Below the pieces are notes generated by a model. It was not told the DNA's origin. It ran no database searches and saw only the letters and a program-made list of their open reading frames with translations. The position numbers and the translations under genes are program-made. From Fimbriimonadia bacterium (GTDB lineage Bacteria; Armatimonadota; Fimbriimonadia; Fimbriimonadales; JABRVX01), in contig JBGPGO010000003.1 of NCBI GenBank assembly GCA_041483895.1, positions 64,001-128,000 of the forward strand: DNA of 64,000 bases. Direction: 5' to 3'. Of this stretch, positions 1-64,000 are shown in pieces. Each line of letters opens with the position of its first letter. Positions within the stretch are counted from its first letter, which is position 1.

Positions 1-311
1 GCAAAGAACCAACCTCGATGTCGCATCTTCGGTTCGTTGAAATCAAAACGAAAGTACTGTTCGACTTTTTCATCGCCATGTTTCCGAACGTAGCGCCGAT
101 GATTGATCGCGCCGATCGGAACGATCACAAGGCCCAGGAACAGGAGGAAGGGAACCGCAACATACACGATCAGGTTTGTGTAGGGGTTCTCAAACAGCCC
201 AGCGATGTCAACGCCGACGAGGAGAATGAACATCGTGCCGCTTGCGAAGACAAGGACGGCGCCGAAGGCGGTGGTGCGGTTTCGTCCAAAAACGGAGAAC
301 AGTTCCCTCAT
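1..311 (-). CDS. Membrane-anchored NapC/NirT-like cytochrome c, N-terminal part (runs off the window edge)
   Basis: My translation from ATG 311 (GGAGG upstream): MRELFSVFGRNRTTAFGAVLVF...NPYTNLIVYVAVPFLLFLGLVIVPIG...FDFNEPKMRHRGWFF. Hydrophobic helices plus NPY and DFN-P motifs resemble NapC/NirT N-termini. Heme motifs are not visible in the window. Confidence 0.6.
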   Translation of the reverse strand, partial: MRELFSVFGRNRTTAFGAVLVFASGTMFILLVGVDIAGLFENPYTNLIVYVAVPFLLFLGLVIVPIGAINHRRYVRKHGDEKVEQYFRFDFNEPKMRHRGWFF

Positions 312-385
312 GCTCACCTCCGTGTGCGCGAAGTTGGGTTAACTACGCGCTATGGTACCCGGCAATTCACATCAAATTTCGGGCC

Positions 386-1051
386 TCACGGCCGATAGGT
401 GACGGTTAGGAGCCGTTCCAATTTAAGGAACTTCGCGTGGCCGTCCTCGAAGCTCATTTGGATGCCGAAGTTGTGGCGGTCGATGCAGAGCCTGTCGATG
501 CCCCAGCTATAGGTCTCGCCTTTACTGCGTCCAAGCGTCGTATCGATCGTGTCGGGGCACACATGTCCGTCATCGGCCGATCCCACCCACGTATCGATCC
601 AGTTGGAATCGGCGATCAGCATGGTCTGGGACGGCTCTTTGACTTTCGTTAACTGGCCAAGGTAGTTGACGTAAAGCCACCCATTGAACGCGTAGCTGCC
701 ATAGAAACCGTACCAGTTCCAAGCGCTCGTCGCGGAACCGTACACAAAATTGGTCCAAGGCTGGGTGTATTTCATCGCGTCCGGGCAAAGGTGGACGGGC
801 TTGTTCTTGATATAGGTCTCCCACATGTGGGGCCATAGCTTCAGGTGGCCGTAGTCGGTGGAACCGTACTTGTTGCCGTTGTCGTCCGCATACATCCGGC
901 CGCCGATGCTGAGCTGCTTGAGGTTGCTGATGCAGGAGGCCTTCTTGCCCTGCTCTCTTGCGCGGGCGAAGACGGGGAACAGAATCGCCGCCAAGATCGC
1001 GATGATGGCGATCACGACGAGCAGTTCGATGAGAGTAAATCCACGCCGCAT
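386..1051 (-). CDS. Prepilin-type N-terminal cleavage/methylation protein (DUF1559, H-X9-DG motif)
   Basis: [30 protein letters not shown]...CISNLKQL at the N-terminus; C-terminal [13 protein letters not shown]. Confidence 0.93.
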
Positions 1052-1055
1052 GGGT

Positions 1056-3881
1056 TCAATTTACCACGGAATCTGTTGGAACGAACATCGCGGACCAACG
1101 CAACTCAATCTTTGCGTCCAAGAGCGCGGAAACCGTGAGAGCGATGTCTCGGGCGTCGCCTGGCGGTACCGGGATGCGCCAGCCCTGCCACGGGCAGCCC
1201 CATCCGCGTTCGCGGACAATCGGCTGCGGAGCGGCGCTATCGCATTTCGCGCCAAAGTTTCTGCCCGCGCCCCACATCGACACCGCCTTCCCGTCCCGAA
1301 CCATCTCGGCGCTGACAACCAAGATGCCGCCGTTGCGGGTTGCAGGCAGATGGCACCGAATAACAAAAGAGCGCTTGGCCGGCTTGGCGCCATTGTCGTG
1401 GTCGGCCGTCACCGGCAGCATCTCATCCGATGGCGTGACATCGAAGGCGACGCTGCCGCTCGGCTCGCTGAATGTCGTGGTCGCTTGCTGGTCACTGAAC
1501 AAGCGTCCGAGAGATGGCTTTTCGCCCTTCGGAACCAACTCCAGGAACACGACCTCCCATGGACGCAATAGGGCCTTTCCAGCGAACCCCGTCAGCTTGC
1601 CGGGCGATGGCCACCATCGATAAACATCCATCCCCTTCGCGTTCACAGGCAGTTCGACATCCTTCCACGTGCAGTTGTTCAATCCCAGAAATGTCCGCCT
1701 GCCATCAGAACAAAAATACCCGTAGGGCTGGTACTTCCATGGATCGCCCAGGATCAGCTTGGGATGCTTGAAGCAGTTCGCCCGCTCGCGCAGCAGCCCG
1801 ATGAAGGTGGCCATCTGCGCGCGTTCCTCCTTGCTGATCACATCCAAACCCGCCCAGGGCTGCGCCAACAGATTGCCTCGGCACATGTCCATGATGAACG
1901 CTTCCTGCCATCGCTCCGTGCCAATGCAGCTGTTCCATTCCCAATCAGAGAACCACGTGCCCAGGGAATCTTTCCCCATCGGCGGGATGTCCTCGCACCA
2001 TTTGCAAGACTGATCCAATCCGACAGTAACCCCGTCGCGCACGTAGAGCGATGGCTTGGAACTCGGGCTTGCGGCTTCCATAGAAAGGCCGGGATCGAAC
2101 AGCGTGTCCGCCCACAACAGCCACCACGGCGATCGCATCCCCCAATACAGCATCAGGAAGGCGTCGGGAGAGGCCCGGTCGGCGGCCTGCAGCGTGTCGA
2201 TCACTCCGTCGTGTGCGGCCCGCGCTCCGTACACCCCGCCCAGGTGGTCGTGGGCGGGATTGACGCAGACGGCATTCATGTTGTCGAACTTGAACAGCCG
2301 AACGCCATGATCGCGGATATGTGTGGTGACCATGTTCGCGAACAGGCTCTTGATCGGTTCGGTCCCGCGGCAATAGCAATACAGATCGATGGTCCCGTAT
2401 GCCGGATCCCATTCGGCGGCGGGCTGGGCGACCGGGTTTTCGCCGATGTTCCAATTCCCCTGGCTGGAATCGATCCAGAGCCCCAGCGAGCAGCCGGTCT
2501 TTTTCAGCGCGTCGGTCACTGGTGCGAACTGATGGGGAAATCGTCCGGGATCGGCCCGCACCAAATCCCCTTGCCGGTCGCACCAAAACTCCATGGATAC
2601 GATATCAAAATGTCCGCCCGTCTCCTTTTGCCACCGGTCGACTGCGGCGATCTGCGGCAGCATGGTCTGTTCGCTGCAGCCGAAGAAGTCCTCGCCCGGC
2701 CAACTGGCGAACTGCTCGTAGATGGCATAGGCCCGGTCGTGGCCGCGTTGCACCCGCCGCATCCGGCTCTCCAAATAACGAACGAACGCCTGCCGCGCCT
2801 CCCCCTTCTTGGCGACCCCGAGCACGGCATCGGACGATTTCAGCTCCCCGCCCGGTTGGATCACTTTGCCGGGGAACTCGAACAGGCGAACGCTTTTTTC
2901 TTGCCCCAAACAGAACGCGGTCGGATGCTCGACGCCGAAAAAAAACTGCCCTCCCGCGTATGCGGGAAAGCCCATGTCGCCATCCGTCACATCCATGCCC
3001 GTGGCATACTGTCCGAGTCGGATATTGAGCAGCCGGATGGGGGCGCGGCTCTTGTTGACGACCGTGATGAACTTATGGAGAACCGGCTCGCCGTTCTTCC
3101 ACCAATACCGAACGGTTGCTTCAAGCGCGGGTTGGACGCTCTTCAGTTTCACGATTGCTTCGCCCGGCGTCTTGCGGACAGATGTGACCTTTAGCGCCGG
3201 TGTGGCGAGCGGCTTACCGACCGTGACGTATTGTTCGTACAGCGCGGGATAAGCCCACTTTCCGGGCAGGGATTGGGCGTGCTCCGGATCGACCTGATCC
3301 AACTTGGGCGTCCTATACACCTCGCCGGTGGAACAGAGGGCGATTACGTTGTCGGTTCCAAACCGCAGCAGCTTGGCCGGCAGGATAAATTCCTTCGGAT
3401 CGTTCCATCGTTTCGGGGCGAGCCGGTCGCCGATCTCCGTGCCATTGACAAAGACGCGGGTTCGTCGAAAATCGAAAACGCCATAGTTGCCAATTGTCAG
3501 CGCGACTCGCTTGCCCTCCGCGCTCTTTGGCAGGAAGACGTGTGTCCGCGCCCATTCGTTGCCGGGGTCCGGCCGCCCAGGGATCGGGGTCGTACGGCCC
3601 TGCCAGCTAGCGTCGCGGAAGGCCGGGTCGGCATATTCCAGGCTCTCGTTCTCAAACCGCCAGCACCGCCAGCCGGTGATCGGGATCCGCCGCTCCGCCG
3701 TGTCGACGTCCAACTCGACCTCTGGCGAGTCGAGCTTGAGCGTCTTGCCGGTCAGGCGATTGGTCCATGCGACCGCGCTGATTCCGTGCGAAGTGTCGAG
3801 TTTGAAGCTGAACAACGGCGATGAAATCAGTATTGGTTGGCTGGTGTGGGCGGACATGGCGACAAGGATGAGCGTGAACAA
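1056..3881 (-). CDS. Large putative glycoside hydrolase (galactose-binding-like insert plus alpha-galactosidase-like barrel)
   Basis: 941-aa ORF, TTG start with [27 protein letters not shown] sugar-binding-like segment; LGLWID and LFKFD resemble GH27/GH36 cores. Directly upstream of the DUF1559 gene. Confidence 0.55.
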
Positions 3882-3944
3882 ATCAACCTCCTGTGCTCAC
3901 CAATTTCCGGCTGGAGGCCCCGGTTCCTCTCCTGTCTTCCTACG

Positions 3945-4520
3945 TTACGGTTCAGCCCAATATCCCGACATGGCTACGACCTGTAGATCGTACTCGTGAA
4001 GCGCAGTTACGGGATCGCTGACGAACTGGCTAGTAAACACAACCAGAACTGAATACCTCCCTGGATTTAGGATCATTCCATCGTGGGCTTCTTTCTCTCC
4101 GTAGCCAATGTCGCTAGAGATTTGATGCCAATCGCCGTTGTTGCCCATTCTATAGAACGGACTGGGGGAACACGAGACGCCTAGGTAATGCTGCGTATCT
4201 ATGACGCCGTAGTCGCTTGAAATTGGTCCAGTGCTGGTCCAGACTGGCAATCGGCCAGTTCCAGCTATCTCAAAAACCAAACGCCAGGAGCTATATAGGT
4301 TGCCATATTGATCAGTCTCATCTGCAACATGCTCCCACGTGGCCCCAGGATAGTCGAGCGTAAGCCGCCATAACTCATGTAGCCGGGGCAATGTGGCAAC
4401 TTTAAGGGCGGTAGCGTTCCCGATCTGCGCGCCCAGCGGCCTTGCGAAAAATGCCCCGACGCCAAATGCGGCGAACAAAAGCGCGGTCAAGAACAGGATA
4501 GAATGTCTTTGGGATTTCAT
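3945..4520 (-). CDS. Hypothetical exported protein
   Basis: 191-aa ORF, GGAGGT SD, signal-peptide-like N-terminus; visibly AT-richer than neighbours. Confidence 0.7.
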   Translation of the reverse strand: MKSQRHSILFLTALLFAAFGVGAFFARPLGAQIGNATALKVATLPRLHELWRLTLDYPGATWEHVADETDQYGNLYSSWRLVFEIAGTGRLPVWTSTGPISSDYGVIDTQHYLGVSCSPSPFYRMGNNGDWHQISSDIGYGEKEAHDGMILNPGRYSVLVVFTSQFVSDPVTALHEYDLQVVAMSGYWAEP

Positions 4521-4582
4521 TCTGGTTCACCTCCGCCCAGATTGTGGCAGTTGAAATTGCAATTTGTGAGGTTTTTGCGAAG

Positions 4583-4622
4583 ATGGTGGGCGGTACTGGA
4601 TTTGAACCAGTGACCCACTCGT
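4583..4622 (-). repeat. Direct repeat of the tRNA-Val 3' end (att-like)
   Basis: atggtgggcggtactggatttgaaccagtgaccc is identical to 5176-5209, followed by one mismatch and ctcgt. Confidence 0.92.
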
Positions 4623-4678
4623 AGCAAAAAGGGGTGGCTTCGCGTCGCCATTCATTCAAATTTCTCGGCGCCAACGCC

Positions 4679-4990
4679 CTAATCGTTGTTACTGCTTGTT
4701 GGAAGTGACGGTACGACATCGGTTCTTGACGCTTCAGGGGGTCCCGGACTGTCGCAGTTAGGCTCGGGTACCCGGAGCTCCTCCGGGACGTTGCGGTCAT
4801 ACCAGCCTAATACCCAATAGGCGACGAGGCCGCCAGCGACGACGCCGCCGAGATCTATGTTGCGATCGGCGCCCACCATAGCCCCTCCGATATCGAACGC
4901 TACGTCAATACAAACGAACAGAACCCCAGCGCAGAGCCGGCCACGCCAAACCCACGCACGCCTCTCAGCTTTGATCGCGTCAGGGTGCAC
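4679..4990 (-). CDS. Small hypothetical membrane protein inside the tRNA mini-island
   Basis: 3' part of ORF 4679..5221, likely GTG start at 4990; two hydrophobic segments (LCAGVLFVCIDVAF, LGGVVAGGLVAYWVLGW). Confidence 0.5.
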   Translation of the reverse strand: MHPDAIKAERRAWVWRGRLCAGVLFVCIDVAFDIGGAMVGADRNIDLGGVVAGGLVAYWVLGWYDRNVPEELRVPEPNCDSPGPPEASRTDVVPSLPTSSNND

Positions 4991-5176
4991 TGCAAATTCC
5001 AGGTGAAAGATAGACGCGTGCGGGATTCCGAGCGAATGGCAGTTGGTGAGAGCGAATGGTGGGTAGGCGTTGTGGGCCCTTGCAGTGGTCTGCGGCGATT
5101 GTGCGCACTGTCCCCCTCCCTCTCTCAAGTGATCTCTCATCTCGGGGAGAGATTCGACTTTCATTGCACCATGGAA

Positions 5177-5251
5177 TGGTGGGCGGTACTGGATTTGAAC
5201 CAGTGACCCCCTCGTTGTCAACGAGGTGCTCTACCCCTGAGCTAACCGCCC
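5177..5251 (-). tRNA. tRNA-Val(GAC)
   Basis: GGGCGGTTAGCTCAGGGGTAGAGCACCTCGTTGACAACGAGGGGGTCACTGGTTCAAATCCAGTACCGCCCACCA folds as a 75-nt cloverleaf, anticodon GAC, encoded CCA. Confidence 0.98.
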
Positions 5252-5374
5252 GCAGGCGCAATTATGGGCCGGAAAATTACAGCAGGTCAACGTTTCCCTG
5301 CAACCGAACCGAGGCAGCGGACGTATTTCCACGTACGAGGACTTTGTGGGAGTCGCATTGAGCCGGAGGCGAGG

Positions 5375-5566
5375 ATGAATAGCTTTATCAAGATAATCTT
5401 GGCGCTGATTGGGCTGTACCTTATCGGTGTTCTGGCGATCGCGGTATTCAAACTTGCGCTGGAGCTTATCATCCCGGTCCTAGTGCTTGGCGCCATCGGC
5501 TACATCATCCTCAGCCTCATTGGCGGCCGCCTCGGCGGCAACAACGACAAGTCTCTGCCGCGATAG
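5375..5566 (+). CDS. Small two-helix membrane protein
   Basis: MNSFIKIILALIGLYLIGVLAIAVFKLALELIIPVLVLGAIGYIILSLIGG; GGAGG/GAGG upstream. Confidence 0.8.
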   Translation: MNSFIKIILALIGLYLIGVLAIAVFKLALELIIPVLVLGAIGYIILSLIGGRLGGNNDKSLPR

Positions 5567-5573
5567 TCGCTCG

Positions 5574-5599
5574 CCTTCACAGTGCGACTGTGAAGGGAT
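5574..5599. repeat. Dispersed palindrome family, copy 1
   Basis: CCTTCACAGT-GCG-ACTGTGAAGG-GAT; related copies at 19237, 43474 and 49389. Confidence 0.8.
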
Positions 5600-5663
5600 T
5601 GAAACCTCGACACATCACTCGTAGCGATGCAGGAACCGCCTCACCTCGGCAGAACCTCCGATT

Positions 5664-7940
5664 ATGACCGCACTGCTGCTAGTTGCCCTATCCGCCATGT
5701 GCCTTCAACAACCCACCACCGAAACCCTGAACGTTGACGGCGACAATGTGCGCATCGTACGAGATGGGTACGGGGTTCCGCACGTCTTCGCGAGCACATG
5801 GAAGGGCCTGTTCCATGGCGACGGATACGCCATCGCCCAGGACCGGCTGTGGCAGATGGAACGCAGCCGCCGGATGGCGCTCGGCCAACTGGCCGAGATA
5901 TACGGTCCCAGTGCGGTGGAGCAGGACAAAACAGCGCGAATCGACGGCTACACGGAAGAGGAGCGAATGCGACAGTTCGCTCGCCTCGCGGAGCCTGTGC
6001 GGGTCGCGATCCAGTCCTATGTAGACGGCATCAACGAATGCATCCGCAAAGGCAAGCTCCCTGGCGAGTTCGCTCAATTCGGGGTTCAGCCGCGCCCTTG
6101 GACAATCAATGATTCCCTGTCTATCGTCCAGTTCATGAGCCGGCGCTTTGGCGTTTTCGGCGAGGGCGAGCTGCGAAACATGGCCGCCTACCTGATGCTG
6201 CAGGGAAAGCTGAAAGACAAGGCGCTAAACGCAATCAACGACATCGCCTGGATGGAGGACCCGGACTCGCCCACTTCTGTCCCCCACCGATCGACGCAGG
6301 GCTTGGTCAAGCCGGTCCCGAAGGCAGTGACCGAAAAGCACCTGGCACTACTGCCAAAGATGAGCGTTCTCGATCTGATGGACGCGATACGGCTTGCCTC
6401 AGCGGAGCCGCAAACGGTGTTTGCCGAGCAGCATGGCCTCTACACCCATTTCGGCAGCTACGCCGTCGCCGTAGACGCCAAGCACTCCCTGAGCGGTCAC
6501 AGCATGCTGCTCGGCGCGCCGCAGATGGGCTGGACCACGCCACAAATCGCCCATGAGGTCCAACTCAGCGGCGGCGGAATCAACGTTACGGGAATGGGGT
6601 TCGCCGGCGTGCCCGGAGTGTTGATCGGATTTACGCCGGATATCGCCTGGACCACCACCTCCGGCCTCGGCGACCTGGCGGATGTGTTCGTGCTGAAGCT
6701 CGATCCCACCAACCCCAAGAACTATCTCTATAAAGGCAAGAGCACGCCGTTTGAGGAGCGTCGGGAGACGATTGCCGTGAAGGGCGCGGACCCGGTGCAG
6801 ATTACCGTTCGGCGGTGCGTGTACGGGCCGGTCCTCAAGGTTGTCGGGGGTCGAATGGCGTTCGCGCGCTGCGCCTCCTACTGGGACAAAGAGCAGGAGA
6901 ATTTCGACGGGTTTTTTGGCTTTTACAGCGCCAAGACGATGGACGATTTCGAGCGGGCGTGCGCGAAAGTGGTCGGCTCGCACAACTTCCTCTGCGCGAC
7001 CAAAGACGGCCAGATCGGCTATTGGTACACGGGCCGGTATCCCATACGGAACCCGGATCTGGACCCGCGCTTCCCGGTCCCCGGCGACGGGGAACATGAT
7101 TGGAAGGGCTTCGTGCCGTTTTCTCAGCTACCCAAGGTGCGAAATCCCGAGCAGGGCTGGCTGGGCAACTGGAACAATAAGCCGGCGCTCGGATATTCCA
7201 ATTCGGACACCCCGGTCTGGGGCGCGCTGCAGCGGTTCCAGATGGTCCAGAACTATTTCCGAGATAAGAAAACAATCTCAATGGATGATCTGCGGGGCCT
7301 GACGCCGACGATTGCGACCACCAACGCGGATGCGGAGTTCATTCTGCCTGTCCTGCTTGCGGCCAAGCCGACCCCTGCGACCGAAACGGCGTTCCGGATT
7401 TTGAAGGCGTGGAATCATCGGGAGATGGAGGGCTGCCCGGCGGCCACTATTTTCGGTACGTTCATGAACAAACTGCGCGACGAGATGTTCCTGCCGCTGC
7501 TTGGCAACTTTGGAAGCGACAGCAGCTTCCGGCAGGTGACGCAGCCGAGCTACATCTACCGGGCGCTGGTTGGGGGTCCGAATAGCATAGGGAAGGGGCT
7601 GGATTATTTCGGTGGGCGCACGCGGGATCAGGTCGTGATTGCGGCGCTGGAGAAGACGGTGACGGAGCTGACCGGCAAATACGGCCCGGATCTGTACGCC
7701 GTTCCTTACCGGGCGGGCCGAATGAGTCTAGCCCCGCTGCCGGATGTTCCGTACAACAATCGCGGGACGTTCATTCAGATTGTCGAGATGTCTGCTGCCG
7801 GCCCGCGCGGCATCAGTGTGTTGTGCCCTGGCCAGAGCGAAGACCCGCTATCCAAACACTATTCCGATCAGCGCGATTTGTCGTCGTGGTGGATCTACAA
7901 GCCGATGTTGTGGCGTGAAGAAGACCTCATCCAAAAGTAG
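5664..7940 (+). CDS. Penicillin acylase family (Ntn-hydrolase) protein
   Basis: VRIVRDGYGVPHVFA, GYAIAQDRLWQME, HFG/SYAVAV (Ser nucleophile position), NPEQGWLGNWNNKP, PGQSEDPLSKHYSDQ. Confidence 0.93.
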   Translation: MTALLLVALSAMCLQQPTTETLNVDGDNVRIVRDGYGVPHVFASTWKGLFHGDGYAIAQDRLWQMERSRRMALGQLAEIYGPSAVEQDKTARIDGYTEEERMRQFARLAEPVRVAIQSYVDGINECIRKGKLPGEFAQFGVQPRPWTINDSLSIVQFMSRRFGVFGEGELRNMAAYLMLQGKLKDKALNAINDIAWMEDPDSPTSVPHRSTQGLVKPVPKAVTEKHLALLPKMSVLDLMDAIRLASAEPQTVFAEQHGLYTHFGSYAVAVDAKHSLSGHSMLLGAPQMGWTTPQIAHEVQLSGGGINVTGMGFAGVPGVLIGFTPDIAWTTTSGLGDLADVFVLKLDPTNPKNYLYKGKSTPFEERRETIAVKGADPVQITVRRCVYGPVLKVVGGRMAFARCASYWDKEQENFDGFFGFYSAKTMDDFERACAKVVGSHNFLCATKDGQIGYWYTGRYPIRNPDLDPRFPVPGDGEHDWKGFVPFSQLPKVRNPEQGWLGNWNNKPALGYSNSDTPVWGALQRFQMVQNYFRDKKTISMDDLRGLTPTIATTNADAEFILPVLLAAKPTPATETAFRILKAWNHREMEGCPAATIFGTFMNKLRDEMFLPLLGNFGSDSSFRQVTQPSYIYRALVGGPNSIGKGLDYFGGRTRDQVVIAALEKTVTELTGKYGPDLYAVPYRAGRMSLAPLPDVPYNNRGTFIQIVEMSAAGPRGISVLCPGQSEDPLSKHYSDQRDLSSWWIYKPMLWREEDLIQK

Positions 7941-8036
7941 CCGCGGTTCCTCGTTACGACCACTGCTCGAATCGCCCGGTAGCCGCGGTTCCTCGTTCCG
8001 ACCACTTTCTCGAATGCCGACCACAAGAACCGCGTA
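7937..8036 (+). repeat. GTAG-tagged REP cluster left of the RAYT
   Basis: GTAGCCGCGGTTCCTCGTT(A/C)CGACCACT at 7937 and 7979, then GCCGACCACAAGAACCGCGTA at 8016-8036. Confidence 0.88.
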
Positions 8037-8085
8037 AACCCGGTGGAAACAGTATGAATCGGCGGGAGGTTGAATCCTCTTGGGC

Positions 8086-8571
8086 ATGGAGCGCGTGAAG
8101 GAAAAGAGACACCGCTTGCCGGCGGCCGCGTACCGAGGAGAGGTGATTGTCGCATTCACCTCCCGCATCGAAGGCGCCGCCGACGCCTTCACGGACGAGC
8201 AACTCGTCGAACGATTCAAGATGTATCTGGAAACATCCGCGAAACGATACCGATGCCTCATTCCCATCTTCTGCTTCATGACGGATCATCTGCATGTGAT
8301 CTTTGAAGGCATATCGGAGAATTCCGACGCGCGTGAGGCCATGATTCGATTCAAGCGATTGACGGGCCGGTGGTTGAGCGAATCCAACAAGGCGTTTCGT
8401 TGGCAAAAAGACTTCTACGATCACATTCTTCGTCCGGATGAGGATGTGCGCAATCAGGTGCGATATATCGCCAACAATCCTGTCCGAAAGAAGTTGGTCG
8501 ATGATTGGACCAAGTACCCGCACACCGGCAGCTTCGGGTATGACCTTCACGATTTGATTGCCTACTCGTAG
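8086..8571 (+). mobile_element. REP-associated tyrosine transposase (RAYT, Y1/HUH family)
   Basis: HRL..., FMTDHLHVI (HUH), WQKDFYDHILR, RYIANNPV (catalytic Tyr); flanked by inverted GTAG REPs. Confidence 0.93.
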
Positions 8572-8580
8572 GTCAGTTGG

Positions 8581-8679
8581 TACGCGGTTCTTGTGGTCGG
8601 CGGATCGGACAGTTATTGGAACGAGGAACCGCGGCTACGAAGGGATTCGGTCAGGGTCGGCACGAGGAACCGCGACTAC
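8581..8679 (-). repeat. GTAG-tagged REP cluster right of the RAYT (inverted relative to the left cluster)
   Basis: TACGCGGTTCTTGTGGTCGGC (8581-8601) is the exact reverse complement of 8016-8036; GAGGAACCGCG(G/A)CTAC ends at 8638 and 8679. Confidence 0.88.
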
Positions 8680-8763
8680 ATCAGAACTCAACTCAGTGGT
8701 TGCCGGGCGAACGTGGGCCTTTGGGGTTGGTAATTGGTGGGATATCGGCATGCTGGCCCGCGC

Positions 8764-9768
8764 CTACCGAGTTGATACGAAGCGCAAAATCGTGCCGAGC
8801 AGCCTCGATGGCTGTTCGTAGAACGCGAAGTGGCCGCAGTTTTCGATCATCTCGATCTGCGCGCCCTTGATTCCCGCCTTCGTCTTGTACATCTGCTCCG
8901 GTGTGATCACCCCATCGGCCTTGCCGCCAATCAAGAGGGTGGGGACGGAGATTTTTGCCAGCGTCGATGAAAGGTCCATTTCCAGATAGTTGTCGTTCTG
9001 TACCAGGGCCAGGCTGGGTTCCGAAGCCAGGTTCATCACTTCCGGCTTGAATTTGTACTTTTCCAGCTCAGCCTGCAGCTTCTTCAGCTCACCCATCATG
9101 GTGGGAGATTTGGCGTCGGCAAAGTAGAGCTGCGCCTCATTCAGCGCCAGGGAATAGGCGCCGGCCAGCCGCCGGGGATCGTTCTGCTTCAGCTTCATGA
9201 AGTCTTTGACCATGCTAAGCATCTTCGGCGCTTGGTCGCGTTCCGTCACACTTGCCGACTTTTTCCATGTGTTGAACTTGGCCTCGGCGTTGCGCAGAAT
9301 GTCGCCCGTCATCGCCGGCACGGAGGTTACCGGGCTGATGGCGACGAAGAATGTCACGCTTTCCGGGTGCTCGGCTGCGTACTTTATTCCGAGCGCGCCG
9401 CCGAAGGAATGGCTGATGACGCCCCATTGCTTGATTCCCAAATTCTTCCGCACGCCGTCGATGTCGGCAACCAGGGCTTCCATCGAGCACTTCTTAATGC
9501 CGTCGCTCGTGAGATGCTCCGATGCCCCGCAGCCGCGCTGATCCAGGTACACCATGTTGAGTGTGCCTTCCAGGTCCGCCCCGGTCGTCGCCATAAAGGG
9601 CAGCGAGGAGTAGCCGGGTCCGCCATGCAGGAAGATGGCGTAAGGGTTCGCCGGGTCCTTCCCGCGAACGTGGAAGTGGAGCTTCGCGCCGTTGATCTCG
9701 ACGTCGTACTGCTTGTCGATCGGTTCCACGGCACCGGCCAGCAGGCATAGGGCAATAAGGTGCATCAT
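8764..9768 (-). CDS. Exported alpha/beta hydrolase (proline iminopeptidase-like)
   Basis: FLHGGPG, DQRGCG, SHSFGG nucleophile elbow, GKADGV, CGHF. Confidence 0.9.
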   Translation of the reverse strand: MMHLIALCLLAGAVEPIDKQYDVEINGAKLHFHVRGKDPANPYAIFLHGGPGYSSLPFMATTGADLEGTLNMVYLDQRGCGASEHLTSDGIKKCSMEALVADIDGVRKNLGIKQWGVISHSFGGALGIKYAAEHPESVTFFVAISPVTSVPAMTGDILRNAEAKFNTWKKSASVTERDQAPKMLSMVKDFMKLKQNDPRRLAGAYSLALNEAQLYFADAKSPTMMGELKKLQAELEKYKFKPEVMNLASEPSLALVQNDNYLEMDLSSTLAKISVPTLLIGGKADGVITPEQMYKTKAGIKGAQIEMIENCGHFAFYEQPSRLLGTILRFVSTR

Positions 9769-9856
9769 ATTAGAATTATGGACATTTCTGGGAAATGGCT
9801 TGAGGTTTTGCCGCCGCTATGCGGCGCAAGCTGGGTCTGGCTGTAAAATGGCAGTG

Positions 9857-10861
9857 ATGAAGCCGTTTTGGATTGGTTCCGTGCTCGTGGACCCTCCTGT
9901 GGTTCTGGCCCCGATGGAGGATGTAACCAACATTGCCTTCCGGCTCCTGGCGAAGGAGATCGGAGGGCCCGGCCTCATGTTCACGGAGTTCATCAGCGCC
10001 AACGCGATCCACTATGGGGCGGACAAGAGCCGGCGGAAGATGACGGTGGATGAGCGCGAGCGGCCGCTCGGGATCCAGATTTTTGGGTCCGATCCGGCGA
10101 TCATGGCGGAGACGGCGCGTATCGCGGAGGATATGGGAGCCGATCTCGTGGATATCAACATGGGCTGCTGGGTCCCGAAGGTGGTTCGTTTGGGCAGCGG
10201 CGCGGCTCTGTTGAAAGAGCCGGACGCGGCGGCGGCGGTCGTTGAGGCGGTCGCCGGCGCGGTCAAAATCCCGGTCACGGTCAAGCTTCGAGCGGGATGG
10301 GACCATTCCCAACTCGCGGCTCCCGAACTTGCCCCCCGATTCGAATCCGCCGGCGCCCAGGCCATTACTCTGCATGCCCGCACCGCGCGTCAAGGGATGG
10401 GAGGGGCGGCCGATTGGAATCTGATCGCCGACATCAAAACGCGGGTCAAGGTGCCGGTCATGGGCAATGGAGATATACGCGCGCCGGAAGATGCGGAGCG
10501 GATGCTGCTCGAAACCGGCTGCGACGGGGTGATGATCGGCAGAGCGGCGGTGTCGAACCCGTGGTTCCTCCGAAGCGTTGCGGCCTATCTTGGCGGGGAG
10601 CCCCTGCCGCCGGAGCCGACCATGGAAGAGCGGCGAAACGTGGCTCTTCGCCATGTCCGCGCGCATGTGGAATTCTTGGGCGACGAGAGGCGGGCGGTAT
10701 CCAGTCTGCGAGGGCAATTGACCGGATATTTGAAGGGTTTCGAACGCGCTGCGGCGTATCGGGAGCGGCTTTGCCGGGCGTCGAGCATCGCGGAAGTCGA
10801 TGCAATTTTGTGGGAGGCGGGCCAAAAGTCCCACGGGCAAAATCTGGCCGCAAAATTCTGA
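9857..10861 (+). CDS. dusB: tRNA-dihydrouridine synthase DusB
   Basis: LAPMEDVT, QIFGSDP, DINMGCWVPKV, GSGAALLK, NGDI, GVMIGRAA. Start placed 7 nt after TAAAAT; alternative ATG at 9848. Confidence 0.93.
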   Translation: MKPFWIGSVLVDPPVVLAPMEDVTNIAFRLLAKEIGGPGLMFTEFISANAIHYGADKSRRKMTVDERERPLGIQIFGSDPAIMAETARIAEDMGADLVDINMGCWVPKVVRLGSGAALLKEPDAAAAVVEAVAGAVKIPVTVKLRAGWDHSQLAAPELAPRFESAGAQAITLHARTARQGMGGAADWNLIADIKTRVKVPVMGNGDIRAPEDAERMLLETGCDGVMIGRAAVSNPWFLRSVAAYLGGEPLPPEPTMEERRNVALRHVRAHVEFLGDERRAVSSLRGQLTGYLKGFERAAAYRERLCRASSIAEVDAILWEAGQKSHGQNLAAKF

Positions 10862-10998
10862 ACCAAAGAACGGAATTGGTCGTCTAAAGCTGTGAGACAA
10901 AAAGACAGTACCTACACCCACACCCGTAACAAATGCTCCGAACCGAGACGGTCACGGAGTTCCCAAGCGGGCGGTCCGGTCCCCGGATCGCCCGCTTT

Positions 10999-11907
10999 TC
11001 ATTCCCCGTCGTGATGGATTTTCTGATGCAGCAGTTCGGCTTCGTAGGGCTCGAAATGAATTGTGATTTGCAGGTCGGGAAACGCTTCCCGGGCGCGCTC
11101 TTCCAACGCCTCCGTAATCTGGTGTGCCTCAATCAGGGTAAGGCTGTCCGGCAACTGCACATGGACATCGACGTGCCGCTCTCGGCCACCCCTCCTCGTG
11201 CGAAGTTTGTGATAGCTGCGAACCGCTGGGTGGGAAGCCAGAATTTCCCGAATTTTCGCCTCCTCATTGCTGGGCAGCGACGCGTCCATGAGCGGCTGCA
11301 CCGATTCTCTCACCAAGTGCCAGGATGTTCGGATAATCAATATCGAAACGGCGAAAGCCGCTATCGAATCGAATATCGCGGAACCGGTCTGGCGGACCAA
11401 GAAGAGGCCGGCGAGCACGCCAAGCGATGTCCAAACGTCTGACAGAAGGTGGTATCCGTCGGCCTTGAGCGCGGGGGATTCGGTCCGTTTGGCGGTTCTG
11501 AGCAGGTAGGTCGAGAGGATCACGTTGACACCCGCCGACACCAACATGAGCACGATTGCCGGGCCGACTTGCAGTTCATGTCGGCGGATGAGCGCTGCAA
11601 CGGCCTCGACGATGACGACAATCGCTCCGGCGAAGATCAGAATTCCTTGCACGAGCGCGGAGAGGTTTTCGGCTTTTCCATGACCATACGGATGATCCAC
11701 ATCGGCCGGCGCTTCGGCGGTACGTATGGCGAAATAGGCAAGAAGGCTCGCCACGAGGTCGGACGCCGAGTGGATCGCCTCCGACATGACGCTGACCGTG
11801 TGCGTAAGCAGGCCGATCACCAGCTTCGCAAGGGTGAGAAAGCTGTTGGATGCGATCGACATCTGAGCAGCGCGCAGCTTGGCTCGTTTTGAATCCGTCG
11901 GGATCAC
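10999..11907 (-). CDS. Cation diffusion facilitator (FieF-like) transporter
   Basis: SEAIHSASD, DHPYGHGKAE, ADGYHLLSD, HKLRTR, ITIHFEP. Confidence 0.93.
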   Translation of the reverse strand: MIPTDSKRAKLRAAQMSIASNSFLTLAKLVIGLLTHTVSVMSEAIHSASDLVASLLAYFAIRTAEAPADVDHPYGHGKAENLSALVQGILIFAGAIVVIVEAVAALIRRHELQVGPAIVLMLVSAGVNVILSTYLLRTAKRTESPALKADGYHLLSDVWTSLGVLAGLFLVRQTGSAIFDSIAAFAVSILIIRTSWHLVRESVQPLMDASLPSNEEAKIREILASHPAVRSYHKLRTRRGGRERHVDVHVQLPDSLTLIEAHQITEALEERAREAFPDLQITIHFEPYEAELLHQKIHHDGE

Positions 11908-12017
11908 GTAGCGATTATGGGCATCCTAGCCGCACGATACGGATCGAAACGGAGCATAGCCCTAGAAATTTCTCTGGGCTCTGAGGCTGGAAAGTTAAGA
12001 AAATGGTTCAAATTAAC

Positions 12018-12046
12018 TCGCCATCCGAGGAAAGTTGCGGTATTAT
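12018..12046 (+). promoter_or_regulatory. Putative sigma70 promoter of the candidate ncRNA
   Basis: TCGCCA-17 nt-TATTAT. Confidence 0.55.
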
Positions 12047-12052
12047 GAGACG

Positions 12053-12471
12053 AGAAAGCGGTGTACCCGGCGAAAGTCGCTGGTTGCCGCATAGTTGCTT
12101 TGTTCTCTCGAAGGAGAGCTTATTGTGTGCATTGGATGGGGAGCCTTTCCCCCTGGGGGTAAGGTGCAACGCTTAGAAGCTTATCTTTTCGGTATTGCTT
12201 TTAGGAACGCAGGCCGCTACCGGATGGCTTGGAACGGTCGAACTCGTCCCCCGCATCGATTTCTCCCTTCTTGCTGTTGTCAACTCTGGCTATTGTTGCG
12301 CGCTATGCGCATCGCGGACTCCCGCACGAGCAGCAGATTGACGTGGTTGGCCGATCGCCGGGGGGCGCCTTCTGCCCAAACCCAACGACCGGTCGAATTC
12401 ACGCGATTTTCGCTTGGTCAGAGTGAAACATGGGGCGGAGGCCCCACCAGGTGCCTCCGCCCAACTTTTTT
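12053..12471 (+). ncRNA. Candidate structured non-coding RNA, family unassigned
   Basis: Long intergenic gap bounded by a promoter and a terminator, with many hairpins and long-range helices and no convincing ORF. Confidence 0.5.
12433..12471 (+). terminator. Intrinsic terminator (may also serve convergent pepF)
   Basis: GGGCGGAGGC / GCCTCCGCCC stem followed by AACTTTTTT. Confidence 0.8.
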
Positions 12472-12493
12472 CCACTGATTTTGTGACCGCGAC

Positions 12494-14293
12494 TTACGCT
12501 TTGTATTCGCTCCAGAGCTTCTCGAATTCCTCGACCCGGCTATGCAAAGCCTTGAATCCGCCACGCCAGAAGTCCGCGGACCGAATGTCGATGCCAACAG
12601 TCGACATCAGCTCGTGGGGCGATCGGCTGCCGCCGGCACGCAGTAGGTCCAGATATTTGTCCGCAAAGCCAGGGCCCTGGTCCCGAGCCATCTGATAGAG
12701 GGACAGCACAAGCAGCTCCCCAAACGAGTACGCGTACACGTAGAACGGGCTGAAGATGAAATGCGGAACGTACGACCACCAGGATCGGTGCTCCTCGCCC
12801 AGCTTCACAGCCGAGCCGAACATGGCCTGTTGACGCTTGTGCCAATACTCACCCAACTCGCCGGCCTTCAATTCGCCCTTCGACCGTCGATGATTGTGTG
12901 CGTCCTGCTCGAACCGGTACATCGCCGCCTGCCGGAAGATGGTCGCGAACGACCCCTCGATGTTCTCGGCGTACATCGCCAGGCGATCCTTCAGCGATGC
13001 CTTCTCCTGCAACGCATCGAATACCAGCATCTCGCCGAAGGTGCTGGCAAGCTCCGCCAATGGAAGCGTGCTGTGAAAGTTCAGGTAGGTTTGGGTGCGG
13101 GACAGGGAACCGTGAACTCCGTGGCCCAATTCGTGCGCCAGGGTCAGGACGCCATCCATTTTGCCAAGGTAGTTCATGAAGACGTAGGGATGGAGATCGG
13201 TCGTGATGGAGGTGCAGTAGGCGCCGCCCATCTTTCCGGGACGCGGCTCGGCGTCGATCCATTCCTTGTCGAAAAACTCCAGCGCTGCATTGCGGAGATC
13301 GGGGGAGAAGCGGCCAAAGCTGTCCAATACCATCTCTTTCGCGGATTCCCAGCCTACCGAACCCTCCGTTTCGAAGAGCGGAGCGTATCGGTCGTAGTGG
13401 GTGAGTTCGGACAGGCCTAGGATATCGCGCTTAAGATGGTAATAGCGTTCACAGATCGGATGGTTCTCTTCGCAGAGCTTCATCACCATCTCGACGGTCT
13501 CTTCTTCCAATTCATTCGCGATATGTCGGGACTGTTGCGGTTCTCTTAGGCCGCGCAGGCGGTCGTTCGTGGCTTTGTCTAGTAGGAGCGTATTGAACGT
13601 GAGGACCAGTACTCGCTCCAGCTCGGCCAGCCCCTTGGTCAGGGTGGTGGCGGCGGCGCGGCGTAGATCGCGGTCTGGCTCCCGCAGTTTGTCCAGCAGC
13701 TCAGGCTCCGTGAGATCTTCCACCTCACCGTTGAACTCCAGCTTGAAGACGTGGTTCGAGACGATATCGGAGAACAGGCGGCCGAATGCCCGGCAGCCAG
13801 TGGTCCTCATCTCCTCGACGATGCGCTCTTCGGGTTCGGTGAGCGTGAAGTCTTTGTAGGCTCGCGCCGCGATGACATAGTGGCGGTAGTTCTCCAGCAT
13901 CGGATTGGAGAGCAGCCGCTGCATGACGCCATCATCGAGTTTCAATAGCTCGAGTGCGAAGAAGATCGTATGGATGCCGATGGACGTGCATCGCTCCTCG
14001 ATTTTCTGCATGAACGCGCCAATGTCAGGATCGCTCGTGTCGGCGGAAAAGACCATGTGTGCGTAGGACTGTGGCTTAGCGCCCTCCTCGTCCAGCGCTT
14101 CGTATTCCTGGATCGCGGTAAGCAAAGTATCGGCGGTCACGTCGGGCGTATTGATTTTGCCTTTGAATCGATTCGAAAAGGCCTTTGCCTTGGCCTCCAA
14201 TGAGTCCAAATGTTGGTCGATTCGTGGATCGGCGATGGAACTGTAAAGATCGGACAGGACCCACTTTGGGGCGGTCGGTACGGCGGTCGTCAT
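12494..14293 (-). CDS. pepF: M3 family oligoendopeptidase F
   Basis: WVLSDLY, GKMGGAYC, TLAHELGHGVH, AELASTFGE, PHF..FYVYAY; AAGGAG SD before ATG 14293. Confidence 0.93.
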   Translation of the reverse strand: MTTAVPTAPKWVLSDLYSSIADPRIDQHLDSLEAKAKAFSNRFKGKINTPDVTADTLLTAIQEYEALDEEGAKPQSYAHMVFSADTSDPDIGAFMQKIEERCTSIGIHTIFFALELLKLDDGVMQRLLSNPMLENYRHYVIAARAYKDFTLTEPEERIVEEMRTTGCRAFGRLFSDIVSNHVFKLEFNGEVEDLTEPELLDKLREPDRDLRRAAATTLTKGLAELERVLVLTFNTLLLDKATNDRLRGLREPQQSRHIANELEEETVEMVMKLCEENHPICERYYHLKRDILGLSELTHYDRYAPLFETEGSVGWESAKEMVLDSFGRFSPDLRNAALEFFDKEWIDAEPRPGKMGGAYCTSITTDLHPYVFMNYLGKMDGVLTLAHELGHGVHGSLSRTQTYLNFHSTLPLAELASTFGEMLVFDALQEKASLKDRLAMYAENIEGSFATIFRQAAMYRFEQDAHNHRRSKGELKAGELGEYWHKRQQAMFGSAVKLGEEHRSWWSYVPHFIFSPFYVYAYSFGELLVLSLYQMARDQGPGFADKYLDLLRAGGSRSPHELMSTVGIDIRSADFWRGGFKALHSRVEEFEKLWSEYKA

Positions 14294-14450
14294 GCGCAGG
14301 TCTCCTTGAGCGGCAAGTGTATGGCGTAGGTATACCGCAATCATCGGTTCGATTGTCCAGGGGCCCACGTACTCCCTCCCCCGGCTGGCGGCTGTGGAAA
14401 ACGTAGGCTTGTGAGGCAGGACAGTCGGTTGTCAACCAGAATCGTAATCC

Positions 14451-16064
14451 ATGCGCCGTACCATAACAATCGTTTCGCTGCTTGTTGCCACGTTCGCGAC
14501 CGCCCAGGAAGACCGCGGCGTGCTCGGAAGCCTCGCCAAGCCGATGGATGGCCGAAGCATGCGCGCCACCTCGACCATGCGCGAAGGGCCGGATGGGAAG
14601 TATGATTCCAAAGCCTTCCCCAAGGGGGATCTGGAAGAGAAAAGCAACTACGACAATTTTCGTGTCGCGCCCGGCCAGACCCATGTGCTGATGGATGTCA
14701 AAGGACCCGGCGTGATTACCCATATATGGCTGACGTTTCTTGGGCCGGAGCCGCAGGGATGGGCCAAGGAGGGTTCGGCAACGCACCAGGATATGCTGCT
14801 GCGAATCTATTGGGATGGGAGCGACAAGCCCGGGGTTGAGGCACCAGTCGGGGATTTTTTTGCGAACTGTTTTGGGATTCGCAGCGAGGTGATCAGTCTG
14901 CCGGTTCTTGTCGAGGATGCCGATTCGTACAACTGTTATTGGCAGATGCCGTTTCGAAAGTCCGCGCGGGTGGAGATCGTCAATCAGGGCACGAAGAATA
15001 TCAATCTTCTCTATTACAATATCGATTGGATCAAGCGGGTTAGCCTGCCGAAAGACACCCCCTATTTTTATGCGCAATATCGGCAGGAGTACCCGGTGGA
15101 GCATAGCAAGGACTACGTGTTACTGGATACCAAGGGCAAGGGGCACTATGTGGGGACGGTGCTGGCGGTGCGCACGCGAAGCCCTTCTTGGTTTGGCGAG
15201 GGGGACGAGAAGATATATATAGATGGCGAGGAACATGCGTCGATTTGGGGGACGGGGACGGAGGACTATTTCCTTTCCGCGTGGGGGCTGAAGAAGACCA
15301 GCACGCCCTATTTTGGGGTGCCCTATTTTGATCAGTGGGGCATCGTCGGCGGGCATACCAGCGCGTACCGATGGCATATCAACGATCCCATTGTGTTTCA
15401 AAAAGGGATCAGAGTGACCATCGAGCACTTCGGTTGGATCTCGTCCGATGAGAACCCGAAGCATCAGACGAATAGTTGGAACGAGCGCCAGGACGACTAT
15501 TCCAGTGTGGCGTTTTGGTATCAGTCGGGGACGCCGACGTTTACCGCACGCGCGCCGTCGGGGGCTGAACGGCGGCTGCCGAATATCGAGCGATTGGTCT
15601 CTTATGCCCGCGATGGTGCGACCCACGGCGTGGGCCCGGCGGAAAACCAGCAGCTTGATCTGTATGATGGTCCGCAGGTCTTGTACCGACCGGCGGCGCA
15701 AGAGGGGGCTTGGCTGGAGGTTCCGTTTGAGGTGAAGAAAAAGGAGCCGCTTCGGTTGCTTCTCGATATGACCAAGTCGTTTGATTTCGGCCGGTATCAG
15801 GCGTATTTGAACGGCATCAAGTTGGGCGGACCCTTCGATTTGTATAGCAAGGATGTTGAGAACGTGGAGGTGCATCTGCTGGACTTCTGGCCGGACCCGG
15901 GGAAGTACACATTGCGGCTGGAATGCGTCGGGAAGAACATCGTCTCGTCCGGCTATTTCCTTGGGATCGAGTCGGTGCGTCTGCGCGAACGCCGCCCGCG
16001 CGTGACGGAGTTTGGTTGGGATAAGGATAAGGATTGGAAGAAAGAGCCGACGTTGTATGAATGA
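14451..16064 (+). CDS. DUF2961 (GH172-like) glycoside hydrolase, exported
   Basis: GPGVITHIWLT, PVGDFF, NCYWQMPF, WFGEGDE, GTGTEDYF, YRWHINDPI, DDYSSVAFWYQ. Confidence 0.9.
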   Translation: MRRTITIVSLLVATFATAQEDRGVLGSLAKPMDGRSMRATSTMREGPDGKYDSKAFPKGDLEEKSNYDNFRVAPGQTHVLMDVKGPGVITHIWLTFLGPEPQGWAKEGSATHQDMLLRIYWDGSDKPGVEAPVGDFFANCFGIRSEVISLPVLVEDADSYNCYWQMPFRKSARVEIVNQGTKNINLLYYNIDWIKRVSLPKDTPYFYAQYRQEYPVEHSKDYVLLDTKGKGHYVGTVLAVRTRSPSWFGEGDEKIYIDGEEHASIWGTGTEDYFLSAWGLKKTSTPYFGVPYFDQWGIVGGHTSAYRWHINDPIVFQKGIRVTIEHFGWISSDENPKHQTNSWNERQDDYSSVAFWYQSGTPTFTARAPSGAERRLPNIERLVSYARDGATHGVGPAENQQLDLYDGPQVLYRPAAQEGAWLEVPFEVKKKEPLRLLLDMTKSFDFGRYQAYLNGIKLGGPFDLYSKDVENVEVHLLDFWPDPGKYTLRLECVGKNIVSSGYFLGIESVRLRERRPRVTEFGWDKDKDWKKEPTLYE

Positions 16065-16557
16065 ACCGGTTGGTTCTCATAATACTGAGATTGATCCTCG
16101 GTTCGCGACCATAATTGCACCCCTACCTGCTCTCTTCTCACGGTTAGTAAATTCCAAACCTGTCAAAGTCGGAAGCGTTCCTAGAAATGCGTCAGATCGC
16201 TGCGTTTACCTCATGAGCGAATCAGGGATCCCACTATATGTCGGAAGAACTCGTAGATTACGCCAGCGGATGCGAAACCATAGTAATGCTTCATCGCAGC
16301 ACAATCAAGCGGTGTTCGCGTTCCGCTTAGCTTGCGAGTCTCTTAGTAAGGGGCCAAGAACATATTCTGGAATTGGTACGAGACGAGCGCTTGCAGAAAA
16401 TCCGGAATTCTCTCGCGTGTTCGGCCTCTCAAAGACTAGAGTTCGTGAAATGGAGCTTCGTTATGTCGAGGTTACTGATCCTTTACATCAAACATTGTTA
16501 GAGATCTATGCTGCGATTGTCTTGCAGACTCCATACAATGATTTTGATACGCACTAA
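16057..16557 (+). CDS. GIY-YIG nuclease family protein
   Basis: CVYLMSESGIPLYVGRTRRLRQRMRNH and LLEIY; AT-richer; start overlaps the upstream stop. Confidence 0.8.
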   Translation: MNEPVGSHNTEIDPRFATIIAPLPALFSRLVNSKPVKVGSVPRNASDRCVYLMSESGIPLYVGRTRRLRQRMRNHSNASSQHNQAVFAFRLACESLSKGPRTYSGIGTRRALAENPEFSRVFGLSKTRVREMELRYVEVTDPLHQTLLEIYAAIVLQTPYNDFDTH

Positions 16558-17237
16558 GTATCGGTTTCTTGGACAATTCTGAGGCCACCGGAGAATCGAA
16601 AAGCGGTGGCACATGTCTTGTCAATCAATAGGCGCAATCCATTCGTTACTTCCCCAAGCTCGATCAGGAACTGTTTGAAGTCCTCAGTTGAGTCGAAGAT
16701 TGAATGTACCGCTGCTTGCCAAGGTAGAATCCAACGTATCTCCTGCGACTCGTTTCCTTCGATCCGAAGTCCGCGACAAATCGGATCCGGGGCTATTTGA
16801 TTGGATTTGATGTTCGATAGACCGTCAGCAAATGTGCGAACGTCCCAGTGGGCCCCCAACCGATCGCGGATTCGCTTTAGGGTTCCGTACCAGTCGGCGG
16901 TCTCATAATTGTCAAATTTTGACCATTCGACATCTAGTTCCGGTTCTGCAATTCGTAGCTTTCTAAACCATGCCACATACCCTTGCTTCTTGGAATCAGA
17001 AGCACTCTCGCCCATCGTAAAACCTTGAATAGCGGCTGGGAATAACTCCGCCAATAAGGACGTGTTCATCACGAATCTAGGAATGTGGGAGGCATCTATC
17101 CGGGCCTCCGTTACAATCAGTATGCTTTCCATTAGGGCATCTGACATGGCTGCTAGCCGGAGTGCGAAGATAAATTCATCCGTTTGCGTATCGCCATCCC
17201 ATTCTGTTCGATAGGTCTCGTGATCACTCATGCTCAT
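16554..17237 (-). CDS. Hypothetical protein with a HEPN-like Rx4-6H motif
   Basis: Likely start MSMSDHE; LKRIRDRLGAHWD in a helical-looking protein; AT-richer. Confidence 0.6.
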   Translation of the reverse strand: MSMSDHETYRTEWDGDTQTDEFIFALRLAAMSDALMESILIVTEARIDASHIPRFVMNTSLLAELFPAAIQGFTMGESASDSKKQGYVAWFRKLRIAEPELDVEWSKFDNYETADWYGTLKRIRDRLGAHWDVRTFADGLSNIKSNQIAPDPICRGLRIEGNESQEIRWILPWQAAVHSIFDSTEDFKQFLIELGEVTNGLRLLIDKTCATAFRFSGGLRIVQETDT

Positions 17238-17373
17238 TGGTCGGCAGGTGTGGGTGCCGATGCCGCCATGCTGGCTAAACGGCGATGTAGGCGTCCTACT
17301 TGCCTGTGACCCCACTTGCTCATCAACAGAATACCTGCCCTTGAGAATCGTGTCTCGGAGAAGACGAATTACC

Positions 17374-19185
17374 CTACGTGGCGACCGGCGACTCGAACTG
17401 CGCCTCGTACAGCCGCGCGTACGCTCCGCTTTGCCGCAACAGTTCTGAGTGCGTGCCCCGCTCGACGATCCGGCCCTTGTCCAGAACAAGAATGAGGTCC
17501 GCAAGCAAAATAGTGGAGAGCCGGTGCGCGATGGCAAAAGTGGTGCGACCGACCATCAGCTTGCCCAACGCCGCCTGGATCAGCTTTTCCGAATGGGTGT
17601 CGAGCGCCGAAGTTGCCTCGTCCAAAATCAATATTCGCGGGTCCTTCAGAATGGCCCGCGCGATAGCCACTCTCTGCTTTTCCCCGCCGGACAGCTTGTA
17701 TCCCCTTTCGCCGACGATCGTATCGTAACCGTCTGGCAACGACGCAATGTGATCGTGGATCGCCGCGGCCTTCGCCGCGGCGAATAGTTCCTCATCGGTC
17801 GCGTCGGCCTTGCCATATTTCAGGTTTTCCCGCACCGTGTCATGGACCAGATAGGTCTCCTGAGTCACCACGCCGATCATTTCCGCCAACGACGCCAACT
17901 TGATCTCGCGCACATCATGGCCGTCTATCTTCACGCGTCCGGAGTCAACGTCGTACAGCCTTGGGATCAGATATGTGAGGGTTGTTTTGCCGGCGCCCGA
18001 ATAGCCGACCAACGCGACCAGTCGGCCCGCCTTCGCATCGAAGCTGATGTCCGCAAGCGTCGGCTCCTCTTGCTCCGGGCTGTATCGGAACATCACATCT
18101 TCAAACGAAACCTCACCTCGGATTTCGTGCGGATCGAGGGCGACGGCGTTCGGAGAATCCATAATCTCCTGCCTTAAGTCTAGGTATTCGAAGATGCGAT
18201 CGAAAAGGGCGAGACCGCTCATCACCTCGACCTGAACATTCAGCAGCGCGGTCAGCGGGAAGAACAACCGCGATTGCAAAGAGGCGAATGCGACGATGGT
18301 GCCGATGCTCAAGCCGTGATCGCCTTTGATTACGACGATGTATCCCGCCAGCCAGTAGACCAGCACGGGCGTTACCGAAAAGGTCAGTCCGATCAGGGTC
18401 ATAAACGCCCGAATGATGACCGCCATCTGGATCTGGGATCGGGTGAGAGCCTCGTTCTCCTTTTCGAAATGGCGCAAAGCCACCTCGTTCCGGCCAGTGA
18501 TTTTGGTAAGCAGCACGCCGGACACCGACAGCGTTTCCTGCATCGTGGCGTTGAGATCGGCGAGCTGACTCTGCACCCTTTCGCGCACCTTTCGCGCATA
18601 GGCCCCGACTTTGGAACCCAGCCCAGCGAAGATGGGAACCACGCCGACGGACAGGAGCGTCAGCCGCCAGTCGAGATAGAACATGGCAACCAGGGTTGAT
18701 AGAACTATGGTCACGTTGGAGAGAATGTTGGCCGCGGTGTCGCTGACCACCGACTGCACGCCGCCCACATCACTGACCAGCCGCGACTGAATCTCGCCAG
18801 TGCGGGTGTTGGTGAAAAAACGCAGCGACATGCCCTGAAGGTGATCGTAGAGACGGTTTCGCAGGTCCCGCATGATGCGCTGGCCGACGATGGTGCTCAG
18901 ATAGCCATAACCCTGATTGAGCGCCGTGCTTCCGAGGGTGGTGGCCAGGGTCAGAAGCGAAAACTCCACCACGGTGCCAAAGTCGTTGCCGATGAGACCT
19001 TGATTGACGATGGTTCTCAGATAGAACGGCGGGAGAAGGCCTAGCCCCGCCGAGGCAAGAACGGCAATAGCGGTCCAGATGACGTTTTTGAGGTATGGCC
19101 TAAAGAGGCGGACGATGCGCCGGATGGTCTTGCGTTCGATCGGTCGGGAAGCCTCGGGTCCCATCCCGCGCATGATCATGGCCAT
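17374..19185 (-). CDS. ABC exporter, fused permease and ATPase (MdlB/MsbA-like)
   Basis: TM domain followed by GYSGAGKTT, LSGGEKQR, ILDEATSALD, IAHRLST. Confidence 0.95.
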   Translation of the reverse strand: MAMIMRGMGPEASRPIERKTIRRIVRLFRPYLKNVIWTAIAVLASAGLGLLPPFYLRTIVNQGLIGNDFGTVVEFSLLTLATTLGSTALNQGYGYLSTIVGQRIMRDLRNRLYDHLQGMSLRFFTNTRTGEIQSRLVSDVGGVQSVVSDTAANILSNVTIVLSTLVAMFYLDWRLTLLSVGVVPIFAGLGSKVGAYARKVRERVQSQLADLNATMQETLSVSGVLLTKITGRNEVALRHFEKENEALTRSQIQMAVIIRAFMTLIGLTFSVTPVLVYWLAGYIVVIKGDHGLSIGTIVAFASLQSRLFFPLTALLNVQVEVMSGLALFDRIFEYLDLRQEIMDSPNAVALDPHEIRGEVSFEDVMFRYSPEQEEPTLADISFDAKAGRLVALVGYSGAGKTTLTYLIPRLYDVDSGRVKIDGHDVREIKLASLAEMIGVVTQETYLVHDTVRENLKYGKADATDEELFAAAKAAAIHDHIASLPDGYDTIVGERGYKLSGGEKQRVAIARAILKDPRILILDEATSALDTHSEKLIQAALGKLMVGRTTFAIAHRLSTILLADLILVLDKGRIVERGTHSELLRQSGAYARLYEAQFESPVAT

Positions 19186-19236
19186 GCCGCATTTTATCCT
19201 GGTTTACCGCTGCAATCGTCCGGTTGGCCCAAAAGG

Positions 19237-19269
19237 CTATCCCTTGACAATGCGATCGTCAAGGGATAG
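19237..19269. repeat. Dispersed palindrome family, copy 2
   Basis: CTATCCCTTGACAAT-GCG-ATCGTCAAGGGATAG. Confidence 0.8.
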
Positions 19270-19284
19270 GATGTGGGGAAGCAG

Positions 19285-20358
19285 TTAATGTGGTTTGATT
19301 ACACCGAAAATACCGTCCTGCTCCTCATTTGGTCCGGCGGTGAAGTAGAGATAAAACGGATTTCCGCCGAAGAGGCCCGTGCCGAAATGAAGGCCCCAAA
19401 GACCTTCGATATGGATCGGCGAGCCGCTGCTCATGAGCGCTCCAAGCCAATCACCGGTGCTGGGATTGAAGGCGTTGATCTCCCCGTCGCCAAAATTGCC
19501 GATGAGGAGGGCTTTGCTGAATTTGCCGAATCCGGACGGCGCTGAGGCGACTCCCCATGGCGCGTTCAATGCTCCGTGCGAGATCAGCCGCTTCACCATG
19601 ACGCCATTAGTGTCGAAAACATCTACGAAGCCGAGACCGGGGCCGGATTCGTTGTCTTCGGCATTTGCATCCTGCTTGCCGAACGTTATGATTAGCCTGT
19701 CGTGCACCAACTGGATATTGAACGGCGCGTAACCGGCATCCACGGTGGGATCGGTGAACGATCCGACCTTGTTGAAATTCCGATCGAAGACGTCCACCTT
19801 GTTGTTATGGAAGTCCGTCGCGAAGAGATACGCGCCGATGCGGTTTCGCGCAAGGGCCACACCCTTGTAGATCGCGCCATCGGAAGCGGAGAACGCAACA
19901 ATGCTGTTCGCGATGTCGACGAAAGGATTCCAGCCGGAAACGCGGCCATCCTCGCCGACGAAAATCAGCCAGCTCGGGCCGTGAGAGCTACCCTCACTGA
20001 CGGCGAAACCGCCTCCATTATTCAGCACGACGCCGGTCGGCGCACTATCGCCGAACGGGGCGATATTGACCGCGTGCGGAACGATAAAGCTGAACGGCGC
20101 GCCGGAGCCTGTTTGAAATGTCGCGTTCCCAGCATGGTTGTTGGCGATGACGAAGGGCCCGAAGATCGGCGCGACGAGGCCCCAGGGATTGAGTAGATTT
20201 GGATCTATATGGTCCGCGGGCACGATGCCGTCGGATGCCAAATAGCGCACGGAATACTGCGCGGCGGCACCGTTCGCAAAGATGATGAACGCGAGTAGCC
20301 CGACAACGAAAACCGTTAAAGACTTCACAAGCCACCTCCCGAATTGAGAATTTGACAA
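19285..20358 (-). CDS. TIGR03118 family exported protein (no PEP-CTERM tail)
   Basis: NPWGL, IYKGVAL, YAPFNIQ, LNAPWGV, GNFGDG, GLWGL, LYFTAG. Confidence 0.88.
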   Translation of the reverse strand: MSNSQFGRWLVKSLTVFVVGLLAFIIFANGAAAQYSVRYLASDGIVPADHIDPNLLNPWGLVAPIFGPFVIANNHAGNATFQTGSGAPFSFIVPHAVNIAPFGDSAPTGVVLNNGGGFAVSEGSSHGPSWLIFVGEDGRVSGWNPFVDIANSIVAFSASDGAIYKGVALARNRIGAYLFATDFHNNKVDVFDRNFNKVGSFTDPTVDAGYAPFNIQLVHDRLIITFGKQDANAEDNESGPGLGFVDVFDTNGVMVKRLISHGALNAPWGVASAPSGFGKFSKALLIGNFGDGEINAFNPSTGDWLGALMSSGSPIHIEGLWGLHFGTGLFGGNPFYLYFTAGPNEEQDGIFGVIKPH

Positions 20359-20433
20359 GTTCGATGTGCGTTCGCGTATCAGAAAAGAGGCGCGCTGGTT
20401 CCGAGGAAATACAGGCTGAGAAATTAGAATCCA

Positions 20434-21462
20434 CTAGGGATTTGGGTGACGCAGAACCCGGCCGTACTCCGCCAGCGGCTGATCGCCATATCGAGCGACG
20501 TATTCGGCATCGATGAAGACGGCGAATGAAGTGACGTGCCGGATGCCGCGCCGGGTGTATTCGTGGAGTTCGCTCTCCAGCGCTTCGGTGTCGAGATCGA
20601 GTTTCTTGGCAGGCTTTTGCCAGGCGGAAAGGGCCGATACATCAAGCCAGTACTCGAGCGCCTGGGCGCCTTCCGTACCGAAGACGGCCAAGTTCTTGTC
20701 CAAAAATTCGAAGACGCGGGCATTTTCGTCCGGCCGGCGATGAAAGGGGTCTTTGAATGAACCGAGGGGAGCGAATTCCAGGAAGATGCCGCTTGCCGGT
20801 TTGATCCTCATCGGCGGTTCCAAAGTCCGTGCGTAGGCAAGATGGGCAAGTTGCGCCTTCGGATTCCATTTTCGCAATGTCGCAATCATCTCGTTCTCAA
20901 CGATCAGCGCCTTGTGGCTTTCGGAAAGGCTTTTGCACTTGGGGCAGAAGCAGCCGGGCAGAGCATCGTCGGTCCAAAAGAAATAGCGGCCGGTCGTCGA
21001 GGGCAGCCCCTGTGCCAACTCGACCGCGTTCTCCGCGACCTCTGTGAGCGCGGCCCTCGAATGGACGCAGAGGTTCATATCCGGAGTGCGATCGCCCTTC
21101 TCGTTCATCCGGTACATCTCGGGGTGCTTCTCGAACAGCGTCCGCGGCAAAAGCTCCCTCATCGCATGGAGTTCGTACTCGACCTGCAGATGCTCCGCCC
21201 GGCACTTCTGTAGAAAGACCACTCCTGCCTCCGCCGCCATGAACTGGCGTACAGCCGAGGGGGAATGCTGGTGATGAATCCCAATCGTATTCAGCCCGGC
21301 CCGCTTGGCGCGCACAGGCCAATCGGTCAGGGACAGGTCGTCCGGCGTTATGACCACTCCTCGGGTTTGCAACATTGGTTCCATTATGATCAGCTCCGGC
21401 GCCAGATAGCTCACGGCGGCAGCTTGGGCGGATAGGGTCAGGAACTCGCGCCGGGTGAGCAT
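20434..21462 (-). CDS. Tat-exported DUF4838-like protein
   Basis: MLTRREFL Tat motif; HPEMYRM, NLCVHS, CFCPKC, HLAYARTLEPP. Confidence 0.75.
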   Translation of the reverse strand: MLTRREFLTLSAQAAAVSYLAPELIIMEPMLQTRGVVITPDDLSLTDWPVRAKRAGLNTIGIHHQHSPSAVRQFMAAEAGVVFLQKCRAEHLQVEYELHAMRELLPRTLFEKHPEMYRMNEKGDRTPDMNLCVHSRAALTEVAENAVELAQGLPSTTGRYFFWTDDALPGCFCPKCKSLSESHKALIVENEMIATLRKWNPKAQLAHLAYARTLEPPMRIKPASGIFLEFAPLGSFKDPFHRRPDENARVFEFLDKNLAVFGTEGAQALEYWLDVSALSAWQKPAKKLDLDTEALESELHEYTRRGIRHVTSFAVFIDAEYVARYGDQPLAEYGRVLRHPNP

Positions 21463-21520
21463 GTAATAAACTTCTGGCAACGCCGGTAAACTCCCTGCAG
21501 TAACAAAGCGGGAGGATCAT

Positions 21521-22672
21521 TTGCCCGAAACGGTACCTGTCTTGCCGGCCGCGCCACGCGTGGTCACACTGCCCCTTCGGCGGCAGCTTCTGTTCAATGG
21601 CCTGACGTTTGGCGGCATCATCATGGTTGCGGCCGGACTCTCGGGTATGATCCTGTGCTCCCGATCGTTGCTCACCGACTGGCGGCTGTCACAGCACAAG
21701 GAGGTTGCGGAGGCGGAGATTCTGTCCGTCACCGATCGCGTCGTCAGCTCAAAGTCATCGCACCACACCGTCTACGACCACTACTATCGGTTTCTCGCGA
21801 ACCACGTTGAGCCCATCTTCGGCACGCTCACGCTCCGCTACCGATTACCGGCCAGCGAGTCGCTTGAGGTTGAATACGATCCGGAGCATCCAAAGCTCCG
21901 GCGATTCCCCACCCATACGGACCGCAGCGGCGCCATTGCCGGCATGCTGACGTTTGGCATGATCGTGTTGGTGGGCGTTGGAATTTGGTTTGGCGGCGTG
22001 GCGCGCGGGAAAAAGCGAATTAGCCTGCTGGAGTCCGGGGACGTTACAACCGGAACCATCGAAGAGGTCTATGTTTCGCGGGGGAAAACCGGCAGCTATG
22101 TGCCGCTGGGCAGCTATTTGCAGACGGTGGCGCAGGCGCGGGATCCGGTCTATCAGGCCAAAGTGATGCGCATCGTCGGCTGGGTGCTGCTCGTACTGGG
22201 GTTGGTTATCGGAACCACGATATTGTTGGTCGGCATCAAGAGTCAGAATCCGTCGAGGGCCTTGCTGATAATGCTGCCTCTATTTGTGATGATGGAAATT
22301 GGCGCATGGGCCATATTGCGGGCGGCGACGCGTTCGCGCTCAGGCATGGCGAGGCCGATCCGTTGGGCCGGAATCCCGGTCCGGTACAGCTATTCCGTGG
22401 GTGGCAATCAGTATCGCGGCACGGACAGCGTCCCGTTGACGGATGAGGTGCTTGGCGAGAACGGCAAGCTGCATGTTCTGTTTGATCCCGTCCGGCCGAA
22501 AGCGTGCGCCATGTACGCGTCGCTGCAGCCGCTTCCCACGGTCACCGAAGGCGGCGAATGGGTTGCCGCGTCCGGGACAACGCCGCAATCCCGCCCCATA
22601 GCCGCAGGGCTCATTTTCCTTGTCCCGGCAGTGACGGCATGGCTTTATTACTCTTATCTGATGTCGCGCTAA
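21521..22672 (+). CDS. Membrane protein with two DUF3592-like units
   Basis: TM helices alternating with YRF..VEYDPEHP and YSYSVGG..VLFDPVRP segments. Confidence 0.65.
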   Translation: MPETVPVLPAAPRVVTLPLRRQLLFNGLTFGGIIMVAAGLSGMILCSRSLLTDWRLSQHKEVAEAEILSVTDRVVSSKSSHHTVYDHYYRFLANHVEPIFGTLTLRYRLPASESLEVEYDPEHPKLRRFPTHTDRSGAIAGMLTFGMIVLVGVGIWFGGVARGKKRISLLESGDVTTGTIEEVYVSRGKTGSYVPLGSYLQTVAQARDPVYQAKVMRIVGWVLLVLGLVIGTTILLVGIKSQNPSRALLIMLPLFVMMEIGAWAILRAATRSRSGMARPIRWAGIPVRYSYSVGGNQYRGTDSVPLTDEVLGENGKLHVLFDPVRPKACAMYASLQPLPTVTEGGEWVAASGTTPQSRPIAAGLIFLVPAVTAWLYYSYLMSR

Positions 22673-25600
22673 CTACGGATCGCCGATCAGCGCGAAGTAG
22701 GAGAAGATCGTATTGAGATCGATCAAATCGACTTGGCCGTTTTCGTCGACGTCACCGTCGGGCCCCGCGGTCCCAAAATAGCTGAAGACCGTATTGAGAT
22801 CGACCAGATCAACCGAGTTATCATCAACGGTATCCCCATTGATCAAATCGAAGAGCAGTCCTGTGACGTCACCACTTGTAGTATCAAACGGCGTCTTCTT
22901 GCGCAGCCAGTGCGTCTGTTTTATCGCCAAGTCATATGGTCCCGCGACGTCCGGTCCATAGATCGTGAAGTTGCCATTGATATCGAAATATGCCCCAACG
23001 CTCTCGATCACGTTGGTGGTGTCAGGTTCGCGAATCTCGAAAACTCCATATCCGGGCGGAGTGGCGCTGAAGTCCAACCCATTGAAAAGCACTTGACCGC
23101 TGATCGTCGGGGGAAGGCACATGTATTCCCAAGTGTCGTTAAGCGCGCTGCCGATGTAACCGCCAAACATGACGAAGCGATGACGATTGTTGTCGAAATA
23201 TCCTTGGGGCGCGAGCCGAGGATCGGGGCCGAGAATCGAAGTCAACTTCCAGGCGACGCCGTCATATTCCCACGTATCGGACAGGTAATCGTTCGCATCC
23301 ACGCCGCCGAACAGCACTACTTTTCGGCGCAATGAATCATAGCCGATGGAAGAAAAGCGCCGGGCAGGGGGTCCGGGGATTGCCACTTGTGTCCAGGCAA
23401 CACCATCGAATTCCCAAGTATCGTTGTAGTTGGTGCCGTTATTATAGCCGCCGAAAAGAACCAAGACTCCACGATAGGAATCGTAGACCATGGCGCCCGC
23501 ATACCGGCCGGGCGGTCCCGAAATTCCAAGATCGGTCCAGCTTGTGCCATCGTATACCCAAGTGTCATCCATGAACGCGCCGCCATATCCGCCAAACAGA
23601 ACCGTCTGCCCGGTCGCATAATCAAAGGCCATGCAGGGACCGTAGCGCGCGCTTGGACCCGAGACTGAAATCTCCGACCAAGTTGTCCCGTCGAATTCCC
23701 AAGTATCGTTCATCGCCGCTGTGCGAAATCCGCCGAACAGGACCGTTACTCCCCGCCAAGTGTCAGTCGAACAACCCGCATAATAGCGACCGGTTGGCCC
23801 GGTCTGCGTCGCCAACCGCCAAGAGCTTCCAGTCCAAATCCATGTGTCGGTCGGCCAAGAACTTCCGAAATGTCCTCCAAAGACCAATGTGTTTCCGGTT
23901 AGCGGATCGGAAGCCATGCCGTGACCATACCGCGCGGGCGGCTGCGTATCTCCGACCAGTTGCCAATTCGTGCCGTCCCATTCCCATGTTTCACCCAAGA
24001 TTGAGCTCAGACCCGCGCCGCCGTATAGAACCGTTTTGCCGCGCCAGTAGTCATAGGCCATTGAATGGTATGTGATGGTGCTCGGCGCCGTGGCCGGCGC
24101 ATGGGAAGTCCAATCCGAGCCGTCGTATTCCCAAACCTGGGAGTCGACCGTACCCGCGCCGCCATAGAGGACGCAAACGCCACGAGAGGCGTCATACACC
24201 ATTCCATGCCAAATTCGTACCCCCGGTGAGTTTACGGGAGTCGCCTCGGTCCAAATCTGGTTATTGCCGTCCCATTCCCAGGTGTCAGAGTCATTGCCGG
24301 TTGCGGAACTTCCACCCTGCATGACCATCACCTGTCGATTAAGGTCATACGCCATTGCGCAGGCATATCGAGGAGAAGGTCCGGTGTCGCTGACCTGCTG
24401 CCAAGAGCTGCCATCCCACTCCCACGTGTCTCCTAGGTAGTTGCCGTCCGCGTCTAAGCCGCCATAAAGGACCGTCACGCCCCGATACCAGTCGTACGCC
24501 ATGCAGCCGTAATACCTTGCAGGCGGCCCTGTCGATGCGACTTGGGTCCATGTCGTTCCGTCGAACTCCCATGTATCGCCATAAACAATCCCATCTTTAT
24601 AGCCGCCAAAAAGCACTGTCCGATCGCGGCCGTAGTCGTAGGATAAGGTATGTAGTCCGCGCTTGCTGGGTCCCGTGGCATTGAGATTCTTCCAGCCGTA
24701 ACCATCGTACGCCCAGGTTTCTGACAACCATTTGAACCCGTCCCATCCGCCAAAGATCAGTGACCGGCTGCGGGCAAAGTCGAAAGTGCCGCCGCACACT
24801 TCGCGAGGAGTAAGAAGCGCCGGCTGATACCAAGGCGTAAAGCTGTATTCCCATGTTTCATTGAGATAGTTGAATACGCCGTTTACTCCGCCAAAAACCA
24901 CCATCTTGCCCCGCGCCTCGTCGTACACCATCGCCGAACTTGTCCGGCCGGTTGGAACGGTATCCGCTTCCTGCGTCCAATGGTTTCCGTCAAACTCCCA
25001 TGTATCGTCCTTATAGCCGTTCCCATATCCACCAAACATCACTGCATGCTTGCGAATCGAGTCGTACGCCATGACGGGCTCGTATCGCGCGGATGGACCG
25101 GAGGCAACTTCGGTCCATTGCGTTCCATCATAGACCCAGGCGTCCGACATCTGCCCGGTTGCGCCGTACCCACCGAAAATCATCACTTTTCCGTTGCCGA
25201 TGTACGCAGCCCCGTGGGTCCGGCGCGCGGGGGGCCCCGGTATGTCAATGTGCTCCCATTCGTACGTGTTGGGATTCCATTCCCAAGTGTCGTCGCGGTT
25301 CCCTGTGGCATCCTGCCCACCGAACAGAACGATGCGGCCGCGGACCGGATCGTACGTCATCGTATGGCCCCACCGTGCGCTGGGGCCGGAGGCAAAGATG
25401 GAGATGTACCAATTGTTAGTGCCCGCGTCGTAGAACCAGGTGTCACCCAGTCTTGTAAAACCGTGCGCGCCTCCAAACATCACCGTGAATCCATGATATG
25501 GGTCAAAGGCCATTGCATGACCGCTTCGCTGCCCGGGATTGGAACCGGTCTTCTGCAGCCAAGTTGATCCATTGTAGACCCAGGTCTGGTCGTTGTCTAC

Positions 25601-25795
25601 GCCGGAAACGGTGCCTCCGTAGAGAACGGAGAGCTGTTGGTAGGGATCGTAAGCCATCGCGTGACCGACACGCGCGGATGGTCCCGATATGGAAATCTGT
25701 TTCCACGTTCCGGTGCCGCATTTCTGGGCAATTGAAACCGAGAACAAGGTGACGAAAGCAACAACTAGAATGGTGGGGAGCGTCTTGCGGTGCAT
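22673..25795 (-). CDS. Exported Kelch-repeat protein (18 repeats) with C-terminal dockerin-like module
   Basis: Repeats of P.AR..H.MAYD...VLFGG...DTWE.DG..W; AAAGGAG SD; tail NGDTVDDNSVDLVDL...GDVDENGQVDLIDL. Confidence 0.92.
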   Translation of the reverse strand: MHRKTLPTILVVAFVTLFSVSIAQKCGTGTWKQISISGPSARVGHAMAYDPYQQLSVLYGGTVSGVDNDQTWVYNGSTWLQKTGSNPGQRSGHAMAFDPYHGFTVMFGGAHGFTRLGDTWFYDAGTNNWYISIFASGPSARWGHTMTYDPVRGRIVLFGGQDATGNRDDTWEWNPNTYEWEHIDIPGPPARRTHGAAYIGNGKVMIFGGYGATGQMSDAWVYDGTQWTEVASGPSARYEPVMAYDSIRKHAVMFGGYGNGYKDDTWEFDGNHWTQEADTVPTGRTSSAMVYDEARGKMVVFGGVNGVFNYLNETWEYSFTPWYQPALLTPREVCGGTFDFARSRSLIFGGWDGFKWLSETWAYDGYGWKNLNATGPSKRGLHTLSYDYGRDRTVLFGGYKDGIVYGDTWEFDGTTWTQVASTGPPARYYGCMAYDWYRGVTVLYGGLDADGNYLGDTWEWDGSSWQQVSDTGPSPRYACAMAYDLNRQVMVMQGGSSATGNDSDTWEWDGNNQIWTEATPVNSPGVRIWHGMVYDASRGVCVLYGGAGTVDSQVWEYDGSDWTSHAPATAPSTITYHSMAYDYWRGKTVLYGGAGLSSILGETWEWDGTNWQLVGDTQPPARYGHGMASDPLTGNTLVFGGHFGSSWPTDTWIWTGSSWRLATQTGPTGRYYAGCSTDTWRGVTVLFGGFRTAAMNDTWEFDGTTWSEISVSGPSARYGPCMAFDYATGQTVLFGGYGGAFMDDTWVYDGTSWTDLGISGPPGRYAGAMVYDSYRGVLVLFGGYNNGTNYNDTWEFDGVAWTQVAIPGPPARRFSSIGYDSLRRKVVLFGGVDANDYLSDTWEYDGVAWKLTSILGPDPRLAPQGYFDNNRHRFVMFGGYIGSALNDTWEYMCLPPTISGQVLFNGLDFSATPPGYGVFEIREPDTTNVIESVGAYFDINGNFTIYGPDVAGPYDLAIKQTHWLRKKTPFDTTSGDVTGLLFDLINGDTVDDNSVDLVDLNTVFSYFGTAGPDGDVDENGQVDLIDLNTIFSYFALIGDP

Positions 25796-25845
25796 ACAAT
25801 CTCCTTTGCCCGCACGGGCCGCTCATTATACACCGGAAATCACAT

Positions 25846-28398
25846 TCACGGCGACTCATCTTTCACGCAGCGAAACCCAATGGTCGCGCAACGGTCGAGG
25901 CCGGGGTGCATGAGGATAAACTTTGTATGGCTGTCCAATGGCTGCGCGCCGCCGTGGACATACCATCCGCTCCCCTTGGCGTCGAAATAGGACCCTCCGC
26001 GGATCATCACGAATCGCGTGTATCCATCGTCGCGCACGCTCTCGGTCCATTGCCAGACGTTGCCCACCATATCGTAGCATCCGAAGGGACTCCGGCCGTT
26101 TGGGAATTGCTTGACCGGTGTTGGGGTCGCGGAGGACCCGTTGCATAGGCTCGCGTCGAACGCGGCTCCCCAAGGCCATTTCCGTCCATCGCTCCCTTGT
26201 GCCGCCAGTTGCCATTCCTCTTCCGTCGGAAGGCGTTTCCCGGCCCACTTCGCAAACGCCCGCGCATCGTCCAGATCGACGTAGACGACCGGCATGTCTT
26301 TCATCTCCGTTGGACATGTCTTACCGCCCCAGTGTTTGAGAAAATTCATCTTCTCTTTCGGCTGATAATGGGTGGCTTTCAAGAATGCTTCGTACTCGCT
26401 GTTAGTTACCAAGCATTCATCAATATAGATCGGCCCGGCGGTCGCCTCAAAGTCATGTTGGATGGGATCGAACGGTCCCGTGCCGCCATAGATAAAATGA
26501 TCGAGACGCTCCGGAGCCGTGCCTGGATCGGGATAGCATCCGCACTCCCTCCGATCGTGCTGAATCTTCATGTGGAACGTCGTCTTGGGGATCGAGACCA
26601 TGCCGTTGGGCGCGGCCTTTGCGGGCGAGGTCCTTGCGACCTGCTGGGGGTCGAGGGGTTTGGGGGCGGCCCAACCTTGCTTGACGCCAACCGGCTTCAC
26701 GCCCGTCATCTGCCCAAAAGCCACAGCACCGAAGTCATTCAAACCGATGTTGAACTTGCCGTCCGAATCCAATGGGACCTTCTTTTGAGCCAGCAGGTCC
26801 CGTCCCTCCCCGCTAATGCCCTCTGCTGTCACCGATACCATCTGCAGGCGCCCGGTCCGATTCACCAGCAGATAGATGGTTCTGCCGTCGCCACTCCAAC
26901 GACTCGCGAACACGCCTGGAACCGATGTCGGCAGCCCGGGTTCCCACACGCCGGTCGCCAGCTCCTGCGCGAATTCCCGCAAAATCGGCGACAGCCTCCG
27001 CCATGTCGCCCGATCCTTATCCGAATAGAGATTCATGCTGCCAAAAATGTTGTCCCAGATCAGCATCCCGCTCCCGTTGAAAAGCGCCTGCATCATCTCG
27101 TATGAGTGATCCTTGTCCCATCGGCGGGTCTGGTGCTGCATGTGCCGCTGTTCGATCCACTTCAGCTTCAAGACGCTCGGTTCCGGGTAGCCGGGAAGCC
27201 ACTGCGCCCATGACGAGTTGCAAACGGCCAGCTCTTCCACCGATGGCGAACCTTCCGGCTCCAACGCGCTTCCGCCCTTCGCCCCGTCCAGCGCCGTCCG
27301 CAGATTGCCGGGCGCTTCCGACATCGTGTCGAGAAACACGCCGTCCGCGCCGATTGCTTTGACGATTTCCGCGAGAGCCTCATCGTCGGATGTGGGCTCC
27401 CGCCGCGTACCCACATCCCAAGGGTTATAGTCGATGAACGCCTTCACGCCCCGCTTGTGCAGGGTGTCCACGACCTTGCGGAGGCCGGGCAGGCCTCCAG
27501 GCATGTCGCGATAGAAGTCGAACTGGTTTCGCTGGTCCACCCCGATGCGAGGATACGCTTGCCACAGCACAATCGAATCCACGCCGCCAAATTGGTGCGT
27601 CAGATCATCAACGAGCTTGTCGATCTGATAACCTTTCATCGGATCGTAAAACCGGCGGTCGTACAGAAACGCGAAGTAGCACGTGAAGTTGTGCGTGGAC
27701 CAAGCGAGGTCCTTCCGGCCATAGACGGTGAGATCGAGCGGCCCGGGCTTTTTGATCGCGGCGATTGCCTTTTGTCTTGCATCGCTACCATCCAACTTGA
27801 CGACGACATTTCGCAACTCCCACATGCCGGGCATAGGGTTGCGTGTGGCATCCTGCCCGATGATCAGCCGGGCCAGGACCCTTGAGGCGTCGAAACTTGG
27901 CAAGGTCAGGTCTATGGAGAGCTTGTGCCAATCCCCGCCAGAGGGGATGCGGTGCGTCGCGAACACGGTGGACCAGTTCACCCATCCCAGCTTTTGCCGG
28001 TCGTGATAGTCCAGCGCGAAACAGATCTCGCTGTTGCCGGACAGAGATCGCGCCTCGAACTCGACCGTCACCTTCTCGCCCGGTTTCACCGCAATCCCCC
28101 GCGCTAGTTCCCAGTCCAACCGGATCCATGCGCGAACGCCCTTGTAATCGAACCGAGCCACGGTGGGCTGCACCCCACTTCGGGCGTCATCGCGCAGCTT
28201 GGCCAGCCCCGCGATCCACTGGTCCCGCGACCTGCCGGGCGCAGGCAGGCGGATGTTGGCGTAGTTGGACTCCAGCCCATAGTCCGGCGCCACCCACCGG
28301 CAGTCCGCGCCATCGGCCGTCCATGTCTGCGGGCTGAACTGAGAAATCGTTGAAGGAATTTGTATCATAGCAACGAAAAGTATGAATGAAATAACCAT
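25846..28398 (-). CDS. Exported protein with C-terminal FGE/SUMF1-like domain and a central putative hydrolase barrel
   Basis: VTNSEY, PVVYVD, RLPTEEEW, DMVGNVWQW, RGGSY, IGFRC; central FGGVDSIVLWQAYPRIGVDQRNQFD. Confidence 0.85.
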   Translation of the reverse strand: MVISFILFVAMIQIPSTISQFSPQTWTADGADCRWVAPDYGLESNYANIRLPAPGRSRDQWIAGLAKLRDDARSGVQPTVARFDYKGVRAWIRLDWELARGIAVKPGEKVTVEFEARSLSGNSEICFALDYHDRQKLGWVNWSTVFATHRIPSGGDWHKLSIDLTLPSFDASRVLARLIIGQDATRNPMPGMWELRNVVVKLDGSDARQKAIAAIKKPGPLDLTVYGRKDLAWSTHNFTCYFAFLYDRRFYDPMKGYQIDKLVDDLTHQFGGVDSIVLWQAYPRIGVDQRNQFDFYRDMPGGLPGLRKVVDTLHKRGVKAFIDYNPWDVGTRREPTSDDEALAEIVKAIGADGVFLDTMSEAPGNLRTALDGAKGGSALEPEGSPSVEELAVCNSSWAQWLPGYPEPSVLKLKWIEQRHMQHQTRRWDKDHSYEMMQALFNGSGMLIWDNIFGSMNLYSDKDRATWRRLSPILREFAQELATGVWEPGLPTSVPGVFASRWSGDGRTIYLLVNRTGRLQMVSVTAEGISGEGRDLLAQKKVPLDSDGKFNIGLNDFGAVAFGQMTGVKPVGVKQGWAAPKPLDPQQVARTSPAKAAPNGMVSIPKTTFHMKIQHDRRECGCYPDPGTAPERLDHFIYGGTGPFDPIQHDFEATAGPIYIDECLVTNSEYEAFLKATHYQPKEKMNFLKHWGGKTCPTEMKDMPVVYVDLDDARAFAKWAGKRLPTEEEWQLAAQGSDGRKWPWGAAFDASLCNGSSATPTPVKQFPNGRSPFGCYDMVGNVWQWTESVRDDGYTRFVMIRGGSYFDAKGSGWYVHGGAQPLDSHTKFILMHPGLDRCATIGFRCVKDESP

Positions 28399-28440
28399 AA
28401 AGCTAAGTCTATATCATCAAGAGGTACCAGGAGGCAAGTT

Positions 28441-29466
28441 ATGAGGTACGGTGTGTGGACTAAAATTTTGATCGCGGCTGCCGCTTTCGCCTTAATCGCC
28501 CCGGTGAATGCACATAGATTGTGGTTTCGCAACGCATCAACCGGAGAGGAAGGGCCCGGCGCAGTTCTTGCCGGCCCCGGCGATCAGATCGAGGTATGGC
28601 TGCATCTAAAGGCGTCGAAGACAGCTGCAATCCTCATGATGGTGCTTGATCTGGATGGACTCACTCTTATGTCCGATGCCGCCGCAAATACGTGGCAGTC
28701 GCAACTGGACGCTGCAATCCGACCGAATTCTGAGTGGATTTACAAGCAATATCACATGCCCATCGACGGGCCGATTTATGACTGGGCTGCTGATACATGG
28801 GACGCGGGTAAGCCGCTCGATTCCGAGAAGGGCGAGTTCTTCTTCGGTGGGAATTGGCATGGCTTTGATCTCTTTACGCAAAGAATTTTTCAATTTACTG
28901 TCCAGCCAGGCAGCGTTAGCGAGTATTTGGATTGGAAGTTTCCGGGAAGGCCTATAACGACGGGGCTGATCACCGGAATAGTTGATGGACATAACGACGT
29001 ATCGATTACCGACAATTGGGTGGTTGTCGGCGGTGGCCAAACCATGACGGGACACTTGGATCTGGAGGAAGCCGTACACCCGGAGGGCCTACGATTAATG
29101 GTGAATTTCCGGGACCCGGATACCCAAGATGTCGTTGCCAAGCGCATCGCTCGCGTCGATGCCAATGGGAATTATGCGGTGTACGGGGCTCCCGTCGGCA
29201 CATTCGACGTCGATCTCAAGCCAGGGCACTGGCTCAGCAGGATTTTTCGGAACATAACCTTGTCGGGTTCGGGGGCTACGCTGTCTGACAGTTTTTGCAA
29301 TGGTGACCTCGACGGCAACAACGTCGTTGATCTCCCCGACGCCAATCTCGTATTCACCTTCTATGGCACGGATCATCCCGATGGGGACGCGGATGCCAGC
29401 GGGGCGGTTGACCTTTCCGATTTATCGATCATCGCGGTCAACTTCGGCCTAGCCGGCGGCTGGTAG
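28441..29466 (+). CDS. Exported protein with C-terminal dockerin-like module
   Basis: Signal peptide, AGGAGG SD; tail KPGHWL...NGDLDGNNVVDLPD...GDADASGAVDLSDL. Confidence 0.85.
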   Translation: MRYGVWTKILIAAAAFALIAPVNAHRLWFRNASTGEEGPGAVLAGPGDQIEVWLHLKASKTAAILMMVLDLDGLTLMSDAAANTWQSQLDAAIRPNSEWIYKQYHMPIDGPIYDWAADTWDAGKPLDSEKGEFFFGGNWHGFDLFTQRIFQFTVQPGSVSEYLDWKFPGRPITTGLITGIVDGHNDVSITDNWVVVGGGQTMTGHLDLEEAVHPEGLRLMVNFRDPDTQDVVAKRIARVDANGNYAVYGAPVGTFDVDLKPGHWLSRIFRNITLSGSGATLSDSFCNGDLDGNNVVDLPDANLVFTFYGTDHPDGDADASGAVDLSDLSIIAVNFGLAGGW

Positions 29467-29564
29467 CACCGAAGTTCGGTTCGCAACAGGTCTGGGAGTA
29501 ATGCAGGGGAAGTGTCGTCGGCGTCGAATTCCGTCGTCAGCATGGATGAAGGGCGGTCGGACAT

Positions 29565-30881
29565 ATGACTCATGACAACGATATCTCTCGTAGGACCTTC
29601 CTTGGTGTCACTGCGGCCGGACTGATGGCTGCCGGTCTGCCGAAGTGGTTTGTGGAAGAGGCGGAAGCGGCTGAACTGGTGCAGGCCGGTAAGCGGCGCA
29701 AAATCGGCCCGAACGACACGATCCAGATCGCCTGCATCGGACCCGGCGGCAGCAAGGGCGGGTTCCGGCAGGGCCTAAACGACACCGCGTGGCTTGCCAG
29801 CAAGCAGGGCGTCAAGGTGATGGCCGTCTGCGATGTGGACCGGACCCACCGCGACGAGGCTTCCGCCAAGTTCGGCAGTTGCGACCGATATGACGACTTC
29901 CGCGAGGTGATTGCGCGCAAAGATATCGACGCCGTCGTCATCGGCACGCCGGACCACTGGCACGGCATCATTGCGGCCGCGGCCATGCGCGCGGGCAAAG
30001 ATGTCTATTGCGAAAAGCCGCTCACCCTGGATATTGACCAGGGAATCCGAATCACCAAAATATGGCGAGACACCAAGGCGGTCTTCCAAACCGGCAGCCA
30101 ACAGCGCTCCGACGGGCGGTTCCGTTTGGCCTGCGAGCTGGCCCGAAACGGCCGCATCGGCAATCTCAAGACCGTCGAGGCCCATCTGCCCGCCGGAACA
30201 ACAGCGGGCCCGTTCGAGGTCAAGCCGGTCCCCACGGACTTCAATTGGGACATGTGGCTGGGGCCCGCCCCGATGACAGACTATATCTATGAGCGGACCC
30301 ACGGCAGCTTCCGCCACTGGCTTGAGTATTCCGGCGGAATGATGACCGACTGGGGCGCACACCACAACGACATCGCACAGTGGGGCATGGGATCGGACCG
30401 CTCCGGCCCGATCTCGATTGAGGCGGTCGGCCTGAGAAAGTTCGGCCCGCGCAGCTACAACGCCTTTCAGGAGTTCGAGGTTACGTACACGTATGCGAAC
30501 GGCGTCAAGCTGATCACCGGACATCAGGGCGAGAACGGGGTCCAGTTCAACGGCGACGCGGGTTGGATATTCGTCAGCCGCGGAGAAATTCGCGCGAGCG
30601 ACCAGAAGCTGCTCGACGCACCATTGCCCGCCAGCGCCAAGAGGCTGTACGCGTCCGACGATCACGCCCAGAACCTCATCGACTGCATCCGCTCCCGGCA
30701 GCAACCCATCTGCGATTGCGAGATCGGCCATCGTTCCGTCTCCATCTGCCACCTCGGCAACATCTCGCTGCGGCTCGGCGGCCGGCGACTGGATTGGGAC
30801 CCGGTCAAGGAGATGTTCCCGAATGACCAAGAGGCGCAGGAAATGGTGGCAAGGCCGATCCGTGGCAACTGGAAGCTTTAG
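29565..30881 (+). CDS. Tat-exported Gfo/Idh/MocA oxidoreductase
   Basis: SRRTFL, IGTPDHWH, DVYCEKP, QTGSQQRS, WDMWLGPAP, DWGAHH. Confidence 0.95.
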   Translation: MTHDNDISRRTFLGVTAAGLMAAGLPKWFVEEAEAAELVQAGKRRKIGPNDTIQIACIGPGGSKGGFRQGLNDTAWLASKQGVKVMAVCDVDRTHRDEASAKFGSCDRYDDFREVIARKDIDAVVIGTPDHWHGIIAAAAMRAGKDVYCEKPLTLDIDQGIRITKIWRDTKAVFQTGSQQRSDGRFRLACELARNGRIGNLKTVEAHLPAGTTAGPFEVKPVPTDFNWDMWLGPAPMTDYIYERTHGSFRHWLEYSGGMMTDWGAHHNDIAQWGMGSDRSGPISIEAVGLRKFGPRSYNAFQEFEVTYTYANGVKLITGHQGENGVQFNGDAGWIFVSRGEIRASDQKLLDAPLPASAKRLYASDDHAQNLIDCIRSRQQPICDCEIGHRSVSICHLGNISLRLGGRRLDWDPVKEMFPNDQEAQEMVARPIRGNWKL

Positions 30882-31773
30882 GCGCGCAATATTGCGATCG
30901 CCGTTCGTTGTCGTCTTGGCGATATGGGCCTGCCTGCCTTGCTTAGGCTGGAACGCAACCGGCCACATGGTGGTGGCGGCCATCGCCTACAACCGGCTGC
31001 CGACGCAGGTCCGGCTCCGCGTGGATGCCGTACTCCAACACCATCCGGACTGTGAGAAATGGTCTGGCGAATACGAATCGAGGGGTGGAACGGTAGGGAA
31101 GGCCCTGTACGCCTTCATGCGGGCGAGCACATGGCCGGACGATATCCGCCGCTCCGGCAGCAGCTACGATCATCCCGCATGGCACTACATCGACTATCCG
31201 CTCACCGCAGCCCCGAACGCCCATCCAACCCGGCCCACGCCAAACGACGATCTGCTGTACGCCGTCGACTTGTGCAAAAAGAAACTCGGGGATCAATCCA
31301 CGCCTGCCAAGGAGAAAGCCGCCTATCTAAGCTGGCTTCTGCACCTGATCGGCGACGAGCACATGCCCTTGCACTGCTGCTGCCTCGTCAACGACCGCTA
31401 TAAGGCCCCGAACGGCGACCGAGGCGGGAACGACTTTTGGGTGAAAGATGAGGGAAAAGAGACCCGCCTTCACGGGTTTTGGGACGGACTGCTGGGTAGC
31501 AGCCACGACACGGCGGACATAATGGCGTTGGCGAAACAGTGCGGCCCGGCCGGCGGCCTTCCGTCCGTCAATCCTGTTCGATGGAGTTTGGAAGGGTACA
31601 AGGCCGCACGGCAGTTCGCGTACCTCAACCTGACTTTGCGGGGTGGCGCCAAAGCGTCCAATGCCATTGAGCTTCCCGGCTGTTACGAAGATAAAGCGGT
31701 GGCGAAGGCAAAGTCGCGGATCGGTCTTGCCGGGGTCCGCTTGGCCGCGACCATCATCGCCTGGCTAAGGTAG
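30862..31773 (+). CDS. S1/P1 nuclease
   Basis: WNATGHMVV, STWPDDIR, WHYID, LHLIGDEHMPLH, DRGGN, LHGFWD. Start uncertain (30862 or 30892). Confidence 0.92.
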   Translation: MATGSFRRAILRSPFVVVLAIWACLPCLGWNATGHMVVAAIAYNRLPTQVRLRVDAVLQHHPDCEKWSGEYESRGGTVGKALYAFMRASTWPDDIRRSGSSYDHPAWHYIDYPLTAAPNAHPTRPTPNDDLLYAVDLCKKKLGDQSTPAKEKAAYLSWLLHLIGDEHMPLHCCCLVNDRYKAPNGDRGGNDFWVKDEGKETRLHGFWDGLLGSSHDTADIMALAKQCGPAGGLPSVNPVRWSLEGYKAARQFAYLNLTLRGGAKASNAIELPGCYEDKAVAKAKSRIGLAGVRLAATIIAWLR

Positions 31774-31837
31774 CGATGGGTTAGACAGACCCAGATTCAC
31801 GAATTGCTTTTTCCAGGAGTCATAATGTCGATGACCT

Positions 31838-32485
31838 GTGAGCAGAGCAATCCTTGTCCTAAACGGAGATCCCCCTGGCCGACGGCTTTTGCGGTCGCTG
31901 GTTAAACAGGCCGACGTCGTCGTCGCGGCAGATGGCGGCGCGGCCCCGCTCGGCGATGCCAACCTGCCCATCCACGTCGTAATCGGTGATATGGATTCAT
32001 TCCACCCGGATATGCTGGGAGGTCTCACAGACGTCACAATCATCCACGACCCGGACCAAGAATCCACCGATGTCGAGAAGGCGCTGACCTGGATTCTCAC
32101 CAGCACGGACTCGCGGGATATCGTGCTGGCCGGCACGCGAAGCACGGAGATCGATCACATGCTGGGCACCCTCAGCGTTGCGGCGCGTTTCGCCCATGGG
32201 TGCGATTTGCGGGCGGTGGAAGACAACCTGATCACCTATTTCGTCACCTATCGAGTCTGTCTCGATCTGGCTGTCGGCACCAAACTATCTCTGATGGGCC
32301 TCGGCACGGCATCGGGCATTCGGACGGAAGGGCTGCGCTGGCCGCTGCGAGGAGAGAATTTGGCTCTCGGCGTCCGAGACGGCATCCGGAACGAAGTGTC
32401 CGCACCAAAGGTGAAGATAAGCGTGCGGGAGGGCTGCCTGGCGGTTTTCGTCGAGCGCTGCCGCAGCGAGCCGTTCATTTGGTAA
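31838..32485 (+). CDS. thiN: Thiamine pyrophosphokinase
   Basis: VAADGG, IGDMDS, DQESTDVEKAL, DHMLG, GLRWPL, GIRNE. Confidence 0.92.
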   Translation: MSRAILVLNGDPPGRRLLRSLVKQADVVVAADGGAAPLGDANLPIHVVIGDMDSFHPDMLGGLTDVTIIHDPDQESTDVEKALTWILTSTDSRDIVLAGTRSTEIDHMLGTLSVAARFAHGCDLRAVEDNLITYFVTYRVCLDLAVGTKLSLMGLGTASGIRTEGLRWPLRGENLALGVRDGIRNEVSAPKVKISVREGCLAVFVERCRSEPFIW

Positions 32486-33894
32486 GGTTCGCGGCGGCGG
32501 ACTACGTTGTCGTCCTCGTTTTCTTGATCATCGTGCTGGTCGTGGGGTTTTCCGCCAAAAGGGCCGCAAGGTCGCTCGACTACATCGTTGCCGGCCGCGC
32601 GGTCACGCTTCCGGCGCTCGTCGCCACGTTGGTCGCCACATGGTACGGCGGCATATTGGGAATTGGCGAATATACGTACCAGTATGGAATTTCCAACTGG
32701 GTGGTGCTCGGCCTGCCGTATTACATCTTCGCAATCCTGTTCGCATACCTATTGGCGCCCCACATTCGGGAGGCGGCAACCTATAGTTTGGCGGACCGCC
32801 TGGCGCAATCCTACGGTCGATGGGCGGCGATCGTCGGCGGGGTTCTTACCTTCATCCTCGTAACGCCCGCGCCTTATCTGCTGATGATGGGCCTGCTTCT
32901 CAGCCGGATCTTCGGCTTGAATCTTATCGCGTGTATGGCGATCGGGGGCGCAGTTTCCACGATCTATCTCTATCGCGGCGGTTTGGGCGCGGACATTCGC
33001 GTCAATATCGTGCAGTTTCTCGCCATGTACATCGGGATTGCCGTCATCATCCCGTTCTGCATCGCAAAGTATGGCGGCCTTGGTTTCCTCCGGGCAAACC
33101 TCCCGCAGGGGCATTGGACTTGGGACGGCGGCAATGGCACGCTGTACGTCATATCCTGGTTCTTCATCGCCCTTTGGACCCTGGTCGACCCCGGTTTTCA
33201 TCAGAGGGCGGCCGCCGCAAAGGACCCGATGGTGGCGAAGAAGGCGATCCTGTGGTCGGTTCTGCTCTGGTTCGTGTTCGACCTGATCACGACGACGGCC
33301 GGCCTATACTCCCGCGCCATACTTCGGGACGAGATCGTCTCCGACGCCACGAACGCCTTCCCAATCTTGGCCGAGCGTGTCCTCACCCCCGGCTTCCTGG
33401 GACTGTTCTATGTCGGCATGGCCGCAACCGTCATGTCCACGCTTGTCAGCTACGCCTTTTTGGGCGGGGTGGCCTTCGGAAGGGACATCGTCTGGCGGTT
33501 ACGGGCGCAGGAGACGGAAGATCGGCTCAACCGGTACACGCGGGTGGGCATTCTTGTCGCGACCGTCGCCGGCTTCATCATCGCCTACTACGTGCGCAGC
33601 GTCGTGGAGCTATGGTTCTCGCTTGGCTCCTGCATCATTCCTGGGCTGCTGCTGCCTGTCGTTCTTTCCTTCTTTCCCCGGCTGCGGCCGATGCCAAAGA
33701 CCGCCCTGGCCATGCTGTTCCTGGGCTCAGTGACCTCCACCATTTGGTTCATTTGGGGAACTTTGGAGATGGCCGGCGCATATCCGCTGGGACTGCTTCC
33801 CATGTACCCTGGGCTCCTCGTGACGCTTCTTTTGTATGCGGCGGATCGAATGTCGGCAGGAGGACGCCGGAAGGCCGCAGAAAGGTTGGCGTGA
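32479..33894 (+). CDS. Sodium:solute symporter (probable thiamine/precursor uptake)
   Basis: DYIVAGR, ATWYGG, VDPGFHQR, MSTLVS; many TM helices; overlaps the thiN stop. Confidence 0.88.
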   Translation: MVRFAAADYVVVLVFLIIVLVVGFSAKRAARSLDYIVAGRAVTLPALVATLVATWYGGILGIGEYTYQYGISNWVVLGLPYYIFAILFAYLLAPHIREAATYSLADRLAQSYGRWAAIVGGVLTFILVTPAPYLLMMGLLLSRIFGLNLIACMAIGGAVSTIYLYRGGLGADIRVNIVQFLAMYIGIAVIIPFCIAKYGGLGFLRANLPQGHWTWDGGNGTLYVISWFFIALWTLVDPGFHQRAAAAKDPMVAKKAILWSVLLWFVFDLITTTAGLYSRAILRDEIVSDATNAFPILAERVLTPGFLGLFYVGMAATVMSTLVSYAFLGGVAFGRDIVWRLRAQETEDRLNRYTRVGILVATVAGFIIAYYVRSVVELWFSLGSCIIPGLLLPVVLSFFPRLRPMPKTALAMLFLGSVTSTIWFIWGTLEMAGAYPLGLLPMYPGLLVTLLLYAADRMSAGGRRKAAERLA

Positions 33895-34325
33895 TGACCG
33901 ATCCTAACGAAGAGCCGATTGCCGTTCCGGAAGACACCACAGGCCAGCCTGTTGCGCCTGAGCCCTATGCCCAGTTGCGATACGTGGACAATTCAGGCCG
34001 GACCGACACCCTATTCCATGTCGGCGTGAACTGCATCATTGGCCGGCACGATCCGGCGGTGGCCGATGTTGACGTGGACCTCTCCGACCTGCCGGATTCC
34101 AAGTTCGTGAGCCGCAAGCATGCCCGGATTTATCATGAAGAAGAGAAATGGATGCTGGCGGAATTCAATTCCGCGAACGGCACTTTTCTGTATGGCGAGG
34201 GCGGTCCCAATTTCGTAAAGGTTTCGGACCCGGTGGAGGTGAAGGAAGGCGACGAGATCGTGTTTGGCAACCTGCGTTTCCGCTTCGAAATCCCACCCCC
34301 GTTCCAGATCGAGGAAGAAAGCTAG
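33894..34325 (+). CDS. FHA-domain protein
   Basis: IIGR, VSRKHARI, SANGTF, GDEIVFG; start coupled to the upstream stop. Confidence 0.9.
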   Translation: MTDPNEEPIAVPEDTTGQPVAPEPYAQLRYVDNSGRTDTLFHVGVNCIIGRHDPAVADVDVDLSDLPDSKFVSRKHARIYHEEEKWMLAEFNSANGTFLYGEGGPNFVKVSDPVEVKEGDEIVFGNLRFRFEIPPPFQIEEES

Positions 34326-34383
34326 GCCGAACTGGTTTCGGAGGGGTGAAGAGCGAAAAGTTGCTGTATAATATGATCAGGCC

Positions 34384-34971
34384 ATGAGCTTGTGCCTACT
34401 GTTTTGTCGTCCGGGAGCCGGTTGCGTTCCAGGTGGCGGTTGCAATGAAGCTGGAGGGAAAATCGTGAATACCCACATACCGAAGGCGAACACCTTTCTC
34501 AATTGTCCTGCCGGTGGAGTACTATCCCTATTCGACGACAGTGGCAACACTTTCGTGCCCTCGTTCCATGACGGTTCGGACTTCGGTCCCTCGCACGGCA
34601 TCTTGGCCAAAATCCAGGATGTAACGAGCGGCGGAACTGTAATCAAAGGAATCGGAACGAAGATCTTCGAGGCGAACTCGGGAAGCAGCGGCCAGAAAGA
34701 CGTCCGGACAACGCCGTGCTCATTTCGCAAGACCCTCACCAGCCTTTACGTCGCGGTCGCGACAGGGAATGGCGACCTGTACGTCATGGCCACATCCGGT
34801 GCGGTCCCCAGCTCCTTTCCCCGCGCGCTAGGCGGCGAAGTTGGGATGGCAGCCGGAACGGCAAATGGAAACGGCGGTTTCGCGCCTGGCATTGTCATCG
34901 ACAACGAGGGTACCGCGATTATCGGAACGCAGAATGGCAAGATGGTAGCCGTTTGGCTTCCGCAGTCTTGA
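34384..34971 (+). CDS. Hypothetical protein, possibly a truncated beta-propeller fragment
   Basis: C-terminal LYVAVATGNGDLYVM and IVIDNEGTAIIGTQNGKMVAV look like propeller blades; the N-terminus is unconvincing. Confidence 0.45.
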   Translation: MSLCLLFCRPGAGCVPGGGCNEAGGKIVNTHIPKANTFLNCPAGGVLSLFDDSGNTFVPSFHDGSDFGPSHGILAKIQDVTSGGTVIKGIGTKIFEANSGSSGQKDVRTTPCSFRKTLTSLYVAVATGNGDLYVMATSGAVPSSFPRALGGEVGMAAGTANGNGGFAPGIVIDNEGTAIIGTQNGKMVAVWLPQS

Positions 34972-34979
34972 CGCGAACT

Positions 34980-35005
34980 GGCCCGGGGGCTTCGGCTCCC
35001 GGGCC
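34980..35005 (+). terminator. Strong hairpin with C(UUCG)G loop, no U-tract
   Basis: GGCCCGGGGGC-TTCG-GCTCCCGGGCC. Confidence 0.55.
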
Positions 35006-35029
35006 CGGATCGGTTGAAAGGTCATTTCA

Positions 35030-36388
35030 TTGAAGAATTATTATCTACCGGCAATGCTCCTCTGCTGGTTTTTCGGCGCTTCGGTCGGCGCTCAGATGTT
35101 CTGGAAAAATGAAATCTTATTGAAGGGCGCTTCCAGCTTTTATCCGCCGAATCTCCAGCAGCCGCTGGTAAACAGGCAAGGTGACGTTGCCTATTCCGCA
35201 AGACTTCCCGGTGGGTACCAGGATGTCTACGTCAACTCAACAAACGTCTCATCACTGGCATTGGGGAACGGTTCACATGGCGCTTGGGCTTCCATGATAA
35301 ACAACAGCGGACAGGTAACTTGGCAGGGATATGGGCAACAGGGAGGGGTCCGAGTTTTCGTGGATCAGGAGGACTGGTCCACAAAAGTGCTCGGCCCAAA
35401 TGACAAGAGACAGATCAGCGCGGATGGCATGGACGATAAGGGGATACCGGTTTTCCTGGCCGAACACACCACCGCGGGCGGCGTTGACGCGATTTATCAC
35501 GGCTACCAAAACCTCTCCGCAAACCTGGTTGCATCCGACCATCTGGGAAACTATGGTGGTCTCGTAAACGGACAAGGCGATGTCGCGTGGCGCGCCGGCG
35601 GCACTGCGGAATTTGGTTATGGATATCGAATCTTCAAGAACGACCAACCGCTTTCGGACCTTGTCTATGGCGGGCCGCAATGGAGTGCCACAAGCTTGTT
35701 GAAGGTCAACTCAAAAGGCCAGGTCGGTTGGAGCGGTTGGATGGGCAATGGCAATCATGTCTTCATCGATACTTTCGACTACAGCGCCGACTACTTTCAC
35801 GGCAAGGTGCACGACTCCGGCATAATCGGACTCAACTCCAAGGGCGATACCTTTTGGGCAGCATTGTATGATGGCAAGTCGGTCCTGTTCCTCGATCACA
35901 ACATCCTAGCGACGGAGGACGCCAACAACACTTCATTCTCGGTTTATTTCCTTTCCGAAAACGGCGTTGCCGTTTGGCAAGCCAAGTTGCCGGATGGGCT
36001 TTGGCACTTGTTCAAGAATACGACGCCGCTGGACACCTCATTGCTTGGTGCACACCCACAGATCTATCCCGGCGGCATCGACGACGAAGGCCACGTTCTC
36101 TGGCAAGGAAAAGGGGATGCCATGGGACCGAACGCCCACATGTTCGTGGATAACTTCGATCTCTCCGCAAGCGTCTTCCCCGACCACGAAAACTGGCACG
36201 CCGTGCCCATGGCGATGGGAGCAAACGGACATGTGCTATGGGCCGCCTACGATGTCCGCACCGGCCTCTACGACATCTACCGTTCCACCCCCGTCCCGGA
36301 ACCGTCGGCCGTCGTTCCAGTTGCGCTCTTTGCATGCTCGGGTTGGATGTGGCGGTCAGTTGGGAAGTGCTCTCGACGGCGCAGCTAA
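35030..36388 (+). CDS. PEP-CTERM sorted protein with INxxG.V.W repeats
   Basis: Signal peptide; repeated VN..G.VAW blades; TPVPEPSAVVPVALF...RRRS. Confidence 0.88.
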   Translation: MKNYYLPAMLLCWFFGASVGAQMFWKNEILLKGASSFYPPNLQQPLVNRQGDVAYSARLPGGYQDVYVNSTNVSSLALGNGSHGAWASMINNSGQVTWQGYGQQGGVRVFVDQEDWSTKVLGPNDKRQISADGMDDKGIPVFLAEHTTAGGVDAIYHGYQNLSANLVASDHLGNYGGLVNGQGDVAWRAGGTAEFGYGYRIFKNDQPLSDLVYGGPQWSATSLLKVNSKGQVGWSGWMGNGNHVFIDTFDYSADYFHGKVHDSGIIGLNSKGDTFWAALYDGKSVLFLDHNILATEDANNTSFSVYFLSENGVAVWQAKLPDGLWHLFKNTTPLDTSLLGAHPQIYPGGIDDEGHVLWQGKGDAMGPNAHMFVDNFDLSASVFPDHENWHAVPMAMGANGHVLWAAYDVRTGLYDIYRSTPVPEPSAVVPVALFACSGWMWRSVGKCSRRRS

Positions 36389-36405
36389 GAGTTCAAGTGC
36401 GATGC

Positions 36406-36846
36406 CTACAATTGAAGCGCAAGCCGGAAGATCGACTCATAGAAGCCGGACCATTCCGCGTAATGCTCCGGTAGCTCATCCAGCCCCATCAGCGATGTCT
36501 GGCTAGAACGAGAGTCCGACGAGTGTGGCGGGAACGTAAGCAATTCCCCAACGAAAGCCATCGCTACCTCTTCACTATGGAGTTGGAAATAACCGAAGGG
36601 CCGGAGGTCCTTCGCGACGGTCCCCGCCTCTTCCATCAGTTCGCGCTCCGCGGCTTCCAGCGCGGTCTCCCCGGCCTCTATATGCCCGCTCGGAACGCAC
36701 CAGCCCCGGCCCGGAATGTCGGCGACCACAAAACAATCGCCGGAACGTACGAACGCAAGCACGTAGGAGGGAGGTCGCGGAGGTTCCAGAGAGAGGTGAA
36801 ATGTGATCGGCTGTCCGGCCCAGCTACCCCGAACGGGCTCTACCAC
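36406..36846 (-). CDS. NUDIX hydrolase
   Basis: GHIEAGETALEAAERELMEEAG Nudix box. Confidence 0.9.
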   Translation of the reverse strand: MVEPVRGSWAGQPITFHLSLEPPRPPSYVLAFVRSGDCFVVADIPGRGWCVPSGHIEAGETALEAAERELMEEAGTVAKDLRPFGYFQLHSEEVAMAFVGELLTFPPHSSDSRSSQTSLMGLDELPEHYAEWSGFYESIFRLALQL

Positions 36847-37313
36847 CGAACAACCTTGCCGACGATTCGCGATCGAGGAATGACGCCGAATATCCGGCTG
36901 TCCACACTGTCCATGCGGTTGTCGCCGACGACAAAGACATAGCCCGGCGGGATGCGGAACGGCACGCCCCTCGGCGCCAATTCCGAAGGCACCGGGTCGC
37001 CGTCCTCGAACATCAGTCGTTTCACGAGCAGGGAACTGTCCGGATCATCCGCGTCGCGCAGGATAACCACATCGCCCCGGTGGGCATCGCCGAATAGCCA
37101 AAAACCCTTGGTTATGAGCATCCGCTGTCCGTTCCACAGGGTCGGCTCCATGGAGCGGCCTTCCACTTCCATAGACTGGAAATTGAAGTACCCGAACGCG
37201 GCGACCCCGGCAAGCACAGACAAAACGACGGTGAACGGCCGAACCCGCGCGCGGTGAACTGGGGCAGCGGGAAGCGTTCGGGCCTCGAAAACGGTACCAT
37301 TCGACTCGCTCAT
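36840..37313 (-). CDS. lepB: Signal peptidase I
   Basis: GRSMEPTL, LVKR, GDNRMDSVDSR. Confidence 0.92.
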   Translation of the reverse strand: MSESNGTVFEARTLPAAPVHRARVRPFTVVLSVLAGVAAFGYFNFQSMEVEGRSMEPTLWNGQRMLITKGFWLFGDAHRGDVVILRDADDPDSSLLVKRLMFEDGDPVPSELAPRGVPFRIPPGYVFVVGDNRMDSVDSRIFGVIPRSRIVGKVVRW

Positions 37314-37367
37314 ACCTCATAATAGTACGTCGAAATCGGTGCAAGATTTCCATAACCGGAGGATTTT

Positions 37368-37877
37368 TTGAATTCGGTCGCCGCAAACCTAGGAATCAGC
37401 CTGCAATCCCTACCGGGATGGGTGCTCGCTCTCTGCCTTCTGCAGGCCGTCACCCTCGTCGTCCTGATCTCCGTCTTTCGACAACAGACGCACCAGGCCC
37501 GCCGATGGCAGCGGCTGCTCCGGGATGTCAGCGGGCAGAACCTGCTAGAATTGCTTGAACAGAGCATCGAGATGAATCGGCGCCAGGAGGATCACCTTAG
37601 CTCGCTGGAGACGCGGGTTTCGAACCTGGACGCCCGAATGAACAAGAGCATTCGCAAGATCGGTTTGATCAAATACGACGCCTTCCCGGACGTGGGCGGC
37701 CAGCAGAGCTTTGCCCTCGCGATGATGGACGACGGCGGTGACGGGGCGGTGCTGACGGGCCAGTGCGGCCGTTCGGAAAGCCGAATCTTTGCCAAGCCGT
37801 TGACGGAAAAGCAGGCTCGCGTGGCGTTGACCCAAGAGGAGCTTGCCGCGATCCAGGCTGCCGAAGGATGGGATTGA
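37368..37877 (+). CDS. DUF4446 family protein
   Basis: TM helix and coiled coil, then YDAFPDVGGQQSFALA...GRSESRIFAKP. Confidence 0.85.
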   Translation: MNSVAANLGISLQSLPGWVLALCLLQAVTLVVLISVFRQQTHQARRWQRLLRDVSGQNLLELLEQSIEMNRRQEDHLSSLETRVSNLDARMNKSIRKIGLIKYDAFPDVGGQQSFALAMMDDGGDGAVLTGQCGRSESRIFAKPLTEKQARVALTQEELAAIQAAEGWD

Positions 37878-38470
37878 CCACACCCACCAAGCCCGAAGAG
37901 TCGCTGCTGATATTGCGGGCGCAGCAGGGCGAGCGTTCCGCCTTCGACGCGCTGGTTTCCCTCTACAAAACCCGCGCCTATCAATTCGCCATGAAGCTGT
38001 CGGGCAATGAAGACGATGCTGCGGACATGGTGGCGGAGGCGTTCATCCGGGCCTTCAAGGCAATTCAGAGCTTTCGCAGCGAGGCCAGCTTTTCTACCTG
38101 GCTTTTCCGAATTCTCTCGAATGCCTACCTGGACATGCACCGGCGGGACAAGAGCCGCAAGCAGGTCTCTATCGAGGAGACGATGGAGGGGGACGATGGG
38201 GAGATGCAGCGGCAATTCGCGGACGATGCGCCCAATCCCCAGGAGCTCGCCGAGCTGTCGGAGCGCTCCAGGGCCCTAAAAAGGGCGATTCGAACCTTGC
38301 CGCCAGACCAACGGCTCATGATCCTTCTCTTTCACTCAGAGGAGAAATCCTACGAGGAGATCGCCGATATCATCGGCCACCCGATTGGGACCGTCAAGAG
38401 CCGCATGAATCGGGCACGGCTAAACCTGCGAAAAATTCTGTCCGCCAACCCGGAACTTTTCCCCCCATAG
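37868..38470 (+). CDS. ECF RNA polymerase sigma factor
   Basis: DAADMVAEAF, FSTWLFRI, SYEEIA..IGHPIGTVKSRMNRAR. Start 37868 or 37874. Confidence 0.95.
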   Translation: MGLTTPTKPEESLLILRAQQGERSAFDALVSLYKTRAYQFAMKLSGNEDDAADMVAEAFIRAFKAIQSFRSEASFSTWLFRILSNAYLDMHRRDKSRKQVSIEETMEGDDGEMQRQFADDAPNPQELAELSERSRALKRAIRTLPPDQRLMILLFHSEEKSYEEIADIIGHPIGTVKSRMNRARLNLRKILSANPELFPP

Positions 38471-38504
38471 GGTAGTCAGACATCTAACGCGGGATGAAAC
38501 GATT

Positions 38505-39161
38505 ATGAATTGCGAAAAAGTACAGGAACAGTTTAGCGAGTACAGAGAAGGGGCGCTCACCGAAGGGATGAGGCTCATTGTCAGGGAGCACCTGACTGCC
38601 TGTAGCGGCTGCAGGACCAGCTACACGCAGTTCGAGCACATATGGGGTTGGTTGGGGGATCTGGAGCCGGATCCGGTTCCCGCCAACCTATCTCACTATG
38701 TGAGCGGCCGCATTTCAGCCGCAGCCATGCAGTCCGAGTATGCCAGCCCGTTCCCTTGGTTCAAGTTCCTGCGGAATCTGGCCTTTGCGGGCGCCGCGGC
38801 AACCGCTCTGTTCTTCGCAGCCTTCCGAGTGGTGCCGCTTTTCAACGTCCAGTCTGCCGGTCCTGGCACAGAGGCTGTTATCCAAAGTCCTCACCTTGTA
38901 TCTATCGAAGGCAACTGGTCGATTCAATTCGATGCGAAGGAAAGCGGCACCGCCGAGTTGATTGAAGTTATGACGGATGGCGCCCGGCATACCGTTGATG
39001 AGTTCGCGGTTCCGAAAGGCGCTCCGGTAAGCATCTCACTCAGGAACTTCGCGGAGAGGAAAGAGACAACGGGTCTGATTCTTCGGTTGACATACGGTTC
39101 CAAGCAGAAAGAGATTTTATTTGATAAGCCGTTCCATGCCACAGGCAGCGAGGCAAGATAA
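38505..39161 (+). CDS. Zinc-binding (zf-HC2/ZAS) anti-sigma factor
   Basis: MNC...HLTACSGC, followed by a TM helix; directly downstream of the ECF sigma. Confidence 0.9.
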   Translation: MNCEKVQEQFSEYREGALTEGMRLIVREHLTACSGCRTSYTQFEHIWGWLGDLEPDPVPANLSHYVSGRISAAAMQSEYASPFPWFKFLRNLAFAGAAATALFFAAFRVVPLFNVQSAGPGTEAVIQSPHLVSIEGNWSIQFDAKESGTAELIEVMTDGARHTVDEFAVPKGAPVSISLRNFAERKETTGLILRLTYGSKQKEILFDKPFHATGSEAR

Positions 39162-39204
39162 GATAGACGCTAGTTTTTCGGTTCGAGATTGTTGAGGACT
39201 CCTG

Positions 39205-39234
39205 ACCCCGTGGCTCCCACCTCCGCCACGGGGT
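39205..39234. repeat. Palindrome between convergent genes (REP-like or terminator)
   Basis: ACCCCGTGGC-10 nt-GCCACGGGGT. Confidence 0.65.
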
Positions 39235-39289
39235 TGGTGTTATGTGCCTACGCGGGTCTCGGTGGTCGGCGGAGGGCCAATCGGACTTG

Positions 39290-39850
39290 TTATCCCTTCA
39301 CGATCTTCAGAATGTCCTTGAACTCTGCCGAGCCGCTCTCGTACATCCACTCATAGACCACGCTCTCGGTGTTCGCGATGATTGCCCCTGCCGCCTCCAT
39401 CCGCCGCAGGGCGTTCTTGTGGTTCTTCTTGTCCCGGCTGGAGACCGCGTCGAAGGGAATTCCGACCGTGTACCCCGCGTGGAGCAGGTCGTGAGCGGTC
39501 TGGTTGACGCAGATATGGGTCTCGATGCCGCACAAGATCACTTGCTTGCGCCCGGTGGTCTGCAGGTTCCGAGCGAACTCCTCCGCCCCAAAGCAGCTAA
39601 AGCATAGTTTGTCCGTGGTCGGGCAAGAGGACGGGAGTAACTCGCTGATGGCCGCAATCGTCCCTCCCATGCGCTCGGCGTACTGAACCGTGGCCAAAAT
39701 CGGCACGCCCAGCACATTTGCGCATCGGATCAGGAACTGGGAACGCTCGACAACCCGTTCTTTCTCATAGACGGGGTCGAGAAACGACTGTTGGACGTCA
39801 ACAACAACCAGGGCAGACTGTTCGCGGGTGAATAGCTTGGGACTTCGCAT
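39290..39850 (-). CDS. Isochorismatase-family hydrolase
   Basis: LVVVDVQ, DKLCFSC, GIETHICVNQT. Confidence 0.92.
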   Translation of the reverse strand: MRSPKLFTREQSALVVVDVQQSFLDPVYEKERVVERSQFLIRCANVLGVPILATVQYAERMGGTIAAISELLPSSCPTTDKLCFSCFGAEEFARNLQTTGRKQVILCGIETHICVNQTAHDLLHAGYTVGIPFDAVSSRDKKNHKNALRRMEAAGAIIANTESVVYEWMYESGSAEFKDILKIVKG

Positions 39851-39933
39851 AAGGCCAGTTTGCCAGAACCCGGCCCGCCGATACAATAATAATAGGTAGA
39901 CTTCGAGGTCGTCTCGTCGCAGGAGGTCCAATC

Positions 39934-42567
39934 GTGCCCCAATTCAGCAAGTTCATCGTGTTCGTCATCGCGTCTGTAGCGCTCCTGGCTGCATCCCCCG
40001 CTCAGCGGCCCAACCCGAGGCCGGACCAAGGAGGAGGACCTCCCGCTTCCCGTCCAGGCGACCAAAAGCCCAAGCCGCCGGAGCCACCAAAGGATCGGCC
40101 GTTCGATGAAGTGATCAAGGACTACGAGAAGATAGAAGGCCAATTCACCCTCTATCGCAAGAAGAATCAGGTTTTCATGGAGGTCATGCCGAGCCAAGTA
40201 GGGCCGAATTTCCTTCTCCAGGCGACGCGAAGCACAGGCGCGGGAGACGGTGTGGTGGTGGCCGGCGACCCTATCAGCGACACTCTGTTCCATTTTGAGA
40301 AGCAGGACGACAGCCTCTACCTCCGCAGCCCGCAGTTCAAATTCAGGGGCCCGCATGGCACCCCGATAGAAAAAGCTATCGGACGCTCCTTCCCGGATGC
40401 AATCTTGTCCTCGATCAAAATCGAAGCCACACATCCGGAGCGCAAGAGTTATCTGATAGATGTCTCGCCGATGTTCATGGGCGATTTCGCGCAGATCAAC
40501 GCTTCCGTCGCGGGACTCGGTCCTCTCGTCCCGGACATGCAAAAGACGCGCATCGAAAAGATCAAGAACTTTCCGACCAACACGGTGGTCGAGACCGCCT
40601 ATCACTTCATGGCAGGCGGGCGCGGGCAGGCGCCACCCGGTTCCAGCGGCTTTGGCGGAGGAGCGGACTCGTTGGCCGACAGCCGCAGCTTCCCGATGAA
40701 AGTGGTCTTCAACCTTTTCAAACTTCCGGACAACAATTATATGCCCCGAATCGAAGACGACCGCGTCGGCTACTTCACCGTCGATTTCAAGGACTTCAGC
40801 GACGTTTCGAAGCGGGACATGAACAAGAGCTACATCCTCCGGTGGGATATGCGAAAAAAGGACCCGAAGGCAGACATGTCCCCGCCCGCCGAACCGATTG
40901 TGTTCTGGCTAGATAACGCGATACCGCTCGAATATAGGGATGCGGTGAAGAACGGCATCCTGTGGTGGAACAAAGCGTACGAAAAGATCGGCATCAAAGA
41001 TGCCATCGTGGTAAACCAGATGCCGGACAACGCGGATTGGGACACCGCCGACATGCGATACAACAAGATCCTTTGGGTGGAGTCGGAAGGCAGCCCTTAT
41101 GCGGTGGCGCAGTTTAGAAACAATCCGATCACCGGCCAGATACTCAACGCCGACATCACGATTGACGGCAGCTACGTGCAGGCGACGCTGCAGGAGTTCG
41201 CCAACTACGTGGTCCCCAACGCGGAACAAGAGACGCTGCCGAACGGCTACAACCGATGCGGCATGGGCGCGGAGAAGGTGCGGCAAGCCGAATTCGGGCT
41301 GTTGGCAATGGACCTATTGGCAGGCGCGCGAAAAGATATCAGTCACGAGCAGTTTATGAATGCGTTCCTTTCCGACACGATAGCGCACGAAATGGGGCAT
41401 GTGCTCGGTCTGCGGCACAATTTCATCGCGAGCACGGAGCTGGACGCGAAACAGCTCGCCGATCCGGCCGTGACCCGGGAGCGCGGCGTGGTCGCCTCCA
41501 TCATGGAATATGACCCGATCAACGTGTTCGCGTTGAAAGGGACGGGCGATCTTTACACGACGACGATCGGCCCCTACGACTACTGGGCCATCCAATATGG
41601 ATACGCGCCAATGCAGAATCTGACGCCGGAAGGCGAGCTGCCGGAGCTGAAGAAGATCGCCTCCCGATGCAACGAGGCGGGGCTGGCCTACCAGTCGGAC
41701 GAAAATGCCGACCGCTGGGATCCGAAGGTCCGGCGCTGGGACCTCGGCCTGGAGCCGATGGACTATTACAAAGAGCGCGCGGTCCTCGGCAAAGAGATGC
41801 TGCAATCTGTGGATCAGCGATTGCCCAAGTATGGGGAAGGCTACAAGGAGTTGGCGTTTGCCTATCTGGGAATTACCGGTGACTACTTCGGTTCGATGGG
41901 AGCCGTGGCGCGCGAGATTGGGGGCCTGAATGCGAACCGCAACCATAAAGGCGATTCCGACGAAAAGGACCCGCTCATTCCGGTATCCGCCGAGAAGCAG
42001 CGAGAGGCGCTCAAGACGATACTCGACGGTGTGTTTCGCGAAAACTCGATCACGGTCCGCACGGACCTGCTGACCAAGATCGCGCCAGAATTTCCGCACG
42101 ATATCATCGCGCTGATAATGGGCGCGAGCGACGAGTTTCCGGCCAAGGACCTGTTGCTGTCTCCGCAGACTTCACTGATGCGGCGGCTGTTCAGCGGGCC
42201 GACCCTGAAGCGTGTACTTAACAATGAGTTCAAGACGCCGAAGGATCCGTTCACGCTGCCGGAAATCTTCGACGGTTTTGACGGCGCTGTGTGGACGGAG
42301 GCGGTGGCGGGCAAGAACGTGTCCATGCTGCGACGTGGCCTGCAGCGGGCCTACGTGGATATGATGATCGATCTGTCCAATGCAAAGAGCGATATGCCGG
42401 ACGATGCGAAGGCGCTGGCGTGGGACGATCTGAAGAAGATCAAGTCCCGCCTGACGACCGCGCTCGCGAATCCAGCCAAGTACGACACCTACACGCGCGT
42501 GCACTTCGAACAGGCCCTGGCCCGCGTCACCAAAGCCCTCGACGCGCAGTTCGTGACGGGAGGGTAG
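39934..42567 (+). CDS. Exported zinc metalloprotease (DUF5117/DUF4953, EcxA-like)
   Basis: PRIEDDRVGYF, AHEMGHVLGLRHNF, SIMEY, GPYDYWAIQYGY. Confidence 0.92.
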   Translation: MPQFSKFIVFVIASVALLAASPAQRPNPRPDQGGGPPASRPGDQKPKPPEPPKDRPFDEVIKDYEKIEGQFTLYRKKNQVFMEVMPSQVGPNFLLQATRSTGAGDGVVVAGDPISDTLFHFEKQDDSLYLRSPQFKFRGPHGTPIEKAIGRSFPDAILSSIKIEATHPERKSYLIDVSPMFMGDFAQINASVAGLGPLVPDMQKTRIEKIKNFPTNTVVETAYHFMAGGRGQAPPGSSGFGGGADSLADSRSFPMKVVFNLFKLPDNNYMPRIEDDRVGYFTVDFKDFSDVSKRDMNKSYILRWDMRKKDPKADMSPPAEPIVFWLDNAIPLEYRDAVKNGILWWNKAYEKIGIKDAIVVNQMPDNADWDTADMRYNKILWVESEGSPYAVAQFRNNPITGQILNADITIDGSYVQATLQEFANYVVPNAEQETLPNGYNRCGMGAEKVRQAEFGLLAMDLLAGARKDISHEQFMNAFLSDTIAHEMGHVLGLRHNFIASTELDAKQLADPAVTRERGVVASIMEYDPINVFALKGTGDLYTTTIGPYDYWAIQYGYAPMQNLTPEGELPELKKIASRCNEAGLAYQSDENADRWDPKVRRWDLGLEPMDYYKERAVLGKEMLQSVDQRLPKYGEGYKELAFAYLGITGDYFGSMGAVAREIGGLNANRNHKGDSDEKDPLIPVSAEKQREALKTILDGVFRENSITVRTDLLTKIAPEFPHDIIALIMGASDEFPAKDLLLSPQTSLMRRLFSGPTLKRVLNNEFKTPKDPFTLPEIFDGFDGAVWTEAVAGKNVSMLRRGLQRAYVDMMIDLSNAKSDMPDDAKALAWDDLKKIKSRLTTALANPAKYDTYTRVHFEQALARVTKALDAQFVTGG

Positions 42568-42598
42568 TCAACGACTTTGTCAGTCGGCGAGCATATTT

Positions 42599-42630
42599 GT
42601 AGCCGTGGCTGCCTTCATAGGCAGGCCACG
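42599..42630 (+). repeat. GTAG-tagged REP-like hairpin
   Basis: GTAGC-CGTGGCTGCCT-TCAT-AGGCAGGCCACG. Confidence 0.6.
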
Positions 42631-42781
42631 TCCACGGGCTTCGAGAGTCTGGGGAAGTGCCGCTGGAACCGACGACGCAGGTCATTGGCGTGGAAGTCGC
42701 CACTTCGCCGAGGGGCACGGCCGGGAGACCGGATAGAGATTGGCGCGTGGCGAGACACCACGGCGCATCGGATGGGGCGAC

Positions 42782-43144
42782 CTAGTTGTGGGACTTTTCC
42801 AGGTTCTCGTAAGCTCGCTTGAGGCGCTTGACCAACAGCCAAGTCCTAGCGACCACTAGGGCAGTGATTATAAGGGCGACACCGCCGACAATCAACGAGA
42901 AAGTCCGGAGGGCAAGTGATCCGCTATCGTAAGTGATGCGTGCGGCTGCGGCGATCCCTGGCATGAGAGCGATCCAGATGGCTGTAATTGTCCAATCAGA
43001 CACTCGCCTCGCCAGGGAAGTTAGTTCGTCCTCGGATATTCGCGCGGGAGTAGACCGTAGACCGACCGCAAGTTCCTTCAGAATCATTAACGCGGCACAC
43101 ATCGCGCATAGCGCCCCAGCAAGCAGACAAACCCAGTAGAACAT
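42782..43144 (-). CDS. Small hypothetical membrane protein
   Basis: Three hydrophobic segments; AGGAG SD; AT-richer. Confidence 0.65.
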   Translation of the reverse strand: MFYWVCLLAGALCAMCAALMILKELAVGLRSTPARISEDELTSLARRVSDWTITAIWIALMPGIAAAARITYDSGSLALRTFSLIVGGVALIITALVVARTWLLVKRLKRAYENLEKSHN

Positions 43145-43203
43145 GGCATACTCCTAACGGTGTGCTCTGACAAACACCACGACGTATCTATGCGCTAGGT
43201 GCT

Positions 43204-43440
43204 TCATTTGTTTCGCGTGATCAGAAGTTGTATTAAGACAACTGTTATCCCCATTGATATCGCCAAGCCAGTCAACAAGTTCGCCCAGCGCATGCCCAAT
43301 TCGGTTGTGGCTTCGACTGACAGCTGAAGGTTTCGGGAGCGATTTAGATGTCGCATCAACCATGGAAAGAACCGTGATGCTGCTAGACGGACGATCCAGA
43401 CAATCACCGCCCAAACTATCACAAATAATACTACATCCAT
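43204..43440 (-). CDS. Small hypothetical membrane protein
   Basis: Two hydrophobic segments; AT-richer. Confidence 0.55.
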   Translation of the reverse strand: MDVVLFVIVWAVIVWIVRLAASRFFPWLMRHLNRSRNLQLSVEATTELGMRWANLLTGLAISMGITVVLIQLLITRNK

Positions 43441-43473
43441 TTCATACGCTCAGTTTCTGTTTTATTGTTTTTC

Positions 43474-43500
43474 ATCCCTTCACAGTCGCACTGCGAAGGG
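43474..43500. repeat. Dispersed palindrome family, copy 3
   Basis: Reverse complement CCCTTCGCAGT-GCG-ACTGTGAAGGGAT is nearly identical to copy 1. Confidence 0.8.
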
Positions 43501-43509
43501 GCCGTGACG

Positions 43510-44610
43510 CTAACCTTCCAACTCCGCCATAAAGTCCGGGAAGTAGTGGCGGCTGTCCCATGGGCCAGGGGCGGCCTCGGGGTGGTACTGGATGCACAGG
43601 AGCCGCAACTCACGATGGCGGAACCCTTCCACCGAGCCGTCCGTTACATGTTCCTCCGTGATCTCCGCGCCGGCCCCCGATAGGCTGTCCGCCACCACCG
43701 CATAGCCATGATTTTGCGATGTGATGTTTACGCAGCCGGTCTCCAATATCCGCACAGGATGGTTGCTGCCATGATGCCCGAACTTCAGCTTCTCTGTCCG
43801 CCCGCCCAGCGCGATCGCGGACAACTGATGCCCGAGGCAAATTCCCAAGATCGGTTTCTTTCCCATCAGGCCCTGCACAGTTTTCACGATGGACGAGAGC
43901 CGCTCCGGATCGCCCGGCCCGGGGGACAACACGATGCCGTCGGCGGGCAGCGAAAGGATCTCCTCGGCGGATGTGTCGCAGGGCATCACAAGCGATCGAC
44001 ACCTGGCGGCGGCCAACCGGCGAAGGATATTGAACTTGGTCCCGCAATCCAGAACCACCACCCGCCGCTTGCTATCCCCGCCATACGGCTCAAACGGCTC
44101 CCGCCCGTCCCGATCCCATACGAACGGCTCGTCGGTCGAGACCTCGCTCACATAGTCCTGCTCGCCATAATCTCTCTCGCCGCGAAGCCGCGCCAGCGCC
44201 TGTTCTACCGTCTCGTCGGAGGTGATGGTGGCCATCATCGCCCCGCCCTCTCGAATGCGGCAAGTCACCGCCCGCGTGTCCACACCCTGGATCGCCACCA
44301 CGCCCTGGTCTGCCAAATACTGTGGCAGCGTCCATCGCGAGCGCCAGTTCGACGGCTCCCCGCACGCCTGATGAACAACAATGCCACGCGGCCGCACGGC
44401 AACGCTTTCGAAATCATCTTCATTGATTCCGTAGTTGCCAATAAGGGGATAGGTGAAGACCACGATCTGTCCGGCATAGCTGGGGTCGGTCAGGACCTCT
44501 TGATAGCCGGTCATCGCGGTAACGAATACGATCTCGCCGGTCGTCCGCCCGGCCACTCCGAGGGACTCTCCGGCGAACGCCTCGCCGGATTCCAGCACCA
44601 AAAGGCTCAT
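43510..44610 (-). CDS. carA: Carbamoyl-phosphate synthase small subunit
   Basis: GYQEVLTDPSY, LSPGPGDP, GICLGHQ, TSQNHG, QYHPEAAPGP. Confidence 0.97.
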   Translation of the reverse strand: MSLLVLESGEAFAGESLGVAGRTTGEIVFVTAMTGYQEVLTDPSYAGQIVVFTYPLIGNYGINEDDFESVAVRPRGIVVHQACGEPSNWRSRWTLPQYLADQGVVAIQGVDTRAVTCRIREGGAMMATITSDETVEQALARLRGERDYGEQDYVSEVSTDEPFVWDRDGREPFEPYGGDSKRRVVVLDCGTKFNILRRLAAARCRSLVMPCDTSAEEILSLPADGIVLSPGPGDPERLSSIVKTVQGLMGKKPILGICLGHQLSAIALGGRTEKLKFGHHGSNHPVRILETGCVNITSQNHGYAVVADSLSGAGAEITEEHVTDGSVEGFRHRELRLLCIQYHPEAAPGPWDSRHYFPDFMAELEG

Positions 44611-45923
44611 TTTGCCTTCACGCGCTTGTCCATCACGGTGTCGCGATACACCTCGCCTCCGCAGAAGGTCATCACGGCCTTGCCTTTCAGCGCCCATCCG
44701 TTAAATGGGCTGTTGCGGCTTTTGGAGAAGGTCTTTCGCACGTCGAAGGTCCATTCGAGATCGGGATCGATCAGGGTGACCTGCGCCCACGGCACCTCAC
44801 CGGGTTTCAACGTTCCACCGGCAAGAGAAAACGCCGACGCTGGGCTTGTGCTCATGGCTTTTATCGTCGCGAGCGGCGAGAGGATGCCCTTATGCGTTAT
44901 CTGCGTGAGAATAATTCCCACCGCGCTCTCCAACCCGACGATTCCGAACGGCGCTTCCGCAAACGGGAGCTGCTTTTCGTGTATCGCGTGCGGAGCGTGG
45001 TCCGTTGCAATGCAATCGATGACGCCGTCCGCCAATGCCTGACGCAATGCCTCGACATCCTGCTGCGTCCGCAGCGGCGGGTTCATTTTGCAGTTCGTGT
45101 TGAAGCCGTCCACCGCCTCATCCGTCAATGCCAAATGATGGGGGCTGACCTCCGCCGTAACCGGCGCGCCCAGCTGCTTGGCTTTGCTGATCGTCTCCAC
45201 GGCTCCCCAGGTGCTCACATGCAAAATGTGCAGCCGGCAGCCGGACGAAATGCTTAGGATACAGTTGCGAGCAACCTGGATGTCCTCAGCGGTGCGCGGC
45301 ATCCCCTTCAGCCCCAATATCGCGCTCATCGATCCTTCGTTGAGACTGCCGGCCTTGGTCATCGAGGTCTCTTCGCAATGGGTGGCGATGGGCAGGTCCA
45401 GCATCTTGCAATACACCATCGCCTGCATCATCGTTTGACTGTTCTGGATCGGGAATGCGTCGTCGGTCACCGCCACAACCCCGGCGTCCTTCATCGAGGC
45501 AATTTCGGCAATCTGATCGCCGCACATGTTCTTGGTGAGCGCGCCGAGCGGATGCACGAAGATGCCGCCGCTTTCCGTGTTTGCCGCGCGGGCTAGGACA
45601 TATTCGATCATCGCGCGATTGTCCAGGGGCGGATCGGTGTTCGGCATGCAGCAGATGGTGGTGAACCCACCGGCCGCCGCCGCCTGTGTACCCGTCGAAA
45701 TCGTTTCTTTATATTCGTGGCCGGGTTCACGCAGATGGGTGTGCAGATCGATGAGTCCGGGGCATACCCACAGACCGGTGCAGTCGATCACCGTGTCAAC
45801 GGAATCTTCGGAGACCGAGGTGAGCAGTTCTGAAATCTGATCCGCCACAATCAGCAGGTCGCCGACCTGATCGAGATTTTGAGACGGGTCGAGAATTCTG
45901 CCGCCCTTTAGCAGCACTCTCAT
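44607..45923 (-). CDS. pyrC: Dihydroorotase
   Basis: DLHTHLREPG, MPNTDP, KMNPPLR, ATDHAPH, SKSRNSPF. Confidence 0.97.
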   Translation of the reverse strand: MRVLLKGGRILDPSQNLDQVGDLLIVADQISELLTSVSEDSVDTVIDCTGLWVCPGLIDLHTHLREPGHEYKETISTGTQAAAAGGFTTICCMPNTDPPLDNRAMIEYVLARAANTESGGIFVHPLGALTKNMCGDQIAEIASMKDAGVVAVTDDAFPIQNSQTMMQAMVYCKMLDLPIATHCEETSMTKAGSLNEGSMSAILGLKGMPRTAEDIQVARNCILSISSGCRLHILHVSTWGAVETISKAKQLGAPVTAEVSPHHLALTDEAVDGFNTNCKMNPPLRTQQDVEALRQALADGVIDCIATDHAPHAIHEKQLPFAEAPFGIVGLESAVGIILTQITHKGILSPLATIKAMSTSPASAFSLAGGTLKPGEVPWAQVTLIDPDLEWTFDVRKTFSKSRNSPFNGWALKGKAVMTFCGGEVYRDTVMDKRVKAK

Positions 45924-46831
45924 GCGTCCCCCCGCAGCTCTTCGAATTCGCGCGCCAGTACGGCCATGCGCACATACACCCCGTTTTCCACTTGCTCATG
46001 AATAGTCGAATTCTGGAAGTCGGCGGCGAAGTTATCCAGCTCCACGCCCCGATTCATTGGTCCCGGATGCATCACGAGCGCGTCCTCTTTTGCGAAGGTC
46101 AAGGATGTCCGATTGATTTGAAAATGATCGATATATTCCGCGATACTGCCGAGGTCCTGGCCGTTGATCCGTTCCCGCTGTATGCGCAGGGCCATCACCA
46201 CGTCGGCATCGGCCAGACCAGCGGCCAAGTTGTCGTACACTTCCACGGGAAAAGCGCTGGGGTCTTTGGGCAGCATCGTCGCGGGCGCCACAAACCTGAC
46301 ACGCGCTCCCATCTTGGTCAAGCACCAAGCATTGGATCGCGCGACGCGGCTATGGATGATATCTCCGACGATGGCGATGGTAAGCCCGTCCGCTTTGCTC
46401 TTTCGTGACAAAATCGTCATGAGGTCTGCGAGGGCTTGGGTGGGATGTTCGTGGCACCCGTCCCCGGCGTTCACGATTGAGCCATTGAACACCTCCGCTG
46501 CCTGGTGCGGCGCTCCGGCTTCAAAATGCCGGATTACGAGGCAATCAACCCCTTCATGATCGAGCGTCATCACCGTATCTCGGAAGGACTCCCCTTTGGG
46601 CACCGAGCTGGTTGCGGGAGCGATGTAGGTACAGGACATGCCAAGCTTCCGGGCCGCGCGTTCGAACGACATTCGGGTTCTCGTGCTTCCTTCGAAAAAC
46701 AGCAGGCAGACCGCGCCATCGATTTGCGGAACCGGCTCACCGTTGCTGGCCGCGTGACGGTACTTCGTCGCCAAATCCATAATTGCCTGAATGTCCTGGC
46801 GGGGAAGGTGCCGCGTGCCGAGCATACTCAT
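45920..46831 (-). CDS. pyrB: Aspartate carbamoyltransferase catalytic subunit
   Basis: FFEGSTRTR, NAGDGCHEHPTQ, HSRVARS, HPGPMNRG. Confidence 0.97.
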   Translation of the reverse strand: MSMLGTRHLPRQDIQAIMDLATKYRHAASNGEPVPQIDGAVCLLFFEGSTRTRMSFERAARKLGMSCTYIAPATSSVPKGESFRDTVMTLDHEGVDCLVIRHFEAGAPHQAAEVFNGSIVNAGDGCHEHPTQALADLMTILSRKSKADGLTIAIVGDIIHSRVARSNAWCLTKMGARVRFVAPATMLPKDPSAFPVEVYDNLAAGLADADVVMALRIQRERINGQDLGSIAEYIDHFQINRTSLTFAKEDALVMHPGPMNRGVELDNFAADFQNSTIHEQVENGVYVRMAVLAREFEELRGDA

Positions 46832-47370
46832 ACTTTAAGCTCTCTCTTCTTCACTACCACCCCATCGCGGCCGTCCAACTCCTGCAGTTCCACCAAAACG
46901 AAGTCATCCGGTTCGGTGGCGATCGTCCGGCCGGTGTAATCAGGATGAATGGGCAGCTCGCGGTGCCCTCGGTCGACCAGCGCGACCAGCTGAACGGATG
47001 CGGGCCGTCCGTGGACGATGAGGCTGTCCATGGCCGCCCGGATGGTACGTCCCGTGTAGATCACTTCATCCACCAAAATAACTTTCCGTCCCGCGATCTC
47101 GAACGGTATCTCGCTCTCGTCCTTCGCGGTCAGGTCTTGCAGGCGATCATCCCGATAGGGCCGGGGGTCGATGGTCCCGACCGGTATCGCGCCCCCTTCA
47201 ATCTTCGCCAGCTCAAATGCGAGGCGCTTGGCTACGGGCGCTCCCCGGCGCAGGATGCCGATGACCACCATGTCCTTGGAGCCACGATTGCGCTCGAGCA
47301 CCTCATGGGCGATTCGGGAGATCGTCCGTCGCAGATCATCGGCGGTCATGGCGGCGCCTTCTGCGCTCAC
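46828..47370 (-). CDS. pyrR: Pyrimidine operon regulator / uracil phosphoribosyltransferase PyrR
   Basis: RIAHEVLERN, YRDD, LVDEVIYTGRTIRAA, DRGHRELPI. Confidence 0.96.
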   Translation of the reverse strand: MSAEGAAMTADDLRRTISRIAHEVLERNRGSKDMVVIGILRRGAPVAKRLAFELAKIEGGAIPVGTIDPRPYRDDRLQDLTAKDESEIPFEIAGRKVILVDEVIYTGRTIRAAMDSLIVHGRPASVQLVALVDRGHRELPIHPDYTGRTIATEPDDFVLVELQELDGRDGVVVKKRELKV

Positions 47371-47534
47371 AGACAGGCCAGGGCGCGCCGATCGAATTGT
47401 TGTGGGATGTGCGCCATACGTTAGCTGGAAGTATACTCAATCCCGCAATTCCCCCACACGCTCGCGCAGGGAAAGAAAAACATGCCATAATCATCGTTCG
47501 CGCGAAATGCAGAAAGCCCCGGAGGAAAGTTAGC

Positions 47535-49361
47535 TTGGCTACAACCGTACCGGCAGCCAGTCCGGCCGAAGCCCTCGGCCGCGACTATGCCGACAGACTG
47601 ATTTTGACCGCCATCAGCGAGCTGGGTGGGGTTGCCCGTGTCAGCGACATCGCGGAGCATCTGCCGGGCAGCGGCTTGGACGCCACGACAATCCATACAC
47701 TGATGGCGACGAACCCGACCCGGTTCGCCTACCACGATCGCCGATGGAGCGCGGCGATCGGAACCCCGGAACCGAACACGGCGGTCGCGACGGCGGCGCT
47801 GGGACTAATCCGAGGATATGGCGCGCCCATGTCCGTCGCTCAGCTTGCCATCGAGTTGGGAAACCATTACAATCGAATTCCCGAACACTTCGAGGAGATG
47901 CTGCCACGCCTCGTTAAATCCGATCCCAATCTGCTTCTTTCATCGGACAACCATGTGGGTCTCGCCGAGTGGCTCTTCATACCAGAGGGCTGGAACGATG
48001 ACGACAACCTGTTCTACAACAACCTGACGCGCGGCGAGATCGATGCCGTGAAAGACGCGGCGAAGGGCATCAATTGGAAGAAGGACGATGCGCCGCTGCT
48101 GTTCCTCCGCAAGGTGGGGCAACCCGTCCGCTCCACGATCATTGGGTACTTCGCCTGTCAAGCGCTCAATGCGCCGGACCCCTACGAGCCACAGCTCTAC
48201 GATCCTGTTGAGGTTTTTAACACGGTCAACAACTCCGGCGAATTCATTTTTGGCACGGACGGGCTTTGGCACCCTGCCACCGATACCAAGGACTGGCTGA
48301 AGGCAGCCGGCAAGCTGGCCCACAAGCTGGAGCCTAGCGTCGAGATCGAGGACACGCCGCCGCTCGAGGTCAAGTCGGCAGAGATCGACAAGATGGTCAA
48401 GATCATCTTGGGCAAGGTCACAGCCACCCGCGCCACCGATCTGCTCAAGCAGATGTATGATGTCGGCCTGGGCGACCGCAGCTATCCGGAAGACCTTCGG
48501 ACGGTTACCGATGGCTTGGAGGCGCGAGACGAGATCCTATGGGTCGGCGGAGAGCTGTTCCGCAAGCCTGGTTCGGAGCCGCCGTACGTCCACGAGGTGC
48601 CCGAGGCCCTTCAATACGAAGAGCACAAGTTCCTTGACGACGACGGCGAGATTATCGATTTGGAGCTTACTGTCGAGGCCTTCTCGTCCTCGCTTCGCAA
48701 GGAGCTCGGACACGCGCTGGTGCAGGACGTTTTGGATGACGAGCCCGGTCCGGTCCACAAGCACCTATCGGACGAGGTTCGGTGCGTGGTGAAGGCCCAC
48801 CACAAGGAGCTCGGCACCTTCCCGCTGGCGCAAATCCCAAACGGTTGGCTGCCGCTGGATCCGGAACTGCAGGAGCTGGTTCTGGAAGATACCAAGGGCC
48901 GGGAGCTGTCGGTCTGGGTGAACTTGGACATTCGGCTGATGTTCGGCATGTTGAATTGGTATATGGAGCAGGAGATCGAATCGGGCAGCGTGTTCGTGCT
49001 GCACAAGACCGATAGTCCATCGCGCCTGATGTTCCGATGGGCGGAGGAGCCGGACCCGCTCTGCTTCATATCTTCCCAGCGAATGGAGGATCTTCGGATT
49101 CTGCAGGAGCGCGTGGATGAAATGTCCACCTTCGAGATTTTGACGGAGATCATGAGCCACTACAACAAAGGGGCGGACCTGATCACGATTGTGACGGAAT
49201 GCAACGTGGTACGCCGCGCTCGGCGGAACCTGATCGCGTCGATTTTGACGGGATACCATTGTTTCTATCAGCGCGCTGGCTCTCCCGTCTGGCACTATGA
49301 TGCGAAGAAGGTAGTCCAAGGCGCCGATAAGTCAAAGAGGAAGTACGCTGTAAAGAAGTAA
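47535..49361 (+). CDS. Conserved-looking hypothetical cytoplasmic protein (~608 aa)
   Basis: Native GC-rich codon usage; GGAGG before TTG 47535; no family recognised. Confidence 0.8.
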   Translation: MATTVPAASPAEALGRDYADRLILTAISELGGVARVSDIAEHLPGSGLDATTIHTLMATNPTRFAYHDRRWSAAIGTPEPNTAVATAALGLIRGYGAPMSVAQLAIELGNHYNRIPEHFEEMLPRLVKSDPNLLLSSDNHVGLAEWLFIPEGWNDDDNLFYNNLTRGEIDAVKDAAKGINWKKDDAPLLFLRKVGQPVRSTIIGYFACQALNAPDPYEPQLYDPVEVFNTVNNSGEFIFGTDGLWHPATDTKDWLKAAGKLAHKLEPSVEIEDTPPLEVKSAEIDKMVKIILGKVTATRATDLLKQMYDVGLGDRSYPEDLRTVTDGLEARDEILWVGGELFRKPGSEPPYVHEVPEALQYEEHKFLDDDGEIIDLELTVEAFSSSLRKELGHALVQDVLDDEPGPVHKHLSDEVRCVVKAHHKELGTFPLAQIPNGWLPLDPELQELVLEDTKGRELSVWVNLDIRLMFGMLNWYMEQEIESGSVFVLHKTDSPSRLMFRWAEEPDPLCFISSQRMEDLRILQERVDEMSTFEILTEIMSHYNKGADLITIVTECNVVRRARRNLIASILTGYHCFYQRAGSPVWHYDAKKVVQGADKSKRKYAVKK

Positions 49362-49388
49362 CGCTGGCTTCCAGCCGGCAGAGAATTT

Positions 49389-49427
49389 TTCATATCCCTC
49401 AACAATCACTTTGTTGAGGGATATGAA
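49389..49427. repeat. Dispersed palindrome family, copy 4
   Basis: TTCATATCCCTCAACAA-TCACT-TTGTTGAGGGATATGAA, perfect 17-bp arms. Confidence 0.8.
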
Positions 49428-49482
49428 GTAGCCGTGGGTCGGATTGGCAATAACTAGCACTTGGAGACCACCAAGACCCACG
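49428..49482 (+). repeat. Diverged copy of the RAYT-flanking REP unit
   Basis: GTAGCCGTGGGTC..CAATAACT..GACCACCAAGACCCACG. Confidence 0.7.
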
Positions 49483-49498
49483 CAAATGAGGAGAATGA

Positions 49499-49765
49499 AT
49501 GGCAAATATCAAATCGATGAAGAAGGATATCAAGCGCAACGCCAAGCGGCACGATCGCAATACGGCGACCGTGTCGGCACTGAAGACCTACGTCAAAAAG
49601 GTGCGCGTCGCCGCCGCCGTCAAGGCTGATGATCTGGACGTGCGCATGAAAGAGGCCGTGAGCAAGATCGACAAGGCGCAGGAGCGCGGCATCATCCACA
49701 AAAACACCGCCGCCCGCAAGAAGTCCCGTCTGATGAAGCTCGTCAACAAGTCCACCACTTCGTAG
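49499..49765 (+). CDS. rpsT: 30S ribosomal protein S20
   Basis: MANIKS...IDKA..GIIHKNTAARKKSRL; GAGGAG SD. Confidence 0.98.
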   Translation: MANIKSMKKDIKRNAKRHDRNTATVSALKTYVKKVRVAAAVKADDLDVRMKEAVSKIDKAQERGIIHKNTAARKKSRLMKLVNKSTTS

Positions 49766-49773
49766 ACTTGATA

Positions 49774-49866
49774 TGTCATTCCGAAGCGGAGCGAGGAATC
49801 GCTTTCAGAAGCCCTCGAGCACCCCAACGTCTTGAGAGGGATTCCTCGCTTCGCTTCGGAATGACA
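49774..49866. repeat. TGTC-tagged REP-like inverted repeat element
   Basis: TGTCATTCCGAAGCGGAGCGAGGAATC ... GATTCCTCGCTTCGCTTCGGAATGACA; 27-bp arms with one mismatch. Confidence 0.85.
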
Positions 49867-49998
49867 GCCTTTCTCATCCCCTGAAGAGCATCGTCAAGCC
49901 CCCGAAGTGTTGGGGTTCGCGTTTAGCGACCACCGTGATGTGTTGGGGTTCACGTCCGCCGACTCTGAGCGACTACAGACCACCAAAGACCCCAACAC

Positions 49999-50372
49999 TC
50001 AGGAAATCGCCAACTCATGCTTCGGCTGGTATAGGCCGATCGAGCCGCCGCTTGGCAACGGGAATGATGTGCTAGCTCCCCAATCCGCCTCGTCAACCGG
50101 CGTGCAGGCGACGCCCTTCTTCGAAAGTTCAGCCATCGTCTCGATTAGGTCATCGCACAATAGGTAGAGCAGCGCGCCCAGCATGGACTGACCGCCGTGG
50201 ACCTGGGTGAAAGAACCGTCCGAGGGATGCACCCCGGCCTCCGCCGGCGGCATCTGGAAAATGAGCCACCCGCCACCGATGTCATTTGCCGGAAACTCCA
50301 GAACGTCGCGAAAAAGGCCCGGTCCGCATCGGGATTGGTGCTGTAGAACAAGAAATGAGCGCCAATGATCAT
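49999..50372 (-). pseudogene. VOC/glyoxalase (extradiol dioxygenase-like) gene split by a frameshift
   Basis: MIIGAHFLFYSTNPDADRAFF continues as RDVLEFPANDIGGGWLIFQMPPAEAGVHP...DWG..LPSGGSIGLYQPKH only if one base is added in the T5 run (50311-50315). Confidence 0.8.
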
Positions 50373-50380
50373 GCTATCAC

Positions 50381-51505
50381 CTAGTCCGCCCCGCTCTGGG
50401 CGAAGTTGAGAAAGATGATGTTGAGGTCGGGTAGATCGACAAGCCCGCTGCCGTCCTGATCCGTGTCCGGGTCGACCGTGGCAAAATTGATGAACACAGA
50501 ATTGAGATCGTTCACGGTGACAGTATTGTCTCCATCGACATCACCGTTCACCAGCGAAAAATCGATGGTGTTGACCGTTTGCTCGATGTCGGCGGATGAA
50601 ACTTTGCCACGCAGCCAATGAGAAAACTTGACGGCTACATCATAAATCCCCTGGTCCGCGGGTAGAACCATATAGTTGCCGGAAGAATCCAATGTGATCG
50701 GATAGCTGTGAACGACATTGGTCGTATTTGGAGTCCGAAATTCAAGTGTAGCGGACCGGCCGTTAGTATCAGCGCCATAGTTCTGGAGCTCGACCCGTCC
50801 TCGAAGAGCAAGTACAACGCTATTCGCCAAGATCGGATCGAACGTCGCGACCGGGCTGCCTGACCACGGCGATAAAACGACCCCGGCCTGAGTTCGATAC
50901 AGATCCCCGCTGCTGCCAGCGGTCGGAGCCCCGCTTGCAATCACCCAGCCACCGTGCACTGAATTATCTACCGGATAATTGAAGAATCTAAGGGACATCC
51001 AAAGCTTGGCGGAATCATTAACCCAAAACGTCAGACCGCTGAGGTCCAAGTCGATTGTAACTGTGTAAATCGCGTTGCTTTTTGGCATGTTAACAAGAGT
51101 AAATGCCTGCAGGATAATTCCAATGTTGTAAGGATCCATGGGGTCATTTGCCCAGTCGTAAAAGAGTACATCGATTGCCGTGGTGCCGGCTCCAATGCCG
51201 TAGTATGTGAGCGTAACCATACCTACATTTGGATTGGCAGCAAAGGCGACAGGATCGCATATGATGTCGTCCATTGTCTCCACTCCCGGCGCCTGCAGGA
51301 GATATTGGCCCGTGTTAATGGGGCCCGGAGTCGCGTAGAGTACGCCAAGGCTTTGAGCGGATACACCGGTCTCATGCCACGTGTGGGTCTTCAGGTCGTA
51401 GTCAATGTATTTGTGAGGTGTGCCGACGGGGATATCGCGCAAATTCGCCTGCGCCCAAATGGACCCGACAAGCAGAGAAGCGAGAGCTGAAAAAATGAGT
51501 CGCAT
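50381..51505 (-). CDS. Exported protein with C-terminal dockerin-like module
   Basis: Signal peptide MRLIFSALASLLVGSIWA; tail KFSHWL...NGDVDGDNTVTVNDL...DQDGSGLVDLPDL. Confidence 0.87.
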   Translation of the reverse strand: MRLIFSALASLLVGSIWAQANLRDIPVGTPHKYIDYDLKTHTWHETGVSAQSLGVLYATPGPINTGQYLLQAPGVETMDDIICDPVAFAANPNVGMVTLTYYGIGAGTTAIDVLFYDWANDPMDPYNIGIILQAFTLVNMPKSNAIYTVTIDLDLSGLTFWVNDSAKLWMSLRFFNYPVDNSVHGGWVIASGAPTAGSSGDLYRTQAGVVLSPWSGSPVATFDPILANSVVLALRGRVELQNYGADTNGRSATLEFRTPNTTNVVHSYPITLDSSGNYMVLPADQGIYDVAVKFSHWLRGKVSSADIEQTVNTIDFSLVNGDVDGDNTVTVNDLNSVFINFATVDPDTDQDGSGLVDLPDLNIIFLNFAQSGAD

Positions 51506-51509
51506 TGCC

Positions 51510-51597
51510 GCTTTCACCTGTCCAAGATTTCCAGTGGGGCACGGCCACCTGGGAGAAATATCAGTTACAGTATAACAACGACAACCGGGTTTGTCAA
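51510..51597 (-). promoter_or_regulatory. Sigma70 promoter plus conserved leader module, copy A
   Basis: TTGACA-17-TATACT, then CTGATATTTCTC and GGTGGCCGTGCCCCACTGGAAATCTTGGACAGGTGAAAGC. Confidence 0.85.
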
Positions 51598-51762
51598 GTT
51601 CATTTTGTCAGTTCGCAAACAGACCCCTGATCGAAGTAGCTCAGAGCGCATTCCGCGGTCGTAACTCATACCCACCGTCGCCGAACAGTCAGAAGTCTCG
51701 CGAACCACGTTCGCGAGACTTCTGGGAGCCGCCGCAATAGGATTGCGGCGGTATCGCACGAA

Positions 51763-52446
51763 TTAGCGCCGACGGCGGCGCATAAGCAGGGCCGACCCCG
51801 CGGCCGTCGCCAACAGACCTATGCTGCCCGGCTCCGGGACAACATTGAGACACGTGGCATCTACGTAACCGTTGTGGCCTGCGAGGGACGCGTTATTGTA
51901 GAGAACCTCCGTCCCAATATAGCGCACGCCGACGGGAATAACGGCGGAGACATCCAAATACTGCCATGTAAATGGGTTGGAGTCAAGGGTCAAGGAATTG
52001 GTGGCGGAACCGTCAGTTAGCGGCCAAGCGTCTGCCACCGCGAAGTGAAGTATTATGTACCCGATCCCTGCTCCGGGAGCGAAATCGCCCGTATCGAAGT
52101 AGCCGCAAGCCGTGGCCAACGCCTTACCGCTGTCGATCAGCGATGCGTACGCGCTCACGTCGGTAAATTGGAAGGTCTGAGTGTAACTTAAACCGTCATC
52201 CGCCATGCAGAGCATTTTTGTGCCGTCGTATGGGGAGACGAAGTCGGGCTGGATCCCTGAAACAATCACGCCATTTTCCGCCCCCCAGACTCCCTTTGTT
52301 AAAGGCGTAGTCGCTATATTTACGAGGGTGTCCAGCGGGTTGAGCTCGAAGCTCGGATCCACCAGCAGATTCGCCGGTGAGCCAAAAGCCGCGACAACAA
52401 CAAAGAGACCCATGCACAGCGGCAGTGCGCGTGTAATGGTAATCAT
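51763..52446 (-). CDS. PEP-CTERM sorted protein
   Basis: Signal peptide, NLLVDPSFE, VVPEPGSIGLLATAAGSALLMRRRRR. Confidence 0.92.
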   Translation of the reverse strand: MITITRALPLCMGLFVVVAAFGSPANLLVDPSFELNPLDTLVNIATTPLTKGVWGAENGVIVSGIQPDFVSPYDGTKMLCMADDGLSYTQTFQFTDVSAYASLIDSGKALATACGYFDTGDFAPGAGIGYIILHFAVADAWPLTDGSATNSLTLDSNPFTWQYLDVSAVIPVGVRYIGTEVLYNNASLAGHNGYVDATCLNVVPEPGSIGLLATAAGSALLMRRRRR

Positions 52447-52485
52447 TATGTGGCTTCCTTTTGGTGTCGGCAAAAACCGTTTCCT

Positions 52486-52615
52486 GCCTTCACCTGTACA
52501 ATATTTCCAGTGAGGCGCGGCCACCCATGAGAAATAGCAGTTCAGCTAGTAGAAATATCAGTTCAGCAAGGAGAAATATCAGCTACAGTATGACACGGCA
52601 ACGGAGGATTGTCAA
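52486..52615 (-). promoter_or_regulatory. Sigma70 promoter plus conserved leader module, copy B, with three 21-bp-spaced boxes
   Basis: TTGACA-17-CATACT; CTG(A/C)TATTTCT three times; GGTGGCCGCGCCTCACTGGAAATATTGTACAGGTGAAGGC. Confidence 0.85.
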
Positions 52616-52648
52616 TCTTATTTCGTTAAATGGATAGCGAGTTCTTCA

Positions 52649-53734
52649 TCAAAGAAGCTCGTAGCGCGTATTCCGGCGCTTCGGTATGTACCCCGCGTCG
52701 GAGATCAGGTGTTCGATCTCCTCCACCGAGAGAATAAACTTGTTCCCCGCGGCGGAGACTACGTTTTCCTCGATCATCACCGACCCAAAATCATTAATCC
52801 CATAGCCGAGAGAGAGCTGGGCGATCTTGGGACCCTGCGTCAGGATCGAGCACTGCAAATTATCAAAATTATCCAGCATCAAGCGCGATACGGCGACCGT
52901 TCGCAGATAGTCATAACCGGACGCCTTCTTCTCAATTGGCAGCGCGGTCTCTTCCGGCTGGAAGCTCCAGGTGATAAACGCCCGGAACGGCCCGCACTCA
53001 TCCTGCAAATCGCGAATGCGTAGCAGGTGCTCCACTCGTTCCTCCATCGTTTCCACGTGTCCGAACATCATGCTGGCGGTGCTGCGAATTCCCAAGCGCG
53101 CCGCCGTGCGCATGCAGTGCAGCCACTCGTCGGTGTTGTCCTTGTACGGCGCGATGATGTTTCGCACGCGGTCCACCAATATCTCGCCCCCCGCGCCGGG
53201 AATGGAGTGCAGCCCCGCCGCCTTCAATCGCTTCAGACAGTCTTCCAACGTCAGCCGCGAGATGTGCGCGATATAGATGATCTCCGCCGGCGACAGCGCG
53301 TGCAAAATGACGGACGGATACTGCGACATGATCTTGCCGAAAATCTGTTCGTAATAGTCGATCTTGAGCTGCGGATTCAGGCCGCCCTGGAACAGGATCT
53401 CCACGCCGCCCAGCTCGACCGTCTCCCGCACTTTGTCCAAGATCACCTCGTCGGACAGCAGGTATCCCTCCTCATGCTTGGGCACGCGGTAGAACGCGCA
53501 AAACTTGCACCGCACCCAGCACACGTTGGTGTAGTTGAGGATGCGCCCAATGATGTAGGTCACCGTGTCGCCGGGGACCCTCTTCTGCCGTTGCCGGTCC
53601 GCCAATGCCGCGAGTTCCGGCAGGTTGTGATGGTGGAACAGCGCCGCGCCGTCCTCAAAGGTCAGGCGTTCGCCGGAGAGGACCTTGTCGGCAATCTCAT
53701 CAAAAAGTGTGGTTTCCCGGAGCGTTGTTGTCAT
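52649..53734 (-). CDS. mqnC: Cyclic dehypoxanthine futalosine synthase (radical SAM)
   Basis: NYTNVCWVRCKFCAF, QGGLNP, SIPGAGGEIL, MMFGHVE, DFGSVMIEENVVSAAG. Confidence 0.9.
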   Translation of the reverse strand: MTTTLRETTLFDEIADKVLSGERLTFEDGAALFHHHNLPELAALADRQRQKRVPGDTVTYIIGRILNYTNVCWVRCKFCAFYRVPKHEEGYLLSDEVILDKVRETVELGGVEILFQGGLNPQLKIDYYEQIFGKIMSQYPSVILHALSPAEIIYIAHISRLTLEDCLKRLKAAGLHSIPGAGGEILVDRVRNIIAPYKDNTDEWLHCMRTAARLGIRSTASMMFGHVETMEERVEHLLRIRDLQDECGPFRAFITWSFQPEETALPIEKKASGYDYLRTVAVSRLMLDNFDNLQCSILTQGPKIAQLSLGYGINDFGSVMIEENVVSAAGNKFILSVEEIEHLISDAGYIPKRRNTRYELL

Positions 53735-53856
53735 CAGTTTTTCCTTGGTCGGCGATTCCGCGGGCCTGTGGCTTCCGGCAATTGTAACGGATCGGCAATC
53801 GGACCCGCGGATACAGAAACGCTGGTATAAGGATACCCTGTGGGTAGAATGGAAGC

Positions 53857-55392
53857 GTGCTTTCCCAAATCGAATCCAGTTCCCTGATCGGGATCGATGG
53901 ATACGGGGTTACCGTGGAAGTGGACGTGCATCCCGGCCTGTCAAAGGTGATTATCGTCGGCCTGCCGGACGCGTCCGTCAACGAGTCCGAATTTCGTGTG
54001 ATGACCGCCATCAGAAACTCCGGTCTGCGCTTTCCGTACGACCGAATCACCATCAACCTCGCGCCCGCCGATCTGCGAAAGGAGGGGCCGGTATTCGATC
54101 TGCCCATCGCCGTCGGAATCTTGGCCAGCACGGATCAGTTCCCGCGCCAGGCGGTGGAGGGCACGCTGTTCCTGGGCGAGCTGGGGTTGGACGGGGAATT
54201 GCGTCCGATCTCCGGCGCGCTGTCGGCGGCGATATGGGCGCATCAACAGGATCACATCAAGCGCATCATCCTCCCGAAAGCAAATGCCCGTGAAGCGGCC
54301 ATCTTCGACGATCTGGAGGTCTACGGCGCGGAGAGCCTCGTCGAAGTCGGATCCATTTTATTCGATCCCTCCCAGACCCAACCGTGGCCCGTCGAGCTAG
54401 AGGGGATGGGCAAAAACCACCGCGAATACGAAGTGGACATGAAGGACCTGAAGGGTCAGGAGACCGCGCGCAGGGCGATCGAGGTCGCGGCGGCCGGGGG
54501 GCACAACATCATCATGATCGGCCCGCCGGGATCGGGGAAGACCATGCTGGCGCGGCGTCTGCCGACGATCCAGCCGCCCATGTCATTGGACGAGGCCATA
54601 GAAACCACACGAATTCATAGCGCCGCTGGGCAGATCCCCGCAAACCACGGGCTGCTATGGGCGAGGCCGTTTCGCGCGCCGCACCACACATCGTCGTATG
54701 CTGCCATCGTCGGCGGAGGTAAGGTGCCGCGACCCGGTGAGATCAGTCTCAGCCACAACGGTGTGCTGTTCATGGACGAGATTCCGGAATTCGATCGCGA
54801 CGTTTTGGAGTCGCTTCGCCAGCCGCTGGAAGATGGCATCGTCACCGTTTCGCGCGTGCAGATTACGGTCGAGTTCCCGGCGCGATTCCAAATGGTGGCG
54901 GCGGCCAACCCATGTCCGTGCGGCTACTTTGGCGACAGCATAAAACAGTGCGCATGTTCGCCCTCACAGGTCCGTCGGTATCTGCAGCGCATTTCAGGCC
55001 CCCTCATGGACCGCATCGATATCCATGTGGACGTGCCGCGATTGAAACCGGACGAACTGCTCAGCCTGGAGCCGGGGGAGAGCTCGGAGGACATTCGCTT
55101 GCGCGTTGAATCGGCGCGGGAGCGGCAGACGGAACGGCTGAAGGATTCCGCGGCCCGTCTCAATTCGCAGCTATCCCCGCGTCAGTTGCGGGAGCTGTGT
55201 CCTCTATCGACGGAGGTGCAAGATTTCTTGCGGCTCAGCGTGCAGCAGTTGGGTCTTTCCGCGCGGGCGTTCGACCGGCTGATCAAACTGGCGCGCACCA
55301 TCGCCGATCTCGCCGATCTTCCTGACATTCAGGTCCAACATATCGCCGAGGCGGTGCAGTACCGGACGATGGACCGCAAGGCGTGGATGTAA
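53857..55392 (+). CDS. comM: YifB/ComM Mg-chelatase-like AAA+ ATPase
   Basis: VGLPD, NLAPADLRKEG, GPPGSGKTMLA, RPFRAPHH, NPCPCG, ISGPLMDRID, ARTIADL. Confidence 0.93.
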   Translation: MLSQIESSSLIGIDGYGVTVEVDVHPGLSKVIIVGLPDASVNESEFRVMTAIRNSGLRFPYDRITINLAPADLRKEGPVFDLPIAVGILASTDQFPRQAVEGTLFLGELGLDGELRPISGALSAAIWAHQQDHIKRIILPKANAREAAIFDDLEVYGAESLVEVGSILFDPSQTQPWPVELEGMGKNHREYEVDMKDLKGQETARRAIEVAAAGGHNIIMIGPPGSGKTMLARRLPTIQPPMSLDEAIETTRIHSAAGQIPANHGLLWARPFRAPHHTSSYAAIVGGGKVPRPGEISLSHNGVLFMDEIPEFDRDVLESLRQPLEDGIVTVSRVQITVEFPARFQMVAAANPCPCGYFGDSIKQCACSPSQVRRYLQRISGPLMDRIDIHVDVPRLKPDELLSLEPGESSEDIRLRVESARERQTERLKDSAARLNSQLSPRQLRELCPLSTEVQDFLRLSVQQLGLSARAFDRLIKLARTIADLADLPDIQVQHIAEAVQYRTMDRKAWM

Positions 55393-55403
55393 GGACAAGG
55401 CCT

Positions 55404-55428
55404 GGAGGGCTCCGCTCCGTCGGAGCCG
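55404..55428 (+). repeat. GGAG-tagged REP-like hairpin between convergent genes
   Basis: GGAG-GGCTCCG-CTCCGT-CGGAGCC. Confidence 0.55.
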
Positions 55429-55469
55429 ATTGCGAAAGTCGTGGAAGGATGTCAAGAGACACCATCGCC

Positions 55470-57146
55470 TTATTTGTTCATGGCGAATTTTCCCGGCAAG
55501 CTCAATCGTAGCCGTTCTGCTCCCTCTGCTGTTACGCCCTTGCACTGTAAGAAGCTCAACCATTCAATCGTTTTTAGGTTCGAGAGTGCAAGAATCAGTT
55601 GGTCATCGAGACCCCTGACGTTATCGAAGTCGAGGCTGGCAAGCTTCGATAGCTTCGAGATGCTCCGAATTGTGGAAGAATCGACTGCCATGTCCCCCAT
55701 CGAGAGTCTCTTAAGATTCAGCAGATGGTCAAGGGCTTTGAGACCCTTCGGCGTTGCGCGCTTAAGCCCGCCGATCGAGAGTTCGCGCAGATTTGGCAAG
55801 GCCTTAAGTCGCGAAATGCCTGAGTCGCTAAAGTTGCCGGAGTATGCGATGTCAAGTTTGCGCAGTTGCCGCATCTTCGAGAAGCTATTAAACGATCTGT
55901 CAGTCAGATGCTTGCACCAACGCAGATCAAGGTCCGTGAGTTTTGGCAAGCGCACGAGTTTTGCAAGGCCTTTGTCCGAAAGGCTACTGCTGTTAAGGTT
56001 CATTTCCTCAAGGCTTCTCAGCTTCACGAGCCGCGACACGAAGTCATCGTTTGACCCATACTCCGGTGCCGAGATGGATCGAAGATGCTTAAATCGTGCA
56101 ACAATTCGAAGTTCTTCGATGGGGAACGGTTTGTTGGGATCAGGCCTAAGCTGGCTCAAATCCAATCTCTTCATGTGAGTAAATCTGGCGAGCGGTTTCA
56201 GATCGCCTGGTCGCCAGGAGTACCCTTCCAGTTCCAGGGATTTTGTGTTTGACGGTAGGCTCTTAAGGTCGGCAACGCTATAGGCCTTCGCTGACTTTGG
56301 AGGCTCGGGCCAGTCCCTCTCTGGAAGGCGGTAGATGACCTGTTGAAACCCAGCGCCAAATAGTGAGGGTTCTTTTGGTTCTTCGGGCGTCTGGCGTAGG
56401 GATGGCTCCTCAATCGTGTCGCTGGGCACAAAGGGGCCGGGCTTCACCTTGCCGCCCGGCCAAGAAACCAACGGATCCAAACCGCTCTTCGCAAAGTAGT
56501 TGAAGCTCATGCCCCACGCCTTGTATCCTTCGGCCCGCTCAAGATCAATCAACACGTCGAATCCAGATTCCAACCATTGCTCCTCCCGAATCCACCGATA
56601 TCCGCCCTCCCTACGGTATTCAATCCAGAATCGACTGATGTTCGGGTACTTCGCCGCCGCCTTTACCAAATCAGGATTGGAAAGGACCCGGTCGAGTACG
56701 GTTCCCTTCGGAAAAGCTCCGAGCCTAACAACATCCGTAAACGTTGTGTTTTCAAGCAAAAAGTACGGGAACAGAACACTGGCCTTCAACCAAGTCGGCT
56801 TCGTTCTTGAAACCACAGGGACGATTTGTATGCGAACCTCAAACTTGAACCGCAGGCCGCCTGGAGATACGTAATCGGCTTCCGGAAGTGATATGTCAAG
56901 CTCCGTCTGCCACGGCATTTCCACGTGAAATCCTTGCTTTTTAAGGCTTGCTGGCAACTCCGGACTCCATGGACGATTATCGAGGGCCACCTTTGCAAGC
57001 GTGCAAGCGTCGCGTATGTAGCGCTGGTATGAGCCAACCCAACGTTGCTTGGCAGCTATGATATCGCTCGCAAGGCTAGCCGCTTTGTCGCCTGGTGGCA
57101 GACCGGCGGTATGAGCAAGTACCGCCAAAACCATTGTAAGGTTCAT
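55470..57146 (-). CDS. Exported leucine-rich-repeat protein
   Basis: C-terminal LxxLxL..C..LTD repeats; signal-like N-terminus; AT-richer. Confidence 0.85.
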   Translation of the reverse strand: MNLTMVLAVLAHTAGLPPGDKAASLASDIIAAKQRWVGSYQRYIRDACTLAKVALDNRPWSPELPASLKKQGFHVEMPWQTELDISLPEADYVSPGGLRFKFEVRIQIVPVVSRTKPTWLKASVLFPYFLLENTTFTDVVRLGAFPKGTVLDRVLSNPDLVKAAAKYPNISRFWIEYRREGGYRWIREEQWLESGFDVLIDLERAEGYKAWGMSFNYFAKSGLDPLVSWPGGKVKPGPFVPSDTIEEPSLRQTPEEPKEPSLFGAGFQQVIYRLPERDWPEPPKSAKAYSVADLKSLPSNTKSLELEGYSWRPGDLKPLARFTHMKRLDLSQLRPDPNKPFPIEELRIVARFKHLRSISAPEYGSNDDFVSRLVKLRSLEEMNLNSSSLSDKGLAKLVRLPKLTDLDLRWCKHLTDRSFNSFSKMRQLRKLDIAYSGNFSDSGISRLKALPNLRELSIGGLKRATPKGLKALDHLLNLKRLSMGDMAVDSSTIRSISKLSKLASLDFDNVRGLDDQLILALSNLKTIEWLSFLQCKGVTAEGAERLRLSLPGKFAMNK

Positions 57147-57258
57147 GATCCACTATACCCATTGCATCCCTCAACCAGGTCCTCCTGTTGAGTGCCTTCG
57201 CGCGGCTCCATGCAATCGGTTTGGGCTAAGTCGAAATATGGTGGCGTATGGACGGCCG

Positions 57259-57987
57259 TTAGGAAAGCGCCGACAGGACTTCCGAGGGCTGGGTGTTTGC
57301 CTGAGCAAGAACGGCAACTCCGGATTGGGAAAGCACCTGTTTCGCCGTCTGGCTCGCGACAACTTTTGCCTGCGTGGCGTCCTTCACCGGCGTGCCGTTC
57401 GCGTCGGGAAACGCCCGGCGAATGAACCGATCCAGGAACGGATTCTTGGACTTCTGCGTTTGTCCCATCAACTTCACAGAATCGTCCACAGGCAGCTTCG
57501 CGGCTTCCTCGGCCTTCTTCGCCTTTTCCGGATCGGCAATGCTGGACAACGAGACCTTCTTGCTCGGAGGCTCATCGAGCGTACCGAAATCGACCCTCAC
57601 GCCGTCATTCTTCTTGGCCTCTTGCTCTAACTCCGACACAGTCTTTAGGTTGTGCGTGGATTGTGACTGCTGGGCGGCCCGCATTTCTACCGTCAGGTCA
57701 TGCCGCCTGGCTTGGCGCGCAAGGTCCTGGCGCTGCTTGAGTGCGTCGGCAAAGTTAGCCAAATTTTGGTTCGCCAGCTTCACTTGCGTCTGTCCTTCTT
57801 GCTTCACTCGGTTCGTCTCATTCGCTTCCAGTGCTTTTACGAGGACGTCGGCGGCTGCTCGAAGAGCGCTCACCGGGGCGGTGCCGTCTACATTCGAGCG
57901 CAGACTTCGCAATGTCGGCTGGGTCGCCGATTCCAATTGCGCGAGGCCAGTTTGCCCACTCACTCCCTGATCGATTCGTAGTTCCAT
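57259..57987 (-). CDS. Divergent flagellin-like protein (C-terminal flagellin helix)
   Basis: VKDATQAKVVASQTAKQVLSQSGVAVLAQANTQPSEVLSAL matches the flagellin C-terminus; the N-terminus is only faintly similar. Confidence 0.7.
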   Translation of the reverse strand: MELRIDQGVSGQTGLAQLESATQPTLRSLRSNVDGTAPVSALRAAADVLVKALEANETNRVKQEGQTQVKLANQNLANFADALKQRQDLARQARRHDLTVEMRAAQQSQSTHNLKTVSELEQEAKKNDGVRVDFGTLDEPPSKKVSLSSIADPEKAKKAEEAAKLPVDDSVKLMGQTQKSKNPFLDRFIRRAFPDANGTPVKDATQAKVVASQTAKQVLSQSGVAVLAQANTQPSEVLSALS

Positions 57988-58106
57988 GATAGTGACCGTC
58001 CTTGACCGGTTCCCTTTCTCTTAGTTGTGCCTTTCCGTGACACATGCGGGTGGCATACAGCGTTGTCACCGGGATTGGACGGGAACAGGTAGCATTCCAT
58101 ATAACT

Positions 58107-59483
58107 TTAGTTGAGCGACATTGAATTTTGAGAGTGCGCGAGGCGGCCGAAGCGGAGCTCATCGGCCTCCGCGGGGTCTAGAAAAAGCGTGAAATTGTTG
58201 AGAGCCAGGTCCTCGCCGTGCGGGACAGTCTCCACTACAATTACTGCGGGATTAGGTAACGATGGATGCTGCACTGTAGAAAAATAATGGCCGTAAATTT
58301 GCCCCGTGGCGTCCTCCTTGATCCAGACCTCCAAGGGATTTTGCAGGGTCGGCTCCACCCAGTCCATGAATCGCAGCTGGTCCTCATTGGGATCGATCTG
58401 TCGCAGCTCTTCGACGGACGCCCTCGACCCGACCTCGCTAAACGGCGTGCCGAACAGCTGCGGGAACGGCGGCAGCATCGTGTACCAGTCTTTCGCCTCT
58501 TCCCCCATGCGCCAGCCGAATGACTGGATTGGTGACGATTTGCGGTCAATGATTCGTTGCAGCGCGCCGGATGAAAAGAAGACATGATCGTCGTAGAATG
58601 CCTCATCGAGGGCTTTCATTTCGGTGGCAATCTCGGCGGCGATTTTTTCCGGTAGCCTGCGGTCGCGAGAGGCGGCAAACGCTTCGCGATCCGCATGAAA
58701 TCCTTCCTCTTCGGAACCTTGCAATAGCACGCCGAGTCCGGCCGCCCGCCCCCATTTCAGCGCACCGGAACCGACAACGTACCCCACCGCGTCCGGCAGC
58801 ATGCGCATGCCGTTCAGATTCTCCGTAATCAGCAGTGCGGCCACGAGCGTTCGTGCCGGATGGAACTGCTCCAACATCGCCCTCGCGCGCTCCAATGCGC
58901 CGGCGTATGCCAGGTTGCCGATCAGGTAGATGCAGTCTTTGCCTTCGATACCGTCCGGCTCGATGCGGCAGCCGAACCAATCCGCGAGCGCCAAAGCGGG
59001 CGCCACCGATTCCTGATCGTGCGCCAGAACGGTGGAGGGATGAAGATCGGTTTTTCCAATCGATTCGGCCAACCGCCGCAGCTGCACGGCGACATCGTTG
59101 ACTCCCAGGTCCAATATCGCGTGGTCGCGGATATAGAGCCCGTCATCTTCTTTTCCGCCCAACACAAGAGCCAGCTCATTGAACTGCAATATCTGGTTCC
59201 AGTCGCGCAGGTTCTCGACGCGCATCGGGCCGGTTGGGGGCTTGCTGAGCGTCTCAGGGTGACCGTTTTCCAGCGCTTTGAAATAGCCGGTCCAAAGCCG
59301 GCTGAGGGAGGTGGTCGCGCTCTTGCCGTCCTTGATGAATCGCCGCACTTCCTGCCGCACGTCGGTGGGCAGGTCCGAAAACGGACGGTGCTCCGCCATA
59401 GCCGCGACAACCGGCAGCCACCACTCCGGATCGGCCCGGGCCTCGAGCACCGTATCAACCAAGCATTTCAGATAGACCGACAA
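58107..59483 (-). CDS. Hypothetical protein with possible C-terminal PBECR2-like domain
   Basis: FMDWVEPTLQNPLEVW...HYF...LRFGRL at the C-terminus. Confidence 0.6.
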   Translation of the reverse strand: MSVYLKCLVDTVLEARADPEWWLPVVAAMAEHRPFSDLPTDVRQEVRRFIKDGKSATTSLSRLWTGYFKALENGHPETLSKPPTGPMRVENLRDWNQILQFNELALVLGGKEDDGLYIRDHAILDLGVNDVAVQLRRLAESIGKTDLHPSTVLAHDQESVAPALALADWFGCRIEPDGIEGKDCIYLIGNLAYAGALERARAMLEQFHPARTLVAALLITENLNGMRMLPDAVGYVVGSGALKWGRAAGLGVLLQGSEEEGFHADREAFAASRDRRLPEKIAAEIATEMKALDEAFYDDHVFFSSGALQRIIDRKSSPIQSFGWRMGEEAKDWYTMLPPFPQLFGTPFSEVGSRASVEELRQIDPNEDQLRFMDWVEPTLQNPLEVWIKEDATGQIYGHYFSTVQHPSLPNPAVIVVETVPHGEDLALNNFTLFLDPAEADELRFGRLAHSQNSMSLN

Positions 59484-59492
59484 ACCGTTCTC

Positions 59493-59888
59493 CTACTCGG
59501 CGACAACCGCATCCGCCTCAATCTCGACCAGCATCCTGGGGTCTATGAGGCGGGAAATCTGTACCATGGATGTGGCCGGGCGGATGGAGCCGAAAAATTC
59601 GCCGTGCGCGCGTCCGACCTCTTCCCAATCATCCATATTAATTACGTACATGCGGGTGCGGATTACGTCTTCCAGCCGCGCTCCGGCCTTTTCCAGTGCA
59701 CTCTGAATGTTCATGAGCGTCCGCCGCGTCTGCGCGTACGGATCCCCGACGCCATCAATCTCACCCGTTTCCGTCGTCGCCGTCGTGCCGGAGACGCTGA
59801 CAAACGGGCCGATCCGCACCGCCCGCGAATATCCCACAATCGGTTCCCACTTCTGCCCGGAGCTAATATTTTGCCTTGTCCAATTCAT
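59493..59888 (-). CDS. RidA/YjgF family protein
   Basis: [43 protein letters not shown]. Confidence 0.93.
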
Positions 59889-59983
59889 ACCGCATTGTAT
59901 CTCCCTCCATGGTCCAGATGGGACAGCGCTCCCATCGGGTATGCTTGTAAGCGATGGAACATATCTTGCTGGAGAACGGGTGC

Positions 59984-60547
59984 ATGCCTGCAAAGCGGCA
60001 GCTTATCCGTAAGGCAATTCTGTTCGCTGCTCTCATGGCATTGCTTGGTGCGTGCGCGAAGCCTCACGATCCGGCGCTCAAAGGATGGTATGAATTCCGG
60101 CCGGCGGGCAAAGGGTTCACCGTCATGGTGCCCAACAAACCGACAACGCTTAGTTTAAGCAAGAGTTCGGCCCGGATTCAGTTTTGCGATTGGCACACTA
60201 GCACTTTGGCAAACATATACGAAGTCGTTGAATGGACGTCCGATCCGAGCGATACATCTCCAGATACGGACAGAGAGGTGCACCGAATATCAAGCGACCA
60301 CATCACCGAATACTTAACCGCTGTACGCATCGATTCCTATTCAGAAGTGAAACGGGAGGCCTTACCCTGCGGAGCCGGCTGGGGGCTGATTGTCGTACTG
60401 CGTCAAAAGAACAGGGTTACCCTGTACACGCTGACCGTGAAGCAAAAGGACCGCACCGTTTTTCTCTGTGCATCAACGATCGATGACGGGACGAACGGGC
60501 TCGCGATTTTGGCCTCATTCCATAGATTTGAGATGGACCCGCGGTAG
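59984..60547 (+). CDS. Putative lipoprotein
   Basis: Lipobox [19 protein letters not shown] upstream. Confidence 0.7.
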
Positions 60548-60612
60548 CCTGCCGCGACCGCTCCGGCTGGCTCTGTCGAAGCCGGGTCTGGCATCGGGTA
60601 CGCTTGCGAATA

Positions 60613-61533
60613 GTGAAACATATCGTCTCCATCAGCCTCGGCTCCAGCAAGCGCGACAAGATCGCCAACGCGACCCTGTTCGGCGAGGAGTTCCTGATCG
60701 AGCGTCGCGGCACCGACGGGGACCTCGCGAAGTTCGGCCAACTGTTCGGCGAGCTGGACGGCAAGGTGGATGCCCTGGGGGTTGGAGGCGCGGATATGTA
60801 CCTTTGGGTGCGAGACCGAAGATACACCTTCCGCCAGATCGCCTGGTTGGTTGCCACCGCCAAGAAGACTCCGGTTGTGGACGGCAGCGGCCTCAAAAAC
60901 ACCCTGGAGCGCCGCACGGTCCAGTACATCCAAGAGCACAACATTCTGCCGCTGAAAGAGATGAAGGCGTTCCTGGTGATGGCGGTGGACCGATTCGGGA
61001 TGGCGCAGGCGCTGGAAAAGGCATGCAAAGAGGTGATCTTCGGCGACCTGATTTTCGGACTCGGCTTGCCCATCCCATTGAAAAGCTACTCCGGCGTGGC
61101 GTTCTTCGGCAAGCTCACGCTGCCCATCGTCACGCGGCTGCCTTTCAAATGGTTCTATCCCACAGGAGAAAAGCAGGAAACGCACAGCCCAAAAGGGGAG
61201 AAGTATTTCCGCTGGGCAGACCTCGTCGCCGGCGATTGGCACTACATCAAGCGTCACATGCCCTACGACATGATGGGCAAATCCATCCTGACCAACACCC
61301 TGCGAAAAGCCGATTACGAGATGTTGGAAAAGGCGGGAATCAAGACGGTGATCACGACCACGCCCGAGGTGGACGGCGAGACCTTCGGCACGAACGTGAT
61401 GGAAGGCGTGCTCGTCGCCATGCTCGGCAAGCGGCCCGAGGAATTGACCGAACAGGACTACGTCAGCGCCTTGGAACGACTGCACTGGAAGCCGAATATC
61501 GTCGAGTTCGGCAAGGTGGGCGTCAAAGTATGA
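60613..61533 (+). CDS. Uncharacterised protein of the family often labelled 'quinate 5-dehydrogenase'
   Basis: VSISLGSSKRD, RRGTDGD, DGKVDALGVGG, VDGSGLKNTLE, YPTGEKQ, FGTNVMEG. Confidence 0.8.
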   Translation: MKHIVSISLGSSKRDKIANATLFGEEFLIERRGTDGDLAKFGQLFGELDGKVDALGVGGADMYLWVRDRRYTFRQIAWLVATAKKTPVVDGSGLKNTLERRTVQYIQEHNILPLKEMKAFLVMAVDRFGMAQALEKACKEVIFGDLIFGLGLPIPLKSYSGVAFFGKLTLPIVTRLPFKWFYPTGEKQETHSPKGEKYFRWADLVAGDWHYIKRHMPYDMMGKSILTNTLRKADYEMLEKAGIKTVITTTPEVDGETFGTNVMEGVLVAMLGKRPEELTEQDYVSALERLHWKPNIVEFGKVGVKV

Positions 61534-62633
61534 ATTTCGGCTTCGTTCTGCACCCGATGGATGCCCGGCGCGATGCCGCCCGCCGCTACCCGATTGCCAA
61601 ATACCTTCCCGGCGCCATCGTCGAGCAGTTGTTGGCGCGCAAGGGATCGATTTTCGTTTCCGACATCACCGGCGTTCGGTCCGATACCGGTGCGACGACG
61701 GAAGGCTGCTTCGTCGGTTGCCCACTAACTCCGCGGATGATGAAGCGGATGCCGCTGGAGGAATGCTACAAACGCATCGTCGCCACCGTGGAAATGGCCG
61801 CGGAGCACGGCGCGAAGGTGGTTGGGCTTGGGGCCTTCACGGCGGTGATCGGCGATGGGGGAATTACCGTTGCGGAGCGCTCATCCGTCGCGGTCACAAC
61901 CGGCAACTCCTATACGGTCGCCACCGCCATCGAAGGGGCGTTGGAGGCGGCACGGGTGATGGCAATTCGGCCTTGCGAGGCCAAGCTTGCCGTGGTCGGC
62001 GCGACCGGTTCCATCGGAAAGACCTGCGCGCAGATCATGGTGCCGCAATTCGCGGAGACGGTGCTGATTGGAAGAGACCGCGCCCGGACGGAAGCGGTCA
62101 TCGAATCGTTCCATTTCGGCCCAGATATTCGCATCGCTGCGACCACCGACGTGGCGGAAGGCCTGCGGGATGCCGACGTGATCATCACGGTCACCAGTGC
62201 GGCGGAGGCGATCATCCATCCCCATCATCTCAAAACCGGCGCGGTCGTCTGTGATGTGGCCCGGCCGCGGGACGTTTCGCGGCGCGTGGCCGATAAGCGC
62301 AACGACGTGCTTGTCGTTGAGGGGGGCGTGGTGTCGGTCCCTGGCGACGTGGAGTTCGGATTTGATTTTGGCTTCCCTCCGAGGACCGCCTACGCCTGCA
62401 TGTGCGAAACGATGATTTTGGCGTTGGAGGAGCGAGCGGAGAGCTTCACGGTCGGGAAAGATGTGTCGGTGGAGCAGGTACGGGAGATGAGCGCGCTTGC
62501 CCAAAAACACGGCTTCCGACTCGCGGGCTTCCGCAGCTTCGAACGGGCCATATCCAATGCGGAGATCGAGCGGATCGCCCGAAACGCGGGCCGTTTCAAA
62601 GGCGGATATGGTGTCGAGCCCGCTCGATCGTAG
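61530..62633 (+). CDS. COG5322 dehydrogenase (acyl-ACP reductase-like)
   Basis: FGFVLHP, GLGAFT, TTGNSYT, VVGATGSIG, CDVARPRD, YACMCET; start overlaps the upstream stop. Confidence 0.85.
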   Translation: MNFGFVLHPMDARRDAARRYPIAKYLPGAIVEQLLARKGSIFVSDITGVRSDTGATTEGCFVGCPLTPRMMKRMPLEECYKRIVATVEMAAEHGAKVVGLGAFTAVIGDGGITVAERSSVAVTTGNSYTVATAIEGALEAARVMAIRPCEAKLAVVGATGSIGKTCAQIMVPQFAETVLIGRDRARTEAVIESFHFGPDIRIAATTDVAEGLRDADVIITVTSAAEAIIHPHHLKTGAVVCDVARPRDVSRRVADKRNDVLVVEGGVVSVPGDVEFGFDFGFPPRTAYACMCETMILALEERAESFTVGKDVSVEQVREMSALAQKHGFRLAGFRSFERAISNAEIERIARNAGRFKGGYGVEPARS

Positions 62634-63870
62634 ATTTCTCAATCGCCTATTTCTCATCGTTGGCATCGCGCTTGTTCTTCGGCTTGCCAATCTCGTCCAT
62701 CTGACAGAACCGTTCAGCGATGAACCGGCGTACATCAACATCGCCCATACGCTTTTGCGCGGCGAGGGCTTCCATGAGGGCCCGATCTATGCGTATCGCT
62801 ACCCCGGATACGTCTGGTTTCTCGCCGGAGGATTTTGGACGTTTGGCGGCAGGGAAGGGGTGGTCGCGGCACAGTCGGTTCTCGGCGCGGCGACGGTTCT
62901 ATTGTTTGGGATCATCGTTCGGCGCAAGCTTGGCGATGTCGCCGCCCTGTTTGCCTCGACAGCCCTCGCCATCTACGTCCCTTTCGTCCGTCTTCCGGCC
63001 CGCATGTACACGGAGAACCTGTTTTTCTTCTTGCTGCTGGTGGTCTGGTGGCTGCTGGAGCGGCCGGGCAATAAACTCACTTGGCAGAATGCGGTCGTCG
63101 CGGGTCTCCTTGCCGGATACGCTGTGTTGACCCGCGAGGTGTTCCTCCTCATGATGGCGATCTACGTCATTTCTCGCCTGGTGGCCGCGCCAAAGGAATG
63201 GAAGCCGATCGCCGTCTTTGTTCTGTGCGCTATCGCCGTCGTCGCGCCGTGGACCGTGCGAAATTATCAACTGTTCGGTCGCTTCGAGCCGGTCACTACG
63301 AACCTCTGGGCGAACATTTACATGGGGAACAACGAAAAGGCGGACGGCAGATACCCGGTCCTTGCCTCGCACGAGCCTCCCTATCTGTGGCGCCTTCCAC
63401 ATGGACAGATTGCCTCGTCGCCATACTTCGAGATTGCCGTCCAGGATGTTCAGAAGCGGGAAGTGGCTCGCTATTGGAGGGGGCACACTGCCGAGGCCCT
63501 GATGCTGTCGCTCAAGAAGGCGGCCCTCTCTTGGTACCCGCCGATCTTCTTGGACGTCACCCTCCATTCGCCCCTCGACCAGTTCGCCACCGGTGTGTGG
63601 GCGGCGATGTACATTGTTCTCTTCGTCCTCAGCGCTTACGGCTTTTTGCGCGGCGCGCCGCCGCTTCGCGACAACATCTTGGCCTACACGCTGCTGGTCG
63701 TCCCGATGGTCGCGATGGTCATCACCTATGTCATCGCCCGATACCGTTTCCCCGCGGAACTGGCCCTCATCTACTTCGCTTCGAACGGCTATATTGCGCT
63801 GCTGACTCGGCAGGGACCTGGCGACGTCCTGACCGGGGCTGGCCAATTCTCGACCCCGAAGCCCACGTAG
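62608..63870 (+). CDS. GT-C fold glycosyltransferase (ArnT/PMT family 39-like)
   Basis: SDEPAY, YRYPGY, TENL, PWTVRNY, GNN, RYRFP; many TM helices. Confidence 0.88.
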   Translation: MVSSPLDRRFLNRLFLIVGIALVLRLANLVHLTEPFSDEPAYINIAHTLLRGEGFHEGPIYAYRYPGYVWFLAGGFWTFGGREGVVAAQSVLGAATVLLFGIIVRRKLGDVAALFASTALAIYVPFVRLPARMYTENLFFFLLLVVWWLLERPGNKLTWQNAVVAGLLAGYAVLTREVFLLMMAIYVISRLVAAPKEWKPIAVFVLCAIAVVAPWTVRNYQLFGRFEPVTTNLWANIYMGNNEKADGRYPVLASHEPPYLWRLPHGQIASSPYFEIAVQDVQKREVARYWRGHTAEALMLSLKKAALSWYPPIFLDVTLHSPLDQFATGVWAAMYIVLFVLSAYGFLRGAPPLRDNILAYTLLVVPMVAMVITYVIARYRFPAELALIYFASNGYIALLTRQGPGDVLTGAGQFSTPKPT

Positions 63871-64000
63871 CTCGTACTGGCGGGCAACGGAACCTAGCCG
63901 ACCCAGACTGCGTAATCCGTGTTATAATCAGGAATTCGACGCGGTGGGGCAAAATACCCAATTTGGGGTGAACGAAACGGTCCTCGCAGAACGTCGAACC

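Follow-up and report, generated by a model that had tools for sequence, protein, structure and literature searches.

A predicted stand-alone structured RNA found in one small family of Fimbriimonadales, with a 3′ block that recurs once upstream of purC

We find that a gap between a CDF transporter gene and a pepF-type gene very probably holds the gene of a stand-alone structured non-coding RNA of ~420 nt, here called RNA1, equipped with its own extended -10 promoter and terminator. None was detected outside a single small family of uncultured bacteria in the genomes searched; with this very narrow range, RNA1 apparently represents a new family of structured RNAs. Unless a contig or locus is named, coordinates are those of the window, the whole 64,000-nt stretch of DNA that was analyzed from the source genome (G000). 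This genome was compared with the other two genomes of the same Fimbriimonadales family, G001 and G002, which share one of the two genera sampled (n = 3 genomes, completeness 95-98%).

The RNA1 locus and its distribution

The gap, put at ~590 nt in the initial annotation, measures 586 nt (11908-12493), and every motif quoted in that annotation was recovered where it had been placed. In all three genomes the RNA1 element is flanked by the same two genes (Table 1). Counted from promoter through U-tail, its orthologues in the two relatives are 458 and 461 nt long. The three loci share the promoter block, the terminator, an invariant 32-nt block, a CTCTC/GAGAG hairpin and several motifs of 7-8 nt, while G001 and G002 carry ~50 extra nt in the middle of the element. 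Between G001 and G002, DNA identity over the RNA1 element (~460 nt) is 90%, compared to 83.5% for pepF, 86% for the CDF gene and 79% for the upstream spacer.

Table 1 Features of the RNA1 locus and of the second site (window coordinates unless a contig is given)
Feature	Position	Strand	Remarks
CDF (cation efflux) transporter gene	10999..11907	-	PF01545 and PF16916; divergent; syntenic in 3/3 genomes
Promoter-like site	12018..12046	+	weak -35 at 12018-12023; conserved extended -10 block at 12031-12046
Predicted RNA (RNA1), ~419 nt	12053..12471	+	start placed from the -10 position; 458 and 461 nt in the homologues
Hairpin 1 (predicted)	12068..12082	+	stem kept, loop variable
127-codon ORF, judged spurious	12095..12478	+	no Pfam match; Atlas top score 0.76; homologous frame without protein-type selection
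Hairpin 2 (predicted)	12103..12118	+	CTCTC/GAGAG stem invariant
Domain II, predicted multibranch	12131..12260	+	three internal hairpins; sequences differ between genera
5′ arm of predicted long-range helix	12283..12292	+	pairs with 12415-12424; arm varies between genomes, partner fixed
Two invariant 8-mers	12328-12335 and 12339-12346	+	no settled partner
Conserved stem (predicted), AACCC-containing loop (12379-12383)	12348..12395	+	22-nt insertion in G000
Invariant 32-nt block	12407..12438	+	20-nt core 12415-12434 recurs once elsewhere per genome
Intrinsic terminator-like hairpin and U6 tail	12433..12471	+	stem 12433-12462, U6 12466-12471
pepF-type oligoendopeptidase (M3) gene	12494..14290	-	PF01432 and PF08439; convergent neighbor
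Site 2 (second 20-nt copy)	G000:C26:12195-12214		261-293 nt upstream of purC in the three genomes

A BLAST search of the element against 101 relatives returned matches in only three genomes, G000 included, all of them members of the family. Two models of low power, built from the three sequences, were run on 150 genomes of the order and 150 of the phylum, so that absence here refers to the genomes searched; model R1 gave 7 and 12 weak out-of-family matches, respectively (19.7-24.6 bits), all of which lacked the 32-nt block on inspection, and model R2 matched 3/150 and 1/150 genomes, family members only. Near pepF, no RNA1 was detected at 27 loci of other families (including genome G036, which also belongs to the genome sets searched), nor among the best 20 of 80 metagenome loci. 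A 20-mer of RNA1 had no match in metagenome contigs. A 19-mer matched four times in species genomes, two of them Fimbriimonadales, and once in viral contigs, at a place without the conserved flanks. Of 19 one-mismatch matches to a 16-mer in other families, 18 fell within long open frames. A gapped 5′ pattern produced 19 matches in viral contigs, all at 17 bits or below, and the one that was inspected proved to be coding sequence; with no match in phage genomes and one chance match in plasmids, the viral, phage and plasmid searches yielded no credible RNA1.

Elsewhere in the window, an IS200-like Y1 transposase gene (8080-8571, PF01797) lies in a region (7923-8679) where two pairs of 21-28 nt repeats flank the gene in inverted arrangement, as in REP-associated transposases. 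A small GIY-YIG domain gene (weak Pfam match, E 2.7e-4) is located at 16057-16557.

Promoter, terminator and coding potential

The promoter proposed in the initial annotation, TCGCCA-17-TATTAT at 12018-12046, was correctly positioned but is by itself at chance level (one found, 0.5 expected). The candidate gains weight because the block is conserved in the homologues, both of which keep AAAGTTGCGGTA.TAT at the same spacing. With a lineage -10 model trained on 182 start-proximal sites of G000, the RNA1 promoter was the best site of the region in all three genomes, in or near the top quarter, with scores of 10.0, 9.8-10.4 and 9.8 where chance would supply ~0.07 sites scoring at least 9 per 260 nt; as the training sites were picked by a TAnnnT pattern, this model is not independent of the TAnnnT consensus. 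The terminator that had been placed at 12433-12471 was borne out by a hairpin with two compensatory pairs and an AAC-U6 tail identical in the three genomes. A consensus terminator scanner gave no call there, the hairpin having a 10-nt loop and 3 nt between it and the U run.

The open reading frames in the gap had been dismissed as spurious, and the comparison upholds this in the absence of Pfam or Atlas support and in a substitution pattern unlike that of proteins. Most of the RNA1 element in G001, and likewise in G002, is spanned by a single open frame of ~130 codons, which over its initial two thirds keeps the frame of the 127-codon ORF of G000, as would be expected if the locus were a small protein gene that is frameshifted in G000. 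This is highly improbable, as differences between G001 and G002 fall 16/7/17 on the three codon positions of this frame, with 13 synonymous and 22 non-synonymous codons, compared to 58/35/212 for pepF. In addition, the frame has no ATG start and is broken in G000, and sequence invariance extends beyond its stop codon. The homologues thus do not conserve a reading frame in the manner of a protein gene, and no short hydrophobic ORF of the kind found in type I toxin mRNAs is common to the three RNA1 sequences.

Relation to catalogued RNA classes

A search of the region with the Rfam 15 covariance models, which had been suggested as a check, returned no match to RNA1 near a gathering score. The best local match was osmY at 22.7 bits (cut-off 46.9), on the minus strand; over the whole window only a tRNA was found, and at the homologue loci nothing overlapped RNA1 at E values up to 10. 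The hallmarks of tmRNA, RNase P and SRP had been reported as absent, in agreement with the location of the housekeeping copies elsewhere in G000, where tmRNA (contig C5), RNase P (C17), large SRP (C16) and 6S RNA (C7) all score over their cut-offs. The OLE RNA model (RF01071) exceeded its cut-off in none of the three genomes, its best score being 9.4 bits at another place (the 14 control genomes were likewise all without OLE, which leaves this search without a positive control).

The surroundings of RNA1 differ from those of other known types as well. A riboswitch or 5′ leader would have a gene on the same strand directly downstream, a feature that is absent, pepF being convergent in all three genomes, and the phage or prophage location of ROOL and GOLLD is also absent, RNA1 being chromosomal between CDF and pepF throughout. 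Features of Hfq-type sRNAs are present, namely an Hfq gene (PF17209) in each of the three family genomes and a conserved terminator hairpin with U6. Taken with the Rfam result, the conservation of promoter and terminator and the substitution pattern fit the original proposal of an independently transcribed structured RNA that would belong to no catalogued class. Literature joining Armatimonadota with ncRNA terms, a scope outside which supplementary motif tables fall, contained no report of such an RNA, and a term find in the main text of PMC11109978 gave neither “Armatimonad” nor “Fimbriimon”.

In family f4, a conserved RNA-like element of ~330 nt (L268:990-1335, minus strand; also L274, L277 and L279) is located upstream of coaD in divergent orientation; it has a promoter-like site and a U-tail of its own and no Rfam match at cut-off. 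Kinship of RNA1 with this element was considered and rejected, the two having no similarity (P 0.36-0.65).

Predicted fold of RNA1

The plus-strand fold of RNA1 in G000 beats 100/100 shuffles (z -3.1), and without the terminator it gives z -2.95, compared to -0.71 for the minus strand. Folded alone without the terminator, the homologues reach z -0.47 (G001) and -2.21 (G002). A three-way consensus fold without the terminator, computed on an alignment anchored on hand-picked motifs, beats 60/60 column shuffles (z -4.9) and contains 17 pairs changed on both sides, compared to a shuffle mean of 10.3 (1/60 shuffles reached 17); on the minus strand there are 11 such pairs compared to 9.4 (20/60 shuffles). 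A conserved plus-strand fold is only modestly supported, because the minus-strand consensus also scores z -4.1, and its details are provisional, because only three sequences are available and two of them are 90% identical. The structure conservation index of the consensus is moderate (0.58), and a substitution test between G001 and G002 detected no excess of kept pairs (P 0.53 and 0.009, with 0.17 and 0.002 for the minus-strand control).

The minus-strand score, together with the chance-level fold of G001, is also what one would expect if no functional RNA existed and the locus were instead an antisense promoter or an element conserved as DNA, its hairpins serving to terminate pepF. We consider this very improbable, as the element is conserved over ~460 nt above the level of both coding DNA and spacer, and as promoter and U-tail both face the plus strand in all three genomes.

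Helices present in all three sequences are those at 12068/12082, 12103/12118, 12210/12231, 12283/12424 and 12348/12395 and the terminator, and in the 12210-12231 hairpin of domain II both sides have changed in three of five pairs. Two of the helices that had been paired by eye are supported. The CCTTT hairpin has a pair probability of ~0.9, and the CTCTC/GAGAG hairpin is invariant in the three sequences, though its probability in G000 is only 0.03-0.23. Others are specific to G000: the GCGGTG/TGCCGC helix exists in G000 only, its 5′ arm having no counterpart in the homologues, as does the GNRA loop, where the homologues have UCAUGA, and the TGCGC/GCGCA and GCGG/CCGC hairpins form in G000 with a probability of ~1 but are replaced in the homologues by a CGCG/CGCG stem over those bases. 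The TGCATT/GGTGCA, GTCAA/TTGAC and 12235/12386 helices are not supported by folding, with a probability of zero; the conserved partner of 12386-12395 is 12348-12357. A long-range helix missed in the initial annotation, 12284-12292/12415-12423, is predicted with a probability of 0.98-0.99 for seven of nine pairs and is present in all three sequences. The 32-nt block can form an 8-bp hairpin with a GGUCA loop.

A second copy of the 3′ block upstream of purC

The 20-nt core of the 3′ block occurs in exactly two copies, with no mismatch to the pattern, in each of the three family genomes, and no exact copy was found in the other 148 genomes searched. Four of these 148 contain single matches with two mismatches, where a reversed control gives three. 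The second copy (site 2) always lies between purC (SAICAR synthetase) and tRNA-Pro(GGG). In other families it is absent upstream of purC at 26 of 27 loci within the upstream stretch examined, the sole match at a purC locus having three mismatches and lying 1.25 kb away. RNA1 and site 2 therefore share one distribution, both being restricted to the family among the genomes and purC loci searched. Between the genera, 18 of the 20 core bases are fixed, in a setting where the neighboring genes are 60-65% identical in protein, and between G001 and G002 the block around site 2 is 75-90% identical, compared to 53-63% for the spacer nearer purC. The bases 5′ of the block are alike within a genus, reading CGCGAT at both G000 copies and GGYGCGC at both copies in G001 and G002.

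Beyond the block, same-strand similarity between RNA1 and site 2 is not significant (P 0.18-0.94) and the shared stretch is limited to 20-40 nt; paralogy of site 2 with RNA1 was set aside. A transcription-factor regulon was also rejected, since no further copy exists in G000 at one to three mismatches. A ykkC/PRPP riboswitch at site 2, considered for its resemblance, was rejected as no Rfam match was obtained, and a parS-like site was set aside because the sequence is not palindromic, has only two copies and lies off the dnaA and parA contigs. A SECIS mimic formed by the block hairpin was rejected as well, with SelA over cut-off in 76 of 151 order genomes (G036 included) and loops that vary among candidate G000 SECIS elements.

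A strong promoter-like site (score 11) stands just before the purC start codon in all three genomes, 245-276 nt from site 2. Because purC's own promoter lies downstream of it, site 2 is probably outside the purC message and leader. The G001/G002 consensus fold of site 2 reaches -56.9 when computed for the strand opposite purC, the one complementary to RNA1, compared to -41.9 for the purC strand. In G000 both strands of site 2 fold about equally well (z -2.8 and -2.7). A TAnnnT element is located 171-181 nt upstream of site 2 on the strand opposite purC in all three genomes. As a putative promoter of a site-2 transcript (RNA2) it is weak, scoring 6.9, 7.3 and 1.1 where chance would supply ~0.3 sites of at least 7 per 260 nt, and no U-tailed terminator was found after site 2 on this strand in the three genomes.

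The region around site 2 has features of its own. In G000, a large, secreted-looking repeat protein gene (G000:C26:10342-12047, minus strand), which had no Pfam match in the 541 codons scanned, is present in this genome only, and since it lies between site 2 and tRNA-Pro, a site-2 transcript could be its leader there. The G000 PurC (L198:988-2211, C26) contains an in-frame MshEN domain (PF05157, E 2.5e-16) of ~100 residues that is absent from the PurC of G001 and G002. Between site 2 and tRNA-Pro(GGG), G001 (L023) and G002 (L024) have a small ORF with a hydrophobic N-terminus that reads in frame past a TGA at codon 27 to a length of 53 codons. Its changes are mostly synonymous, and a hairpin follows the TGA by ~19 nt. 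As SelA occurs in all three family genomes and tRNA-Sec in G000, the ORF probably encodes a tiny selenoprotein of the membrane, of which G000 yielded no convincing copy. At L227 ~1058-1087 (G002:C49), 30 nt just after the stop codon of another gene are 93% identical to the post-TGA hairpin.

Possible pairing between RNA1 and the second site

In order to account for the two copies, we tentatively favor, at somewhat less than even probability, an interaction in which RNA1 pairs with a transcript from the strand opposite purC at site 2. Trans pairing is proposed because the 3′ block is invariant while its cis partner arm varies, and because there is a single second copy. The invariant block would then be the pairing module of RNA1. 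As long as RNA1 is free, the long-range helix would hold the first half of this module and an AAACAUG stretch would be fairly open, and RNA2, transcribed opposite purC at site 2, would carry the complement of the block. The two would form a duplex of 20-26 bp together with a short second helix, the sequence of which differs between genera, so that one RNA sequesters or switches its partner in the manner of sRNA/sponge or antisense pairs. Hfq would probably take part, and the 5′ domains of RNA1 would supply stability or bind a protein. That either RNA is transcribed, that RNA2 comes from this strand and that the two form a duplex in cells are inferences, as are the direction of control and any influence on purC or further genes.

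After the opening of both structures, the net energy of the predicted RNA1-RNA2 duplex is -11.3, -7.3 and -8.8 kcal/mol in the three genomes. Cofolding forms the duplex in G001 and G002, with gains of -22 and -29 compared to -15 and -11 for same-sense controls; in G000 the duplex did not form (gain -9.9, control -7.9). A short toehold alone is unfavorable (+3.5 to +4.7), and pairing within a genome is not consistently better than across genomes, as G001 RNA1 scores -62 with its own site and -79 with that of G002.

A complementary partner cannot be separated from a same-strand copy by sequence alone. RNA1 could instead be a mimic or decoy, in which one protein binds both its block and the same-strand site-2 transcript or DNA and is titrated by RNA1, a reading that we regard as unlikely. 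It would explain why the GGTCAGAG stretch has a cis partner in all six places, why a hairpin stands shortly upstream of both copies on the plus strand, why model R1 matches site 2 of G000 over its full length (26.6 bits) and why G002 has a plus-strand promoter-like site upstream of site 2. The non-significant similarity outside the block, the absence of degenerate copies and the probable position of site 2 outside a leader, given the purC promoter downstream, weigh against it, and 20 invariant bases would seem long for a protein site.

A scaffold RNA like OLE or ROOL, acting through its fold or as an oligomer, would leave the second copy as a duplication relic or a minor contact. RNA1 resembles such a scaffold in size and multi-domain fold, in having a promoter and a terminator of its own, and in its short invariant stretches and what would be an optional domain in the ~50 extra nt of G001 and G002, and the consensus score and excess of double-changed pairs point in the same direction. 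A relic, on the other hand, would not hold 18 of 20 bases between genera this far apart in protein identity, and the lack of an OLE match, the moderate structure conservation index and the absence of an excess of kept pairs between G001 and G002 add nothing in its favor. We hold this reading to be improbable, though not strongly so.

We also considered bolder readings of the pairing, and judge it decidedly unlikely that RNA1 and an RNA of ~250 nt from the purC-tRNA-Pro interval form an obligate two-RNA machine, joined in one particle by an invariant helix of 20-26 bp, or that RNA1 guides a protein to site-2 DNA. The guide reading in its specific form, with RNA1 as the scaffold and a 3′ guide directing some protein to DNA ahead of purC, is very unlikely. 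A long scaffold whose 3′ end matches one intergenic site over 20 nt fits the pattern outlined for TldR guide RNAs (bioRxiv 10.1101/2023.11.30.569447), but the TnpB-type domains PF07282 and PF01385 were found in none of the three family genomes, no effector gene adjoins RNA1, and IS110, Cas1 and reverse transcriptase are present in only one, two and one of the three, respectively. The five bases that precede site 2 on its 5′ side read TTGAC, TTTTT and ACGCT, one version per genome, so there is no shared target-adjacent motif, and the distance of site 2 from the purC promoter does not suit such a guide either.

Discussion

RNA1 can be compared with several known systems. Like OLE, ROOL and GOLLD as portrayed in PMC12286853, where OLE is given as 577 nt and ROOL as 659 nt, it is predicted to stand alone, to measure several hundred bases and to fold into several domains, and it is an orphan in function. 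Unlike them, it is shorter (420-460 nt), has no Rfam match, is linked to neither phages nor tRNA islands, has a very narrow range and carries a block that is repeated at a second locus. A feature of OLE, ROOL and GOLLD is that they form RNA-only oligomers held by intermolecular bridges.

With Hfq-dependent sRNA/sponge pairs such as GcvB and its sponge, RNA1 shares a promoter, a U-tailed terminator, a conserved stretch that may pair, the presence of Hfq, and one candidate complementary partner locus elsewhere, namely site 2 with its putative transcript. Typical sRNAs are 50-300 nt in length; RNA1 is much longer and more structured, and its complementarity is near-perfect over 20-26 nt in place of a short, imperfect seed. 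GlmY and GlmZ, reported in PMC4152352 as highly similar RNAs, form a decoy pair to which RNA1 and site 2 are alike in that two loci share sequence and one is a possible mimic, but the stretch that RNA1 and site 2 have in common is only 20-40 nt. The likeness to TldR guide RNAs, as far as the bioRxiv report cited above sets them out, is the ~20-nt 3′ match to one intergenic site elsewhere, from which RNA1 departs in having no TnpB-like gene beside it or in the genomes, no conserved target-adjacent motif, and a site that lies off the promoter.

Large stand-alone RNAs of bacteria fall into few known classes, most of them without a known function, and none from Armatimonadota was found in the literature searched. 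The reach of the present finding is limited by its narrow range (three genomes) and by the lack of a cultured host. Should the two-RNA machine or the guide reading be true, it would be a kind of system that we did not find described in the literature searched. For this family of bacteria, RNA1 brings with it a built-in lead in the form of a single second locus where 20 bases have stayed nearly fixed alongside the tail of the RNA, and its mechanism may be tested with two RNAs in a tube.
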